This document shows positions 1 to 64,000 of a stretch of 64,000 nucleotides of DNA, piece by piece. The stretch lies in assembly GCA_036172245.1 (NCBI GenBank), contig JAYWIR010000059.1, positions 186,001 to 250,000 of the forward strand, in the 5' to 3' direction. Below the pieces are notes generated by a model. It made no database searches. It was not told the DNA's origin and saw only the letters and a list, made by a program, of their open reading frames with translations. The DNA comes from Raillietiella orientalis. Its lineage: Eukaryota. The stretch's first letter is position 1. Each line of letters opens with the position of its first letter. The position numbers were made by a program, and so were the translations under genes.

Positions 1-1070
1 CAGGGTACGCAATGAGGAGAAGCAGGTGCAGCGGGAATCGTGCTTAAGTATACTGTACTGCCGGTACCAGCTCAGCATCCAATCCGAACCTGTCCTCATG
101 TGCGCAGCCTCCGAGTCTGCGCACAGGGACTCCGCCAGTGCTCTTGCAGCAGCGGCCTCCCGTTTGGGGAAAAATAAAATCGCTGGGAAAAAAATCGGCG
201 TTCCCGATTTCCTGATGAAAGTGCGACCACGACGTGGTAGAGAAGCCACAGCAAGACGGCGAGGAGACACCCTAGAAGCGAATATTCGAAATCCTAATTG
301 GCTCAAGTTTCTTCCTTCGTTTTTCGTCAGGCACCCTTCCGGAAGCAGCGGGAGAGCGGCATTGCTACTTCGGTCCGATTTTCGACGTAACCTCAACACC
401 CGCGGAGGTCCATGACGGCAAGCGAGAGGCAAGGACACTTGCGCACCTGCCCCTTCCCTACCAAAAGGCGCATCGCGACCCGATGCCACCGTTGCCTTGG
501 TTTTGCAGCAGTGCCTTGGAGTTGCTTTCTGGATGCTTCCGCTTCCGTGGGAGACGCAACGGAGTGACCCGCGTGCCGAAATTGTACGTAAGGGGAGAAG
601 CAGCTTTTGGCCACCACAATCATGTACATTTCAAAGAAGACGGAATTCCTGACGGAGCGCGGTTATCCACTTCGGATTCTGTTGGCAAGCAGACGGGTTT
701 CCGGGCGTGGCGATGCAGACCTCGTACAATCCAAGGAAATTTGGCATTCATCTGCAAGGGTTTCGTAGAGTTTCGCCAGGGAGAATTGCTGCTTTCCTCA
801 AGAAACGCGAAAGGAGCCTTCTTTTCTCGATTTTGCTGGGGAGGACGGAGGTCGAGAGCAAAAGTGTTTCTCTGAAATCTCCCGAACTGGAAACTTTTGG
901 GATCCAATGTGATGCTTCATATTGGATCCACGTCAACCAATTCAAGAGAAGAGGACCGGATAGCACCAGCCTCACTCCTGGTTTCATCCCGAGTTCTCAG
1001 GACGTTTCAATATTCCTGAATCGAGATCTGTCGCCTACGGCGATTTCCCTTTCTCCTCGTTGCTGTATCT
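1..1070 (-). mobile_element. Decayed non-LTR retrotransposon RT/post-RT fragment, probably RLE-type (Utopia/NeSL/R2-like); runs off the window start
   Basis: Minus-strand GVRLVLSGPLLLNW (ORF 748-987) resembles the RT GVRQGCPLS..LFN motif. Near 1-130, AHMRTG...RLHLLLL resembles the SNHF.RTG...ARLNLLPL block that precedes the zinc knuckle in this group. Many frameshifts. Confidence 0.5.
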
Positions 1071-1095
1071 AAAGTTCCGCTAAGACAGTCCACAA

Positions 1096-1108
1096 GATAA
1101 GAACAGAT
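1096..1108 (-). ncRNA. 13-nt U2 snRNA fragment (U2 nt ~38-50), a target-site remnant rather than a gene
   Basis: The reverse complement reads ATCTGTTCTTATC, identical to the conserved U2 sequence GUAGUA-UCUGUUCUUAUC-AG as recalled. It directly follows ...CCTTAATTAAA at the 3' end of the RLE element. Confidence 0.65.
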
Positions 1109-2400
1109 TTTAATTAAGGAGATTGAGGTACAGTAAATAACAAATACAGTGGGACCACTTAATCACCATCTAAATATTCGCTCCCATTTCTATAAGGGAT
1201 GGAAGGTTGTAGGCTGGAACCTATAGATTTTCTTCCGGACGTCCTGTAGGATATCCCCCCAGGATATTCCACTTCTTGGTTGATGAGCTGTCTCATTTGG
1301 TCTTCATCGTTCAACCGAAGTGTGGTTTATGCATCGTCTAGAAGTCTCGCCCAAGTACATGTGTCCAGTACCGGATGAAAATGAGACCACCACAGGGTAT
1401 CTCATTTTTCTCCGAATACTTTCTAGGGGCGCCCGGATCACGAATCACAGCATCGTTCTCAGAGTACCAAGTTCCAAGAGATCTGACGATGAAGGCGCAA
1501 ACTTTGCACTGGTTCTTGTCTCGGTACTTGTTGATTTTTTCTCCTCTTCATTCCATGCTGAACGCCTGTTCTCGATTTTCAAATGGGCAGCACGCGTCTA
1601 TCCTCCTGCAGAACATTAAATCAGGCCGCAGGGTGGGAACAACTCCTGGAATCTTTCCATGACTGAGCACCAACTTCCATCCAGCCACATTCCACGCGGC
1701 GTTTCTTGAGCTTCCCCACTATTGCATCGTGTCGCGTGGTGCAGAGACGAGGATGCATCCTGCAGCGGTTTGCGACATGAAGCTGCATCCTTCCGTCCCG
1801 CTCCTCTGCTGCATCCTTCCGTTCCGAAGGCATCCATGTAATCAAGGTAGGTCTTGGAACGAGATGAGAGACGCATGGTCTCTGGGTTTCCTTCAATGGG
1901 CCTCCTCGGGTTTTCGAGTTTGCAGTTACGGATGAGGAAAATTTCCTTTCGAGCAAGAAGACGCTTGAAACTTCTCAGGGACCTCGGGAGGGAAGGGATG
2001 GCTCTGAGCTCCTCGCAAGGGAAGCTCCCTTTTCAGGAACTCTTCAGGAAGTCGCACCATGTAGCTACACGCGGGTGCATGCAAGGGTCGTCCACCTGTT
2101 GAAACACTTGAAATCGGGAAACAAGTGGGCAGACGGACAAGGCACGCGGTGCCGTGCTTTGAAGTCTGTCAGCTCTGCGTGATGTGTTGACAAAAGGAAC
2201 GAAGAGAAATCACTGACGACGGAAGGGACGATCACCACCGTGAGCCTGACTTGTGTGCATCCGTCCGATTGGATCAAGATGGGATCAGGATTGCGACCCT
2301 ATTTTCCATTCTCTGAATATTCCGAGGGACCTGACTTCCAAGATGCGGTTCCCGCTAAGGATGAACGAGTAAATTCTTCCAGTACTAAAAATTTTGCTTC
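1109..2400 (-). mobile_element. 3' part of a Utopia/NeSL-like RLE non-LTR retrotransposon (RT thumb remnant, zinc knuckle, RLE, 3' UTR), pseudogenised
   Basis: HVANRCRMHPRLCTTRHDAIV (knuckle + RHD motif, ORF 1621-1956). Then TLRPDLMFCRRIDACCPFENREQAF...KINKY...FIVRSLGTWYSENDAV (PD..D RLE motifs) at ~1430-1650. The 3' UTR ends in AATTAAA next to the U2 match. Confidence 0.8.
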
Positions 2401-2505
2401 CGAGTAACCCACGTTTGAGGTTATCGCAAAGGTCTGCCCAATCTCAGTTCAATGATCGATCCTCATTTTGGAGGGATGTCCATCGTGATCAACATCACCT
2501 CGATC

Positions 2506-2543
2506 ACTGCCTTCGAGGTGATCAACATCACCTCGAAGGCAGT
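2506..2543. repeat. Perfect 17-bp inverted repeat with 4-nt loop, preceded by a partial direct copy
   Basis: ACTGCCTTCGAGGTGAT-CAAC-ATCACCTCGAAGGCAGT; GTGATCAACATCACCTCGA also occurs just upstream (~2485-2503). Confidence 0.95.
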
Positions 2544-2743
2544 TGTTGGACATGTGCTGCCCATTCGAGGGTGAAAAAGAATCTTTCAGCACAGCTAGGA
2601 GGAACGAATTGGAAAAATATAAGGAAGTAGCCCCCCAGCTAGGTAAGGAAAGGAAGCAATGCACGGTGCATGCTCTCATCGTTGGCTCTCTGGGAGCCTG
2701 GGACCCAGAAAACGAGGAAGTGCTGCAGGATCTTGGAATTTGA
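2540..2743 (+). mobile_element. RLE domain fragment of a Utopia/NeSL-like retrotransposon
   Basis: LDMCCPFEGEKESFSTARRNELEKYKEV...VHALIVGSLGAWDPENEEVLQDLGI has the D..CPFE, K.KY and IVG.LG.WDP.N motifs. It is cut off at ~2740 by the 3' end of a Tx1-like copy. Confidence 0.85.
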
Positions 2744-3170
2744 ACCCTGTTTCTTTGGGATGTTTATTGTAAAACAAGAACAAAACAGACTATAAGGAGG
2801 AAGGGAAGAAGGGTATCCTCTCAGAAACACGAAACGCCAGAAAAAAAAAGTTCACTCGGGATAACCACCGGCGCTCAAGCAGACTTCCAAAGACTAGGGA
2901 ACGGAGGGGAGGGACAATAAATAAATAAAAAAAGACGGGAGGGTGGGGATAGGGATCTTCGGTATGTAACATTCCTTAATTTTCAGAAGCGACTGTGGAT
3001 GGTGGAAATCTTTTTGATGACTTCAGGAAGATGAGGCCACCTTGCTGCTGACCTTATGAGGGCTGCTGCCATGCTGGTGGTCTCCGCCTCGAACTTGATT
3101 CCTGCACAAGGTGAACTATCACTATGGCGCGGATGCAACAGATGGTTGCGATCACAGCGTCTCGCAACCC
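2740..3170 (-). mobile_element. 5'-truncated Tx1/L1-like copy: ORF2 C-terminus + 3' UTR
   Basis: The minus strand encodes AVIATICCIRAIV and SAARWPHLPE, matching AIIATTGCLRAIV/AIRWPHLEE (6090-6230) and ASRWPHLDP (9630-9660). Pyrimidine-rich UTR, AATAAA at 2763-2768. Confidence 0.75.
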
Positions 3171-4380
3171 TGTTTGCGTGTCAACACCGCCGGCTTCCAT
3201 CTTACGGCTTCGCTCTCAGGTGTGTCACTGCTCTGGTGAGAGCGAACACGTGGATTTCCTGCCGCCCTGCGAACATTCCGGCCTGGCGGTAGGAAAAAGT
3301 GAGGACGTGGGCTCACTCACCCAAACCCCGTCGGAAGTTACCCGCTGCCAAGAGTTTCAGAAGAACAGCGGAAGAACCCTGGAGACGGTGGGTAGTGAGC
3401 TGACCATGTTGGCCTACCCAGCAGCCACCCCCTTCGCCTCAGCGGTGTCCTCCGCTATCGAGGTACATGGCACCTGCCTACCGGCGAAGTGGGAGGTTTT
3501 TTGCGAGATCCCGCAGGAAACCTATCGGTGGCTGGACACCGCATCAGCCAGCTGACTCGGCAACAGCAAGAACCGTCTCCAAAGGACTCGAATGTTGGGG
3601 CGAACTCTTCTCCATTCAGCCCGAAGAGTTATAAGTGCCTCCCGTATTTATGGACAGCAAGCTGCTTCCCCTCAAGTGGCAGCAATCAGCGCTGCTGATA
3701 CTGCACTGGGGTCTTTCGAGCAATGCGCGACGGCACCACTGGACGAGGGGAGGCGCATCGTCGAACTTTATCGTCGAACTGTGCCAGATGTGGAAAGGAG
3801 ACATTCCCCCACCTCATAGTGCAGTACGTTGCCCTCCGAGAATTGTGGGAACGTTTCTCTGCGTCCCTTTCGCACCCCGTAGACGATCCCAGAGACTCAT
3901 TGAGGCCTCTCTTCGTGCGGCACGCCATGATGCGTGCAGCAACAATCTCAGCGCGGTGTCGTCGCGGCGAAGTGCGACGCCGAGAGAAGCCGGAGAAACA
4001 GGGAGGGCTGTCTTGCACTCCACCGCTTCCTGCGGATGGCTTCGAGGTGACTCCACCTGGAAAGGAAGGAAGAGGAACTCTCCAACATCCTTCAACCGAT
4101 GCGGAAGCCCCACCTATCACAAAATGTGATCCCTTCCCTCCCCCCAACTAATTTTTGTTTTTTTGTTGTTAGTTATAGTTTGTTTCCATTTTCTATTTTT
4201 GTTTTATCCCCCTTCCCCTTCGTGGACGTGATGGACCTCTCCGCTCCCCCTCTTCTTTCCAGTGTAACAATTGGAATTGGTAGGCCATCGGCTCCATCGA
4301 TTCCTGTTGGAGAATAAACATCTGGCGCAGCCGGGTGTGGAATCACAGCGTTTTTTTTCACTCGACTTTCTGTAAAAAGT
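3170..4380 (+). mobile_element. 5'-truncated Tx1/L1-like copy: post-RT region, zinc knuckle, 3' UTR
   Basis: LVRANTWISCRPAN, AKWEV, LPLKWQQSALLILHWGLSSNARRHHW and CARCGKETFPHL align with ORF 8478-9719. Frameshifted. Confidence 0.85.
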
Positions 4381-4620
4381 CTATTGCAGTGTCCTGCGGT
4401 TTGCGGAGTGCCGACGCGCCACTAGTCCTCGAGGTAGCTGCAGTTCAACAGGATGTGCAGGAGTGATTCCATCATCCCACACCTGGAACAGTTCAGGGAA
4501 GCGACTCCACAGGAAAGCAGGTGTCTGTGCTGATTGCACTGGAATCCCCAGTGCAGAGACAGCAGAACATCCTGTTTCCACCGGAGCGGAAACATGGAGA
4601 TGTCCACTCAAAGAGGAGAG
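4381..4620 (-). mobile_element. Tx1/L1-like zinc-knuckle fragment
   Basis: MDISMFPLRWKQDVLLSLHWGFQCNQHRH...NCSRCGMMESLLHILLNC (C-x2-C-x7-H-x4-C). Confidence 0.85.
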
Positions 4621-4689
4621 ACTATGAGTTCTTCGGGGGGCACACCAAGCAGATCATTTCATCACTTCATCAAACAGCAAAACAAGCGC

Positions 4690-7600
4690 AGACATGAAAA
4701 AAACTGGCAAAGCCAGCTTCAAGAACGGTAGAAAGGCTGACCTGAAGCCTGCCAAAAAGGCCACGTCGACCACTTCGCCTGTGGAAACGCAGACTGCCGA
4801 AGTGGAAGGAGTGGATCCTGGCTGGCAAATGGTCAGCTACAAAAAGGGAGACAAGAACAAAAATGAATCGACCCCCAAAGAAATCGCCAAAAACGCGATT
4901 TCAAAACGTAAAAAATGCACGCTTAACCTGCAGAGCATTCCCGTCGCCGCGAAGCAGTGCAAAATGGACGTTTCCATGTGCAACAGCGCTGACAGCCCGC
5001 GACAGTGAAAATAGTCATCGAGGGTTGCGGTGAGGGGGAGAGCTTTTGTCAAAGCGGCAGAGGAGCTGGCCGCCATGCTTCGGCAGTCTGCCAAGGCAGC
5101 CGACAGACGTCTGATCTCCAGGAAGGAGTCCGAGACCTCGGGCTCCGACCCAGTGGTCGGAAGCTCACCACCCGCGTCTGCACCTTCGCGAAATCCTGGA
5201 CGGAAGTTCAGGAATCCCAGGAGGATCGACTCTTCCAAAGAAGGCGAATCTTCCGGAAACGAGGATGTGGCGAAAGTGGGAGCTCAGGACTCGTCTCCTG
5301 ATACTCTCCCACTCTCAGACGCTGTGTAGCCCATGGAAGCGGAAAGGATCGCCGAGGTGCCCCCAGCCGCAGGGTCCGCAAGCAGCACCCCGCCTGGAGC
5401 GGAGTCGGGAGGCGCAGCATCATTTTCCCAGCAGTAATGTCGGGACTCGCCACCTGCCGTCGACTACGCGTTGCTGGCTGGAACGTTAACGGGCTACGCG
5501 ACGATGGCAGAAGACGAGACACAGCTGCCGCCCTGCAGCCCTTCGACCTCGTGCTTCTGCAGGAGATCCACCAGATCTCTGAAGAGATCGAAAAGATAGC
5601 GGGCGGTCAGCTCTTGTGACGTTGCTGCTCCTGCCGGTCATGCGGGTTCGCCTTCCTGCTCAAGCCTGCCCTGAGACGCGCGGTATAAAGCGTACGTTTC
5701 AACGAGGCAGGTCGAGTCGGTCAAATCATCTTCAGGTAGACAGACTCGATCGATCTCGTTACGAACGTGCACGCACCGAGCAGTGGCTGCGCTCGCACGG
5801 CCTAGAGAACCTTCCGTGTCCTGAAGTGCGACTGGCTGGCGGAGACAGGCGTGCGTGATAACCGGTGATTTCAACATCCGACAGTGCAACAAGAGACAGC
5901 ATCGAGTTTCAGAGGTGTCCGCGAACTGCGGCAGGTGCGGGGCGACGGAGTCCATCCTGTACATGCTTTTGGACTGCGGTACTCTTCAAAGACTGTGGCG
6001 GAGGCTGGCAACAGCACCCCTGCACCAGGAGGATACCGTAAGAGACGTGATGAGGCGGTTCTTCGCTGCGAACGGTCGCTCGACGGGAGCAATCATCGCA
6101 ACCACGGGTTGCCTCCGGGCTATCGTTTCGGCCCGAGAGGTGCAGGAAATCACTGCGCATAGGAGGGAAGCACCAAGATGGCAGCTACCCACATCGGGGA
6201 AGCTATAAGGTGGCCTCACCTGGAAGAAGAAAATAAGATCACCGGCATCCATGGTCGGATGGCTTGGAACGGTGAACCCGATGATCCTTATCCTCTCCTT
6301 CCATTCATCTCTTCTGTGTGTGTGTGTTTTCGTATTCCGCTTCCCACACGCTCCGTAACTTTCTTTGTGCTTTTTCTTCTTTTTTGTATTCCGGTGAATA
6401 CGGAGCGTCACCAAAGATCCCTGCCCCTTCCCTCCCATCTTGACTTTTTTTTTGTGTGTTGCCCCCTAGCCTCTACCCGGTCTACTACCGTTCCGGTCAT
6501 TCCATTTTTTCGGCCTGCGTACCGGAGGACTCTCCCTTTCTTCTTTTGTTGTCTTGGCTGGGAACTGTGTTCCCGACCGGTTTGAAATAAATGTCCCGGT
6601 GTAACCGGGCAACAAATTTCAATATCTACCTGCTGTCAGGTGCGGCGAAGAAAGAGGCCACCCCGGTTAACGAGATCTATGCTGCGATGCACGCGTCCAA
6701 CTTAGCCGGGGAGCTCGGGATGGAGGGAAGAGTGGACCACGTCTTCCTCGACGAGCACCTGAGTTCCCACTTGGGGAGGCAAGGAAAGATGCCGTCCACG
6801 CTCTCCGACCACTCCCAGGTGGAACTTGAAACTCTTTCGCGTAACAGGGGACCCCCCCTCTCAGGCGTGGTGACTTCCGAGGGACTGACTCAACACGTCA
6901 GGTGCAGAGGAACGCCTCCGCGCGTTCTTGAGAGCTTTCAGAGTGCAGACGCTCGACGACTAGGATGATTTGAGGGTCTCGGTCCGAGAGTTCTGTGGGC
7001 ATTTACCCTTGGACTGTCTCCCAAGAGGATTTGACGAGGGTGTTCGGAACGAAAGATTGTACTTGCAGGTTCATCGCTACACCCGAATACCGGACATCCG
7101 CCGACTAGCAGAGTCAAAGCCAAGCCTGGCAATCCGAGTCGGCCAGCCAGCTGGACGATGACGATCAGGAGCACTCAAACCCTGCGGCGATAAAGCGCCT
7201 AGTGCTCAGTTATTACTCCTTCCTCTATGCCAGGACACCTCCGGAGCGGGGCATCTCTCGGTTCTCGCTTCCGGAAGGCGCCACAGCGATCATGAAGGAG
7301 GAGAGAGTACTCCCCGACGAGCCTTTCACGAAGAGTGAAAGCATCACCACAATCGGGAAGCTCAAGAGACGGAAGGCACCAGGGAAAGACGGCCTGCCTG
7401 CGGAGTTCTTCCAATGCTTCGCGGCGGAGCTCACCTCCCTGGTGCAGCGCTTAACCCTGCTGATTTGGGAGACGGGAGACGCTTCCACCACCTTTCGATC
7501 GGCACAGATGCGTCTCCTCTCAAAGGGAGGGTACTTACGGAACCTCAGCAACTGGCGTCCGATCACCGTGTTGAACGCGGGCTCCAAGTAGCTGGCGAAA

Positions 7601-9928
7601 CTTTGGTCTGAGTGATTAGGGCAGCTTCATTAGCCCGGAGCAGAATTATGCTGTTCTCGGGAGGAGTATGGATCTCAACCTGCTCTTTGCGGACACCTGG
7701 TTCGGGTTCCAGCGGAGAAGAACGAACAAAGGGAACACGGGCGGCACCCCGAATTCCGGGAAATCCTCCGGTGGTAAGCGAGTTGGTCGGAAAGGAGAGG
7801 GGGCTCTTGCGGTAGAGTCTACTTGCGGAAAGCATCCGACTGCGTCGACCAGAATCTCCTGCTGGAGCTTCTGGGACGCTTGGGCTTCCCGGCCTCATTA
7901 TTGGCCTATCTGCGCTCCAGCTGGCGCGACGCGCTCATCAACGTTTCTTTCAGCGGGCAGACCGTGCACGGCGTGCCGGTGCAGCGTGGGATCCGGCAGG
8001 GAGACAGCCTGATTCCCTTGCTCTTCAGTACCTACTTCGAGTTGGTACTAAGGACGTACAGGGAAACTCTGGCGCGCCTGCCGCACGACTGCGCCGGTAC
8101 GCCGGCGATTTCAGCGTACGCGGACGACCTCCTGCTACTGCTCCCTATGTCCACTCCGGCTTCGGTGGTCGAGAAGTTCTTCGACCTGCTGAATCGAGGA
8201 ACTGGGCTTACGGTGAACAGGGCGAAGTCGTCCGTGATGCCAGTTGGTGCGGCGTGGGCAGGGCAGCAGGACTGGGTCCGTTTGGGGATCCCCACGGTGA
8301 GGTACTCCAAGTACCTTGGTGTGCCGTTGGGGGACTACTCCCCTGCAGAAGCGTGGTCCGGCTGCCTTCAAAAAGTAGAGACGGCTATCGGCCCGTTCCG
8401 AGGCGGCAGGTTTTTCCTGCCTGAACGGGCCGCGGTTTGGAACATGTTCGCGGCTCCTCTCCTCCGTTCCCTGCTTTTTGTTTGCCCCCCCCACAGAGAG
8501 GATCAAAAAGCGAACGAAGGACCTCCTCCGTATCGCCCTTTGGGGCAACGGGAGGGCCCGAGTCCGCTTGAAGGACTTGTGCGCTCTGCGTCGGGACGGC
8601 GGTCTCGGCCTCCTGACATTGGAGCGGCTGGAGCTTCAGCTCCAGTTTCGGATGACGGCCGTTGTGCAAGAGTTGTGGTGCACCTGCTGGTGCATCCCTG
8701 CACGCCTCCTCGTCAAGAAAGCCACCGGGAAGATGGGACTCACGTCCTTTCTTTCACTCCATCGCTCCCGCATCAACCGCTGTGGGCTCCAGCTGCGGAG
8801 GGTTGCTGCCTTGGTTCGGAAAAACTACGGATGGATCACCTGTCGCCCCGCGAACGGTTGTGCCTGGTTGCAGGAAACCGTTTGCACGTGGGCACAGTGC
8901 GGCATGCAACGCGCCCAACAGGAACGACGGTTCCTGTTTGGGTGCTACAGAAGTTGCACGCTCCGAGGGATCCTGGAGGATCCGAAGAAGCGAGCGTGGT
9001 CAGGAAGAACTCCCCTCGCTGCTGCTCTGGCCTCCCTAGTGGAAGATCAGGACAGCGATGTTGCGGCGAAGTGGGAGGTTACAATAAAAATCTCCGGGAA
9101 GGAGAAGAAGCAGAGAGAGTGGAAGACGGGCCAGCTAACTGATGCTGCGACCCCGAGTACGCCTCCTAATGGACTTCTGCGCTGGGGCGCGATGCTCGTT
9201 GTTCCGATTGAACATCTGAAGTGGCCCTTGGCGCTCATGAACACTTCCACCCTCCCCTTAAAGTGGCAGGAGTCGGCTCTACTGTTGCAGCACTGGGGAC
9301 TCCCCTGCAACGCCCGCCGACACCACTGTACCTGGGGAGCGGTCGATCCCAACTGTGTTAGGTGTGGGAAACGGGAGTCCCTCCCCCACCTCCCAGTGGA
9401 TTGTGTTGCCCTTCGGCCCCTTTGGTTCCGCTTTGCCGCGGCCATCGGTATCCCCTGCGGCAACCCCAGGGACGCATTGAAAGCCCTCTTCGTGGCCGAC
9501 GCCCTTCGGCCAGCGGCCTCGATAGCAGCCTTGTGCTGCCTTCGCGAGATCGTCGCCGCATGGAGCACGGCTACGGGAGGACCACGCGATAAGGATCCCA
9601 TCCAGGGCGCCGCCCAATTCATGAAAAGGGCGTCGCGATGGCCCCACCTGGATCCGCGAATGCAAGAAGAGCTTGCCGGCGTCCTGAGAAGGATGCAACG
9701 GCCCTACCAGCTACAGTGATCCCTTCCTATACCCTCCCACCTTTTCTTTTTGTTTAGTTTTTTGTTTATTCCCCTTTCCCCCTGCTGCCATGGTGGACCG
9801 TACCGGTCTGCGAACCGGTGACCCGGTAGGCTCTGTGTTTCTTCGTGCGTGGCTGGAGCATTGGTCCAGCCACTGCACTTTGTAAAAGTTTATTTTTAAA
9901 TAAACGCTCGGCGAAATTCGGGTGAAAA
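4690..9928 (+). mobile_element. Near full-length Tx1/L1-clade non-LTR retrotransposon (possible ORF1 tail, APE, RT, zinc knuckle, 3' UTR), inactivated, with a nested insertion at 5879-6615
   Basis: APE: LRVAGWNVNGL...DLVLLQEIH (5460-5570), ITGDFN (5858-5875), RVDHVFL...LSDHS (6730-6815). RT: KAPGKDGLPAEFF, NWRPITVLN, LRKASDCVD, RGIRQGDSLIPLLF, SAYADDLLL (~8110-8137), KYLGVPL. Then GGLGL and NCVRCGKRESLPHLPVDC. Stop at 9717-9719, AATAAA at 9899-9904. Internal stops (~6961-6968, 7589-7591) and frameshifts. The ORF1 assignment of 4690-5430 is weak. Confidence 0.92.
5879..6615 (+). mobile_element. 5'-truncated Tx1-like copy nested in the APE domain of the larger element
   Basis: QCNKRQHR...NCGRCGATESILYMLLDC...RWPHL, a pyrimidine-rich UTR, AATAAA at 6586-6591 and a terminal hairpin. 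Flanked by ATTTCAACATC (5868-5878) and ATTTCAATATC (6616-6626). Confidence 0.85.
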
Positions 9929-9946
9929 TCGAACGCTTTATGCAGA

Positions 9947-9984
9947 AGAGAAGATGAGGCACCGTATGGTGGCTCATCTTCTCT
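9947..9984. repeat. Inverted repeat (12 bp + mismatch + 4 bp, 4-nt loop)
   Basis: AGAGAAGATGAG-G-CACC-GTAT-GGTG-G-CTCATCTTCTCT. Confidence 0.9.
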
Positions 9985-11133
9985 CATGGTGGCTTTATGG
10001 TTCATAGTGGCTTCATGTATCCGGTCCTCCAGGGACATCTATTTAGTCCACGTCACATGAGAAACCGAATGTCAGATACAGCCGGAGAACTTAAGCGGAC
10101 TTAGGACAGGAAACTGAGGAAACAACAGGCTGAGGGGCGACGAGCGACCCAGATGGACAGATGAGGAATCCCAGAAGAATGTCAAGAGCCTCTCTCTGTA
10201 ACGCGATACAAAATGTAAATTTTAAGCAATGAAACAAATTCTTCCAGGGTAGAACAGGCAGCCTCTCATCTGCTTGAATCCAGTGCGTTTTCTAGAATGG
10301 GGCCGAAACAGTGCGTTTTCTGATTTGCAAGAACATCAGACACACTTTTCTAAAAAATCCAGTCATGCAGTCAGCTGGTGTTGCGCCCAATTCCATGACC
10401 TGAATTCCGTCTTCCAGGAGGAAAGGGATTAACGGCGGTGCCCTTTGTTTTCTTGTTCCAAGCGGCGTTTACTTACGCAGCTACTCAGGTCCAAGGCCTC
10501 GAGTCAGTAGTGAAACCATTCGTGAGTGGGACATTTGGGGCTTCCAGATGTTCCACTGTTCATCCTGAGCACTTTCTTATGCCTCTCGTGCAGAGACGCT
10601 GCGTCTTCTCTGAGAGGCATTCTTTCTTTGACTGGTGAGACTAAAGAAACACTGCTCACGGTTGTGCTCGGAAAATCGTGCTGTGCCCCCCATCTGGGAT
10701 GTCGCATCGCTTGAAAAATTTTCAGGTGAAGAATCTTCAACCCGTTAAATTTGGAAAGAACAGTGATCTGGAAAACCAAACGACTTCAAGCCTCCTTATC
10801 TTTACTTTCCGATGCATCGATGATTTCTCACTGATCCTCACACTGCATGCGCTCATCAGTGTACAGGGGAAATTCTTTTCCAACAGGTACAAATCCTGAA
10901 TCATAGGGATATTTTTTTTTCCATGGAAATATTTGTTGATCACACACATCTGTTCGCCAAGGCAGTGATTTTTCATCACCAAGTGGACGCCTTCGCTTCG
11001 TTCTGAATCAGTAAAGTGTCACCAGGACTCGTAGGTGGTGCATGGAAAGTTTTATTGCCCAATCAGGTGTGGTTTCTAGGTAACGAGGAGAACACGAGAG
11101 CGCAAACTGCCCGGGAAGGACGCATACTACGAG

Positions 11134-11173
11134 AATTCTAGGGAAGTGACGTTCTCGTCACTTCCCTAGAATT
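11134..11173. repeat. Perfect 18-bp inverted repeat, 4-nt loop
   Basis: AATTCTAGGGAAGTGACG-TTCT-CGTCACTTCCCTAGAATT. Confidence 0.95.
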
Positions 11174-13878
11174 TTTCCCCTAATCCGATGGAGTCTTTGG
11201 GTGGCAGGTAAAAGGTCCATTATTGAGACTGTTTTTGGTTACCTAAAAAATAGACTAGAAATTGAACACACTTGTTATAATTTCAGGGTACGTTACTTCT
11301 GGCACTCTTGTGGGTTTTTTGCCTTCGGGTAGTAGCCGTAAGGTGAGAGAGATTGAAATAGCAAAAAGCCTACTTAAAGCTAGTGAGTAAAAGATACATA
11401 GACAGCAAGAAAAAGAACAGAGTTGACTTTATATTGAGAAATCATGGAATCAGTACGCTATCTGAGACATTTAGGCAGCGATGATGGGATCAGCTTTCGT
11501 ATCGAGCTTCCTGGCTGGGCTTCCTCCAGCTTGTGATTTCTGGCCTGGAGGCTTTGTTATCTGAATGCATCGATTCGATTACTGGATGATCACAAGAGAG
11601 ACAGGGACATACGTGAGCGAATATGGCCATCGTGGGCTGCAGAGGCGTTAGGACTTGCAGTTTGTCGGAACGAGGAGATCTGCTGAATTTTCCCTTCGTA
11701 GATTTCAAAAGGTAGGCTATCGTGCCGGGAAAGATGTGCTGATCTGTCTGGGGAGGGGCACTTCGTTGCTTTGGGATCCTGGCTAAATTGAATATGGATT
11801 TTACATAACTTCTGCATGTGTTTCTGACACATTGACGATTCTCCACGACTGAACTGTCACGGACAAAACTGCCATTCAGGGAGAAATGCAAGATGACTCC
11901 CTATGAATGCTCGTCCGTCGAGGTTACTCAAGAATTCCCCGTTTGAGCTACACGATAAATGAAGAGACGCTTAGATGAACTTAGATGAATCACTTAAAAA
12001 GTGAAAAGCCAACTCTGGATCCCTGGTATACTCTCTCTCTTAGCGCCTCCCTGTCTGATTCTGCAGTCCTGGAGAACTTTCAAAATGTACAGCCGTCCCA
12101 CGAGAACCATCCGAGTGAAGTGTCAGTGGGATCAGATGAATGCAAGATCTTTTCGAATGAAATCCAGAAACCAGATAACCAAAAAAATGCTGCAATGAAT
12201 GGTTCAGAGTGCACTTTTGATTAAGAGAACAAGGACACGATCCATAGAGCGAGGAGGGTGAGTCCTTCACGGTTTCCAACATCAGAACCACACGACGAAA
12301 ACTTTGCCGGAGTCTGTCATGCTCAAAAAGAAATTTTCTCACCGCTTGATTGATATAATTCATTGTAGGACGCCCAAAGTGTGTGGAGAAGAGGTTCGCT
12401 ACTTTATCTGCGGTGGAGTTTCGAGATTCCTTGGTAAGGACGAAATCCTCGTTTCAACTTCAAGCCAAAAAACTGAATACTTGAGAAATACTCACTCAAG
12501 AAGATGCTGTTGCCTGCACCCTGCAGGCGACGTGCGAAAGATAAGGCGGAAGATATAAAACTGATACTGACGGAATCGGAGTAATTATTTCAATGCGTTC
12601 AAATCAGCTGATTCCCAGAGACCAGCCAGCAGACGGAGTGTCTGCTGTAACTCTGAAGACCCAGCAATCTTTCGTGCTACCGATCGATAGCCGAAGTGGT
12701 GGTAAACGAACTCTCAGAAAAGCAGGAGAAAACTGTGAAGATGTGAAAACCTCTTAGAAAGAGCATCTTTTCCAAAGTTTCGAAAATGGTTCTGTTAGTT
12801 TTGGCTTGCATGGTTTGAGGGAGAATGTTCTGTCGATCAACGCTGCGCTGGAGGAGTCAGCAGCCAATGCAGACCAAGAACAGCCACACGGGGTCGCGCT
12901 CATCCCATATCCTGCTCCATTCTTTCACGAAGATGAGCAAGGAGCTTCCTCAAATATCCGAACGCACTCCCATTTGCAAAAAAAAAAAAAAAAGATGTCA
13001 GGCGCCATCAATTAAAAGCCTTGTTTCACTCTTCCTCTTCTCTAAAATTCAAATGCAACTTCTTAGTGAAGGTTGCGTTGCAATGGTTTACATATTCGCC
13101 ATGAAAGAGCGTTCAATGCTCTCTGAGATACTCATAAGGCCCACTGGAATCGCACTTGAAACCACTTCACTTAGGTAGCCTCAACTGCTCTTGCAAAGTT
13201 TTCTTCTGAATGGAGTTTGGATTTGGATTGCCAATCCTTCAAGCTTCGGCTGAAAAATGAAACCTTGCTTGCTTTTCCTCCTCCTTCCTCTCTATGTCCG
13301 GCGACTTTCCATCAGCCAGGAAAGTGGAAATGCCAGTATTCTGCCCACCAGACGCTATCGTGCTAAAGAAAGATTCTCTCAAAGGGCTCCCAGGAGCGCT
13401 ACTGCGTTTCATAATGCAGTGGCCAAAGTTCCAAGAATTCTCCCGCCATCTCAGTTGAGATGTCCGAGGGGCACCATACAAAAACAATGAAAGACACGAC
13501 CGACTGTTTTTTTTTTTTTTTCAAACAGGGTGTGCTTTTTTGGAGAGAAGTGACAAAAATATTCACAGTTTCGTTTCCGATCCTAATATTTCATTCTTCA
13601 CGATCGAGTCTTCCGATTCATCCATAGGCAAAGTCGCCCAGCAGTGCAAGCCTAAGGCGACTTGAGCCGCAAACCAACGAATTTCATTCCCCAGGTGCAT
13701 GCATTTCCGGAGAAAATCGGAAAACCCTTTCGTATTGCAGGATCCAGATTTCCTGAGGGAAGGAACGATGCTCGTGGAACGAAAAACGAAGAAACACAAC
13801 CTTGAAGAGCATCGATACAGATGGTACTGCTTTCTCATGAACATTATCCATTTAGCGAAAAGAATGCATCCTCAGAGA

Positions 13879-13938
13879 CATGCGAGGAGCCAAATGAGTG
13901 CCATACTCGGCGGCATGCGAGGAGCCAAATGAGTGCCA
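13879..13938 (+). repeat. Tandem duplication, 35-bp period
   Basis: CATGCGAGGAGCCAAATGAGTGCCA occurs twice, separated by TACTCGGCGG. Confidence 0.9.
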
Positions 13939-16400
13939 ACGGGGGTGCGATCTCAATCGTGTGTCGATCTGAGCAGCATTGGGAAGATTTCAGCTTCTTT
14001 CCCTGTCGTCCTACAGCCCCCCACCACCATTGTGGATCGGGTTCACTTTTTTGTGAAACGAATGTATTGAAGGGCCAAGGAACTCGCCAATCGACACGTG
14101 AGGGCGTGCAAAACCATCAACTCGGAGTTACTTTGATCGAGACGGAAACCAGAGAGCGGCATTTCTCCCCGACCTTCCTTCCTCAAGGACACGAGACTCC
14201 TGAACTCACTTTCAAGAATTCTCGAGCTCTTAGATAAAAAAGGCAAAATGAAAAGCTTACGCGGAGCTTTCCGGTCGACTTGGCCTCGGCACGGATCGAT
14301 GCGCTCTTTGGTTGCAGTCACATGCTCACGCCGAACGCAAATCTTGTCTGGGACATCGTACAGATTAGGAGGAAGGCCGCTGTTTAGTACTTTGGGGATA
14401 AAGAGCTCGCGGCTCCTAAACGTTCCGCGGGAAGCGTGCCGGACGGGTCGGTTGAGATTTGCCACCTCGTCTCTCCAGTAATATCCTGTGCAGCGATGGG
14501 TACGCAAGAATCCAACGGGCCAAAAATACCTGGTCCCGGAGTGCGATGAATCTCTGTGGGAATAAATTTAAATCTTTCTTCCCTAAGGAAACGTCCTTTC
14601 CCGCTATCACCACAGCAAGAAGCCTGATCGACGTGGTAAAATCCTGGACCTCGCTTTTGCTCCTGAGTACAAAATTAACGTAATGCTGTAAGAGACACAG
14701 AAAAGAAGGGAGTTGGGGGAAGTAATAGGAATTTTCCAAATGATAAGCCTCATTTATTTGGTCTCTTGGCACTGTCGCCAATGCTGCCAAGTGGCAGGTT
14801 TTCACGAAACAGGATGAAAGAGGAAGAAAGCTCGACTTTCGAATCAGAAGGTAATCAGAGCACAAGAGAATTTGAATCACAGCAAAGTTTCCCCTTTCCG
14901 ATCAACAGCTCTCACCTTTCCACGCACGTTCACGTTTTCATTCTCAAGCAAAGTGAAAAACTTTCAGCATCAAGGGTCCTCATCAAGTGACGCAAAGTAG
15001 GCAGGCAGGTTCCGCATGGTGTCTTTGGAGACACCGGAATACCACAATATCATTCACGAGATACTGAGGATCCAGGTTCCCGTGATGTTCCTTGATTTCT
15101 AATCAGCATCCTGGTATTAAACTGTACCGCAAATGCACAGTACCTCATTCTATTTGTTTTTCTTTCTTTTTTTATTGTGAATATATGTAGCTCATAAGAT
15201 GATTAACGGAAGACTGATTTTCGGATTCACAGGACACGGAAGATTGGGTTTTATATAATATTTTCAGGAAAATAATAGGAAAAATTCGATTCTGGATAAA
15301 GAGAACCCCTAAGTAGATGCGGCGAATTTTCGTTTTCAAGGCGATGTACTTTCATCAAGATGCTTCATTGAAAACGCTAGGCGGTTCAACAGGAAAGCTC
15401 AGACTCCCTAGTAACTCCCTTGCCTAGCACAATCAATAGAGGTCAAAACCTAGAAAGTTTTCGTTCTTTGATGTCATGTGAATATGTCCTTTGCGAGAAG
15501 AACGTGTTCATGTAAGAAGTAAGAACGAAAACTGTAGGACGAACTCGTTATGGGTGTACTGCTCCATAACTTCATTTCTACCTAGTTAAAATAACCATTG
15601 CATGGCTTTCTACCTGGATAGATCATGGATGCACGCACCATCCTTTCCAAATTACTGATACGCTCAAATACCAAGACAAAAAATATCTTCTAATGATGTG
15701 ATTGGACTAGCCAAAAAGTTGGGCTTTGTTTCACTGACATAAAACAGAGATCAAACGCTTAATTGAGGGAAAAGAACTTTTAGAGATAAGTTTGATTTTT
15801 GAGAAAAGTTCATGGCTCACAAATAGCCACAGACAAAAAAGCATGTCCTATGAAAGGAAGTTTGTTTTCCAGAATTCAAGTCTGGCTGCACTCAAATGGC
15901 CAGAATTTTTTTAAACACTGTTCATTCTAAAGAAAACCATAGTGACCCAAAATGTATAGATCAAATAATGAATTTCTCATCTAAAGAAAATCACAGTGGA
16001 TTCACAGTGGATAACAGATGGAATCATGATGAAATCAGAGCAACCAAGAGAGAGGTTACATAAAGTAAATGCAATATTTTTAAAAGGATGAACACGTAAG
16101 ATTATCAACTACACAAAGAACAACCAGAGTGCAGGCAAGAAAGGCACGAAATAAGCGTCATAAAAAAGACAGAGGTTTGTGAGGCCTGAATCATCAACGC
16201 TTCCGAAGAGGTAAGAAGCTTTGCAAGCATCCGCATCACGAAAGAACCGAGGGAAGCACAGCATCAGCAGTAGTGCTAGCTCAGTGACCTGAGGAATATT
16301 AAGAGAGACGGTCATTTGGACTAGTTTCGGGGGATCGTTATGAACCTTTAGCATGACTCGATATTACCCACTTGAGATTGTAGAAAGGTAGAGAAAAATG
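13900..16400 (-). mobile_element. Decayed Penelope-like element (RT + GIY-YIG remnant), interrupted at ~15130-16100
   Basis: Motifs occur in the expected order. LKVHNDPPKLVQMTVS...ELA (16354-16270) resembles PKIHK..PLRPIVS. QHYVNFVLRSKSEVQDF resembles the RYVDD region. THRCTGYYW...ELFIPKVLNSGLPP resembles the thumb (..L..NGYP). Then ILPFLSKSSRIL, and AVGRQGKKLK (~14000) resembling YVGQTG..L..R. Confidence 0.6.
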
Positions 16401-16999
16401 AAATACCAGAAGCTGAATACCTGATATGGAACAAACCACAAGGAATTTTGAGTAATGTCAAGGGGCAAATTTATAAAAGCATATAAATCAGAGAGGGAAC
16501 CCCGCATTGCTCACGGAAGATAACGAACAAGTATTAGAGAGTACAAGAAAACACAGGTGTCGAGAAATCTTGGATCTATTATGGTGCTACTCAGTCGGAC
16601 GACTAGTTTTCTACTTTCACCGAAAATGAACTCCGAGGAAAGATTCATCTAACGATTCTTCTGTGGAGAAAACCCCAGACGCGCCGATCATTCAAGAATT
16701 CACTCACGTTGGCAATGATCAGAAAGTAAAAGCTATTAGTTTTCGATCCGAGGTCTCAATCAAAATCAAGCTCGCTGTCGTATTCATTCACAGGAAATAC
16801 TCGTAGAAGAGTTTTGATGTGCACTCTTGTCATTTCCATTTGTGTTTCTCAAGAGACTCAAGACTTTTCGAATGGATTTCTGCAGTTTCACAAAGCGAAA
16901 GCAGCTAGTGTTATAAAAAAAAACCTTTTGAAGACCTCCAGACCTTTTTCCACCCACACACTTTTTTTTCTACAAGCCGTTCCCAATTTGGAAACCTTG

Positions 17000-18400
17000 C
17001 GAATTAGTAAAATACTTTGGGGAGGCGAGATGATGAAATGTGTTTCGTTAAAAAACCTTTGTAAGAATACGGTTACTTTTAAAACTTGTTTCTGGAAATA
17101 TAATAAAGATTTGAGATGCTTTTATGTATGGACAACTCAATGCATTTCTTCCGCTTGCTTCATGATGGCGCTCAATTAACCGAATGTTGTTTTAAAATAA
17201 TATTGAAATACGGAAGATGTAAAAAAAGCCTGCTTCTATTAGGAAAAAAAAAGGACTTGAATGGATTTACTCATAATTTTTGTTTTTATATACTTCTAGT
17301 AAAACAACCAGAAGTTTTCATCGCAAGTTTTCCATTGTGTTTCTTATCATATTCAAAAACCAAACTGACACATAAAAGCATTAAATAATGTTCAGTAAGC
17401 GAAATATAAGTTACTATTATTTTTCAATTTATGCATAATTATAGTTATGCAGTCAACGCTTTTTTTACTTACTGTCAAACAGCGTTCTAGCATTACACTA
17501 CGTATTTTCCTTGTTGGAAACTTTTTGTAATACTCAAGAATGGCATTCATTTCCGTGAGATTCATTCTTTCAAAATATTTTGCAGCACAAGTTGTTAAAC
17601 TAGGAACTCGGGATGATTTAAGTAGACGCAATCCAGCTCACTAAAAGTCCCAGTTCGCACGATTCTGTAAGGAAATTCGAAAATCACAGTGGTAATTCTG
17701 GGACATGCAGTTGTTTATTGCGCAACAATCACGAGAGCATATTCGCCATGCAATACATGACTACCGTTTTGTTCCAAGTATCCGCACGCGGGATGGAACA
17801 CGTTGCAAGAGCATGATGAACTAGGATCCCCACCGAGCACTCAAAGGGTCTTCCAAAGTGTAGCAAAAAATCGCCGTCTGTCGAAGGCGAATCTTCGCAC
17901 AGATGCAAAGGAAATATTGGGTCGCCTCGGAATCCAAGTTCTTCAACCCGTGGAAAGCAATAAACATTTTCATTTCCCATACGTTTGGCACATGTTAAAT
18001 AAACACTATTATGCAAAAAATGTCAGGGAACTTGATAATGTTCTCAGAACTATAACTAGAATGCTCATTTTTAGTGGAGGAGTTGCGTCTTTGCCCCAGA
18101 GATCAACCTGGAAATCCTTCAAAGGATTCGGAGAGCATCACGGGATGCTCAAAGAAATCTGCAGAGGCAGCACGTTTGCTTCCACAGTGAATCTTTGAGA
18201 GGCATGGCATGTAGTGTGAAAATCCAAGCAGATCTTATTCAATTCAGCTTGTGTACGACATTGCCAATGATGGCTGAAATGAAGTTTTGTATTGCAAACA
18301 GTCAGAATTTCTAACGCCTTTGTTGCCAGCGGATGCTTCTCTAATCTTTTCTGAGATGTTGCTGCTTTCGAGTGTCGGAAATGAAACTTCTTCACAGTGA
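17000..18400 (-). mobile_element. Heavily decayed LINE RT (jockey/I/CR1-like)
   Basis: EELG...EDSPSTDG (cf. SPGPDG), SIPRADTWNKTVV (cf. P..WK.A.V) and SSRVPSLTTCAAKYFERM (cf. YRPISLTSC..K..ER), in correct order. Boundaries approximate. Confidence 0.6.
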
Positions 18401-19614
18401 TCTGAAATCACCCCAAAACTTCACTGGGTTGTGTACTATTCAGAATTTTTTTCGCATCATTCAGTTCTAGTTGTACGAACATCAGGCGCTCCTGTGGTAC
18501 AGTTCCCCACTGGTCTCACACCCACTCTTGAAGCATCCGTGATCACATCCTGCCTCTCTCGGATTACCAATGTGCACCATCAACATGATGAATACCTTGA
18601 AAATTTCCGGTTTACTTAAATATTGTTTATCACGTATAATTTATGTTCATTTACAAAAAATATTGACACTGATTTGGAAGCATTTTTTCTTTTGTTTTTT
18701 TCCATCCCAATTCTATTTCTTCCTTTACAATAAGGCATATTGAGTGAAATGAGTTGCAAACATGTGGATTCCCAGTAAAAATGGAGACAAGAAGAAAATA
18801 GCTTCACCTTCAGTTGCAAACATTGTTTTGTTTTGTTTTTCCTTCCATGGAATACGTTTTTCTTGATTGCTTGCCAGTCAGCTCTGGATATCAGCATCGT
18901 TCTCTTTCTAGCTTGCGTCGTAAACAGGTGCCCAAGATAAAACCGTTGGAGCATCCATAAGTATGTTTTGTTACATATCTTTCGTGGAGACCTGCTTGCC
19001 CTTGTTGCTGGCAATTGCATTAAGAACTCTTCATTCATCAAAAAATATCGCATCTGGTTGATACGGTGATTCGGAAGCTTGATTTTCTTGTACGGGGTAT
19101 TCTTGATTGCATATCCTCAAGAGCATTAGCAGATCCATAATGCTTATCCGAAACGCCAACACCGAATCCTTTATTAGCCAAGGGCTAGTTCCGTATTCGA
19201 TCTCAGGGAACCTTTAGAGATAGTATTTTCGGGAAGCTTTTTGGGCTGACCTTCAGATAATATAGCCCAATATATATGATTCTTACCTTCCTTTCATCCC
19301 GCTGACAATGTTATCTTCGATACTACGTTTTTGTCAGTATTCGGTACCCATCGCGTCTTGATTTTTGCACTCGGGCAAGTGAATCTCCGGCATCCTTTAT
19401 CAGAAAGCATGTTTCTCATCTTGCTGAGGTTCTGCAGAGCTCCCGCAGAAGAAGTTGCCTATCTGAGTTACGTTGAAAGCTGCTCCTGTTCCTATCTTGT
19501 CTCTTCTCGTTCGAACTGATACATTCAAAGTCATAATGGGTGACCCATACTAACGAATAGTGTCCATAAGGCACTTTTTTCAGGGAAGGAAAACTGAAAT
19601 CTTGGAATTTGGGG

Positions 19615-21209
19615 AGATTCCTCCAGTCCTTTTTTTTTCTTTTGTGGTTCTCCAAGTGCTGAAGAACCGCTCGTCTCCTTAGGGGAGACCCACGAAGCTC
19701 TTCAACGTCGTCCACGCCACCCGGGGTGCGTGTCAACTCTTCAAGTTAGGTTCATCACACGGTCACGCCGGGTCCTTTATTATAAAAAATAAACATATGT
19801 GTAGGGCCATCGGCCCTACATTGTCCGAAAATGTTCGGAACCTGCCGAATAACACCACTCACACAGGCTGGCGACGTTCGCCTCGGCAGAGGAGGGGGAA
19901 AGAGCAAACAAAAATAAAAATAAAATAAAAATCAATAAAAAAGACTCTGGAGGGCACGGGAAGGAATCACTGTCCACTGGAGGGCGTCCCTCTCGCGCCG
20001 TCCTCCTCTCGCTTAGCTCCAGGCTGCCACAATCCCGCGTAGGCAGCAAGGAGCTGCTGGGGATGCGGCAGACGAAAGGGCATCGAGCACGAAGAGGCGC
20101 TTCGTCACCTCCCTGGGATTGCCCGTCGGTGCACCAAGGGCTGTTTCGTAACGCGACCACAAGGGTCGGAGGGCAACACAGTCTACAAGTAGGTGCGGGA
20201 GTTGGCATTCCCGTTCCCCGCACCTGCAACAGTTGGGGACCACTGCCCCCCGGATCCAGTGAGACCGGCGGGCGTTGCTGGGGAGGTCCCAGTGCAGCAG
20301 CAGAAGTGCCGACTTCTGCCACTTCAGGGGGAAGACCCGGTTGTTCTTCAGAGCAGGGGATCACTCGAGGTCTTCCTGTGTGATTCCCCACAGCAGCTCA
20401 GCAGATCCTCAGCAGAAAGATTCATTCGTTCCATAATGGAAATTCTTCTTTTCTGTCTTCGCAGCTATTTGACACGGTCCCACGCCACCCGAGGGTGCGT
20501 GTAACTCGTCAAGATGGGAATGCCCCGGGAGGAGACCTCCCTATGATACCAGGAAAGGGCTCGGAGTCCGTTCCTCTCACGCCTGGGGAGGGATCCCCGG
20601 AATGGGATCATCTCCACCCTGGTCATCTAAGAAGGGAATCTCCTTCCTTATTCTCTCCGGAGGGACCCCCAGAGGGGTTCTCTCCATTTTTCTTTTCCAA
20701 AGGAAACCAGAAAAGATACGCTAGGAGGAATTTCTTCTCCGGAGGGATCATCCGCAAGGGAACCTCTTCTGGTTTTCTCCTCTGAAGAGAACCCCGAAGG
20801 GATGCTTCCCAATTTTCTCTGAAGGGGCGCTCCCCGAAGGGAGCTGCACATCTCGTCACGCTCTGGAGGGGTATCAATCCACCAGCTCCATGATACGAGA
20901 TGGAGGTCATACCCCCGAGGAAGGAAGGGGGGGGAGTAACGGATCCATTCGTACAACCAGAGGGCTCCTTGATTCCTGAAAGGACCCCGGAGGGTCAACT
21001 TGCAATCCTGGTCACTCAGCGGGAGCATCCCGCTTCCACCAGTGCTGCGCCCGAAGCTCGTAGGCCAACCATAGTCACCCTGCTAGTGAGACTCGAAACC
21101 CACGACGCACCCACGTTCTCGGCGGCAATCCTCCTCTTGGGGATTCGAACCCGCGACGCTTTGGTACCACGCGCGGTGATCCACCATTGACGATTGCCAT
21201 GCGGCTCCC
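19615..21209 (-). mobile_element. tRNA-headed SINE-like repeat, copy 1 (interrupted by a Tx1-like insertion at ~19750-20470)
   Basis: Head reads GGGAGCCGCATGGC...AATGG...GTCGCGGGTTCGAATCCC (B-box at 21140-21152). Colinear homology to 45160-45920 over the whole body and again beyond the insertion (19615-19745). Confidence 0.75.
19750..20470 (-). mobile_element. 5'-truncated Tx1-like copy (zinc knuckle, 3' UTR, terminal hairpin)
   Basis: FPLKWQKSALLLLHWDLPSNARRSHW...NCCRCGERECQLPHLLVDCVALRPLWSR, close to ORF 8478-9719. AATAAA at 19776-19781. Confidence 0.88.
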
Positions 21210-24200
21210 AACGCGTGCCAAACCTGCCTTCCCCCCTACTTGGAATCATGAGATCCTCCCGGGATTATCGTCCTCCCTGACTCATCAAAGATTCATCAAA
21301 GCTGGAAGTATTCATCGGTCGAGTTTGGTCTTTCTTCTAGACCAGTGAAACTCATTACATAATGTTATGAGTTATTGTTTCCAGGAAAGTCCAGGAAAAA
21401 AAACTGGATCAACTATAACGGGAATGAAAACGAACATCTTTCTTTCAAAACCAACTTTCTTGCTTACCGCTAGAACTATAAGCGAAAGGTTTCAAGAATC
21501 CAAACGAAGTTGCATGTTGAATTACTTCTTGTGTAGCAACCAATCTCTTTTCTTAAATACAGATCAAAAATTAAAAAGCACAAAAAAAAACGGGCGATAA
21601 TTGCATTCAGGATAGAAGGCCTCCTGAAATACGAAATTGGCCGTTAAGAATTCCTCAACAAGAGAAAGTTACACATTTTCCTGCACGACGTAGTACCAAC
21701 TGATTTCGATGTAATTTGGGTGTCCCTTGAAATACAAGGAAAAATGAAATGAAAATTACGCTGACTAGAATTTCCAGCGAGGGCCACCAGAAATGTGTTT
21801 TATTTCGAGTGCAATTCTATTCCTTACATGCAAGTTCAAAGAACGTTCCTCTTACAAACGGTTCTCCTTTCGTTACAATTTTTATTTATTTTTGTACAAA
21901 ATCGAAATGCTTTCACAAGCACGAACCATTGCCGATGTTAGGAATAGCCTGTGTTTAGAAAGGTACGTAAATCCAGCTTCATCGGTACCTTTCCGTGGAA
22001 AATTGGGCTCCACGCACAATCATGGAATTACGCAGCCAACAGATAGGTCAATGCCATTCCAGTAATAAAAAGACACAACGCCGTGCAAGAATCATTTTGC
22101 GACAGATCTTGGATGATTTTCGTTCCTGACAGGTACATCTTCTCTATGGGATGCTTGGTATATGTCTTTTCTTGATCGTCATCTGATTCGGACGGTGCGT
22201 AGCATTTACTTCTCTGTGGAGAGGATCTTTTGCAAAGATCTTCATTTTTAGTCGTTTTCGTCTTTCTTATAGATTGCAATACCTCTCCTCTAGGTCCATG
22301 ACGTGTTTTTTCTACAGTTCTTTTTAATTCGCAGATATTCATCATTGGAATGAATTCAGATGATTCGTTGGATTCTGCATCCGATTCACAAGATATAGAC
22401 TTTCTTGTCATTTCCTCTGGAAAACAGAGACAAGAAAGACTAATGAACACACAAAACTCAGCAACAGGAATTGAAATTTGATTGCGCCTTCATCGTTGAT
22501 TGCTTACAACACATTTAAGGAAATGTTTCACGTTCCTTGTAATTTTTCAACATGCAAACAAGTTTGATCTTTTCTCTAAAGATAAAAAAGGTACATCTTT
22601 GAAAATGCTGTATTCTACAAAGCATAACCCAATTGAACTGTTCAAATAAATTGGGACAAAGTGCGTGAAACTTTTCGTGACAAATTCAAGGATCACCTGT
22701 ATTAGGGAGCAATTTCACTCTGGTAGCACTGCAGTATTTTACGTAATGATGTCAAATGAGAATACAGCAGTTTGAACGCAAATCGAAATGAAAGAACAAG
22801 AAGAAACACAGAACTGTAGGTTACAAAAGGTGCACACACTTTTTTTTTTTTATGTAGCATGCATTCGAGGTATTGTTGGACATTATATTATTGCATTTGT
22901 AAATATTTTTTTTATTCAGCATGCATTCAAAGTTCACGTACTTTTTTAAGGCCTCATACGTTCTTGAATTAAAAAAAAAAATGGGATATTGATTGATCAC
23001 ATGCATCATATTTATGAACTATGCACTTCACATGCGATATGAAAATACACTGAGTTGAAGCGTATCATTGAGATAAGCAATTCGTATTCATTGCTTATAA
23101 GCAGGTATTTGTAACAAAAACACCTTTTGCTTCGTCTAAGGCTAAACTCAATATCATCCACGTCCGCTTGTAGAGTTGACCCTTGAACGAACGAGGGTTT
23201 CCACAAACCTCGATGTGTACCAGTTCTGGTACGACACGAACCGTGTGGGGTCAGAAGTGGCTGTTCTACTCACAACCTGCAACTAATGTAACCAAGCTGT
23301 TATACTGCATTCAAAGGAAAAGAATTGAAGAAAAAGTGTGAATCCACCGCTGAGGAAAATTCTCCATCAGTGGATAATTGCTGCTATAGGAGTGGAAAAA
23401 CTCAAGCATGCTAAGATCCTCACTCCCAGAATCAAACTGGGCATATTGCAGGAAGCAAGATCCACATCCGTGGACCTTCGGCTCTCTAGATACCAACCCA
23501 ACAGGAGAAAACTGCGAAAAACGAGTAAGCCACCTACTCTCTGTCACGACAATCAAGAACGTCCACAAATGAGATTCAGAATTCATGTCTATGCATTTAT
23601 TATCCATCCATCCTATTGTAATTTTCACTTCGTCTGATACTTCTAATATCGATGAAAGGGCAGTTTGAATGAATTATTTTTTTTTTGTTCATACCGAAGA
23701 TTCAGATTCCTCATTCGAACTTACAGTATGATTAGGAGTTATCCATTAAGAGAATCGGATTGTCACACTGCATTCACCGTTCGCATGTTTGAATTTCGAT
23801 CACATGCCACTTAGTGATGTGGATTGTCAAATCGAACACATCGTATCGTAAGCAATACAACACGGCACTACTATATTGTGACAATATTGCCATGAAGCAA
23901 GAAAACACAGGAAAACCACAAAGATATTTTCCTATGTCTCTGGTAGCTTCGTGTATCATTTTAGAATATATCCAAAATAAGATCACCTGCGGCTGGAAAC
24001 TTCCATGCTTTTTTCCTGCTCTCTGTTGCTTCACCCGAAGCAAATTACCCTACTTCCAAGGTCAAAAAATGGCTTCCTGAGACTGTAATGCTATATTTTC
24101 TGATGCTTTCTATGCTATTAACGTTTTCATTTGTTATGTTGGAAGTCATTCCATGAAAATATTTCATATTCCAGTCTACTATGATACATACATAAATGTT

Positions 24201-24399
24201 CAACTATTCTATCGTTAATCCAACTATAACGATAAAGCAAAACTTTTGAGCTGGCATGTTCGATATTTACAAGAAGTGATTCCTAATTTGTTTAGGTTTG
24301 AATCGAATATTCTCGCGAATATTCTTCTTGAAGTCCACACAGGTCAGTTGCAGCGTTTTTCCTTGCATCTCTGTCCATTTTCCCCCCTCCAACTATAGA

Positions 24400-25300
24400 G
24401 AATTGTTCCCTTTCTCTTGAATTTTTCTCTTCGATTCATCAAAAGCGATGCATTAATTAGGAGTATTTTAAGATTTGATACTGTTGGGTGGCTTACTGCT
24501 GTATCGACTCCAAGAACTTTGAGTGAACTAATGAACAAGTACTACTTCACAATAGGACATCTCGCCGTATCTATTTAATTCCTTTCCTAAATGAACCTTC
24601 TATGTGATAAAACAGGTACTTGTTTGAATGTTTATGGTTTTGTGCTACGATGAAAACGAACCAATTCTCTAATACTAACGAACAATTTCGATATCATTTC
24701 TAATTTAAAACTGAAGTCAGTGTTCCGAATTTCGAACTACTTTCTAAGTCAGGCTTCTCAGATGCATGGATCACGCAAATACTGCAATACTGTTGGAAAG
24801 CCATGTCCATTTCCAGGTGTTTTTCGGTACACTCTTGTTGCCTGCAGCTTAACTTACCCATTCGTGTCCATTCAATAAAATTGCCTCACTCACCAAAAGC
24901 AAAAGAGGTTCTGAAAATCGCACCGCAAGTGTCAAATGCCCATGCATTTGATTGCATCATTGCATGAACAGAAGCCAAGAGCTTCGAATTCCGTTGGCAT
25001 GATACGCGTTTATCAATGATGATGCGATACCCATTCTCTGAGAGAGAATCGAAATGAAAACCAGGTTTCAAAAGTAAATGCATTAATTCTAACATGTCGT
25101 CTAAATCTGAATTTCTCTTTATCAAATAGTGTGCTTTCTAACAACCTAGGTTTGGTACAACACCAGTGCCGACACGGAATCGCAGCAAAAAATCCTGGTT
25201 CACATTTGACTGCTAATTATTCGAAAGAATGGGGAAAAAGTAGTAATATCCCCGTTTCCAAGGTTTCCACTTCTACCATTTCTAAGTCACATGGGGAAAA
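24400..25300 (-). mobile_element. Heavily decayed LINE RT fragment
   Basis: HLLLKPG...SENGYRII resembles LIPKPGK...YRPI. It is followed by AIFR (cf. GFR) and MDMAF (cf. D..KAF). Boundaries approximate. Confidence 0.4.
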
Positions 25301-26917
25301 AAAATGCTGCCATCCATCATTTCAGGCTTGGTGATGGTCAAACCAAACAATATGGCCGCTAATTTGGCCTCCAGGCTTAGGTTGGTAGTTGCCGTTTCCT
25401 TATCGTTATCTGGAATCATCTAAAACAGAATACATAAACCGCGTGATGTAATTATGTACATTTACCTTGTCGGCAATATGCTGTATTATCAATCCGCGTT
25501 CGCCAACGATAAATATTGAAAACCCGTCGTACCACCTGCAATACAAACCATAATAAACAACTTCCAGAGTATTCTACCTTACGTTTCCTCCATTTCATTT
25601 GCGTAGTGAGACCGATTTTTTGACAGTTTAGATTTCCAAAAGAAACGAAGGCCCTAAAACATAGCTTTGTGGCACATTAAGACAATTCCATTGAAACCTT
25701 GAGGGTGCCTACGCCAACGATACGCCAGCGTACTTTGACACACTTCTCTTCTGGATGCAAAGTAATCTTAAGCACCCTCATTTTGACCCAAGAGAACCGT
25801 ATACAACCAAATATCCTGAACAAGAAGATTTGTTGAGCGTATTTTGTTAGTCCCCTAAAAAGCCTGACAAGTTACTGTATAGCAAGGGCAGTGTCTTACA
25901 CTGTTATCGTTCCCCGAATGTTGTTCTCAAACACGACGTTTGGATGGTAAATATGATAAGGGTGGGACGCATCGAAAAAATTGGGCAGCTAATGAATTAT
26001 CAACGTAAGAAAAATGGTCCACCTTTACTTACACTGTCAGAAAGCGCAGAAAATACATGCTCTAACTGTTGCTGTGTTGGACATGGTAAGTTTGACTGAA
26101 ATTTAGTGTGGGTAGAGCCTTGGGAGATTCGCTTTTGACACAATATGTTCTTTGCTGAAATCTGGGAGAAAAGCACCGATGCATTTTGCATCGTAAAGAG
26201 AAACAGATCCCTTGGTTCTAAGTGATGTTTCCCAATCTTCCTGATATCCTTGAAGAATAGACACTTGTTCACTAGAATTTGGTTGGATATCGAAAGTTTG
26301 TTTGCGTTTTTCAATTCCAAAAAACCTGATAATACATGTGTTTGCAAACTCCTCACGGACTGTCCCTGAATGGGTACACACATACATCTCCATCTAATTG
26401 GTCCAACGATTTGGGAAACACTAGGAAATAATAACGTAGGATGGTGATATTTAGAAAAAGCATGGTATCTAGAAAAGACTGGGCAGGCTCGCCAAGGTCT
26501 AAACCAAAAGGTAACTGCCCACTCCAATGCTTGCCAAGCTCTCATGATACAAGCTAAATGACAGAGATTAAAAACAAATTTCCAATTAAATAAACCAAAG
26601 CAAATAGACAGACACTCCAGCTGCTACAGAATCAGCAAGCACATCAAAAATTATACATGTATAATATACAATATCTTTGACATGAGTATAATCAATCAGG
26701 AACATCGCAAATGTGACAATCTATGGATAAGACAATTTGTATTAAATACAGAATGAGTATATGAATCATTAAAATTCTTGGAATGGATCCTGATCTTGGA
26801 CAGGGGTGGTCTTTCTCCACTCAGCATAGCTTACCACCAAGTACATACAATTAGTTCATGTATGAAACTATTTAATGAGTTAGTGGTCTTCTGACCACAA
26901 ATACCACTGTCACAGAT

Positions 26918-29900
26918 CTAATAATCCATTGTTTTGATGAACTCAACAGCTGCACAAAACTGTGTCCACCAGTATCGTTCTTCTCCTTCCATGCGATTCT
27001 CATACAAGCTGTTGATGTACTGAATAGTAGACAAAAGGTGAGATGGATTAGCCTGAAACCAGATACGTAATCCGAACCAAATATTTTCAGTCCATCATAC
27101 CTTCACCAGCACATAAACCAGAACAGGGGTAACATGGTCTGCAGTGGGTACATTCTTCTCATCAGCCAATGACAGGACATTTACAATCGTTCTGCAACAC
27201 TGGAGCACACAATTCAGTTTGTCTTGTGGTGTTTTGAAGGCATCCATCCGACGAATATCAGCTTGTGCACTGGGCCAAGGGCATTCACGACACTGTGGAT
27301 ATGAAATGCGTAATCCCTTATGACTTGGTGTCAGAGTCAATGATAATTGACACATGTGCTTATGAAGGACTTCATCTCTTTGTAAATCTCCTTCTCCATT
27401 GGGATACAGAGCCCACAAATAAATGCGATTCATGACATAGCGCTCAATCTCTAGTTGGACAATGTTCAGTTGCTCCTGGGTAATAACTGAAAAATAGCCA
27501 ATCAAAAGTTATTCATAATAACTAATGCATTTACATTTCCACATGACTTCCTGTTTGGCTTGCCCCCATAGGTTATCCAAAAACGATTCCACATAATCTG
27601 CTTTTTCATCTGGAGCTCTGAGTTTTGGAAATTCAATTGCAAATAATGTCAAATTTTGTTCTCGTTTTTCCAGAAAATGCCGTACAGACATAGCCAAAAG
27701 AAAGCGTACACATGTTTGTCTTTCTTGTTCAACTTGAGCCATAAGCCTTGAAATATTATGATCACTTATCTTTGGTTCCTTTTTTTACCTGTCTAAGTAG
27801 CTCTTAATGCCAAGCAACTTCTGTCTGCACTTGTTCAAGTATGATATGTACGCCGATCTTTGAAAATAATCTTCTCTTAAGGCATGTATGAGCTCTCCAC
27901 ACCTATAATGGACCAACACGAAGCTTTCACACAAAAGAACTCACATGTTATCATCAAAATTCAGCAAGCAGCGTTGTGTCTCATGAAGCTGAATTATGGA
28001 AGCCTGATCCTGAAGACTAACATATGCCGCCAGCTGCAGACGCAAAAAAGATATCAGCTTTGTGCGCGTGATTCTGTTCTAAAATAATACTGCTTCAAAT
28101 TTTTTGCTCCGAAATTCCACATACTTTATCTTCAGGAAGACTAGCAGTAAGCCACAACAAATAAGTATCTGCATTACTTAAAACAAGTCTCAATTTCTTC
28201 TTAGCATCATTGAAGATTAAAACTTCTTCCACATCTTCATTTTCCACTTTTGGATGATCTTCATCTAAATCAAGTTTTGAATTCCCTTCACTTTCACAGT
28301 TCAAGCTTGATTGAACATACTTATTACGGTACTTATCTAAAATCTGACTGGACTGCTCTGAAAAATTTTCGGTTTAGTAACTTCACAATACTTGTTTACC
28401 TGATAATTGTAGATCATCACCATTCTCAAAAGAAAATTCATTATGATGATCTGGAACATAACACGTATCTCGAGGATCCGAATGCCTGTCAAAAGATTTA
28501 CGATGAGAATTTTTAAAAGATATTTTCCAACGGAAAAAACGTTTTTTCTGTTTTGAATGATCATCCTAAAATAAGATTAATGTATTACTGCAAGAACTAA
28601 CCATGCATGACTCACTTTTAATTTTGTGACTTCTGAAGCAGATTGGCAATCATAAAATTTGGCAGATCCTACTGATATAATCACATCAGTGGGCATTGCA
28701 CCTATAATATAATACAAAAAATGTTAATGGAACTCTCAAGGCAAAATGTTACTTTTCATAGCAGCATCTGCACTTCCGCTGCTACAAGATGAGGAAACAC
28801 TGCGAGCCATATCTTTCCAACTTGATTGTGTATCCTGAAAATAATTCTGCAAGTTGAAAGTCTGCTTATTCACATGTACCTTGCATGCTTCAGAATCCTG
28901 GTGAACCAATTCTTGAGTGCAGGATACCATAACAGGAGGCATATTATATTCTGAAACTATGAGAAGTTGAAGTTTGCAAACACAAATTGTACCAAATATC
29001 AAATAATCACAAGCACTATACTGATGCGCACAAAATCGTTCTAATGTCGTGTAAGTACGACCGATAAATATGAACTCCTTAATAGAATTTTCTTTTGATA
29101 TACAACAATTCCAAACAAAGACAATTTTAAAAATGGGGCCATCAATTTCATGATATTGCATATGGAAACAAACACAAAATCCCTCAAAGTTTTTGATATG
29201 TTGAATTTCTTGTTGATATCCTACATTTGGAACTGCTAAATCCACAAATCCAACAAAGGAAGTGCTCCAAATTTTCAAGTACACAATGCATACTTGAAAA
29301 CAGGAAAAACTCCTCTGAAAGATTCTTTGATATTAATTCAGGATAAGGAAACCGGAACTGGACCTACACTATTTTAATGTCCTGTGTACAAGTAATGATT
29401 TCAAAATCCGTATAAGTCTTGAAAATTTCATAACTGTTGTCTTTAAACTGCTGCTATGTATATAAAGCGCCCTATGAATATAACTGATACAAAAATCATG
29501 AAAAGATTTAAAAAATTACTAACAACATAAGTAATGATTACTGAGCTAACAGATTGCATCTAGCAATACACAATGACTGTCCATAGTATATTAGTTAATT
29601 TTTAATAACAAGTCACAATAATTGCATTATTAACAAGAATACAGGATAAAATCAGTTAACATATAAGCTTAAGAAATGATATAAAACGATGAAACAAATA
29701 TGTACCATTTTTAAACTTATTAAAAATTATCCAAAAGCCAAACACTTTAATGATCAATGATGTAAAGCACCTATCAAAAGATAAAATCTTTGGTCACAAT
29801 AAAAAAAAAATGAGACACCACTGAAAAACACTGACAATTCATGTATGGAAAGAAAATCTAGGGAACAGTACTTTATGTCATAATGCCTAAGAAGATAATA

Positions 29901-32900
29901 AACATATATAGTTTACCTATGACCCACTAGCTGATACAATAAAATGTGAAAACTAACAATTGGTCTGTCTACTTAACAGAAAATCATTAGATACCTATTT
30001 ACATTGACATCATTAGATATTTATTTACAACTCGGGTTTGAAATTACGAGCATACAGAATTCATAACAAAACATCAAAAAGTCTTGAATACACTTCCAGA
30101 TTCTACAGGGCAAAGCTCATTAAATAAACATACAATTTTTTTGTTTTTTAATACATAACTCTAGCTTTTTCCTACCTTGTGTTGTTAGTATCAAACAAAA
30201 TGTGCTAAGTATCATTTTAAATAAACAAAATGAGGGTTTTACAAAAAAAAAAAAAAGGCCATCTCAAAACAACAGGGGTAATAAAAAACATTTGCACTCA
30301 CCAGTACCATCATCAAATATGGCATTCTGATCATTACAATGACTGGATTGAATACTGGAATGTTCTCGGATTTCCACAGAAGCTCTTGAGTCTGTTTCAA
30401 TAACTTTCTGTTTTAATCAGCTAATACATCTACTTACCTTTGTTCTGATCAACACTCAGTGGCATATCAGCAACTATGTCTCCTTCGCCATCCATAACTG
30501 AGTCCATACGAACTACTTCATCGGACCTAATTAGGAAATTTTAAACACTGAATCACAGTATTTTCCAACCTAGCAGTGAATACAGAATTTGTATCATCTG
30601 TATCCAGCTCTGCCAAGCGATCTGTATCTGACACAAGCACATCAGTGCTCCAGGAAGATGCAGTTTCCATATTTTCAGTCATGTCCATGAGTGCACACTA
30701 ACAGTGCATTTTATTTCAATTTTCCAGTTTAAACTAACCTGTGGAGGAAGAGATGGCTCTACTGTCTCACTATCGCTAGCTAACACATCTGTGCTCCAAG
30801 TCTCACTAACAAGAGAGACAGTCTCATCCCCTGATAAGATAATTTGACATTTACGGTAACCAAAAAACATATAATTACCTTTATTTTCTAACAAGGGAGT
30901 AATTTCAAATTTACCAAAACGATCCTCAATATCTGAAGCTCGAGTATGTTTCATGTGACGTGACTTCTGCTCTGATTGTAAATGAGAGTCTGATCCATGA
31001 CAGCAAGTACTGTCCTCTCCTTCAGTGACCTGAGAAGAAGGGGTGTTTCGACCTAGAAGACAATTTAAAAATCAACTCTCAGAAAATGATTAAATATAAT
31101 TTATATTCATTATAACAATTTATGATCAAAATCATCCCAGTAATTGTTTATTCAATACCTGACACATTTGGACTATCTCTGCATGAAACATTGGCTGAAA
31201 TGAGTTCTGAGAGATTGTCATCTTTATCCTCGTTCTCCAGTTCCATGGATGACGTAATACTGTGATTGGAAGCCGCTTCAGAGACTGCTTCCAAATTGTC
31301 ACTCGCATTTCCTGATTTAAAGGACCATTTTTTTTTTGTTTTTCTTATTACCAACCTAGAGAACCATCATCTTGAGATATGAAAAATCGGGTTCTTTTCC
31401 CAACACTATTACTTGCTGTGCTATTGGATACATTTACTCTTTCTACTGACACAGAGTCTAAATGACGCTGCTGATGCTCCTTATGCAATGCTAAAACTTG
31501 CTGTTCTGATAGCATGCCTAAGTATTCAGACATTCCATTATCTAAAGCAAACAAGAGAATCTCTTCCACATCTTCATTCACACTTGATGAGGAGACACTG
31601 TTCGGAAATTCTAGGAAGATTTTTGAATGTATTGCATGTAATCAGGCATTCCAAATTCACCTATTCCGGATGCAGACTTTTCATTGTTTGCATGTGAAGA
31701 ATAATTCTTATTGCCAACAAAAATGCTAGAATAAAAGTTATCGATGTTTCCATTACATATACATAGATCTTTTGAAAGCTTCTGGATTAATTCACTAAAC
31801 TCTTTTTTATGAAGAATTGCATCTTCATCGGTATACTCCTGGACAAACAAAAGAAATTCCACCTGTAAAGAAAAAAAAATTGTAACTAGTTACATGGTGC
31901 TTGTGGCAAACTGACTTACTAGAATTTTTAAATCCTTCGGTGTTATTACTGCAGTAGTTCTCACAAAGTTTTCCGGTTTGCCAAGAAAATCATTTTCATT
32001 TGACTCGGTATCTCTAAGAATGCTTTCTAATATTCCATCCATGCAATCCTTAATGAAATATAAATAACAAAGCTCGATGAATACAGGACGTAAAGTCACA
32101 TTCAATAAACACGATTTCTATTAATAATCAATACGAAATCTGGATATCAAAATAAGTATCTGGATACTTAGTATAGACACAAAACTCATATCTTTAATAA
32201 ATTTGTCTGTATATCATGGTTTTCGAAAATTTACATGTTGCAGGATACAATTTTTTCATCAAACAATTCATGGGTTACTCCAGGAAAACAACCACTGTCC
32301 AGCACCCAAAGAATTCCCTTCAGAAAATGTACTGCACAGATATGCAACACTGAACCACACAAATTTCGAAATGCAAACTTCAAACATAGCACATCACAAA
32401 CTTTCAGTATGGCAGAATGTTTCCCACACATACTTGAAAACAAAATCAATGTTGAAAAGGAAGCACTCTTCCCCAATAAAGAAACCACAAGAAATGCACT
32501 GATGTCAAATTTAAACCAAAACTCCACCCTTATGCCTATGAAACAAAAATAAAACATCTGCCTTAATTTAATAGAAAGCCATTGTTTATGACTGGGGTGG
32601 GAAGACGGTACAGCAATTTGGGTGAAGCACAAATGCATGATGGGAAAATAGCCCAATTTCAAGGCATTTGACTCCTACTTGAGTCCCCAAAGTTAGCAAC
32701 TATCAAATCTGATCAACATGCAACCAAGGAAAAGTGATGCACAGATTCACCTGCAAGAAATATTTTTACTCTTTCTGAAGCAGATTGACTAACATGATTC
32801 AGTACAACACAAGCAGAACTAAAAATCTGGCAGCTGATCTACGATTTTATGTTTGAGAACTGATCAAGAACACTTGAGTTACAATCACAGTTTCTGAAAC

Positions 32901-35900
32901 ATTTTCTTAAAAACATTTTTTAAGGAGCTATTTGTTTCATTTTCACATGAAATGCTTTGTTTTGTTCATGGCTCACTTCACAAAACATGATTTATTTTCT
33001 CCCATCAATAGTTTCCGATTATTGAATAATTATTGGTTAAATTATTAATCTTGAAATGCTAGTTTCCTCCTAGTTTTCAAATGCATCAATTTGTATTTTG
33101 ATTTTTTAAATTAAATTTTAATGGCTTCTTTTGTTGTAAATGTGTAATCTAATGTCTAATTTGGTCATGAGATTTTCAACTCCCTATTTAAATGCATAAA
33201 AATTCAAAATACACTACCAAACTCATTGGATTGAAATGCAATGTTCCCATTTTCACTTTTGCTGCATCAGTTTGCAGATTCTTAATTACTATTTTTAGAG
33301 AATAAAGCATGTTTCTCTATGAAATGGAAGATGAAGTATATCTCATTCTTCTATAAATAAAACAAGCATAATGCCTACTATTCTTATCATGAATAAAAAT
33401 CCAGTATATCACAATTTCTACTTAGAATTTCACTGCCAAGCACAAGCACTTATTTCCAATGTTTACTTCTGACATACTCATGTACCCTTGACTGAGGATA
33501 TCTTGGAGAACAGTTTTCATTTTGCATCTTCACTTTAGTGTAGCAGTAATGGCAGATTAGTTTCCCTGGTCATTCTATCCCTTTTTGTCATTTTCATGTA
33601 ACTCAAAACTACTATGAACAGTGAATCTACAGCAAAATTAAAGGGTACCCAAACATTTCTCTAATGATGGAAAAGTTTCAAAATTCCTCAACAATTACAG
33701 CTTTTTATTTTCTATTCTTTTGGACTTAACAAATCCTTTCTTGGTTTTCACTTCTAGCTATATACCTCAAGAGTTCTCATACATGCTAAACTTACAAAGC
33801 ATTGCAGTTATCATATTTATTTTTAAATTACAACTTCAAATCACAACCTTTTCCAAGGTTATAGCATTAAATATGACAATGCCTTTACGCAATTTCTTAA
33901 AATAATTTTCTTAGGATGATTCACAGTAGGTTCCAATTAGTAATTTCTTGATTAAGCCAACCTAAATGGAAAGCGAACTTACGGGGATACTATCTGCTAT
34001 GCAATTCCCAGTTATAAAGCAAATTTGGGGCAAGATTGATAACAGAAAATTGAAATGTACATTCAATAAAAATCACGAAATCTTTGAATAGGTGGATATA
34101 ATAATCAAATGAATCAAATAAAAATCAGAAATTATTTTGAAAGCATTCTAGCTGCAGCCTTAATTAGAGTTGGCTGCAGGCCAACTCTAATTAAGTCCAA
34201 CTCTGTTGGCCTTAATTAGACTATTAAAGTTTGATAGTTGGTGTTTTTTTAACAAACACAGAATAGTATAACAAAAACTGATGTTTAACCATATTGATTA
34301 AAAATGCATAAAATAGCATAAAAGAATGCATAGATGCAAATACTTCGAGTGTGGAAAATTAACAAGACTGGGAAATTACTAATATCATTACATACACAAT
34401 AAAATTTCAAACAAGAAATGACTACTGCTTTACTTACTGGTGCAAAATGCGAAAGTAAATCAGAAAATTTTGAGTCTGCATCTTCAAATTTTCGCAATGC
34501 TAAGGTTTGCAAGATCTGTGCAATTTGCATAAGATTAAAGCGAGCCACTATGCCTATAGGGGCATCACACACAAGCCCATAAAGTTCTGGATTAACTATG
34601 GCTGGGCAAAGGAAAAGAGCAAAAACAAGATCTATGCAAAATGCATTCACTTCTTTAATAGCAAGCTTGTTACAAACAAAAAGTGTATTTCTCGCATTTT
34701 TGATGAGACACAGTATGTTTTTTGGAAAACAAAACATGCTATGTTTGATTCCATGGATGAAAATGTTAGTGATCTGAACTAATCTGTTTACTATATATGT
34801 TTGATTTCCAATTCTGCAATTGTGTTCATTAGGTACTTTTCTATTTTTGATATGGGGTTGGTACTGCTCTTCATTAAGTGAGGGATCAATGTCCATATAA
34901 TACTCTTCCATCAGCAGATTCAGGATTGGCTCACTAAGAGAAGACGTAAGAAACAGTTTTGCAGAAAACAGACGTTCACTAAAAATCTTGTAAATTCTGC
35001 TGAATGAGCAAGTACCATGTCTTAGGAGCTTTCGAGGGTAATCAGAAGTAACCAACTGTACTTCCATCAGATATTTCAATAATTGCACAACATAATTTTC
35101 ATCTTGTGGAAACAGACAATTACAGTAGACAGTCATCATCACCACAGATGATATGGAATGAGTATACTTAAATGAATGGCGATCAGCAACCAGGAGACAA
35201 GAAGCTAAGTATCTTGGGTTTTCTCGGATATTTCGGATTAAATCAGAATATAATGACACCTAGAATACACAGATAAAATTCATTCACATACTTCTTGAAC
35301 TCGAAGATAATTCTTTAAAATACTAATTTTTGCTGGTAACTAAAATATGATCAAAGTTTTCTTTATAAATATAATCAAAGATTGCTAATAGTTTATGTTA
35401 TGTTATGCCATTTTTAATGTTACTTTGATATTGATATTAAGCCCATTTGATATTGATTAACTATATATTTTACTTGAGAATACAGTCTTCAATTCACTCA
35501 TTAGATGCTTACAATATAATTTGATTGATAAATAAAATATCCAACATAATAGTACATGATAACAACAAATGTATTTTGCTGATTAATGGGATTCTTGATA
35601 ATAAGATTCATTTCAAATATTTCATTCACACCCTCTTGCATTTTAAAATCATAAAAAGGATCACATATGTGTTCATAAGTTAAAGTAAACAATTCATTTA
35701 GGAAAAATGAAAATCTAAATCCAATGCATAAACAATAACAGCACATATTATTCCAAATTTTTGCAGGTTAAACACACTGTGATACAAACTGTGTATTTAC
35801 AGTGAATACATTTTGTGCATACAGTTTCATTTGAAGCCTTAATTTGATAAAAATATACTTAAGTTTTGAAGATAAATGCAACTGAGCGTTTATGTGTTAA

Positions 35901-37139
35901 GGCTTCTTTTTCCTAATTTGATAAGAGATATTGCTAGCATGTAACTGAATGAAATTTTGCATGTTTTAACACACACACAGACACAAAAGTACTTAGTGCC
36001 ATTTTTGAGATTTACACTTTGATAATTTAAGTTCTCTAAAGAATAAATATTTTTAATTGAATCTAAATGAAACTCATGGAATACAAACATTACTTACATG
36101 GTGACCTAGCCGTTTGGAAGCATCAACAAATTTTACTTGTTCTAAGACATTTAATTCATGACAACAGGCTAATAAAGAGCAATCAGATTTAGCCATAATT
36201 AGATTATCAATATTCTGCCGAAGATGATGTGTTGCCCATTCCAGTTGGAATAAGTCCTTTATTTGTTGAATCATCTATAGAAAAAGATAATCTTAATCTT
36301 AATCAATGGATAACTGTAGGAGAAACATATATACCCAGCAAACTTAATAAATTGGTTATGAGTACTTTTTGAGTCAGTTAAGCATATTTTAAAGGAAACT
36401 AACAATGTATAATTTCTAAAGTGATCTGCAATGGGGATTTTCCACATAGAATATTTTCATGCATATTTAAGCAGTGTTATATGTGAAATGCACTCAAGTT
36501 TCCCAACACTCCCATTTCTGTTTAACCTTCACCATTTAAACATATAGAACAGATCAGGCTCATCATTTCGGCAAGCTTAATCAAGTACGCCACTATGTCA
36601 ACCTTATTCTAAAACTCATTCGATTTCATTATACTGTCTCATAAGAAACTCTTGAATACTTTCTTGAATGTGAATACATATACATAAGATTGGCGATCAA
36701 TAGGCGACACCAGATACATTAAATATGTTAATTATTACAGTGAGAAATTCTAAATTGCAGGAATTTTCACTAAATATTTCATAAAGTGGCACACGCTTTC
36801 TTTTCTTTCTATGGCCTTTCTCACAATGACATTGCTAGCCAAGAAACCTTTTAATGAACTAATGGATACCTTGGCTGGCAATTTGTGGATAACATTTTTA
36901 AAATTCAATTTACTTCTTTACATCTTATCCCATTCATCACTGAAAGGGGTTGAACAATTGCATAAAGCATATAAATTGGCTACATATATATATCTAAGCT
37001 CTACACAGAAATGTGATTAAACAGAAACAAATACCTGTTCATTGAGGAGATGTAGATATTGTTTTTCAGACTGTACAATAAGTTTCTCCTTCTTGAGATT
37101 TTCAGCGATTTCTACTAGATCTTTGAGAGTTATATGCAT
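26918..37139 (-). CDS. GAPVD1: GTPase-activating protein and VPS9 domain-containing protein 1 (Gapex-5/RME-6), ~1359 aa, 21 exons
   Basis: Hand-spliced GT-AG exons keep frame throughout (4080 nt total): 37139-37035, 36274-36098, 35259-34438, 32048-31920, 31862-31661, 31610-31356, 31311-31159, 31052-30879, 30830-30739, 30697-30570, 30526-30438, 30391-30302, 28950-28753, 28701-28616, 28565-28400, 28357-28125, 28078-27945, 27902-27789, 27746-27535, 27486-27101, 27052-26918. N-terminal RasGAP-like region ([31 protein letters not shown]), SETWSTDVL, and a C-terminal VPS9 domain ([32 protein letters not shown]). Exons 12-14 are least certain. Confidence 0.95.
34159..34222. repeat. 16-bp inverted repeat plus extra partial copies, in GAPVD1 intron 3
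   Basis: CTTAATTAGAGTTGGC-TGCAG-GCCAACTCTAATTAAG, followed by CCAACTCT, GTTGGC and CTTAATTAGA again. Confidence 0.9.
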
Positions 37140-37153
37140 TTTTTTTTTAAAGA

Positions 37154-37161
37154 TATCGATA
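37154..37161. promoter_or_regulatory. DRE-like palindrome TATCGATA upstream of the GAPVD1 start codon
   Basis: Exact TATCGATA 15 nt upstream of the ATG, with near matches TATCGATT at ~37355 and ~37812. The DRE marks housekeeping promoters in insects; the TSS is unknown. Confidence 0.3.
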
Positions 37162-40100
37162 AATACAGATATATTCCTTCATCCTAATTTTACAATTCCA
37201 TCACCATGTGTTGTTTTTCGAACTAGCACGAAACTGTCATACTCTCATATACTATTAAAGTTTGATAGTTGGAAAACAAATGCATTAGTGTTTACACTTA
37301 TGGGTTGTTTCGAGAGAGTCACGTTCCGTGGAATTATTCACAACAAAAAAATCCTATCGATTACTAACGCAAAAGAATCCTGACTGAAGGTAGCTAAAGG
37401 TTGTACAAGAAATGGTCGTATGCCCACTGATTACCGAAGAGTCTTCCTCGTAAAACATACGTACAAATGAATCTTATATAAGCTTTCCAATGAGCGATCT
37501 GGCGATTATTGTGGCTGGGAAAGCATTTCTTCTTCAAAACCTTGTTAAGGATGGCATGAAGGAATACATTGCAGTCCAAGGATAAATACTTGTTGATTTG
37601 GTAGATTCGTTGACGAGGTGTTCAGACATTCAGACTTCCGAATTTTCGTGATTTCGGGAGGATTCAGTAATTTTAGTAATTTACATAACGACATGAAAAT
37701 TTATGCAAATTACATAATGTTGCTGCTTCGCTTCTACCGATTTGAGTAATCGTCGATAGGGAGTCAAATTGTTATTCCTTCCGGGAACTTTTTCTGCAGA
37801 TGGAATTCCTATATCGATTTTCTCGGGGTCTTAATTAGTTAAATGCAAATTAATGCTACGATCCTTTCTTATCTGTGGAAATTTTATTTTTTTCGTTCAA
37901 CTGCTCCATTTATAGTTCACTCATCCATAAAAGTATGTCTGCTATACTAGGAATATAGAAATAATTTAGATGAATCACAGATAGATTAACCATCAATTCC
38001 ATGGACAGATTAAGTGTCTGGCATACCCGAACAATTGACTAATTATCAATGAATGTAATCTAGATATCATCTCTGCATTTGTACTCAAATGTTTCCAGCT
38101 GAATTTTTCAAAATGAGCACAGTTCATATATAAATTAGATATAATGAAACGAATTATACAATAATAAATTAATATGTATTTACTGTGATGTAAAATCTTG
38201 CACTTTATTTAACATTTTTGAGTTTAATTTTCTAGAGACTTTTTGGACTAGAGATAAGATTCCAGTCTTCCAGATAATACAACAATATGTTTCAAAATAT
38301 TAAAGCAAATCACCACGAAAAATCTTACGAATATTTTATTCTGATAGGAAAAAGAATTCCACTGTATTTTATCAAATTGCAGGATTATATGCAAAGATTT
38401 GTAATCACAATTTTGACAGCACTTGTTTTGGAAAACAACTGTTATCTCGTTGTCATTAATTTCGTATAAACTGGTTGTTTCATTAAAAACTTACCATGCA
38501 TCAGTTAATAAGTGTAGGTAAAGCCTTTCTGAATACAAACACTTCAGACAAAGAAAAAATGGTCGAGCTTGGCATTCCTGCTTTACGAAATTTCAATTAC
38601 GTTTGTTTTAAAGCTTGTGTCTTTAGCTTTCTGATTTGCAGAAAAGTTCGTCCTCTGTGACTTTTTATCGAACTCGCAAAGGCAAACCTTTCTTCGAACC
38701 AGAAAGTAAGTGAGAGTACCTTTCGAAGATATCCTGAATCTTTGTTAAAGTTAATCAACTTTTCCTAACCCCGCTAAGACAAGCCGTGGAAGGCTAGAAG
38801 AGTTGCTGGAGTCGCAAATAGGCATTATGCTTTATCATACCGTTTTGCCATATAGAAGCTCACATTTACGCATTTCATGTAAGACGTCTGGAATGCATTT
38901 AATGAATCTAGAAAGAATTTCATTTGTTCAAGGGGACACAAGTGCGACCACTTGTGTCCATGCATAAGATCCTACGAGTATCCTTAGATGTGGTGTGCTC
39001 CACTAGTTGGCACATGAAGGAATTCCTGGCGGCGCAGGGTGCTTTCTTAATGTGCGATAGAAATCCGAATTTCTTACCTGACGGGTGGATGTTTAAGTCA
39101 GTATGTAGTCACTCATAAAATCCCTGTCATTCCAGTCATGTCTTGTCCAACGGCTACGCATGCTCCACCCATTTTGCTGAAAAGGATCTACATTTGTATA
39201 GTCTTTTACTTTTGCACCTATTCAGGTGTCATCTGTGAATGGATTTTACAGGATTCCCAATTGCTAGCAGCTCGTGCTTCAACATTCATGCTGATCATTC
39301 ATCCATATCAATTCCTCATCTGGAGCGCGTAATTGAAACCCTCGCTCCAGGATTTGCTTTTGCAAGTTCACAGGAGTGAACATTTTCACACATCCTTAGT
39401 AAACATCGTTACACAGGATACATGAGACAGGATTCAATGCTCTTCGAAAGTATGCTAACTCGGAAAAAATTTTTTTTTTTTATTGTGAGCTCAATTTTCT
39501 TGAGAATTAGGTAAGAATTAGGGTGAGAATTGAATTATTTCTGGATCATAGGAGGACCTAAGCCCAAACCTGGATTACAACCTTTGGTTATACCGTATGG
39601 ATTAGCGAAAACAAATACCGCCTGATAAATACATACCTACAGAGATCGATTCAGTGAGCTTATTTTACGTGATGCAACTAAATATTACATGTCCAGTGAC
39701 CACTGTATACTCCTGGTACTCATGCTCAACTTCAGTGGTGACCCCATTCCCTTGTAACCACTGCATCTGGCTGGAAAAAAAACAGGAAATGAGGAGGATG
39801 AAACAAGAACAAAAATCGGGGACTCCTTAAAATCATTTCCTTCTTGTACCTTCCTCCTCACTAAGAAGGACTAACTGAATGGCTTTCCTTACAGACAGGT
39901 GGACATTCATGTCCACGGGCTGACTTAATTTTCTTCGAGTCCATTCATTTTGTAGCTTTTATTCGTCGAAACAAATGCTTTTTCTTGAGGGAATTGCCTA
40001 GAAGCAGCCTTGCGATTGTATTTCTGTGGTGGGAAAAGGTATTTTGACAGCTGTCGTGGGCTGTCCAAAATAAGCCAATGAATTCACTTCGGAGTTAGAC

Positions 40101-41639
40101 TACTGTCTGGAGGTTGCAGAGATATCTTTGCAGCCCAGAAAACATAAGATTTGAAGGTTGAGGCAAGAGGAGGACACACGACATGTTTATAAGAACACGA
40201 AGAAAATCTTTTAAATTGTACAGTAGGCGCTGCAGAAGCAGTTCGGATGAAATTCTCTTGGAAAGCTTTTCGATTTTGCAAAGGAAACCTTTTTTTAAAT
40301 TATTTATTGCAGAAAAGTAAGTTTGGATATCAGGTTAAATTGATTTTCCAAGACCCGTTAGCGTTGTCACACCTAAAGTATGTAGCTTTGCTGTCCAATT
40401 CGAGCTATTCTTTTTTCAATCAGAAAGAAACAAAAACTAAGATGAACTAGTTTTCTTTTGAGAATCGAACATCCAGGCAGTGATGGTGTCAGGACAAGGT
40501 ACTTTGCCTCTGAATACAAGATCGAGAAGTTGCTCCCAGATGTACAAGATCGAGCTCCTTTCTCTCCTATCAGATCAAGCTCTTGACATCCGGCAAAGAT
40601 TATCAAAACGACCCTTATTACCCTGTAAGGCACCTCATTGAAGGTACATAATATGCCTCACCTTCGGATACATCCTTCTGACACAGTGTATCAGGAATTC
40701 CTGTAGCTACTCAGAGAAGCACAATCTTATCTGTCAATCGTGTCACCGCTCATAGCAAGCATCTCTGAAGGAACAGTCAGTATTTTTCCAGCTATAATAA
40801 GGAAATGATGCATTGTTGCGCTCTTAGAAAAATTTTTCATTTCTGCGTGATATCTTTGTACATCTCATAAAGGCCGCACATGGATATGTAATCAAAATAT
40901 GGCATTTCAAATAAAGCGTGAAAATTTATATTTCATCCTGAACTTAAACGTCTTCACGTTTGAGGAAAGAGTTATAAAGAACTTTGGAGTTTGAGGATGA
41001 ATGTTGCGTAAGAGATCCAGATTGCAGATTCTTCTGAACATGGTTTTGAGGAATATACGAGGAGATCTGGCAATCGAAACAGGAAATGAAGAACAAAGAG
41101 AACGAGAAAGTTGAGGGAGATTGCATTCTTTATTTAGCTGAAAGATACAAATACATAAAATGTCCCCAACTAATAGGAGCCTGCTTAACACTCGAGGAGC
41201 GAGATCTTGAAAAGATGCTGCCAGAGTAACAAATCTGCCGCTGGAAGATCAGTTCCTATCAATATCACATATAGAAAAATTCAGAGGTTCAAAATCTTTT
41301 TTTTCTTCCCTCCCTTACGGAGATTACACCTCTGGGTTTTCAGGGAACCTGGAATCCATTCCCTACATTCCTTTCCTTCAAGTTCTGTTGTTGATATTCA
41401 GCTATGTAAATACGAAGATATATGATATATGATGCAATGGAAAAGCTCAATGTGGCATTGCACCTTCCAGAATGTCCATGAATAAGTGTCAGCCGCGGAA
41501 ATTTATGTTCATCTAGCTGCAATCAGATGCACCGCTCTTGAAATTGCAGTCTTCCTTCAGAATTTCAAGAACTGACGTCGTTCTTCATTGCTTCACGGAA
41601 AAAGGATGGTCTTGAGGAAGAAGATGTTTCCCAGGAATT

Positions 41640-42860
41640 TTAAAATTTCTTGACATTTCATGGACGCAATGCTCAAGGGTATTTTTGTGGACACGGACTG
41701 TTTCAGAGATAAACTGGAATCATAGTTTCATCTTTCTCGATTGTTAGAAAATAACGCAGGGGTCATCACAGTTGTTAAATTGAAATTAGCTATCTTCATG
41801 AAACGTGATCTTGCAGGATTCAATTTACGTTTACTTTAATCCTCTTCGCATTAAAGTAAACGTTGCGCTCAAGAATTCCTATCTCTTCCTGTTTGGGATA
41901 TGTGCCGTTTTTGTTGACCGGATTGGTCGATTTGAATGGATCCATCGCAGAAACAGCCCCGCATGCTTGCAGCAAGACTATCCTTGAGCATCTTGACTTG
42001 GACGAGATGGTTGTCCTCCAGGTCATCGTTATTTCCGGCAGCTGATTCCTTGGAAGCGAGGGGATCATCGCTTCTTATGGAGCAGCCTCCCGAACGCTGT
42101 GGGCTCTACTGGTGATGGCACTATTGGATCTCATTCATCTAGATAGCCAGCTTTTGAAACAGGCTCGGCTTCCTACCATTCTGTAGGGATATTTCGGCGA
42201 ATATGAACTACTATTCTTTAGTTGATATTCGCAATCAGGTAACGACTATCCCGTTGCGTGAAGACTGGGAAGTCCGAGACATCACTGCCTCGCATCAAGC
42301 ACATGCACTTCAGATGGGAACTGATGTGGATTAGAGAACAAAAGGAGATCGTGTTGACGATTCTTGGTTTGGAAGAACCTACATGCCTATTTGACCACGT
42401 ACCTAAATACCTATTTGACCTCGTGGACAGAGCCTGCAGTCTCGTTAAACCAAATTTCTGGTCGTCTGGTCATGACAGCAGAAATAGACAAAGAACAGAC
42501 AAGGAATAGACAAGCAGCTCTGTCTGAAGTCTGAGATGAGCGACCTGGAACTGGATTCACGGAGCTCCCTCCACCTTGAACTCGTCTTACGTCATGCCTG
42601 ACACCTCTGTTCTATCGAATCATTGCTTCACTGGTTCCTAGGATGCTTTCAAGTACCGTCTCTAAAGAAAGATTTTTCAAATTCGGCCATGGCCCATCAT
42701 GGCAGATTCTGAAATGATCTCAAGATCCGCAAGGCATAATTCCTTCCTGCCCTGATTCTTCACCCATTCCGTAATGCTCAAAGGAGTTCAAGTCCAGCCT
42801 CAACAGACTACCTGAACTTCCCGTATCTCCTGAAGCTGTAAAATCTTCAACCTGTGGATG
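41640..42860 (+). mobile_element. Heavily decayed APE/linker remnant of a LINE (Tx1/L1-like)
   Basis: GRNAQG (cf. WNARG), IIASYGAASRTLW...LPTIL*GYF (cf. N.YAP...ILGDF) and EFKSSLNRL (cf. RT entry). Confidence 0.4.
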
Positions 42861-43082
42861 AAATGTTTAGGATCGCGCATTCCTGTTAGAAAGTCTCAGA
42901 GAATACATCGAGGGGTAATCTCAACTGTAATGAACTGTCCCACTGTGCTGTCCACTGTTACTACTAAACTGTTCAACTGTACTATCCATTCTTGCACGTT
43001 CCACTGTACAGTGGAAAGTGCAAGAGTATGCTCAAGAAAGAAAGATCGCGAAGTATCAAAGATTCTTTTCCAGTGATTTTCC

Positions 43083-44300
43083 TTTTCACCGGCCATGCCG
43101 GGGTGTTTATTTAAGAAGGAAATAATTGACAGAATAACTTGGGAAAAGAGTTCACAAGGGTAACAAATAGAAGACCGCGGGACGGGTTCACCGGTACGCA
43201 GGCTTGACATGCAGAGAATCCGGAGTGGGAGGAAGGGGACAATAAACCAAAATGGATAGGGAAATAGAGGGTAGGAGTCTTAAATGTAGCCTATTCCTTC
43301 ATCTCTACATCCCTCGCAAGGTGTGAATGAACTCCCTGGATTCTTTTGAGTGGAAATGGATATTCCCCGCTACAGCTCTCACGAAGAGACCTGCTAGGGG
43401 GATGACTTCCCGCTGCTTACCATAGCTCCGGAACTACTCGGGCTGTGAAGATGGTGCGTACGCAATCCAATGTTGCCATTACCACGCCAAATGAAAGTCC
43501 GTCCCATGTAAAGAAGCGTCGCGGCAAGTATTTCGTCGTGCCATTCGAATGTACCAGAGCTCAATTCAGCCTGCTCCACCGCTCCTGGAGGGCACCGCAT
43601 TCCAATAATGAGTGCAGGAACGATTCAATCGTTCCAGACCTAGAACAGTTCAAGGACTCAATTCCCCTGGAAACGAGGTTTAGGTGCCTTTTTACATTGA
43701 AAACTCTAATGTAGAAAGAGCAACACCTCATGTGACCACTTGAAGGTAAGTATGGAAGCATTTATACAGAGGACAGGGACCCCTAGTTCTGCAGAAACAT
43801 ACTGAAGAGTTCTTTCCACCGAAGCAGATCGGTGTCACTTCATTTGAAACGAAGAAATAGATGGAGTACATATAGGCTGCCCATTATGGTCACTGAAGAA
43901 AGATCAAGAGCATCCAGAGATGGTGAATAAAAAACAAATCCCTAATAGTCACCTATAGCAAACCCATGCAACAGAAAAGGGAAAATACGAAAAGCCAAAA
44001 AGAGATTCTGCAGTCAAAGATGTACATCAGTTTGTAGATGAAAGGATTTATTTTCATGAATTGAACTGTTGAATGGTTCAGAAAGCCTAGAATGGAACAC
44101 CTTTGGAACAAAGCTGTCAGCAAAAAAGTCCGCAATAAAGGGAAATAAAAGTTATCGGAAAATTTCTAGAAAAAAAACGGGTAGGTATGATAAAATTCAT
44201 CACAGTGAAGTGCAAGGGCTGTACCGGATCATCCGGCGAAGAGCAATGAGAACAGCTTTGGGTTTACAGATACGAAGTGCAAAATGCCAGTTCAGGAAGT
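43083..44300 (-). mobile_element. Decayed Tx1-like copy (RT remnant, zinc knuckle, 3' UTR, terminal hairpin)
   Basis: NVKRHLNLVSRGIESLNCSRSGTIESFLHSLLECGALQERW (43561-43720) matches the 4381-4620 subfamily. Terminus AATAAA-CACCCCGGCATGGCCGGTG-AAAA at 43083-43111. The part above 43800 is weakly supported. Confidence 0.75.
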
Positions 44301-44399
44301 CATAGAGCACCTTGTCTGTTCCAGCTGGAATCATTTATAGGTTCTTCTATGCTGCGAAGTATCAAGATGGGAAGGAGCAACTCAGCACAAACAATGTTC

Positions 44400-45150
44400 C
44401 GTCGATCTTATGCAAAGAGGAAAATTCGTTCCCAGGATCTGATGAAATCACCTTCTATGGATGAAATCCCGTGGGCACGGAGACCGATATACTTGATACA
44501 TGCCTTAGGTTTAGACAAAATCCTATTCACTGGAAGCATTCATGGACAGTCCTACTCCCCAAATCAATCTCAGCATGAAAGGAGGCCAATATCAGTCTAT
44601 AAGAGCCAACATCTATTGTCTCTGTACAAAATATCTATCAAGAGACTATGAGAATGGCTCATGGATAACAAAATCATGTTCCTGACGAAGGACTCCCCCC
44701 CCCATGTGATGGAGTCCTGGAACAAAATTGCGTTTTGCAGCCTGGACTCGACGACTCTAGAAGACGTTTACAAGACTTATATATTGCAAGAATAAATATG
44801 AAGATTTTTGCAGCATATCGAACAAGTTGCTGCGTGGATCCAGCGAGAAAATGGACTGGGAGCGATTTTCGAAAGTATCGTCAAAAATCGTGTTTAGATG
44901 CACACACGTTTGTGCGAAAAGTCATAAGCCACCAGCACATTCAGATTAAACGGGAGTCAAGCAGGAATACATCCCTGGCTGCCTGTTGAACGAAAGGTAG
45001 AGCGTTGCCTCGGAGGTATTTCCATTCTAGTACACGGAGGCGATTTGACATTGAGCGCAAGTAGGGAGATGGACTTCGTGAGAGCATTTATCTGTTCCAT
45101 GATATGGGGCAGAAAACTGGGCTATCAGTCAAACTCTGCGAATGTACATC
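44400..45150 (+). mobile_element. RT fragment of an RLE-type (Utopia/NeSL/R2-like) retrotransposon
   Basis: Across frameshifts: SPSMDEIPW, WKHSWTVLLPK, RRPISV, KRL*EWLMDNKI, PCDGVLEQNCVLQPGLDDSRRRLQDLYIA (cf. P.DG..EHN..LQ..LD..RR...L.VAWLD) and IQIKR/GVKQ. Confidence 0.75.
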
Positions 45151-45159
45151 ATCGTTCTT

Positions 45160-45920
45160 CGCCAGCGTTAGCTTCCGTGTGTCTCCGCGCGTGGTATCCA
45201 GCGTTGCGGGTTCCAATACCCGCAAAGGATTGACATTGAGAAATGGATGCATGGTAGGTTTCGATTTCCCCTGCGGGATGACGCTGGTTGACCTATTCGG
45301 ATGAGGCACTCATGGGAGTCAGAAACCAGATGCTCTTGTTGACTGGTTGAGATTGGAAGTTGACCCTCTGGAGTCCTTCCAGGAATCAAGGAGTCGGTTT
45401 CCTTCAGAGTTCCCCTCGGTGGTGAAAATGGTGCCCTGTTCGGGCGGGAGACCCTCCATCGAGTACCATGGAGGTGCTTGATACCTCTCCAGAGTGTGAA
45501 GAGTGACCTGCTCCCTTTGGGAGAGAACCTCTAGAGAAAATATGGAAGCATCCTTTCGAGGTTCTCTTCAGAGGATTAACAAGGAGCGGTTTCCTTGCAG
45601 GTTCCTCCCGGAGAAGAAATGAGGATTACTTCCTCAGAGGGTCCCTACAGAGAGAATCAGGAAGAAGTTCCCTCCATCGTGAGGGAACCTTTGGAGACAA
45701 TTAGGGCAAGAGGTCTCTTCGGCGTTCCCTCCCAAGCGTAAGAGGAACACCCTATTCTATTCAAATTCATAGGGTGGTCCCCTCCCGGGTACTTTCTATC
45801 TTGAAAACAACACGCATCCTCGAGCGGCAGGAACAGTGTAAAGACCTTCGTGTGCCGTCAGACGAACGGTTCTCGAGTGTTTAGCGACCCCCCTCCCATA
45901 AAAAAGGCTGGGAGGAAAAC
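45160..45920 (+). mobile_element. tRNA-headed SINE-like repeat, copy 2 (uninterrupted, more decayed head)
   Basis: CCGCGCGTGGTATCCAGCGTTGCGGGTTCCAATACCCGC (T-arm-like, 45206-45223). Colinear with the reverse complement of 21180-20470 plus 19745-19615. Confidence 0.75.
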
Positions 45921-48900
45921 CTGCTCCTCTTTGAACTATATTGAGGGTTTGTTTTCACATACTTTCATGATTGAACCTTTTTTCACCAGTGAATTAAAGC
46001 ATAAAAAACAAGCACGTAGACCATAAGTATAGGCAAGATAGTTTTGAAGTTCATAATACGAAGCACCGGCCTACATACAAAATAAGTAAATGCAAAGGAA
46101 CTTTATAAAAAACTAGACCGATGTGTTTCGAAGATCAAGGAAATTAATTCACTGTGTAGACAAAACTGGAATTAGTGAAGTAATAAGCAATAATTTTATG
46201 TGATTGCTTTTTAAATGCGCACATTTCAATAGAGGCAACTGTAGTTACACAACATTAGCATGCATTGGGGGTTTTATTCAATGTTTCAAATGAATCACCT
46301 TTTTTTTTTGTAGCCTAGACTTTTCCTTTTTGCAACATAACACATTACTTTGTAATACATAAAATGTTTACTGTTCATCAACTTTGCAAAAAATGAATAC
46401 AATCGCCAGGATGATCACTCACCATGCTTCATGATTTTATAATCATTTCCGAAGATTAGACGTTAGTTTTTACACTTTAAATATTCAATATTTGTTCCCT
46501 TCGGAAGCTTGTTTTATTTTATTCATTCAATTCGCTCAAACATTATCACTAAAAATTATGCTCCGAATTATGACTTGGTTGCATCGAAAAGTATTGCAAA
46601 CTAGTGATTGCGAAACGTTTGCACATGAAGTACTTAACTGTGATTTGCTTGAGGCAACAAATGTACGTCTATATATATTATGATAAATAGCAACTTTGCT
46701 CAATCAGTGGCACAAGTAACATCAGATACAAAATGTTTTTCATGATTTACACAGCAATTACTCAATGATAATTTTATAGGGAATTGTAAAATATTCACTA
46801 ACAAAATTATTATACCAAATCATGTTGCATGATTAGAAACGAAACACACACACATTAGCCTAGGAAAATTTTTCAATTCTGGATATGTGGTTCCTGCGTG
46901 GGTATATTATGTGATCTGGAAAAACGTCCCAACAATACATTTGCATAGAAACAATAATTTAAAAATCAAAATGAATCTGAAATACAAATGGTATAAAATA
47001 ATTAATTTCAGGCTTTGGACTAAAGTATTAATAGATTTTATAAAACTAGCTTTTAGATGCACTTGCTGAATTCAAAACTGTTTGCAGAATGATCCTGAAA
47101 GGGACTGAATTCTACATGTACAAAAGAAGTAGTAAAAGAAAACTTATTTTTTTTATTAAATCATCTTCATTTCGTAGAAAGCATTCACATGATGCTGCAG
47201 GCATGAACAAATTACCTGTAGTGAGGGCATAAATAATAAGATTGGGAATTTGCATGTATACATGCCAAATATAACTTGAGCCTCTGTTCACTGATTGAAT
47301 GAACATCAGCTTACATATTGGAACATTGGCACTTTCATCTTTTCCTCTTGAATCTTTTGTCAAACATAAGAGACATTCATTCATTTCATGTAGGAAAAGC
47401 TAAGTAGGGTTTTTAAAGGATGGCTGTTTGAATTCAACCCTTAGAGTTTGCAAAATGTATATAGCACAATTAAAGCATCCAAATCTTAATATCTGCAAGT
47501 ACTTTTTCGCAGCATCTTGCTCTTGGTTTCATAAAATTGGGGGTTTACTGATATTTACAATACCTGCTCCTGGAATAATAGTATGCAAGTGCCATAAATG
47601 ATATGCTATGCAAAATATGTCCAAACTACACAAGAACCACCAGTTTTGTAACCATAAAAGTAAAAAAAAATTCCATTAAACGACTCAATGTATAAAATTC
47701 CGATTCCTGATCAATTCCCGATTCCTTTTTCTTATCTGGGGATTAAAATTTCTCACACAAATTATGTTTTACCCTTCTAAATAAACTTTTGATAGGGGCT
47801 ATTATGGCTCTAAGAACTGTGGAACTAGGATAACTGGTGATGGTGAGAGGGAAACGATGAATATGGGAGCTAGTTTTTATAAAATACAGCTGATTAATGA
47901 AATCAACAAATTTCAAATCAACCAGTGCACACTCACATAAATTATAATAATATATTTTCCTCATCAGATTATCTATTACCACTACTTGTACTAAGACTTT
48001 ACTTGGAGATTCTGGGACAGATTAACATATATTTCTGCTTGAAAATCTTGATGAACTCTATGCACATAGATGTCCAATGCAAGTAATAATTTTAGCACTT
48101 TCAGCTGATTTCAAGGGTTTTCAATGAATTTCTTTACATGACTAACTCAGCTTTATTTACTGCTCAAATGAATATATAAAAAAAAAGTTCAAGAATTTTT
48201 TCTGCAGCAACATGCTAGTAATGATTGACATATGCATAAGCTTTTGGCTTCTTAACAGTATGATACAGTCAATGTTGCTATGAGCATTTCTTTCACACAT
48301 CAATAAGAGTGACATAATCGCTTCTGCTATTTTTGAAACAATGAACTTCTTTATTATGCTACTCGGACAGCTGTTATGAAGTTTTAAATACAATCTTGCT
48401 ATGAAAATATAATTTAGTTTTGCTACAAATATTCAATTAGGTGTTTACCAACATTCTGATTCTCACATGGATTGATTTGTGCATTTCAATTTTCAGTTTT
48501 TCCTGCATGCAATAATTTTAGCATCAATAAAAGTAGCCAGAAAACCACACTAGACCACAAAAGATATTTTTAACATGCATATGACTATGCAATGCTCTAT
48601 GCTTTGCTTACTTGATGAAAACAAAAATCTAGCCCTTCCAATTACAATCTACATTTAGTCTGATTTATAAAGGAATAAGTACGCAATAATACTATTGAAT
48701 GCATCTCATTATTAACAAACATAACTGCTAATTACTGCTTCAAATCACATAAGTCAAGCTTTGATATAAAGAAATGCATGGCTATGAGAAAATCAGTGCA
48801 AGAAAGGTTGTCAAAGACTAGGGCAATTGTGCAAACTGAAAGTGAATATTCAAAAGAATTAGTGCCAATGATGATTTCAATCAATCATGTGTAAAAGAAA

Positions 48901-49089
48901 AAAACTAAAAACCTTCAAAATTAAAGTGTTTACACACCTCATGGTGGAATCCAAAAAACTCATTGTGACCAAGTAAGATCAGTTAAATATATGCACTTTA
49001 AACAGGATACCATTTGCTTATACTCAAGGTACAGTTGCACAAGAGACTGACTATTACATGTAAAATGCTTTACAATAATGTAATGGTAG

Positions 49090-52000
49090 TCAAAATTGAA
49101 AATACATTTCAGCTTGCTGATGAGTTTCTGAATCAACAGTAGAAAGAACATCTTGGTAGCTAGAATGCCCCAAATACGCATGCAAGTCATTCAACTAAAA
49201 TTAAACTATTAATGTCAACACCAACATGGCCAAGATAGAAACCTGTTGCTGCACATAAGTCCTCAAGTCAACTGTGTACACTGGATCCTGACAATCTAAG
49301 GCATCCATCCTTCTGGCATGCTCTGTTGGTGTGTCTGCATCATCATCATCTTCTGACTGTCTGGTTTTCCCTACAAGTGTGCTGCTTCTGCTATTAGAGT
49401 TGTTACAGATGAATGCTACATACTCTGGCAAGGTAGTGTCTTCCTGAGCCACATCATGAAGTACTTCAACAATCACTAACAACAAGGCACAGAAATTATG
49501 CAGAACAATTGGCCAATGTGAACCCAGAAGAGAAGCCAATGCCAAGGCACACAGTTTTCTAGCCTGCAGTTTGATAATCAGGTGCATATTATCTGTCCAA
49601 AAAATCAACAGATTTCCCAGTAATACATCACTAGGGACATGAGAAGCAGCTTCCTCAAGGATTTGAAGCATACAAACAGGAGAATGAAGAATGATTCGAG
49701 AAAGTAATGTCAACTGCAAGGAGAGGATGTTGGGTGAGATGTCACCTGCATGTAAGCACTGTAACACATAATGGAAAATAGGTTTGAAAGCTTGAACAGC
49801 ATCAGCAACTATGCAACGCATAGTCAAGTCTACTGTATACAGAATGGTGAAAACACCTTCAGCCTTGAGATCTGGAAGGAGTCCCAAGATGCAGTTGAGA
49901 AACATGGTGCTGCACTGTGAAAGAAACAATGCTGGACTAAGCAACAGATATGCTTGCACCACTTGCATACATGCTGTCCACGTCTCTGAGCAGCAATTTT
50001 CTGAAGTAGAAATAAATATTAGAAAAAAAAAAGGCAGTTACACCTACCTAAGAGGGAGGGAAGATTGGCAAGCAACTGTGCCAACGCACATGTGATAGCA
50101 GGGGTATTATGTAAAATGGCAAGCCAAAGTGCCAATCCATCAGGAAGAAGATAAATGTGAGCTGCCTGAGCAGGGTCCATACAAAAAGCTACAACAGGCA
50201 GCAGAAAAGCATGAAGTTCTGTGCTGGAGGGTCCAAGCACATGAACAAGTTGAACAAGTGAACCAAGAATAGCACAACGCAACAGGTCATGTTGATCTGA
50301 CTCTGCCCACAAAACAGGCAAGCAATGCAACAGATGCTGCAGATAAGGTTGCATCCTTGAACCAAGGCGCTCCAGCATCACAGATAATACATTAAGAACA
50401 TGCATCTTTGTGTCGCACTCTTGTGCTGCCTGTAGCAGTTGCACAAGCAATTTGCAAGCTGCATCAGCCAAAGGTAAAAAACTATCAGCTGAGAAATCAA
50501 AGTCATCAATGGCAATCCGTAACACTTTAGCAGCAGTCAACCGGACACCAAAATTTCTAATGGGTACTAGCTCTTCCAACAGAGCTTTATGCAACATGGG
50601 ACGTAGTGATGAAGACAGACGTACACTACTCCACTCGCCAATGAGCCACAGGGCCCTGCGAGATAGTATAGGGTTTAAAGTGGGCAACTCAGGTAGTAAT
50701 TGTTCCTGGAACCATTGGTCAAAATCCACATCATCATAAAGATCAAAAGCTGCTAGTCCAAGGGCATGATACATGGCTTCCCGTGCCAACTGCTGATTTT
50801 CCAGACAAGGACTTCTGACCTGTTGCAAATAAGAAAGCAATAAAGGTCGCAAAACATCACAATGCTCCTTAAGTAATGCCAAATAAAGGGCTTCAGTGCA
50901 CGGTTGAAAACTATAGCGCCATGAATCCCCACCCTCTTCAATAGAGCATCCTTCAGGATCAGCAATCCAGGATTCTATCTCTTGATCAGATAGCAAAAAG
51001 AGAAATTCAACCAGATGCTGGCCCAATGCCAATACTAAGTTAGAAGTGAAAAACTGATGCAACATTTTGTGAGCTATCAATGTACGAGGATCCTTAGTAT
51101 CTGCAGAAATACAAAAATCCCAGACTCCAAAAAACAGATACATTCCCACTTACCCTTCGCTTTAGGACGACGGAATTGAGGACATAACAGAGCTGTCTTC
51201 ACTAAGTTGCACATGTGAAGTAACACTTTCCTAGGTAAGGAAGCAGACTGCCCCAATATACAGGAGATGGCTAATTGTAAACTCTCTTCTAGCAAGGGCA
51301 AAAAAGCAAAAGGCTCTTGCTCCAGTACATCACCTAATATTTTGCAGTGAAGCAACACATACTTCTCCCAAAATGTGCTGTGATTATCTGTGAGAAGCAA
51401 AACACTTTGTCTTGCATTGCAACTTCCACTTACTAAGACGAAGAAGTTCCAATAACTTATGCAAAATAAGTTGAAGAAGGCTAACAGTTTCTGGTGATTC
51501 CAGCATTTTGTGCAAGTCATTTACCAGCAGATGTCTCAATACACGGAGTGTAAGCAATGCTGAATCAACACTTCCATGACCTTGCAACCAAGCTTGGTGT
51601 TGTGCAAGCCACAGTTGTTGCAGAAAACCCAACAAAGATATAGTGAGGTCATGGAAGGCTGTGCGGTCTCCTGGTAATCGCTTAGATCCCAAAGCTTTCA
51701 CAACATGAAGTAATGTGCTTAGGGCTCTCTGCTGCATGAGTTCATCAGTCACTTGGATGGCTCTCAACAATGAAGGAAATAATTCTGGCCATCCCATAGG
51801 ACCTTCAAGACGAGCAACCTTAGCAACAGCCACAGCCAACTGCAGAGCAATAGGAGCCACTGGTTCATGAAGATACCCACAAAGATTCTGTTTCAGCTGG
51901 TAACGTTCAACATCACTGATGGCACTGAATACAGGAACATTAGATTAAAAGATAACAGCTTATATCTTTACATACTTAGGAGCAGATTTCCTCCAGTATT

Positions 52001-52249
52001 TGTCCACTCCATTTTTAAAATACACAGCAGCCAGCCATCTGATGTGTGTACCCAGCTGATGATTATTGATAATGGCCTGGGAACGGCTTCTGGTCTACCA
52101 CCACTGCACATTTCTCCTACCATAAGGACTGAATAGAATCCTGTTTGCGTTTCATATTCTTTGAGCTTCTCCTCTGAAGGCTTCAAATATGTAGGATTTT
52201 GACTGGCAGCCAAGCTCAAGTGATGCAGTACATCTATCTCAAAATTCAT
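49090..52249 (-). CDS. IPO11: Importin-11 (RanBP11), ~956 aa, 7 coding exons
   Basis: GT-AG exons in frame (2871 nt total): 52249-52121, 52076-51976, 51924-51434, 51387-51154, 51100-50048, 50000-49243, 49194-49090. Motifs: IRWLAAVYFKNGVDKYWRK (importin-beta N-terminus), HVVKALGSKRL, WIADPE, GGDSWRYS, VDFDQWF, ECDTKMHVL, TEHARR...DPVY. Confidence 0.95.
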
Positions 52250-53799
52250 TGCAGTACTGTCTACCTGGCATAAAACACTTAAATTTTTGCTATGCCTGGT
52301 TTTTCTTGAAGGCAGTGCTTGGAACTTCCACCTGAGCTGCCATAATCATATTACACTTTGTGAAAAGAATCCATACCACCTAAATTCAAGTCCTGATTGA
52401 TTTGAGAAAATACACATTCACATACACATTATTTGCTTTGCACAATAACATAATATAAATAACAAAGTAAAAGAAACTTCCGGGATTATGCATATTTTAT
52501 AAATAAAGATAAAACAAAATAAATGATCCCGTTCCATAATAAAGGTATCCTTACATATTTAAATCGTAGATACTTTAACAAGATACAAAAATAAATACAT
52601 CCGCCTATTTTATTTAACCACTTTTCTAAATGAAAATGATTCACTTACAGCACAAGAAAATTCATTTTGTAATAGGCATTATAAATGGTACAATCGGGTA
52701 ATCCTGCATTGTTATCGAATACGGTGAAAACAGTGCGTGCTACACATAGCATCCGATTTGTGAAAATGATAAAATGAAATTTTAGATGTTAAGCCTAGTT
52801 TCTTGTAGTTTTTCAAAAAAGTTTATTACTCCTCAACTTATTAATGGGCTCGCTTTGTTGACTGCAAAGATCACTTAAGTAATCATGTTCGCACAACTGC
52901 ATCAATACCATGTACCTATTAAACATCATTTCCCGTTGTTCTGTGAACACATGATACCACTTACGCATAAAATATTCGTTTCACATAAATTTGTAAATTT
53001 AAAAACAATTAAATTTTCTCGTGAGGAATTTCTTCTTATTGCGTCAAATACACTACAACTGTTACATACCAATCGATTAATTTTCACATTGCAAAACTCA
53101 ATTGAGATAAAGATAGGATTGGTCTTGAAATGAATACAACCCTGGTTCTCATCACAGTAGGATGCTGCAAACAGATATCAACATAATAGCAACCTAACAT
53201 GATTTGTTACTAAGACCTTTTTTACTACTCACAAATTTGAGTTTTGATTTCATAGAAAATAGACCAGAAACCAATTTTGAAGTCATTTAAAGATCATTTT
53301 TAGAAAGTATTCTCGTTTGAGACTTCCATCAACTTATTTGTGTAATATTATCCGAGTAGTAATTTTAATGCCACACTCTACGAGCAGCAGTAAAGCAGAA
53401 TGATTGTTTATCAAGTGAATGTAGGCATACAATTTTGAAAATATGCTTAAGATGATACATATGAGTTAAATTCAGGAAGACTTGATGGTCCTTTGGATCC
53501 TTGACGAAACTTCACTAATTTCTTGGCTGTGCCAAGATTATCACAAAAAAGAAAGCACAGACAAAAATGAGCGAGAGTTAGCATCTCTATTCTAAATGCT
53601 TGATACATTACTTGATATGCTTTATAAATGAAATGTATCGTATAGTTCACAAAGTTTTTCCTTATAGGAAAAAAGCATTTCTAAAATCACATTTGTAAAA
53701 TCCTCCTTATTACTTCAAATATAAATGGAATATAGGAACTCTTTTATTCTGTTATTTTAGTAGACTACAATAATTTTATCTCAAAATAACTGAAATATA

Positions 53800-54700
53800 C
53801 TTGAATGAGATTTTATGGTTTCAGTTTTACACGGAATTCGAATACATCGAGCTCTGGAAAAGATTGCTGGCCTTTTTTCCCCTCAAAAGCTGAGCTCTTT
53901 TTTACTCAGATCGCGACACGATGCACTTATGTTCATAATGCAGAGAGTTTAAATGTAGGTGAACTACGCGCCATAGGAAACCATGCATAATTCGAGTAGG
54001 GAACTTAAAAGATCAATGATTAGCAAGAAAGTTTTGCTTTTTATTACTGCTGGTCATTTAGGACCAGCATAGTTTGGAAGACATGAAGGAAGCTATTTAG
54101 TTTGCATAAATATTAAATAAATCTGAAAATCCTAGAAGAGGATGTGGAAAGAAAACTTTAAATCTGGTCCACTAGAGACACTTCAAACGATCAACATATT
54201 TTGGCCGCTGATTAAAAGTACATGTCGAGTACTCCTAACTTTTTAAGATACATCTTAAAACGTGACTAAATCAGTCATGCAAAGGAATGTTTAAAAAAGT
54301 GAATTTAGAACAAACTGGATAACACCCAAGACATACGATGGACCCCTGCAAGCTACTAAAATGTTATTCAAAACAGTCTGTTGTGGATTATCATTACGCT
54401 GCCCAAAAAAGCTTTAGAAGCTTTAAGCTTTACAGCTTAAAAAATATATTTCCAATATTGACCACACCCCGACAGGCACTTCATTCAAAAACAGACTCGA
54501 GTGAAATAAAATACAGGCCTCAACAAAATTTAATGCAAATTCCGTACTTTCCTTCGATTACTACATCTAGTGGACGACCTGTACTTCAATATCTATTCTT
54601 CAGTAAAGTATCACGACATAAACAATTTTCGGATGACTGAAGGACTGAAGACTCTTTGTGAGTTGAAACGGAACCAGCTGAAAACCGACCAAATCTTCGA
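53800..54700 (+). mobile_element. Decayed 3' part of a Penelope-like element (thumb/GIY-YIG remnant, 3' region)
   Basis: KDCWPFF (cf. DG.LPFL), ATRCTYVH (cf. KPTHT..Y.H), LEQTG (cf. YIGQTG), SVVDYH (cf. SA.A.H) and EIKYRPQQN (cf. I....P.LN), in the right order. A hammerhead-like core follows at 54645-54669. Confidence 0.45.
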
Positions 54701-57700
54701 GCAAGGCAGTATTTCCTTTCTCACTTTTACGGAGTGGAAGAAAATGTACTTCTACTATTTGAAATTGTTTATATTTGGGGTAAAGATTTTGAATAAAGAG
54801 AAACTAAAAGTGTACATCCTAATTTTCGACTCCAGTGCATTCTGTCGATGCATCGTTTGTAAGCTTGAAAACTGAAAACGGATGCGAAATATACGAAAGT
54901 AGGAGAAAGAATTACCCATGCTAAGTTGCATTCATACGAATTTGCAATGATGGCACTTGTTAAAATCGTTTCAATAAATTCATTATTCAACTTTCATTTA
55001 AAAAAGCTGATACAGCAAAAATAATGGATTTCATTTTAATAAAATCGAATCTACCTATTTTTCCCATCATTCATTGCACATTTATAGCTGGAAAAAAAAA
55101 ATTCATTCTGAAGAAATAAAGTAAATGGAAGTAGAGAAGGAATTAAATGATCGAATGATTAGTTTTCGAGTAGCATTTATTTGAATATTTGAGACAAATT
55201 GTAACTTCTTCGAGAATCTATGTGCAACTCTTACTAGGATTTTAACAGAGTGCAAATTTGCAATGGAGGAACTAATTTAGAGCCATGAAGCCAATTTAGA
55301 CAATCCAGGACTGCTGTATGTGTAACATCTGTTATGTAGTTCCAATCCAGCGTGTCACGACTTTCTTTAAGTGGATTGTGTAGGCCATGTGCTCCTTGAA
55401 TAAGCACTCATATATTTTGTAAAAGATAGTATCAGTTATATTGATATATTGCATATTATTTCCATTATAAATGGAATTATTATTTTATTTGGAATTAATA
55501 TGAATAATATGATTGGTGTGATTGAGTTTTCTAACCCGTTTTTCAAACAATTTTTCTTATTCAAAGAACGGATGATTTCTTATAAGAAACGTGGAAAAAT
55601 TTTGAAAACTCGTTTTTAGAAATGTATTTTTCAAGATAAGGAAAAATACAATAGGGAAATTCTAAAGTTTTCATGAAAATTTCCTTGGATTAAGGATAAA
55701 TCCATGGTTTCATATTCATAACACTTCCACGGTAAATCGATGTGCTCACTTCTATCACGTTTTCTTTAGAGCATTAAACGCGGAGTTACGAAACGTTCTC
55801 ATTAAATTCCTTCGATTTATTATTCGACAAAGAGATCCCAATATGAAATTCGATTAGTAATGACAAACTGCTTGTCCAATCCTACAGTGAATATGCTATG
55901 AGATCATTATATGAGCATGGAGTTTCATTGATGGTGAACAGGAAAGGAGTCTCGAGGCATCCGTTTCAAATCTTGATGTCCGTCGTCCTTCGTGAAGACC
56001 TCGCCAGCATCCTTACTTTCTTCTCCGACAGACGTTCACGTGCGGCTCCTTGCTTCTTGCTAACTGCTAATCCATTCTTCTACAATGCCATTACCATGGT
56101 GGTGTCACTCTTGATTCCCCTGGTGGTCAGTGTTCCAGATTCTCGGGTTTTCGAAGAATGTGAAATGAGTATTACTTTATAAAAAATGTATATATATATA
56201 TCTCCGAACGGATCATGGGTATAATTTGCAGAATAGACTACAACAACAGCACTGCTAGCATAGATGTACAAGATGCGCCGCTATCACAGCGAAGGTATCC
56301 TAATTTCCCATTTGCGAGTCATGCTGTAATCCAAGTGTTTTCAAACTGCTTTCCATTTGCATTATCATCTTTGAGCCTTTAAAGGTTTTTCATTTTGTGC
56401 ATTGCAGTCGTTGTTGCCCAATGCACCGCTCAAGTGGGCTGCTAGTCGATTAGCATAGACTTCAGAATAAAGGAGGTGCTGCAAGATTTTCTCCGTCACT
56501 CCTTAAGACTACAAGGGAAACCCAAGTCGTAACATTTCTACGTAGTCTCGAAAAGTAATTCTTGATTTTTTACGCCTATGCTATAAGGACAGCTGCAGGT
56601 TACTCATGTCTTGTGAGTGTGAGTCATCCCAGTGTTCCAATAGTCACACAGCTATCCTATAATGATTTGAAATTCCGGTCTACTTGAATTGCAAGCACTC
56701 CTTGCGCTATTAAACGGACTGTCAAAGGAACACGACTCCAACTTTGGTAAGTTATCATGAGAATCCTCTGGACTTTCCGATAAGGACGCCCATTAAGTTA
56801 TGAAGATTGACTCGGAGAGGACAGCAGAGCAGTTACGAGCTTGCCGTATACCAATGTGCGTTCTCACTTGATTTCCTGTTTGCTTGCGCTGAAATGTGAA
56901 ATCTCAGTTTACTGTAAGGACTCTCTGAGGATGTTTTCCAACAAGTGTGAGATGATGGATGCCTTTGTTGAACAGAAGATTCATTTATATCCACGAATCC
57001 AAATCAACTCTTTCTAAAAGGCCAAACGATTTTTTAGCTCTTTAAATTAAAATGCCTTGGGAAAACAACCATACCGAGTGGAAACGAAAGGTAAAAAAAG
57101 AAAAAAAAATCTGGAAAATTTTTTACAAATGGCTGCATTCATTTGCTGTTTCATTTTTCAGCCACATCTTATGCTGCTTGTCAGCAAGATGCGGCTGAAA
57201 CTCAGCAGTAAGTGCTCATAGAATTTGAGCGCAAGTTCTCACGAAAGGATCACCATGTGCTCAAATGAATCTCTGTGCTTCATCAATCTCTCTCTTACAG
57301 TTCCTTACTGAACCAGCCACTGCAAAGCCCAGCTTCTCTCATGGGTTGCGCTTGAAGACCAGCAGTAATCAAAAATCAATAGCATTCCGATCTTCACTTT
57401 TATGAAGCAGAGATTGGCAAAGACAGCAGCCAACCCAAATTTGTTGAAAGGTGCAACGGATGCACAGATGGAAATTGAAAATGAAAATCAGGAAGTTTGC
57501 TCCTTCCTGCTGGCTTCACACGGAGGCCATCACGTCACAAGACAGTAAAATTCTTCGAAAGAGACACGGAGATCGATCCACTTCATTAGCGCATCCCAGA
57601 AGTTTTGGGGTTCACGGTGCGTCTGCATTTCCGTGGAAGGAAGAAGATCTTTGGGGTCAGGGAAAAAAGGAAAGCCGATGCAAGGAAAGCACGAAGCAAA

Positions 57701-59799
57701 TGCTGCCGAAAACCCTAAATTACTAGGAGGATACGCAGGATGAAAGTTCCCAGGTGGACCTTCAGAATAGTTGGAAAACGTTCACCAAGTTGCAATCCTT
57801 TCTTTCCCTCTGGAAACATTTATGCCGTGTTATACAACGTCGGCACTGAGCTGCTAGTTCGTGTCGGCTATCGAATCTCGTTTGGCGGAGTATCGGAAGA
57901 CGTTTCTCCCATCTTTCACGAATATTGATTCGTCGAGATGGGGCTGTGCTGCAGAAAATAAGCAAAAGAGTGATGCAACAGTCCTAACCTTTGCGCTTGA
58001 AAACGATCAGGCTGCCATCACCTTTTCGCTTTATCGCTGATAGATCTGACAGCGCTCGTGTAGCGCACGGTATTATGGAGTAATGGAGCTGCCTACACTG
58101 TAATACCGTCTTAATTGCTTCTCTTCAAATTCCATTCCTCATTCTGCGGCTACTCGAAGCACTTTGAAAATCGAAAGTCAGGAGCTCGTACGAGACATGG
58201 AAAAAAAGGACACCGTGACCCTTTTATTCTATCCCACCCGGGAAGGCATCCGTCATTTCAAGAAAAGGAGGGAAGGTCTGTCTTTCTGTTGTTCCTCCTA
58301 GGCAAAAGAATGGCCTTCTTTGGTTTCGAGTATCACTGCTTCTCTGAGCGTGGCAGACAGCCTCTTCGATGACTGGAAGGAAAAGTTCCAGGAGAATTAG
58401 GAATCGCTTGTTGGTCGTATCAACGGAGTTGCAATCAAGAAAGTGAGTTCGTCTGGAAGCTGGCGAAAATGCCATGTCTCGGCATTTCTCATCCTTGGGG
58501 CTGTTGCTCACGCGGAATACGAATTTTCCCTTCAGTATTCTACCCTTGCAGTGTACTTAGAATCAGATAATTGGAATTTCTCAAGAGTTGCAAAACATCC
58601 ATACGGCTATTTCAGAAAAGGAAATGGATGGGATCAAGGAATTTCTTTTTTCTTCCCTTAATATCACAGGTCATGCTAAAGGCCTCCCCCTCCCTTGAAA
58701 AAAAAAAAGAAAAAAACACGCTGGCTCAACTGTGGAGGTGCAGGGAGACTTTCGACAAACGGTCAATGAGACGCGTATCACCTGAGTAAAATCAGATTTT
58801 TATTTAATAGGAAAAAAAAAGTCCATGCCGAAGAGCCCTCTTTCTGTGCTCTCTTCGATGTAGCCCTCGAGCCATTTTCGTTACCCTGGAGCTCATTCAT
58901 TCACCTTTATGAGCACCTCCTCAAACATTTCTCGAGACACCACTAACCACGTTGAAATTAGAAACCAGAAGGGAGCTGCCTTCTTGGCAATTCGATACAT
59001 GCTGGAGGTCCGGGAAACCCAATCCGCACTCTGGCAAGAGTCATCTTACTGCTTCCTCCCAGTGCTTACGATCCGAGAGCTGCACCCTTCCTGTTGGCGT
59101 TAGGCAGAAGTAGCAGAGAAACGCATGCGAATGTCACCTGTTGCATTGATTTCATACAAATTTTATCTGGTTTGCGGGCGCATATTTTTCAGTCTGGATT
59201 TCTGGAAATTCTTCCCGACTGATTTCCTGTCCATCTTGGAGAGCGACGGTTGAGGCACTGGTAGTCTGTCGAGTTCACAGATCCTAAATTTCGTGCTCGA
59301 CAACTGTTGGTTTTCCCATCTTTTTTTCTTCCTCAGATTCTGGTTTCTCTCTCCGATCATTTGGTCACCAGCAGCCCTTGCGATTGCATTTCCTTCCCAT
59401 CTTGTCCTCGCTGGCAACCAGATCCTCAATTCAGGATCATAGCTGCTTAGCGACAGGATAAGGAATTCCTTCCTAAGACCTTAAAATTTCTTCATGCTCC
59501 TATTTAATGACCACTCTGGCTTCGATCAGCCTCAAAATTTTTTTTTTGCAACCTTGAGAGACGATTTTGTAGAGAAATGAAAACCAACGCGAACTTTTGT
59601 GAATACGGGAGCACACGCTATTAAGCACGCCAAGTCCACGCAAGTAGCTGATGACACCATGACGTGCGTCGCTTCGTCGATTTTTCCTTTTCATACGGAA
59701 TATTTTGCATTCATAATGAGAGAGTACACTACAGATGGGTTTGGCTCAAAATCCCAATCGATCGAAATCGACCGAATGTCGAAATCGCAAAAGACCATA

Positions 59800-60065
59800 A
59801 AAGATAAACATGCATGTCTATTATGTATAGGTTATTTTTTTCTACTATTTTCAATTGTCTCCATTATTTTATGTTTTTTACGATTCGATATTTATATATA
59901 CGCTTATTATGTATATTAATATGTATATTTACCGGTATATTAATACACAAATTTATTTTGATATACACATTTGTTAATATATGTATCTTAAAGGTTATAA
60001 AACATAAATATATATGAGTATTACTTACATTCATGTATCTGTATAGACGCTTATTTTTTAATGAT
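59800..60065. repeat. AT-rich low-complexity tract
   Basis: Dense TATAT/ATAT/TTTT motifs with very low GC and no strict period. Confidence 0.6.
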
Positions 60066-61699
60066 CTTTCAAGATTTTGACATGTGATTTTGATTGGCAC
60101 CCCTACAAATGATACCATCAAAACGCACATGTGTGTTTGTATTGGTTGATAATAGAACCACGAAACGTGCAATTTTAGATAGCTCAGGATGCCAGTCTTC
60201 GAAGGAGTCGGAACAAGTTTGGAGTTTTAGAGTAGTCATTTGTAAACTCATTACCTGAAGAGTTCTCTAGAGTCATTGGTTTCAGAGCAGCGCGTGAACG
60301 GTTTTGCAATGGGTGGAATCCAGAGCGGGAGATGCAGGGAGGAAAGTTCCTCTTGAAACTAAGAGCCGCACATTTTTGAGTTCTTCTCTGTGCTGCACTA
60401 ACGAATTTGTGTTCGCAAACTTCTTTTGTTTCTTGAACCCAGGCGACTACATACGCTTAGACTTTTTTTTTTTTTTTCAGAGAAGAAACCACAAGCTGAA
60501 TCGGATTCTGACCGTAAGCATTGTCGAACCCGCCACATACACAGCAGCCGCAGTTGTTGATCTGCAGCTTCCTTCTTGACGAGTGCATTTGGACCATGTT
60601 TCATATAGCAGTAAATTGTAAATCCCGGGGAAAAGTATAGCCCAATACCCGCAACTTATGGTCTTTGGAGATGTGACCTGATTAGCGATTACCTGTTTCT
60701 GAAGAATAATTAGTGATTCGCTTCTTGATGTAGAGGATTGTTTATTGGATTGCTATGTTATTGCACAAGATACAATCAGACTCCTATAGGGTGTTCGGCA
60801 CGCTAATTCTCCGGTACGTTTTGCATGTCCGAAGCAATCGTGAGGTTGAAGACATTTTGCACGGATTCATCGACATGTTTGCAGACATATGCACATCCAT
60901 GCAGAAATGAGTGATCTGTGGATTATACCAAAAAGAACCAAATGAGAAAGCCCAGCTGCAAGTTCTGTAACATCAATCATCCTGCTATAATCGTTCGTTC
61001 ATCGGCTATGATTTTCTTATTCACTGTCCTTGACTATCTGCTGCTTTGTTACAAGATATGCTTCCAGTTGGATATTAAGTGATTGAACATGGATACTGTA
61101 CGAAGTGTGTGCATAACTGTACATTCATACAAGTTTAGAAATGAATATGTGTATGCACTTGTCCATAGATTCATTTTACACGTGGGCACGCCTGTGTGTT
61201 TAAATTGCCAGTCTCACTATGATCTGAAATTAACCAATACCAATTCTCTGGCCATCTGATAAATACAAAATGGCATATTTTCCAGATACATGCCTTCTTC
61301 CAGAAGAATAAATTTATTTCAAATTCTTGCGATCCTATGAATAAGTAAAGCCTCGGCTTCCATTTAAGAAGTACCCCAGAAGTGAAAGCGAATCCATCTT
61401 CCTATACTTTCTACTTTGAATTGCATGCTTTGCTGCTAGAAGTGTTTCAAGGAAATCGCAATAGCAGAAATAGAAAAAGGAAACTGATGGATTCGAGATG
61501 GGTTTTATGAAGAAGTTAGTTTCATTTTTCTCCTCCAGAGACAAAAGCTAGTGATGTATTTGAAATGTTCACTATAGAATAATTGATTGAACGCATTCAT
61601 GTTGCATAATATGGACGGTGAACTTGCTGATTAGATTAAATCAAATGCTATTCAATTATAAAAGTACGTACTATAAAAACACATTTATAATTTTTCCAT

Positions 61700-62350
61700 T
61701 GCTCTGAATCCTCAATTCAATTCACTGACACTTGAGAATTCAACTTCAGAATTCAATTTCTCCACCACGTTTGAAAAAAAAGCGTCAGCTGAACAGCTCA
61801 AGTGCTAGGACAAAGGATTGTTCACTTCTAAGAAGTATGACATCATTCTCTATCATCTCCTTCATCAGCCAGGCAAACACCACTCCTTTCCAATGTGAAT
61901 CCAATGATACACCAGTGTTTGTAATTCCAATTTCTTGAAATGCAGGCGAGTTGAGGATCCGGGTGAGATGCTTGCTAGATAGAGGGAGGCTCTTTGCCTT
62001 CAAGGTTGAGGAAAGGGAGAATTCTATCCAACCATTCCGCGAGTGCCTCAAAGGTCCACAATTCCAAAGTTGGTTCCCAGTCTTATAAAAAATCTCCCTT
62101 CGATATAAGGGAAGGTTTTGTTAGTTTATGTTTGAAAAGAAAAACGAGGGTAGCTGACTCATGCCCCTTGCAGGAAGTTGCATTTCTAAAACTGGACATT
62201 CATTATTTGTTTGTAATGAACTTGAAATCAGATGGTGGGGCAGTTGCATGTACTTTGACTCCAGAACAGGATTTAGAAGCGGGCTAAACGTAATTAGATA
62301 CCTAAATATTCATTCAGTACTACATGGAATGGTGATTCGTAACTTCAGAA
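61700..62350 (-). mobile_element. Possible decayed LINE APE remnant
   Basis: IGITNTG...SHWKGVVFAWLMKEMIENDVILL loosely resembles GDFN...W.S...RG..L...I..NDL.LLN. Confidence 0.3.
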
Positions 62351-64000
62351 AAATTGCCGGGTTGAGCTACGATTTTCTAGCTAGTTTGTCTCTAACTCCA
62401 CCGTGTTTTCTTTCCTTTCGCAAACAAATTAAGAGGATGAGAATAATATTGCAGAATACATGCTGTGCTTTGGAGGCAGATGTGCCGAATATTTGTATGA
62501 GAATGCAGAACAATCCCTTCTTGGCTCCCGCAAGAAAACTAAAATCTTGACATCTAATTCCAGGATGGAAAGAATCGAGTCTTTTGAGAGGACTCAATTC
62601 TTAAGACTCTCGATGAGTTTCACCATAACTGTACTTCAGAAATGGTGACATTGGTATCGCTTTTTCCGAGGATCCGAAGTACCATACTGCTGATCATATG
62701 GTTCGATCTTCTTTACCAGTAAATACATTAAGATGTGATATGAATGTGCATAGGAAGAGCACTTTCATATTTTATTTGACAACACTAAAAGAAAAAGACG
62801 ATGTCTTGCATAAAGGGGGTTCCCCATCAAAATATGAGTCTGAAAAATGATTCATATAGAGATTTCCTGTTCTGCAAGTGAGCATCAATCCAAAACCATC
62901 TGCAGCCTGGAGTCACTAACAGCGAATGTCAAAACTTCAGAAATGATACTGCATGTATCATGTGTCCACGACTTTCTACACCTCGGAAATAAAGAAAGTG
63001 TAGTTTATTGCATTCCATTCAGCAAATGGATGTTTCGTAAGCTCCTGCAGAGATTTTTGTCGAAACGTCTTTCCTATTTAGCATCAGAAGATAATTTGTA
63101 TTCAGATGTAGAAGTTCTCGGGAGAATTTCAGAGGTGGAAACAAAGATGCAGATACCCAAAAGTTTTTTGGCATAGCGCAATGATGGCAGCTTGCTACTC
63201 TAATTGGTATTTGCCCGTTTTCGCCATTCTTTATGAATTATTGCATTTACAGCAAAAACACAAGCATTTGTTAACAAATATTTGTAACTGTTCTTTTTCA
63301 TTAGATAAAAAACAAATCTATGTTATCCTTTCATCAGCTTTTGTTGAGGAAGGACTGCTAAAACACTTCCTATACACTGGACTTACCCACTTTTTAGTAG
63401 TTCCTTTCATGCATCTTATAACAGTTATTCTATAGGATGTTGAGTGAGTAAATCTGTTTTCTACGCACATTCACACATTAAAGGGAAAGTCGCACATTAC
63501 TGTCCGTCTGCAATAGACTGGTTTTTAGGATTAAGCATTCAAAAGCTCATTTTCGCTCCGGAAGCCCTTATTAGAGTTTTGATAAAAGGGATTTTCCAAA
63601 CTTTAAATCCTTTTCTCTGTTTGCGTGAAGTCTGGTTCAGAGTTCTCATGTGATTTTCTCACAAGAGATCTCTGCTAATTTAGGGTTCGGAGGTAACACA
63701 TTTCACTTTTGGACGTAATGACCGGAAAACTTTTGCAATGAGAAAACCGCATTATTGCTCGCTACTTTCAGTGCTCAAAGTTTAAGCAAAATCAACCATC
63801 TTCATTAATATTTACTCACAAAAGCTCTCTCCCCGAACTCTTTCCTGGCTTCCACGTGTTGCAAAGTTACGGAGGAAACGGGAAGCCAAATAGCGGCACT
63901 GCGCTGGCGCCTAAAACAACACACGAATGGATTATAACATAGAAAGGAACATCTGCAAGCCTTGCTGTGACGGTGGCAACAGACCAGCGAGAATTAAAAT

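Follow-up and report, generated by a model that had tools for sequence, protein, structure and literature searches.

How does a site-specific LINE with a low-copy target come to lie away from that target, and where do the few target bases at its new end come from? These questions are raised by a locus in a 64-kb window of the Raillietiella orientalis genome (the whole stretch of DNA analysed here, 64,000 nucleotides), where the minus-strand end of an RLE element, ...CAATCTCCTTAATTAAA, runs into ATCTGTTCTTATC at 1108-1096 and then into TTGTGGAC, and where similarity to U2 snRNA stops after 1096 (Table 1). We confirmed this arrangement, reported in the initial annotation, except that the A at 1108 could be the final base of the A-rich element end, as the 3′ flank published for Utopia starts TCTG (flank descriptions in PMC4640811); 12 bases (1107-1096) are thus unambiguous. 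According to the Rfam consensus, ATCTGTTCTTATC is U2 from the Utopia/Keno site onwards, and U2 of Raillietiella orientalis goes on AGCTTAAT. The 12-13 tail bases contain no mismatch to U2. With up to one mismatch tolerated, ATCTGTTCTTATC matches the window at this position only, a one-mismatch match arose in 9/100 shuffles (mean 0.12), and the exact 13-mer occurs 41 times in the 210-Mb assembly versus once for a reversed control. An Rfam scan of the 64-kb window gave no match to any family, U2 and rRNA included, and blastn found no remainder of U2 in the window or in the 8 kb beyond its start.

Table 1. Features of the U2-tailed element remnant and its neighbours (positions in the window)
Feature	Position	Strand	Remarks
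U2 snRNA tail, 13 nt (12 unambiguous)	1096..1108	-	starts at the Utopia/Keno target site, stops in the 5′ arm of U2 stem IIa
ATTAAA hexamer closing the element (AATAAA in L002)	1109..1114	-	candidate polyadenylation signal
3′ UTR and extreme ORF end	1109..1349	-	DNA homology to L002; protein homology stops 242 nt short of the junction
Decayed C-terminal ORF remnant	1350..1790	-	end of zinc knuckle (RHD 1734), RLE motifs; no RT remaining
5′ truncation point	1782..1822	-	a 15-bp direct repeat (1822-1808, 1796-1782) overlaps it
Dispersed repeat, ~120 bp	2391..2503		>30 genomic matches, 74-91% identity
Inverted repeat, 38 bp	2506..2543		adjoins the ~120-bp dispersed repeat
RLE fragment	2522..2740	+	82% identity to L093 of the sister lineage; 3′ side cut off where a minus-strand element end starts, near 2760
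Decayed LINE piece of another type	2760..4700	-	presumably Tx1-type
Decayed LINE piece of another type	5300..9720	+	presumably Tx1-type; RT by Pfam at 7778-9139
Decayed LINE piece of another type	~19990..20390	-	presumably Tx1-type
Decayed LINE piece of another type	43180..44800		presumably Tx1-type

Anatomy and decay of the element

The segment from 1109 to ~1790 on the minus strand is best explained as a dead, decayed, 5′-truncated Utopia, an RLE LINE of the NeSL clade, ~680 bp long and away from any U2 gene; taken jointly with the origin of the tail proposed below, we consider this reading moderately probable. Its RLE motifs, RPDL (1628), CPFE, KY (1529) and LGTW (W at 1469), are spread, together with RHD, over two minus frames that are broken by one frameshift, one in-frame stop and several indels. 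Pfam matched no family on the RLE segments. The ORF of a cousin, L008, aligns with the window copy by tblastn (E 2e-18) and with R2 protein structures (E 3e-14). The hexamer that closes the element recurs in the genome, AATAAA or ATTAAA lying within 12 nt of the junction at 22/29 loci selected by the 13-mer pattern and at 16/30 loci selected by Rfam.

At the 5′ end, no significant homology extends above ~1790, where the score was equalled by 16/100 shuffles. The window copy has no U2 5′ head: the best score, 19, is at background, compared with 42-68 for real heads. No target-site duplication was found, the longest match between the flanks being 6 nt and far from the junction in a copy that is old and whose 5′ boundary is approximate. 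No empty site was found, as the flanks have no homologue at the junctions. The plus-strand RLE fragment at 2522-2740 was considered as an inverted part of the window copy and rejected, since it repeats the same domain and belongs to another lineage.

Closest relatives and the RLE tree

A DNA search of the genome yielded two other copies of the window element, L002 and L003. L002 shares 67% DNA identity from 1783 through the 3′ UTR to 1096 and ends at the identical junction, so the 3′ end had been placed correctly; its tail comprises 21 nt of U2 followed by unrelated DNA. L003 is 69% identical over 195 nt and continues into the whole U2 3′ part and flank (~200 nt), a long U2 flank being expected of at least some copies of a Utopia family. 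A weaker resemblance to the last 50 nt (score 29.5, versus 67 for the L002 locus) is found in L060, which has a tail of 137 nt.

A within-genome tree of the zinc knuckle and RLE (109 rows; fast search, SH-aLRT support, midpoint root; L003, L012, L015, L023, L030 and L037 dropped for having <110 residues) joins the window copy with L002 and L219 (SH-aLRT 92.6), inside a large clade that holds every U2-tailed row but L007. The sister lineage, which includes L219 and a large young family, ends AATAAA-like and then runs into unrelated DNA, with no U2 among the matches listed. The RLE domain, the junction at the U2 site, the U2 tails of the nearest relatives and the position among U2-tailed copies together uphold the assignment to Utopia. 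The expectation that other copies would have U2 at the junction holds for L002 and L003 but not for the sister lineage, nor for most RLE copies sampled below.

As described in the family accounts of PMC4640811 (Kojima and Jurka 2015), Utopia is alike in having an RLE after the zinc knuckle, an A-rich 3′ end and a junction at U2 TCTGTTCTT after GTAGTA. Arthropod families are reported there without target duplication; in the window copy, which is old and has an approximate 5′ boundary, none was found. The U2 5′ part was recorded at the 5′ junction of 11/65 Utopia families in the same accounts, so its absence from the window copy is no objection. As the window copy has no RT, it was placed by the within-genome RLE tree rather than against named Utopia or NeSL families. 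Keno, of the Tx1 clade, has a 3′ flank identical to the window junction as depicted in PMC4640811; however, it has an APE endonuclease, whereas the window ORF remnant is an RLE. R2 has a C-terminal domain homologous to that of the window element, yet it belongs to another clade and uses another target: the window flank is U2, with no rRNA match and no evidence of Myb or RT.

U2 tails across the genome

U2 tails behind such elements range from ~5 to >400 nt at dispersed loci, many extending past the mature snRNA end. In a sample selected by RLE similarity (94 loci, from 150 scored, 2041 candidates), a U2 tail scoring at least 9 is present at 11/94 loci (two of them, L204 and L216, doubtful), antisense 28S at 5/94 and a U2 head upstream at 10/94, with unrelated flanks in those inspected; 83/94 loci have no U2 tail of score or length of at least 9, so tails are a minority. 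The head of L118 lies 3.3 kb from ORF homology and was left out of the count of linked heads. At 29 exact AAATCTGTTCTTATC sites, a set chosen for having the 13-mer and whose length spectrum is therefore biased, the tail measures at most 25 nt in 8/29, 44-137 nt in 10/29 and at least 151 nt in 11/29, and RLE homology lies upstream at 20/29. The eight short tails include L044, a 13-nt match with no RLE upstream and a possible chance site. L040, L047 and L048 share one tail end point, the 21st base, located in U2 loop IIa. At L058, a run of ~15 A follows 14 nt of U2. Around short-tailed copies, the remainder of U2 within 5-8 kb is absent in 8/9; in the other, L042, the tail was split by a later insertion.

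Rfam gave a complementary set. The best 30 of 46 U2 matches all begin at the target site and lack the U2 5′ end, with RLE homology within 1.5 kb upstream in 16/30. In 26/30 of these best matches, a common sequence continues >20 nt past the mature snRNA end, with break-off at 124-418 nt; this common sequence is probably the flank of the U2 gene. An inverted second U2 piece occurs in 10/30 long tails (L010, L011, L012, L015, L016, L017, L020, L021, L024 and L027; also L045/L046), 200-360 nt behind the first junction and in some cases with an element 3′ end of its own.

One insertion can be set against host sequence. The L124/L076 unit consists of a U2 head and 1.5 kb of element and is situated within the ORF end of another LINE; aligned with L244, this host LINE is nearly continuous across the unit and shows no duplication. 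The 5-nt "tail" of L076, TCTGT, aligns with host sequence, indicating that short tails can be target-derived. When empty sites were sought for 11 head-bearing and 12 short-tailed loci in the DNA of the compared loci, homologues appeared only for the L124 5′ flank, and genome searches with the flanks of L043 and L076 did not reveal the host sequence a second time.

U2 heads and the missing U2 genes

A pattern search of the assembly found no intact U2 gene. U2 of Raillietiella orientalis has an extra A; the pattern without it had 0 matches, and the pattern with it, at up to 3 mismatches, had 10 matches versus 6 for a control, including four short U2 pieces that span an intact target (L063, L064, L065 and L068) and no whole gene. 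The best candidate for a genuinely disrupted U2 gene is L007 (G000:C389, a 2.7-kb contig), where a short target repeat and then a truncated element separate U2 nt 1-38 from a nearly perfect U2 3′ part.

Separately, 38 stand-alone U2 heads were examined (of 40 among the matches listed, 127 candidates). All 38 (L141-L178) are nearly identical U2 5′ ends running from nt 1 to 34-38, with unrelated flanks; a duplication of at least 7 nt is present in 8/38, against a null mean of 0.025, and several duplications overlap the last U2 bases. They look like tailless retropseudogenes that end at the Utopia site. The account of such retropseudogenes in PMC5322556, by which priming occurs internally where the RNA is single-stranded and complementary to the target, fits the 38 heads, and the U2-headed SINEU and Tx1-Mar elements of PMC4494074 provide a parallel in which U2 5′ ends were added to retroelements. 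The cases presented in these two papers differ from the window copy in being attributed to L1 or Tx1 machinery and in involving the U2 5′ end; here the U2 part is 3′ of the target and there is no head. At L043, L036 and L060 there are minimal units in which 24-75 nt of element 3′ end separate a U2 head from a U2 tail of 15, 52 and 137 nt; the head of L060 is partly inverted.

Origin of the U2 tail

The reading that we favour, with moderate confidence and largely from the other copies, is that the U2 bases were brought in with the element on read-through RNA that was primed within its tail at a nick elsewhere. A parent copy inside a U2 gene would have been transcribed past its own 3′ end into U2, and the element protein would have nicked an unrelated site. 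The nicked strand would then have primed reverse transcription on the U2 tail, a few matching bases helping, so that the stretch between the priming point and the element, 12-13 nt at the window copy, was copied in; reverse transcription would have halted after the ~680 nt that are present. The last few of the 12-13 tail bases may be host microhomology. On such a route, TCTGTTCTTATC at the junction would arrive with the element rather than being already present at the empty site. R2 offers a precedent: in the sections of PMC6795142 on its priming, it is co-transcribed with target RNA, downstream target sequence aids priming, and read-through target RNA anneals.

The window copy itself provides the element, its 3′ end, the tail and the lack of other U2 sequence; other copies supply the range of tail lengths, the read-through beyond the end of the snRNA, a poly(A)-bearing tail, the U2 heads and one insertion in another LINE. 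By arithmetic, ~0.0004 chance 20-nt sites are expected in 210 Mb, so tails of 20 nt and more are not chance sites, and tails that pass the snRNA end have a source other than mature U2. The initial annotation had offered a co-transcribed U2 tail or a cut at a U2-like off-target, and tails of 20 nt and more tip the balance towards the former, even though the 5-nt tail at L076/L124 is host sequence. Other observations count against a carried tail: the window copy is old, sharing 67% identity with its closest relative, and may have lost part of a longer tail; and U2 tails are missing from the 83/94 RLE-selected loci and from the sister lineage. As no true U2 gene was found in the assembly, the long-tailed loci could also be U2 genes disrupted in place.

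The strongest rival is one that we regard as unlikely but deserving weight: a longer U2 tail, either carried or left by disruption of a U2 gene or pseudogene in place, was later cut to 13 nt by deletion or insertion. Such trimming would suit the age and the many indels of this copy, which lies among nested decayed elements; its relative L003 has a full tail, the tail of L042 was split, and 5′ U2 pieces in Phytophthora can be lost at integration according to the Phytophthora examples in PMC4640811. Yet the window and the 8 kb beyond it contain no U2 remainder, head or common U2 flank, the 12-13 bases are free of mismatches, and short tails are common with an end point that recurs across species, a recurrence not predicted by random erosion.

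That nothing was carried at all, the endonuclease having met a chance U2-like 12-13-mer and inserted the element ahead of the match, seems to us improbable. By arithmetic, 210 Mb should hold about 6 chance 13-mers, the TCTGT of L076 is host-derived, and weakened target preference is the explanation given in PMC4640811 for the short U2-like flanks on reptile copies; but the reversed control occurs only once genome-wide, the upstream half of the target is missing at the 5′ end, and the 20-400 nt tails, including that of the closest relative, would be left unexplained. Slightly less probable still is canonical-site insertion into a short U2 fragment retroposed earlier, for although the four short U2 pieces with an intact target exist and U2 5′ ends are widely retroposed here (38/38 examined being short heads with unrelated flanks), the upstream U2 bases are missing at the 5′ junction, the 38 heads stop at nt 34-38, before the tail begins, and the same process may itself have generated the four spanning pieces.

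A related family in antisense 28S rDNA

A NeSL-like RLE family is represented on the minus strand by L132 (G000:C81:71000-77500) and L133 (G000:C83:276500-283000), together with L222, L193 and L200. L132 and L133 have long open frames of 924 and 817 aa with RT by Pfam. The 3′ ends of the family join antisense 28S rDNA at one site, the flank starting GTTACTCCCGCC; L133 has 28S on both sides, and L132 contains tandem copies. This site is ~70 nt from the antisense LIN24/LIN26 site depicted in S6 Fig of PMC4640811. In the tree, the 28S family stands apart from the large U2-tailed clade (split 100) and shares a clade with the U2-flanked L007, an arrangement from which a U2-to-28S target switch is possible.

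Discussion

Utopia outside U2 genes with short U2-like flanks, and one 21-nt fragment, have been described before (Kojima and Jurka 2015; PMC4640811). Counted by eye in its S1 Fig, 2/20 turtle Utopia-1_CPB copies have exactly ATCTGTTCTTATC followed by unrelated DNA, and 6/14 aphid copies and 1/7 beetle copies stop at the 20-nt point where three tails end in this genome; the same figure includes aphid Utopia copies with tails of 7-20 nt. Because published examples already include turtle copies with this 13-mer and aphid copies stopping at that 20-nt point, the window locus is an unremarkable relic of a known family, its type of junction being present in that supplement. Compared with the flanks displayed there, Raillietiella orientalis adds tails that extend well beyond the end of the snRNA, as well as U2 heads whose flanks are unrelated. 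The paper reads short flanks as weakened target preference, and a term search of its main text found no "read-through", "transduction" or "polyadenyl". Carried U2 tails are undescribed for Utopia in the titles and abstract openings of the open literature searched, a body that mostly leaves out subscription papers and Repbase notes. The weight of the present analysis lies in the genome-wide evidence for RNA-carried tails and in the 28S-antisense relative.

In general, AATAAA directs 3′ processing ~20 nt downstream. A broader reading, to which we give about even credence, is that the "weak specificity" of Utopia is largely RNA-tail priming. Through AATAAA or read-through, the element RNA would end in U2 sequence, the favoured end point, seen in this genome and in aphid and beetle, lying ~20 nt inside U2, in loop IIa. 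Priming along this tail would then place 0-400 nt of U2 at unrelated locations, in many cases preceded by U2 nt 1-35. Such a process would account for the dozens of U2 halves scattered here, for whole lineages off U2 and for one related lineage now antisense in 28S rDNA, at a site that S6 Fig of PMC4640811 does not depict for the planarian families. The Rfam U2 matches in this assembly, of which the best 30 of 46 lack the 5′ end, call for caution, being retro-fragments.

Taken together, the window copy is one data point on how a site-specific LINE leaves a target of low copy number. If the tails ride on RNA, target choice would be partly a matter of RNA-DNA pairing, which would bear on the evolution of target switches and on the engineering of RLE elements for gene insertion.

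Follow-up and report, generated by a model that had tools for sequence, protein, structure and literature searches.

Two dispersed repeats with a tRNA-like head and a body of small hairpins raise the question of what kind of element they derive from and whether the fold of its RNA has been kept by selection. Both lie in the 64,000-nucleotide stretch of DNA that was analysed as a whole (the window). They are related copies, as the initial annotation had stated, with 69% identity over 461 nt and 75.7% over 668 aligned positions. Copy 1 (20433..21218, minus strand, 786 nt) is an old member of O/B type, 84-85% identical to the consensuses of subfamilies O and B, and it is 3′-truncated, its end lying about 45 nt short of the true 3′ end of the family. 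Copy 2 (45161..45919, plus strand, 759 nt) is an old O-type member with an internal deletion and 81% identity to the O consensus; its end corresponds to the A-rich region ahead of the terminal stem-loop. A tree of copies placed both of them in O. A third piece of the family, an O-type 3′ part that was missed in the first reading of the sequence, was found at 19633..19750 on the minus strand (81.5% identity over 119 nt, E 2e-26). Between it and copy 1 lies a 3′ remnant of an L1/Tx1-like LINE (19751..20400, minus strand), which is outside the family. A search for target site duplications (TSDs) of at least 10 nt returned none in copy 1 or copy 2. The window copies are dead and decaying neutrally.

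That the two copies represent a dispersed family was borne out by the copy number. An 18-mer from the body, searched with at most one mismatch in the 210-Mb genome, gave at least 1,708 matches, and a control pattern gave 1. A genome search with copy 1, in which 40 of 5,595 candidates were scored, listed 49 matches. From the fetched loci, 147 distinct copies were extracted, of which 132 were 5′-complete and longer than 600 nt; these are the best matches to chosen queries and not a random draw. Five consensuses were built from 114 of the 132 copies, after the exclusion of 18 that were intermediate, duplicate-like or badly extracted. The youngest subfamily, C1 (20 copies, 1,091 nt), has a mean identity to its consensus of 97.3%. 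The values are 93.8% for C3 (13 copies, 1,078 nt), 92.5% for A (51 copies, 828 nt), 86.8% for B (8 copies, 867 nt) and 80.5% for O (22 copies, 821 nt); subfamily D, added later, comprises 14 copies with a consensus of 986 nt and a mean identity of 93.7%. The young subfamilies are 0.83-1.09 kb long. The consensuses of the major groups are 73-88% alike, with whole units gained and lost. Two patterns of the family had no match in metagenome contigs, and one had none in viral contigs, collections that are ill-suited to animal repeats. Two rearrangements were seen among the loci. One is an old copy, about 1.2 kb long, in which the 5′ domain is duplicated (L261, G000:C6:1675150-1677400); the other is a young copy that, along with its flanking sequence, has an inverted duplicate at a distance of 75 kb (L122/L125, G000:C4:1161402 and 1236590).

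The ends of the element were determined on the extracted copies. It starts with GCCC, and position 1 is the start in 59 of 90 copies and lies within three bases of it in 71 of 90. At the 3′ end of complete copies a stem-loop precedes a short T-run and an A-tail, and this arrangement is the same in old and young groups. TSDs of at least 10 nt flank 17 of 40 C-group copies, compared with 0 of 300 mismatched flank pairs, and only 1 of 50 A-group copies. An LTR element or solo LTR was rejected, as the GCCC start, the A-tail and TSDs varying from 10 to 16 bp differ from the TG...CA termini and the short TSD of fixed length of such elements. The description as a SINE-like retroposon was upheld by a sharp 5′ end, A and B boxes, an A-tail and TSDs, with no LTR or LINE continuation.

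A candidate partner for mobilisation was sought in the window itself. An L1/Tx1-like LINE that is very abundant (5,669 candidates genome-wide) has a frameshifted copy at 7109-9930 (plus strand), and besides the remnant next to copy 1 there is another at 3635-4340 (plus strand). Full-length relatives of this LINE have endonuclease and reverse transcriptase domains in proteins of 1,173-1,217 aa; its placement as L1/Tx1-like is our reading of the domain order. The LINE ends in AATAAA and a small conserved hairpin, without poly(A). Comparison with the SINE gave no common tail and only two weak matches of 32-37 nt, and this LINE is not supported as the partner. Of the 293 loci with the SINE tail, 16 were examined; where LINE sequence lay upstream, it was joined at different positions and in both orientations, and at none of the 16 did a LINE carry the tail as its own end. 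As regards SINE-LINE chimeras or targeting of LINEs, 16 of the 320 flanks had LINE sequence no more than 100 nt away, again in both orientations. These data bear on the proposal that the family is a solo LTR, the UTR of a LINE, a DNA transposon or a once-coding repeat that has decayed. LINE fragments do adjoin some copies, and ATG frames of 137-173 codons are present in some consensuses (shuffle p 0.03-0.09). Yet the joins are of varying position and orientation, homology to the LINE stops at the two weak matches, the copies carry A-tails and TSDs of variable length in mostly unique flanking sequence, and the reading frames are not kept from one subfamily to the next or among young copies, so that a coding function was rejected. 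We regard this proposal as very improbable.

Several other observations on the surrounding sequence were made. LINE 3′ ends joined directly to SINE pieces, in both orientations, were seen in the window at 19633-20400 and at three further loci (L246, L252 and L255). Two such joins fall just before the terminal stem-loop of the SINE; these loci were chosen for the SINE, which biases the frequency. At two loci that are 96% identical over 8 kb (L230, G000:C18:3684300-3692300, and L231, C60:633000-641000) the LINE recurs head-to-tail every 5.55 kb or so, next to an opposite-strand LINE copy. Homology to rRNA was no better than E 0.03 (two loci, 3′ half of the LSU). The window also contains, on the minus strand, genes for importin-11 (49201-51944; 45-47% identical at best to echinoderm and mammal proteins, a level that marks the host as a divergent animal) and a RasGAP-domain protein (34285-35259), both with unusually large exons.

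The head of the element was scored against A- and B-box consensuses which we take to be the standard ones. Copy 1 has an A-box-like motif with two mismatches at 21197..21207 (minus strand, element position 12) and a perfect B box at 21141..21151 (minus strand). The B box of copy 2, at 45209..45219 (plus strand), has two mismatches. All six consensuses carry the A-box-like motif (two mismatches) at position 12-13 and a B box (0-1 mismatch) at 56-59. Compared with 30 of the 62 listed genomic tRNAs, the six consensuses gave best matches of 63-69% identity over 62-78 nt. Relative to 60 best-of-30 shuffles, the match lies above all of them for C1, C3 and D, is borderline for A and O, and does not exceed the shuffles for B. 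A parental tRNA-Thr(AGT), suggested by one copy, was rejected, as Gly, Arg, Ser and Glu tRNAs score equally on the consensuses. ARAGORN detected no tRNA in the 64-kb window, and in structure predictions the head takes up long hairpins in place of a cloverleaf. TTTT is absent from the plus strand of all six consensuses, where 1.7-4.4 occurrences are expected. The A and B boxes and the lack of TTTT are indications that the source copies may be transcribed by Pol III. Three copies (L152, L096 and L099) end in a T-run of 4-5 without an A-tail or TSD, and these are possible transcription-competent or source loci.

Many copies lack the 3′ end of the family. Truncation was found in 16 of 40 C copies and 41 of 50 A copies, and a 16-mer from the tail had 293 matches genome-wide compared with the 1,708 of the body pattern, the two patterns differing in sensitivity. 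Eight of the 16 truncated C copies were scored with TSDs, several of which overlap the last bases of the element. In 34 truncated C/D copies, the tailless ends fell at positions predicted to be unpaired more often than expected (0.56 vs 0.43, p 0.006) and favoured A-rich positions (p 0.0004), with the caveat that A-rich targets can pull alignment ends. The 3′ ends of the A group were not enriched in unpaired sites (p 0.79). Truncated ends in unpaired A-rich sites match the tailless retroposition by internal priming set out in the part of PMC5322556 drawn on here. One further copy (L269, G000:C33:2183363-2184295) is truncated at consensus position 779 and has its own A-tail and a 14-bp TSD, which suggests a shortened, adenylated RNA.

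The organisation of the body was analysed next to the claim that it is an array of UNCG-type hairpins. All structures given below are predictions. The element consists of a structured 5′ domain of 260 nt, the hairpin units, an A-rich region, the terminal stem-loop, the T-run and the A-tail. Its body holds 12-13 bulged hairpins that are related to one another and recur about every 40 nt. Each unit is built on a purine/pyrimidine lower stem of 4-6 bp with a 5′-side bulge of 1-3 nt; the upper stem and the loop vary, and a purine-rich linker completes the unit. The spacing is 28-52 nt save for one gap, with offsets near 42-43 and 85-86. In copy 1 the array occupies 20515..21003 (minus strand), and intact lower stems remain at 20889-20865, 20808-20784, 20685-20659, 20615-20587 and 20574-20552 (minus strand). 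The UUCG hairpin at 20844-20829 and the hairpins at 20801-20792 and 20789-20780, all on the minus strand, are exactly as first described, and the other two named motifs were also located in copy 1. CTTCGG is enriched, with 3 occurrences in copy 1 against 0.35 expected and 4-6 in five of the six consensuses. Two of its three sites in copy 1, and not the single one in copy 2, close a stem of at least 3 bp, and only 1-4 UUCG loops per consensus close a stem. The enrichment in UUCG was thus confirmed, but a minority of units contain it, and the array is defined by the bulged hairpin with variable loops.

A hairpin finder designed on this pattern detected 12 units in C1 (0-6 in 20 shuffles; 2 on the opposite strand) and 7 in A (0-4 in shuffles; 2 on the opposite strand). 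The unit registers were then set by sequence homology and the arms were permuted. In C1, 51 of 52 lower-stem positions pair with their own arm, compared with 41.0 after permutation (p 6e-5), and in A the corresponding figures are 45 of 48 and 36.9 (p 8e-4). C1 shows 7 deviations from the modal stem, of which 6 are compensated; three of the 6 are perhaps one duplicated event. The bulge on the 5′ side is kept in 12 units, and some length changes between subfamilies appear, by eye, to add matching bases to both arms. Folding energy is less discriminating with respect to strand. The A consensus has a z of -3.9, no better than its reverse complement (-4.9). Relative to shuffles, copy 1 gave -3.0, and in a separate run -2.3 vs -3.5 for the reverse complement; copy 2 gave -2.7 vs -2.3. 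Folding of the decayed window copies is therefore above chance, modest and without strand bias. Rfam gave no match in the window at the gathering score, and five copies reached only E values of 0.29 or higher, far below the gathering score. No match to known RNA models (tRNA, 7SL, 7SK, IRE, ribozymes) was thus obtained; a supposed resemblance to IRE, 7SK, hammerhead or HDV motifs has no Rfam support.

Selection on the fold had been proposed from a pair of changes, CCT/AGG in copy 2 against CCC/GGG in copy 1, read as compensatory. This example did not stand. The change is not fixed in any subfamily, all six consensuses having CCC/GGG, and of 160 copies looked at, 77 could be scored at this hairpin, 29 of them with the consensus form and 2 with that of copy 2. 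Inserted copies show no protection of stems in general. Private double changes in the old group kept the pair 14 times and broke it 14 times. Private changes in inserted A copies occur at 0.057 in stems and 0.049 in loops, and in inserted copies as a whole they keep the pair in 407 of 1,132 cases, with a G-U to A-C ratio of 327:312.

The subfamily consensuses were examined with a polarised test. It was used in place of unpolarised covariation because the latter is biased when the structure is taken from one tip. Differences between A and C1 were polarised with B and O, and pairs were predicted on the reconstructed ancestor; 53 differences were assigned to the C1 branch and 16 to the A branch, and 25 were left unpolarised. 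The 53 fixed substitutions of the C1 branch break 5 of 161 ancestral pairs, compared with 14.4 expected, and none of 4,000 randomisations was as low. The depletion was also observed at a stricter threshold (1 vs 6.2 expected) and at a shorter span (5 vs 13.5 expected). After weighting by site mutability the expectation was 14.3 broken pairs (p 0.0003), and the depletion was present both in the 5′ domain with the head (3 vs 8.0, p 0.005) and in the array (2 vs 6.1, p 0.017). Forty neutral simulations of the pipeline gave ratios of 0.71-1.29; the observed ratio is 0.35. The A branch, with its 16 substitutions, showed no depletion (5 broken vs 6.2 expected), and for C3 at the strict threshold it was not significant (2 vs 4.4, p 0.15). 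The C branch is common to the A/C1, A/C3 and B/C3 tests, and these are not independent of one another. On the opposite strand, the first version of the test at span 120 was null (18 vs 17.2 expected), span 60 gave p 0.06 for the C1 branch and p 0.04 for both branches, and the mutability-weighted version was weakly positive (11 vs 16.2, p 0.045). Double compensations totalled 3, where 0.48 would be expected, and CpG decay could account for one of the 3; on the C branch there were 2 true ones (0.47 expected, p 0.08), and between A and C none lay in the array. The asymmetry between G-U and A-C alone was not significant (14:6, p 0.07), with registers that are partly fold-chosen.

It should be considered whether the hairpins arose as a by-product when a palindromic unit was duplicated in tandem, with correction between the arms at the DNA level, in an ordinary long SINE whose RNA is not under selection. 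Template switching between the arms of a palindrome can yield paired changes. The units are clearly duplicates, as their spacing indicates, the A branch is without a selection signal, and the window copies and the A consensus fold equally well on either strand. Against such an origin, pair-breaking changes on the C branch are about three times rarer than expected, a depletion not reached in any of the 40 neutral simulations and stronger on the transcribed strand than on the opposite one. In addition, correction of a palindrome should erase the bulge, which is kept in 12 units, and the stems of inserted copies are not protected. We consider the by-product origin unlikely. Selection on the fold of the source RNA is the probable explanation, a judgement that depends on one long branch and on predicted pairs. 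The proposal of the initial annotation thus applies to the source lineage, where the subfamily-level tests favour it, and fails for the dead window copies and for the compensatory example.

Another origin to be weighed is that the copies are retrocopies of one or a few host Pol III RNAs that provide an RNA-binding protein with a multivalent scaffold or sponge. BC1 and BC200, both mentioned in PMC2408557, would be the models for such host-functional Pol III RNAs. A fold constrained over about 0.7 kb, a repeated module with a constant lower stem and bulge, and the layout of head, A-rich region, 3′ stem-loop and T-run would all suit such a host RNA, and tailless copies are typical of cellular RNAs in the material consulted from PMC5322556. 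Subfamilies that are only 73-88% alike and gain or lose units would nevertheless be changing fast for an RNA the host needs; successive subfamilies of differing age are typical of selfish source genes, and the Rfam search gave no match. An origin from host RNAs therefore seems to us quite improbable.

We favour, with fairly good confidence, a non-autonomous retroposon (SINE) in which well-folded source RNAs founded the new subfamilies. Source copies would be transcribed by Pol III, and the RNA would be copied by the reverse transcriptase and endonuclease of a LINE through target-primed reverse transcription, with the A-tail or an internal A-rich linker as the priming site. Only those source RNAs that fold well would then have given rise to new subfamilies. 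What the fold is used for can be proposed by analogy. A hairpin next to an A- or purine-rich single strand may be where the LINE ORF2 protein docks and priming takes place, and may also stabilise a long Pol III RNA, a tentative proposal to which we give slightly less than even weight; binding of a dsRNA-binding protein or plain RNA stability are alternative uses. A modular scaffold, in which a bulged-hairpin module of about 40 nt was multiplied and kept by selection for the binding of a single LINE or host protein molecule per copy, is rather doubtful. If it were true, a multivalent RNA of 1.1 kb would owe its access to reverse transcriptase to avidity and would bring internal priming sites of its own, or else would act as a sponge for a host protein, and a eukaryotic retroposon would be built like a regulatory RNA with repeated sites. 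The capture of LINE machinery is much less clear for tRNA-derived SINEs than for Alu. This family offers a tractable case for what the structure of a SINE RNA is selected for because it has graded subfamilies (80-97% identity to consensus), modules that can be added or removed, a measurable signal of selection on the fold and frequent internal priming. Should the constraint fail to replicate on other branches, the family would be merely an unusually long SINE.

Finally, the family was compared with known systems. By the SINEBase criteria that were examined it is a SINE, save for the length of the youngest subfamilies: it is non-autonomous and non-coding, with no conserved frame; it is interspersed and non-tandem, with at least 100 copies; the best tRNA matches of the six consensuses exceed 60% identity over 60 nt; and TSDs and a tail point to mobilisation by a LINE. 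The length limit is 700 bp, or 1 kb as a working value. Subfamilies A, B, O and D measure 821-986 nt, and C3 and C1, at 1,078 and 1,091 nt, exceed both values. The 175 families listed in the consulted part of SINEBase range from 75 to 662 nt (PMC3531059), compared with 821-1,091 nt here, so the length of the family is beyond that range. Like the tRNA-derived SINEs described there, the family has a tRNA-related head, is dispersed in more than 100 copies, and has a body whose origin is not known and an A-rich tail. The CHRS SINE, as far as it is described in the same source, has an internal motif of about 20 nt in more than 10 tandem repeats, whereas here a bulged hairpin some 40 nt long is repeated (PMC3531059). 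A search of the published literature, with subscription papers and the sequences of Repbase, Dfam and SINEBase outside its scope, returned no description of the family.

Tailless retropseudogenes and SINEs are likewise 5′-complete and 3′-truncated, have TSDs and end in single-stranded A-rich sites; in the mammals treated in the consulted part of that work such copies are occasional, whereas they are apparently common here (PMC5322556). Alu, in the sections of the two papers used, also inserts with an A-tail and TSDs and has a stem-loop followed by an A-rich single strand, and in both elements the fold may matter for capturing the LINE protein (PMC11760393; PMC10830416). Human L1 ORF2p is described as holding a template stem-loop beside single-stranded poly(A), and unpairing of the stem-loop modestly lowers activity and shortens the products (part of PMC10830416). 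The Alu fold is inherited from 7SL and its protein, SRP9/14, is known, whereas the body of this family is without an Rfam relative or known ligand (PMC11760393, as far as consulted). The plant SB1 element and other tRNA-SINE RNAs resemble the family in a head that has ceased to fold as a tRNA, in bulged stem-loops and in a proposed structural constraint; the account used describes three stem-loops for SB1, whereas more than a dozen short paralogous ones are present here, together with a lineage-level test of constraint (PMC2408557). SB1 RNA is bound by dsRNA-binding proteins according to the same portion of that paper, and such proteins are candidate partners here too (PMC2408557). The principle of a constrained SINE RNA structure is not new because such a constraint has been proposed before (PMC2408557) and compensatory changes in LINE-derived tails are on record (PMC4824008). 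The present family is an unusually long SINE with a hairpin array that was probably under selection, and its young subfamily and the polarised test are what the present analysis adds.
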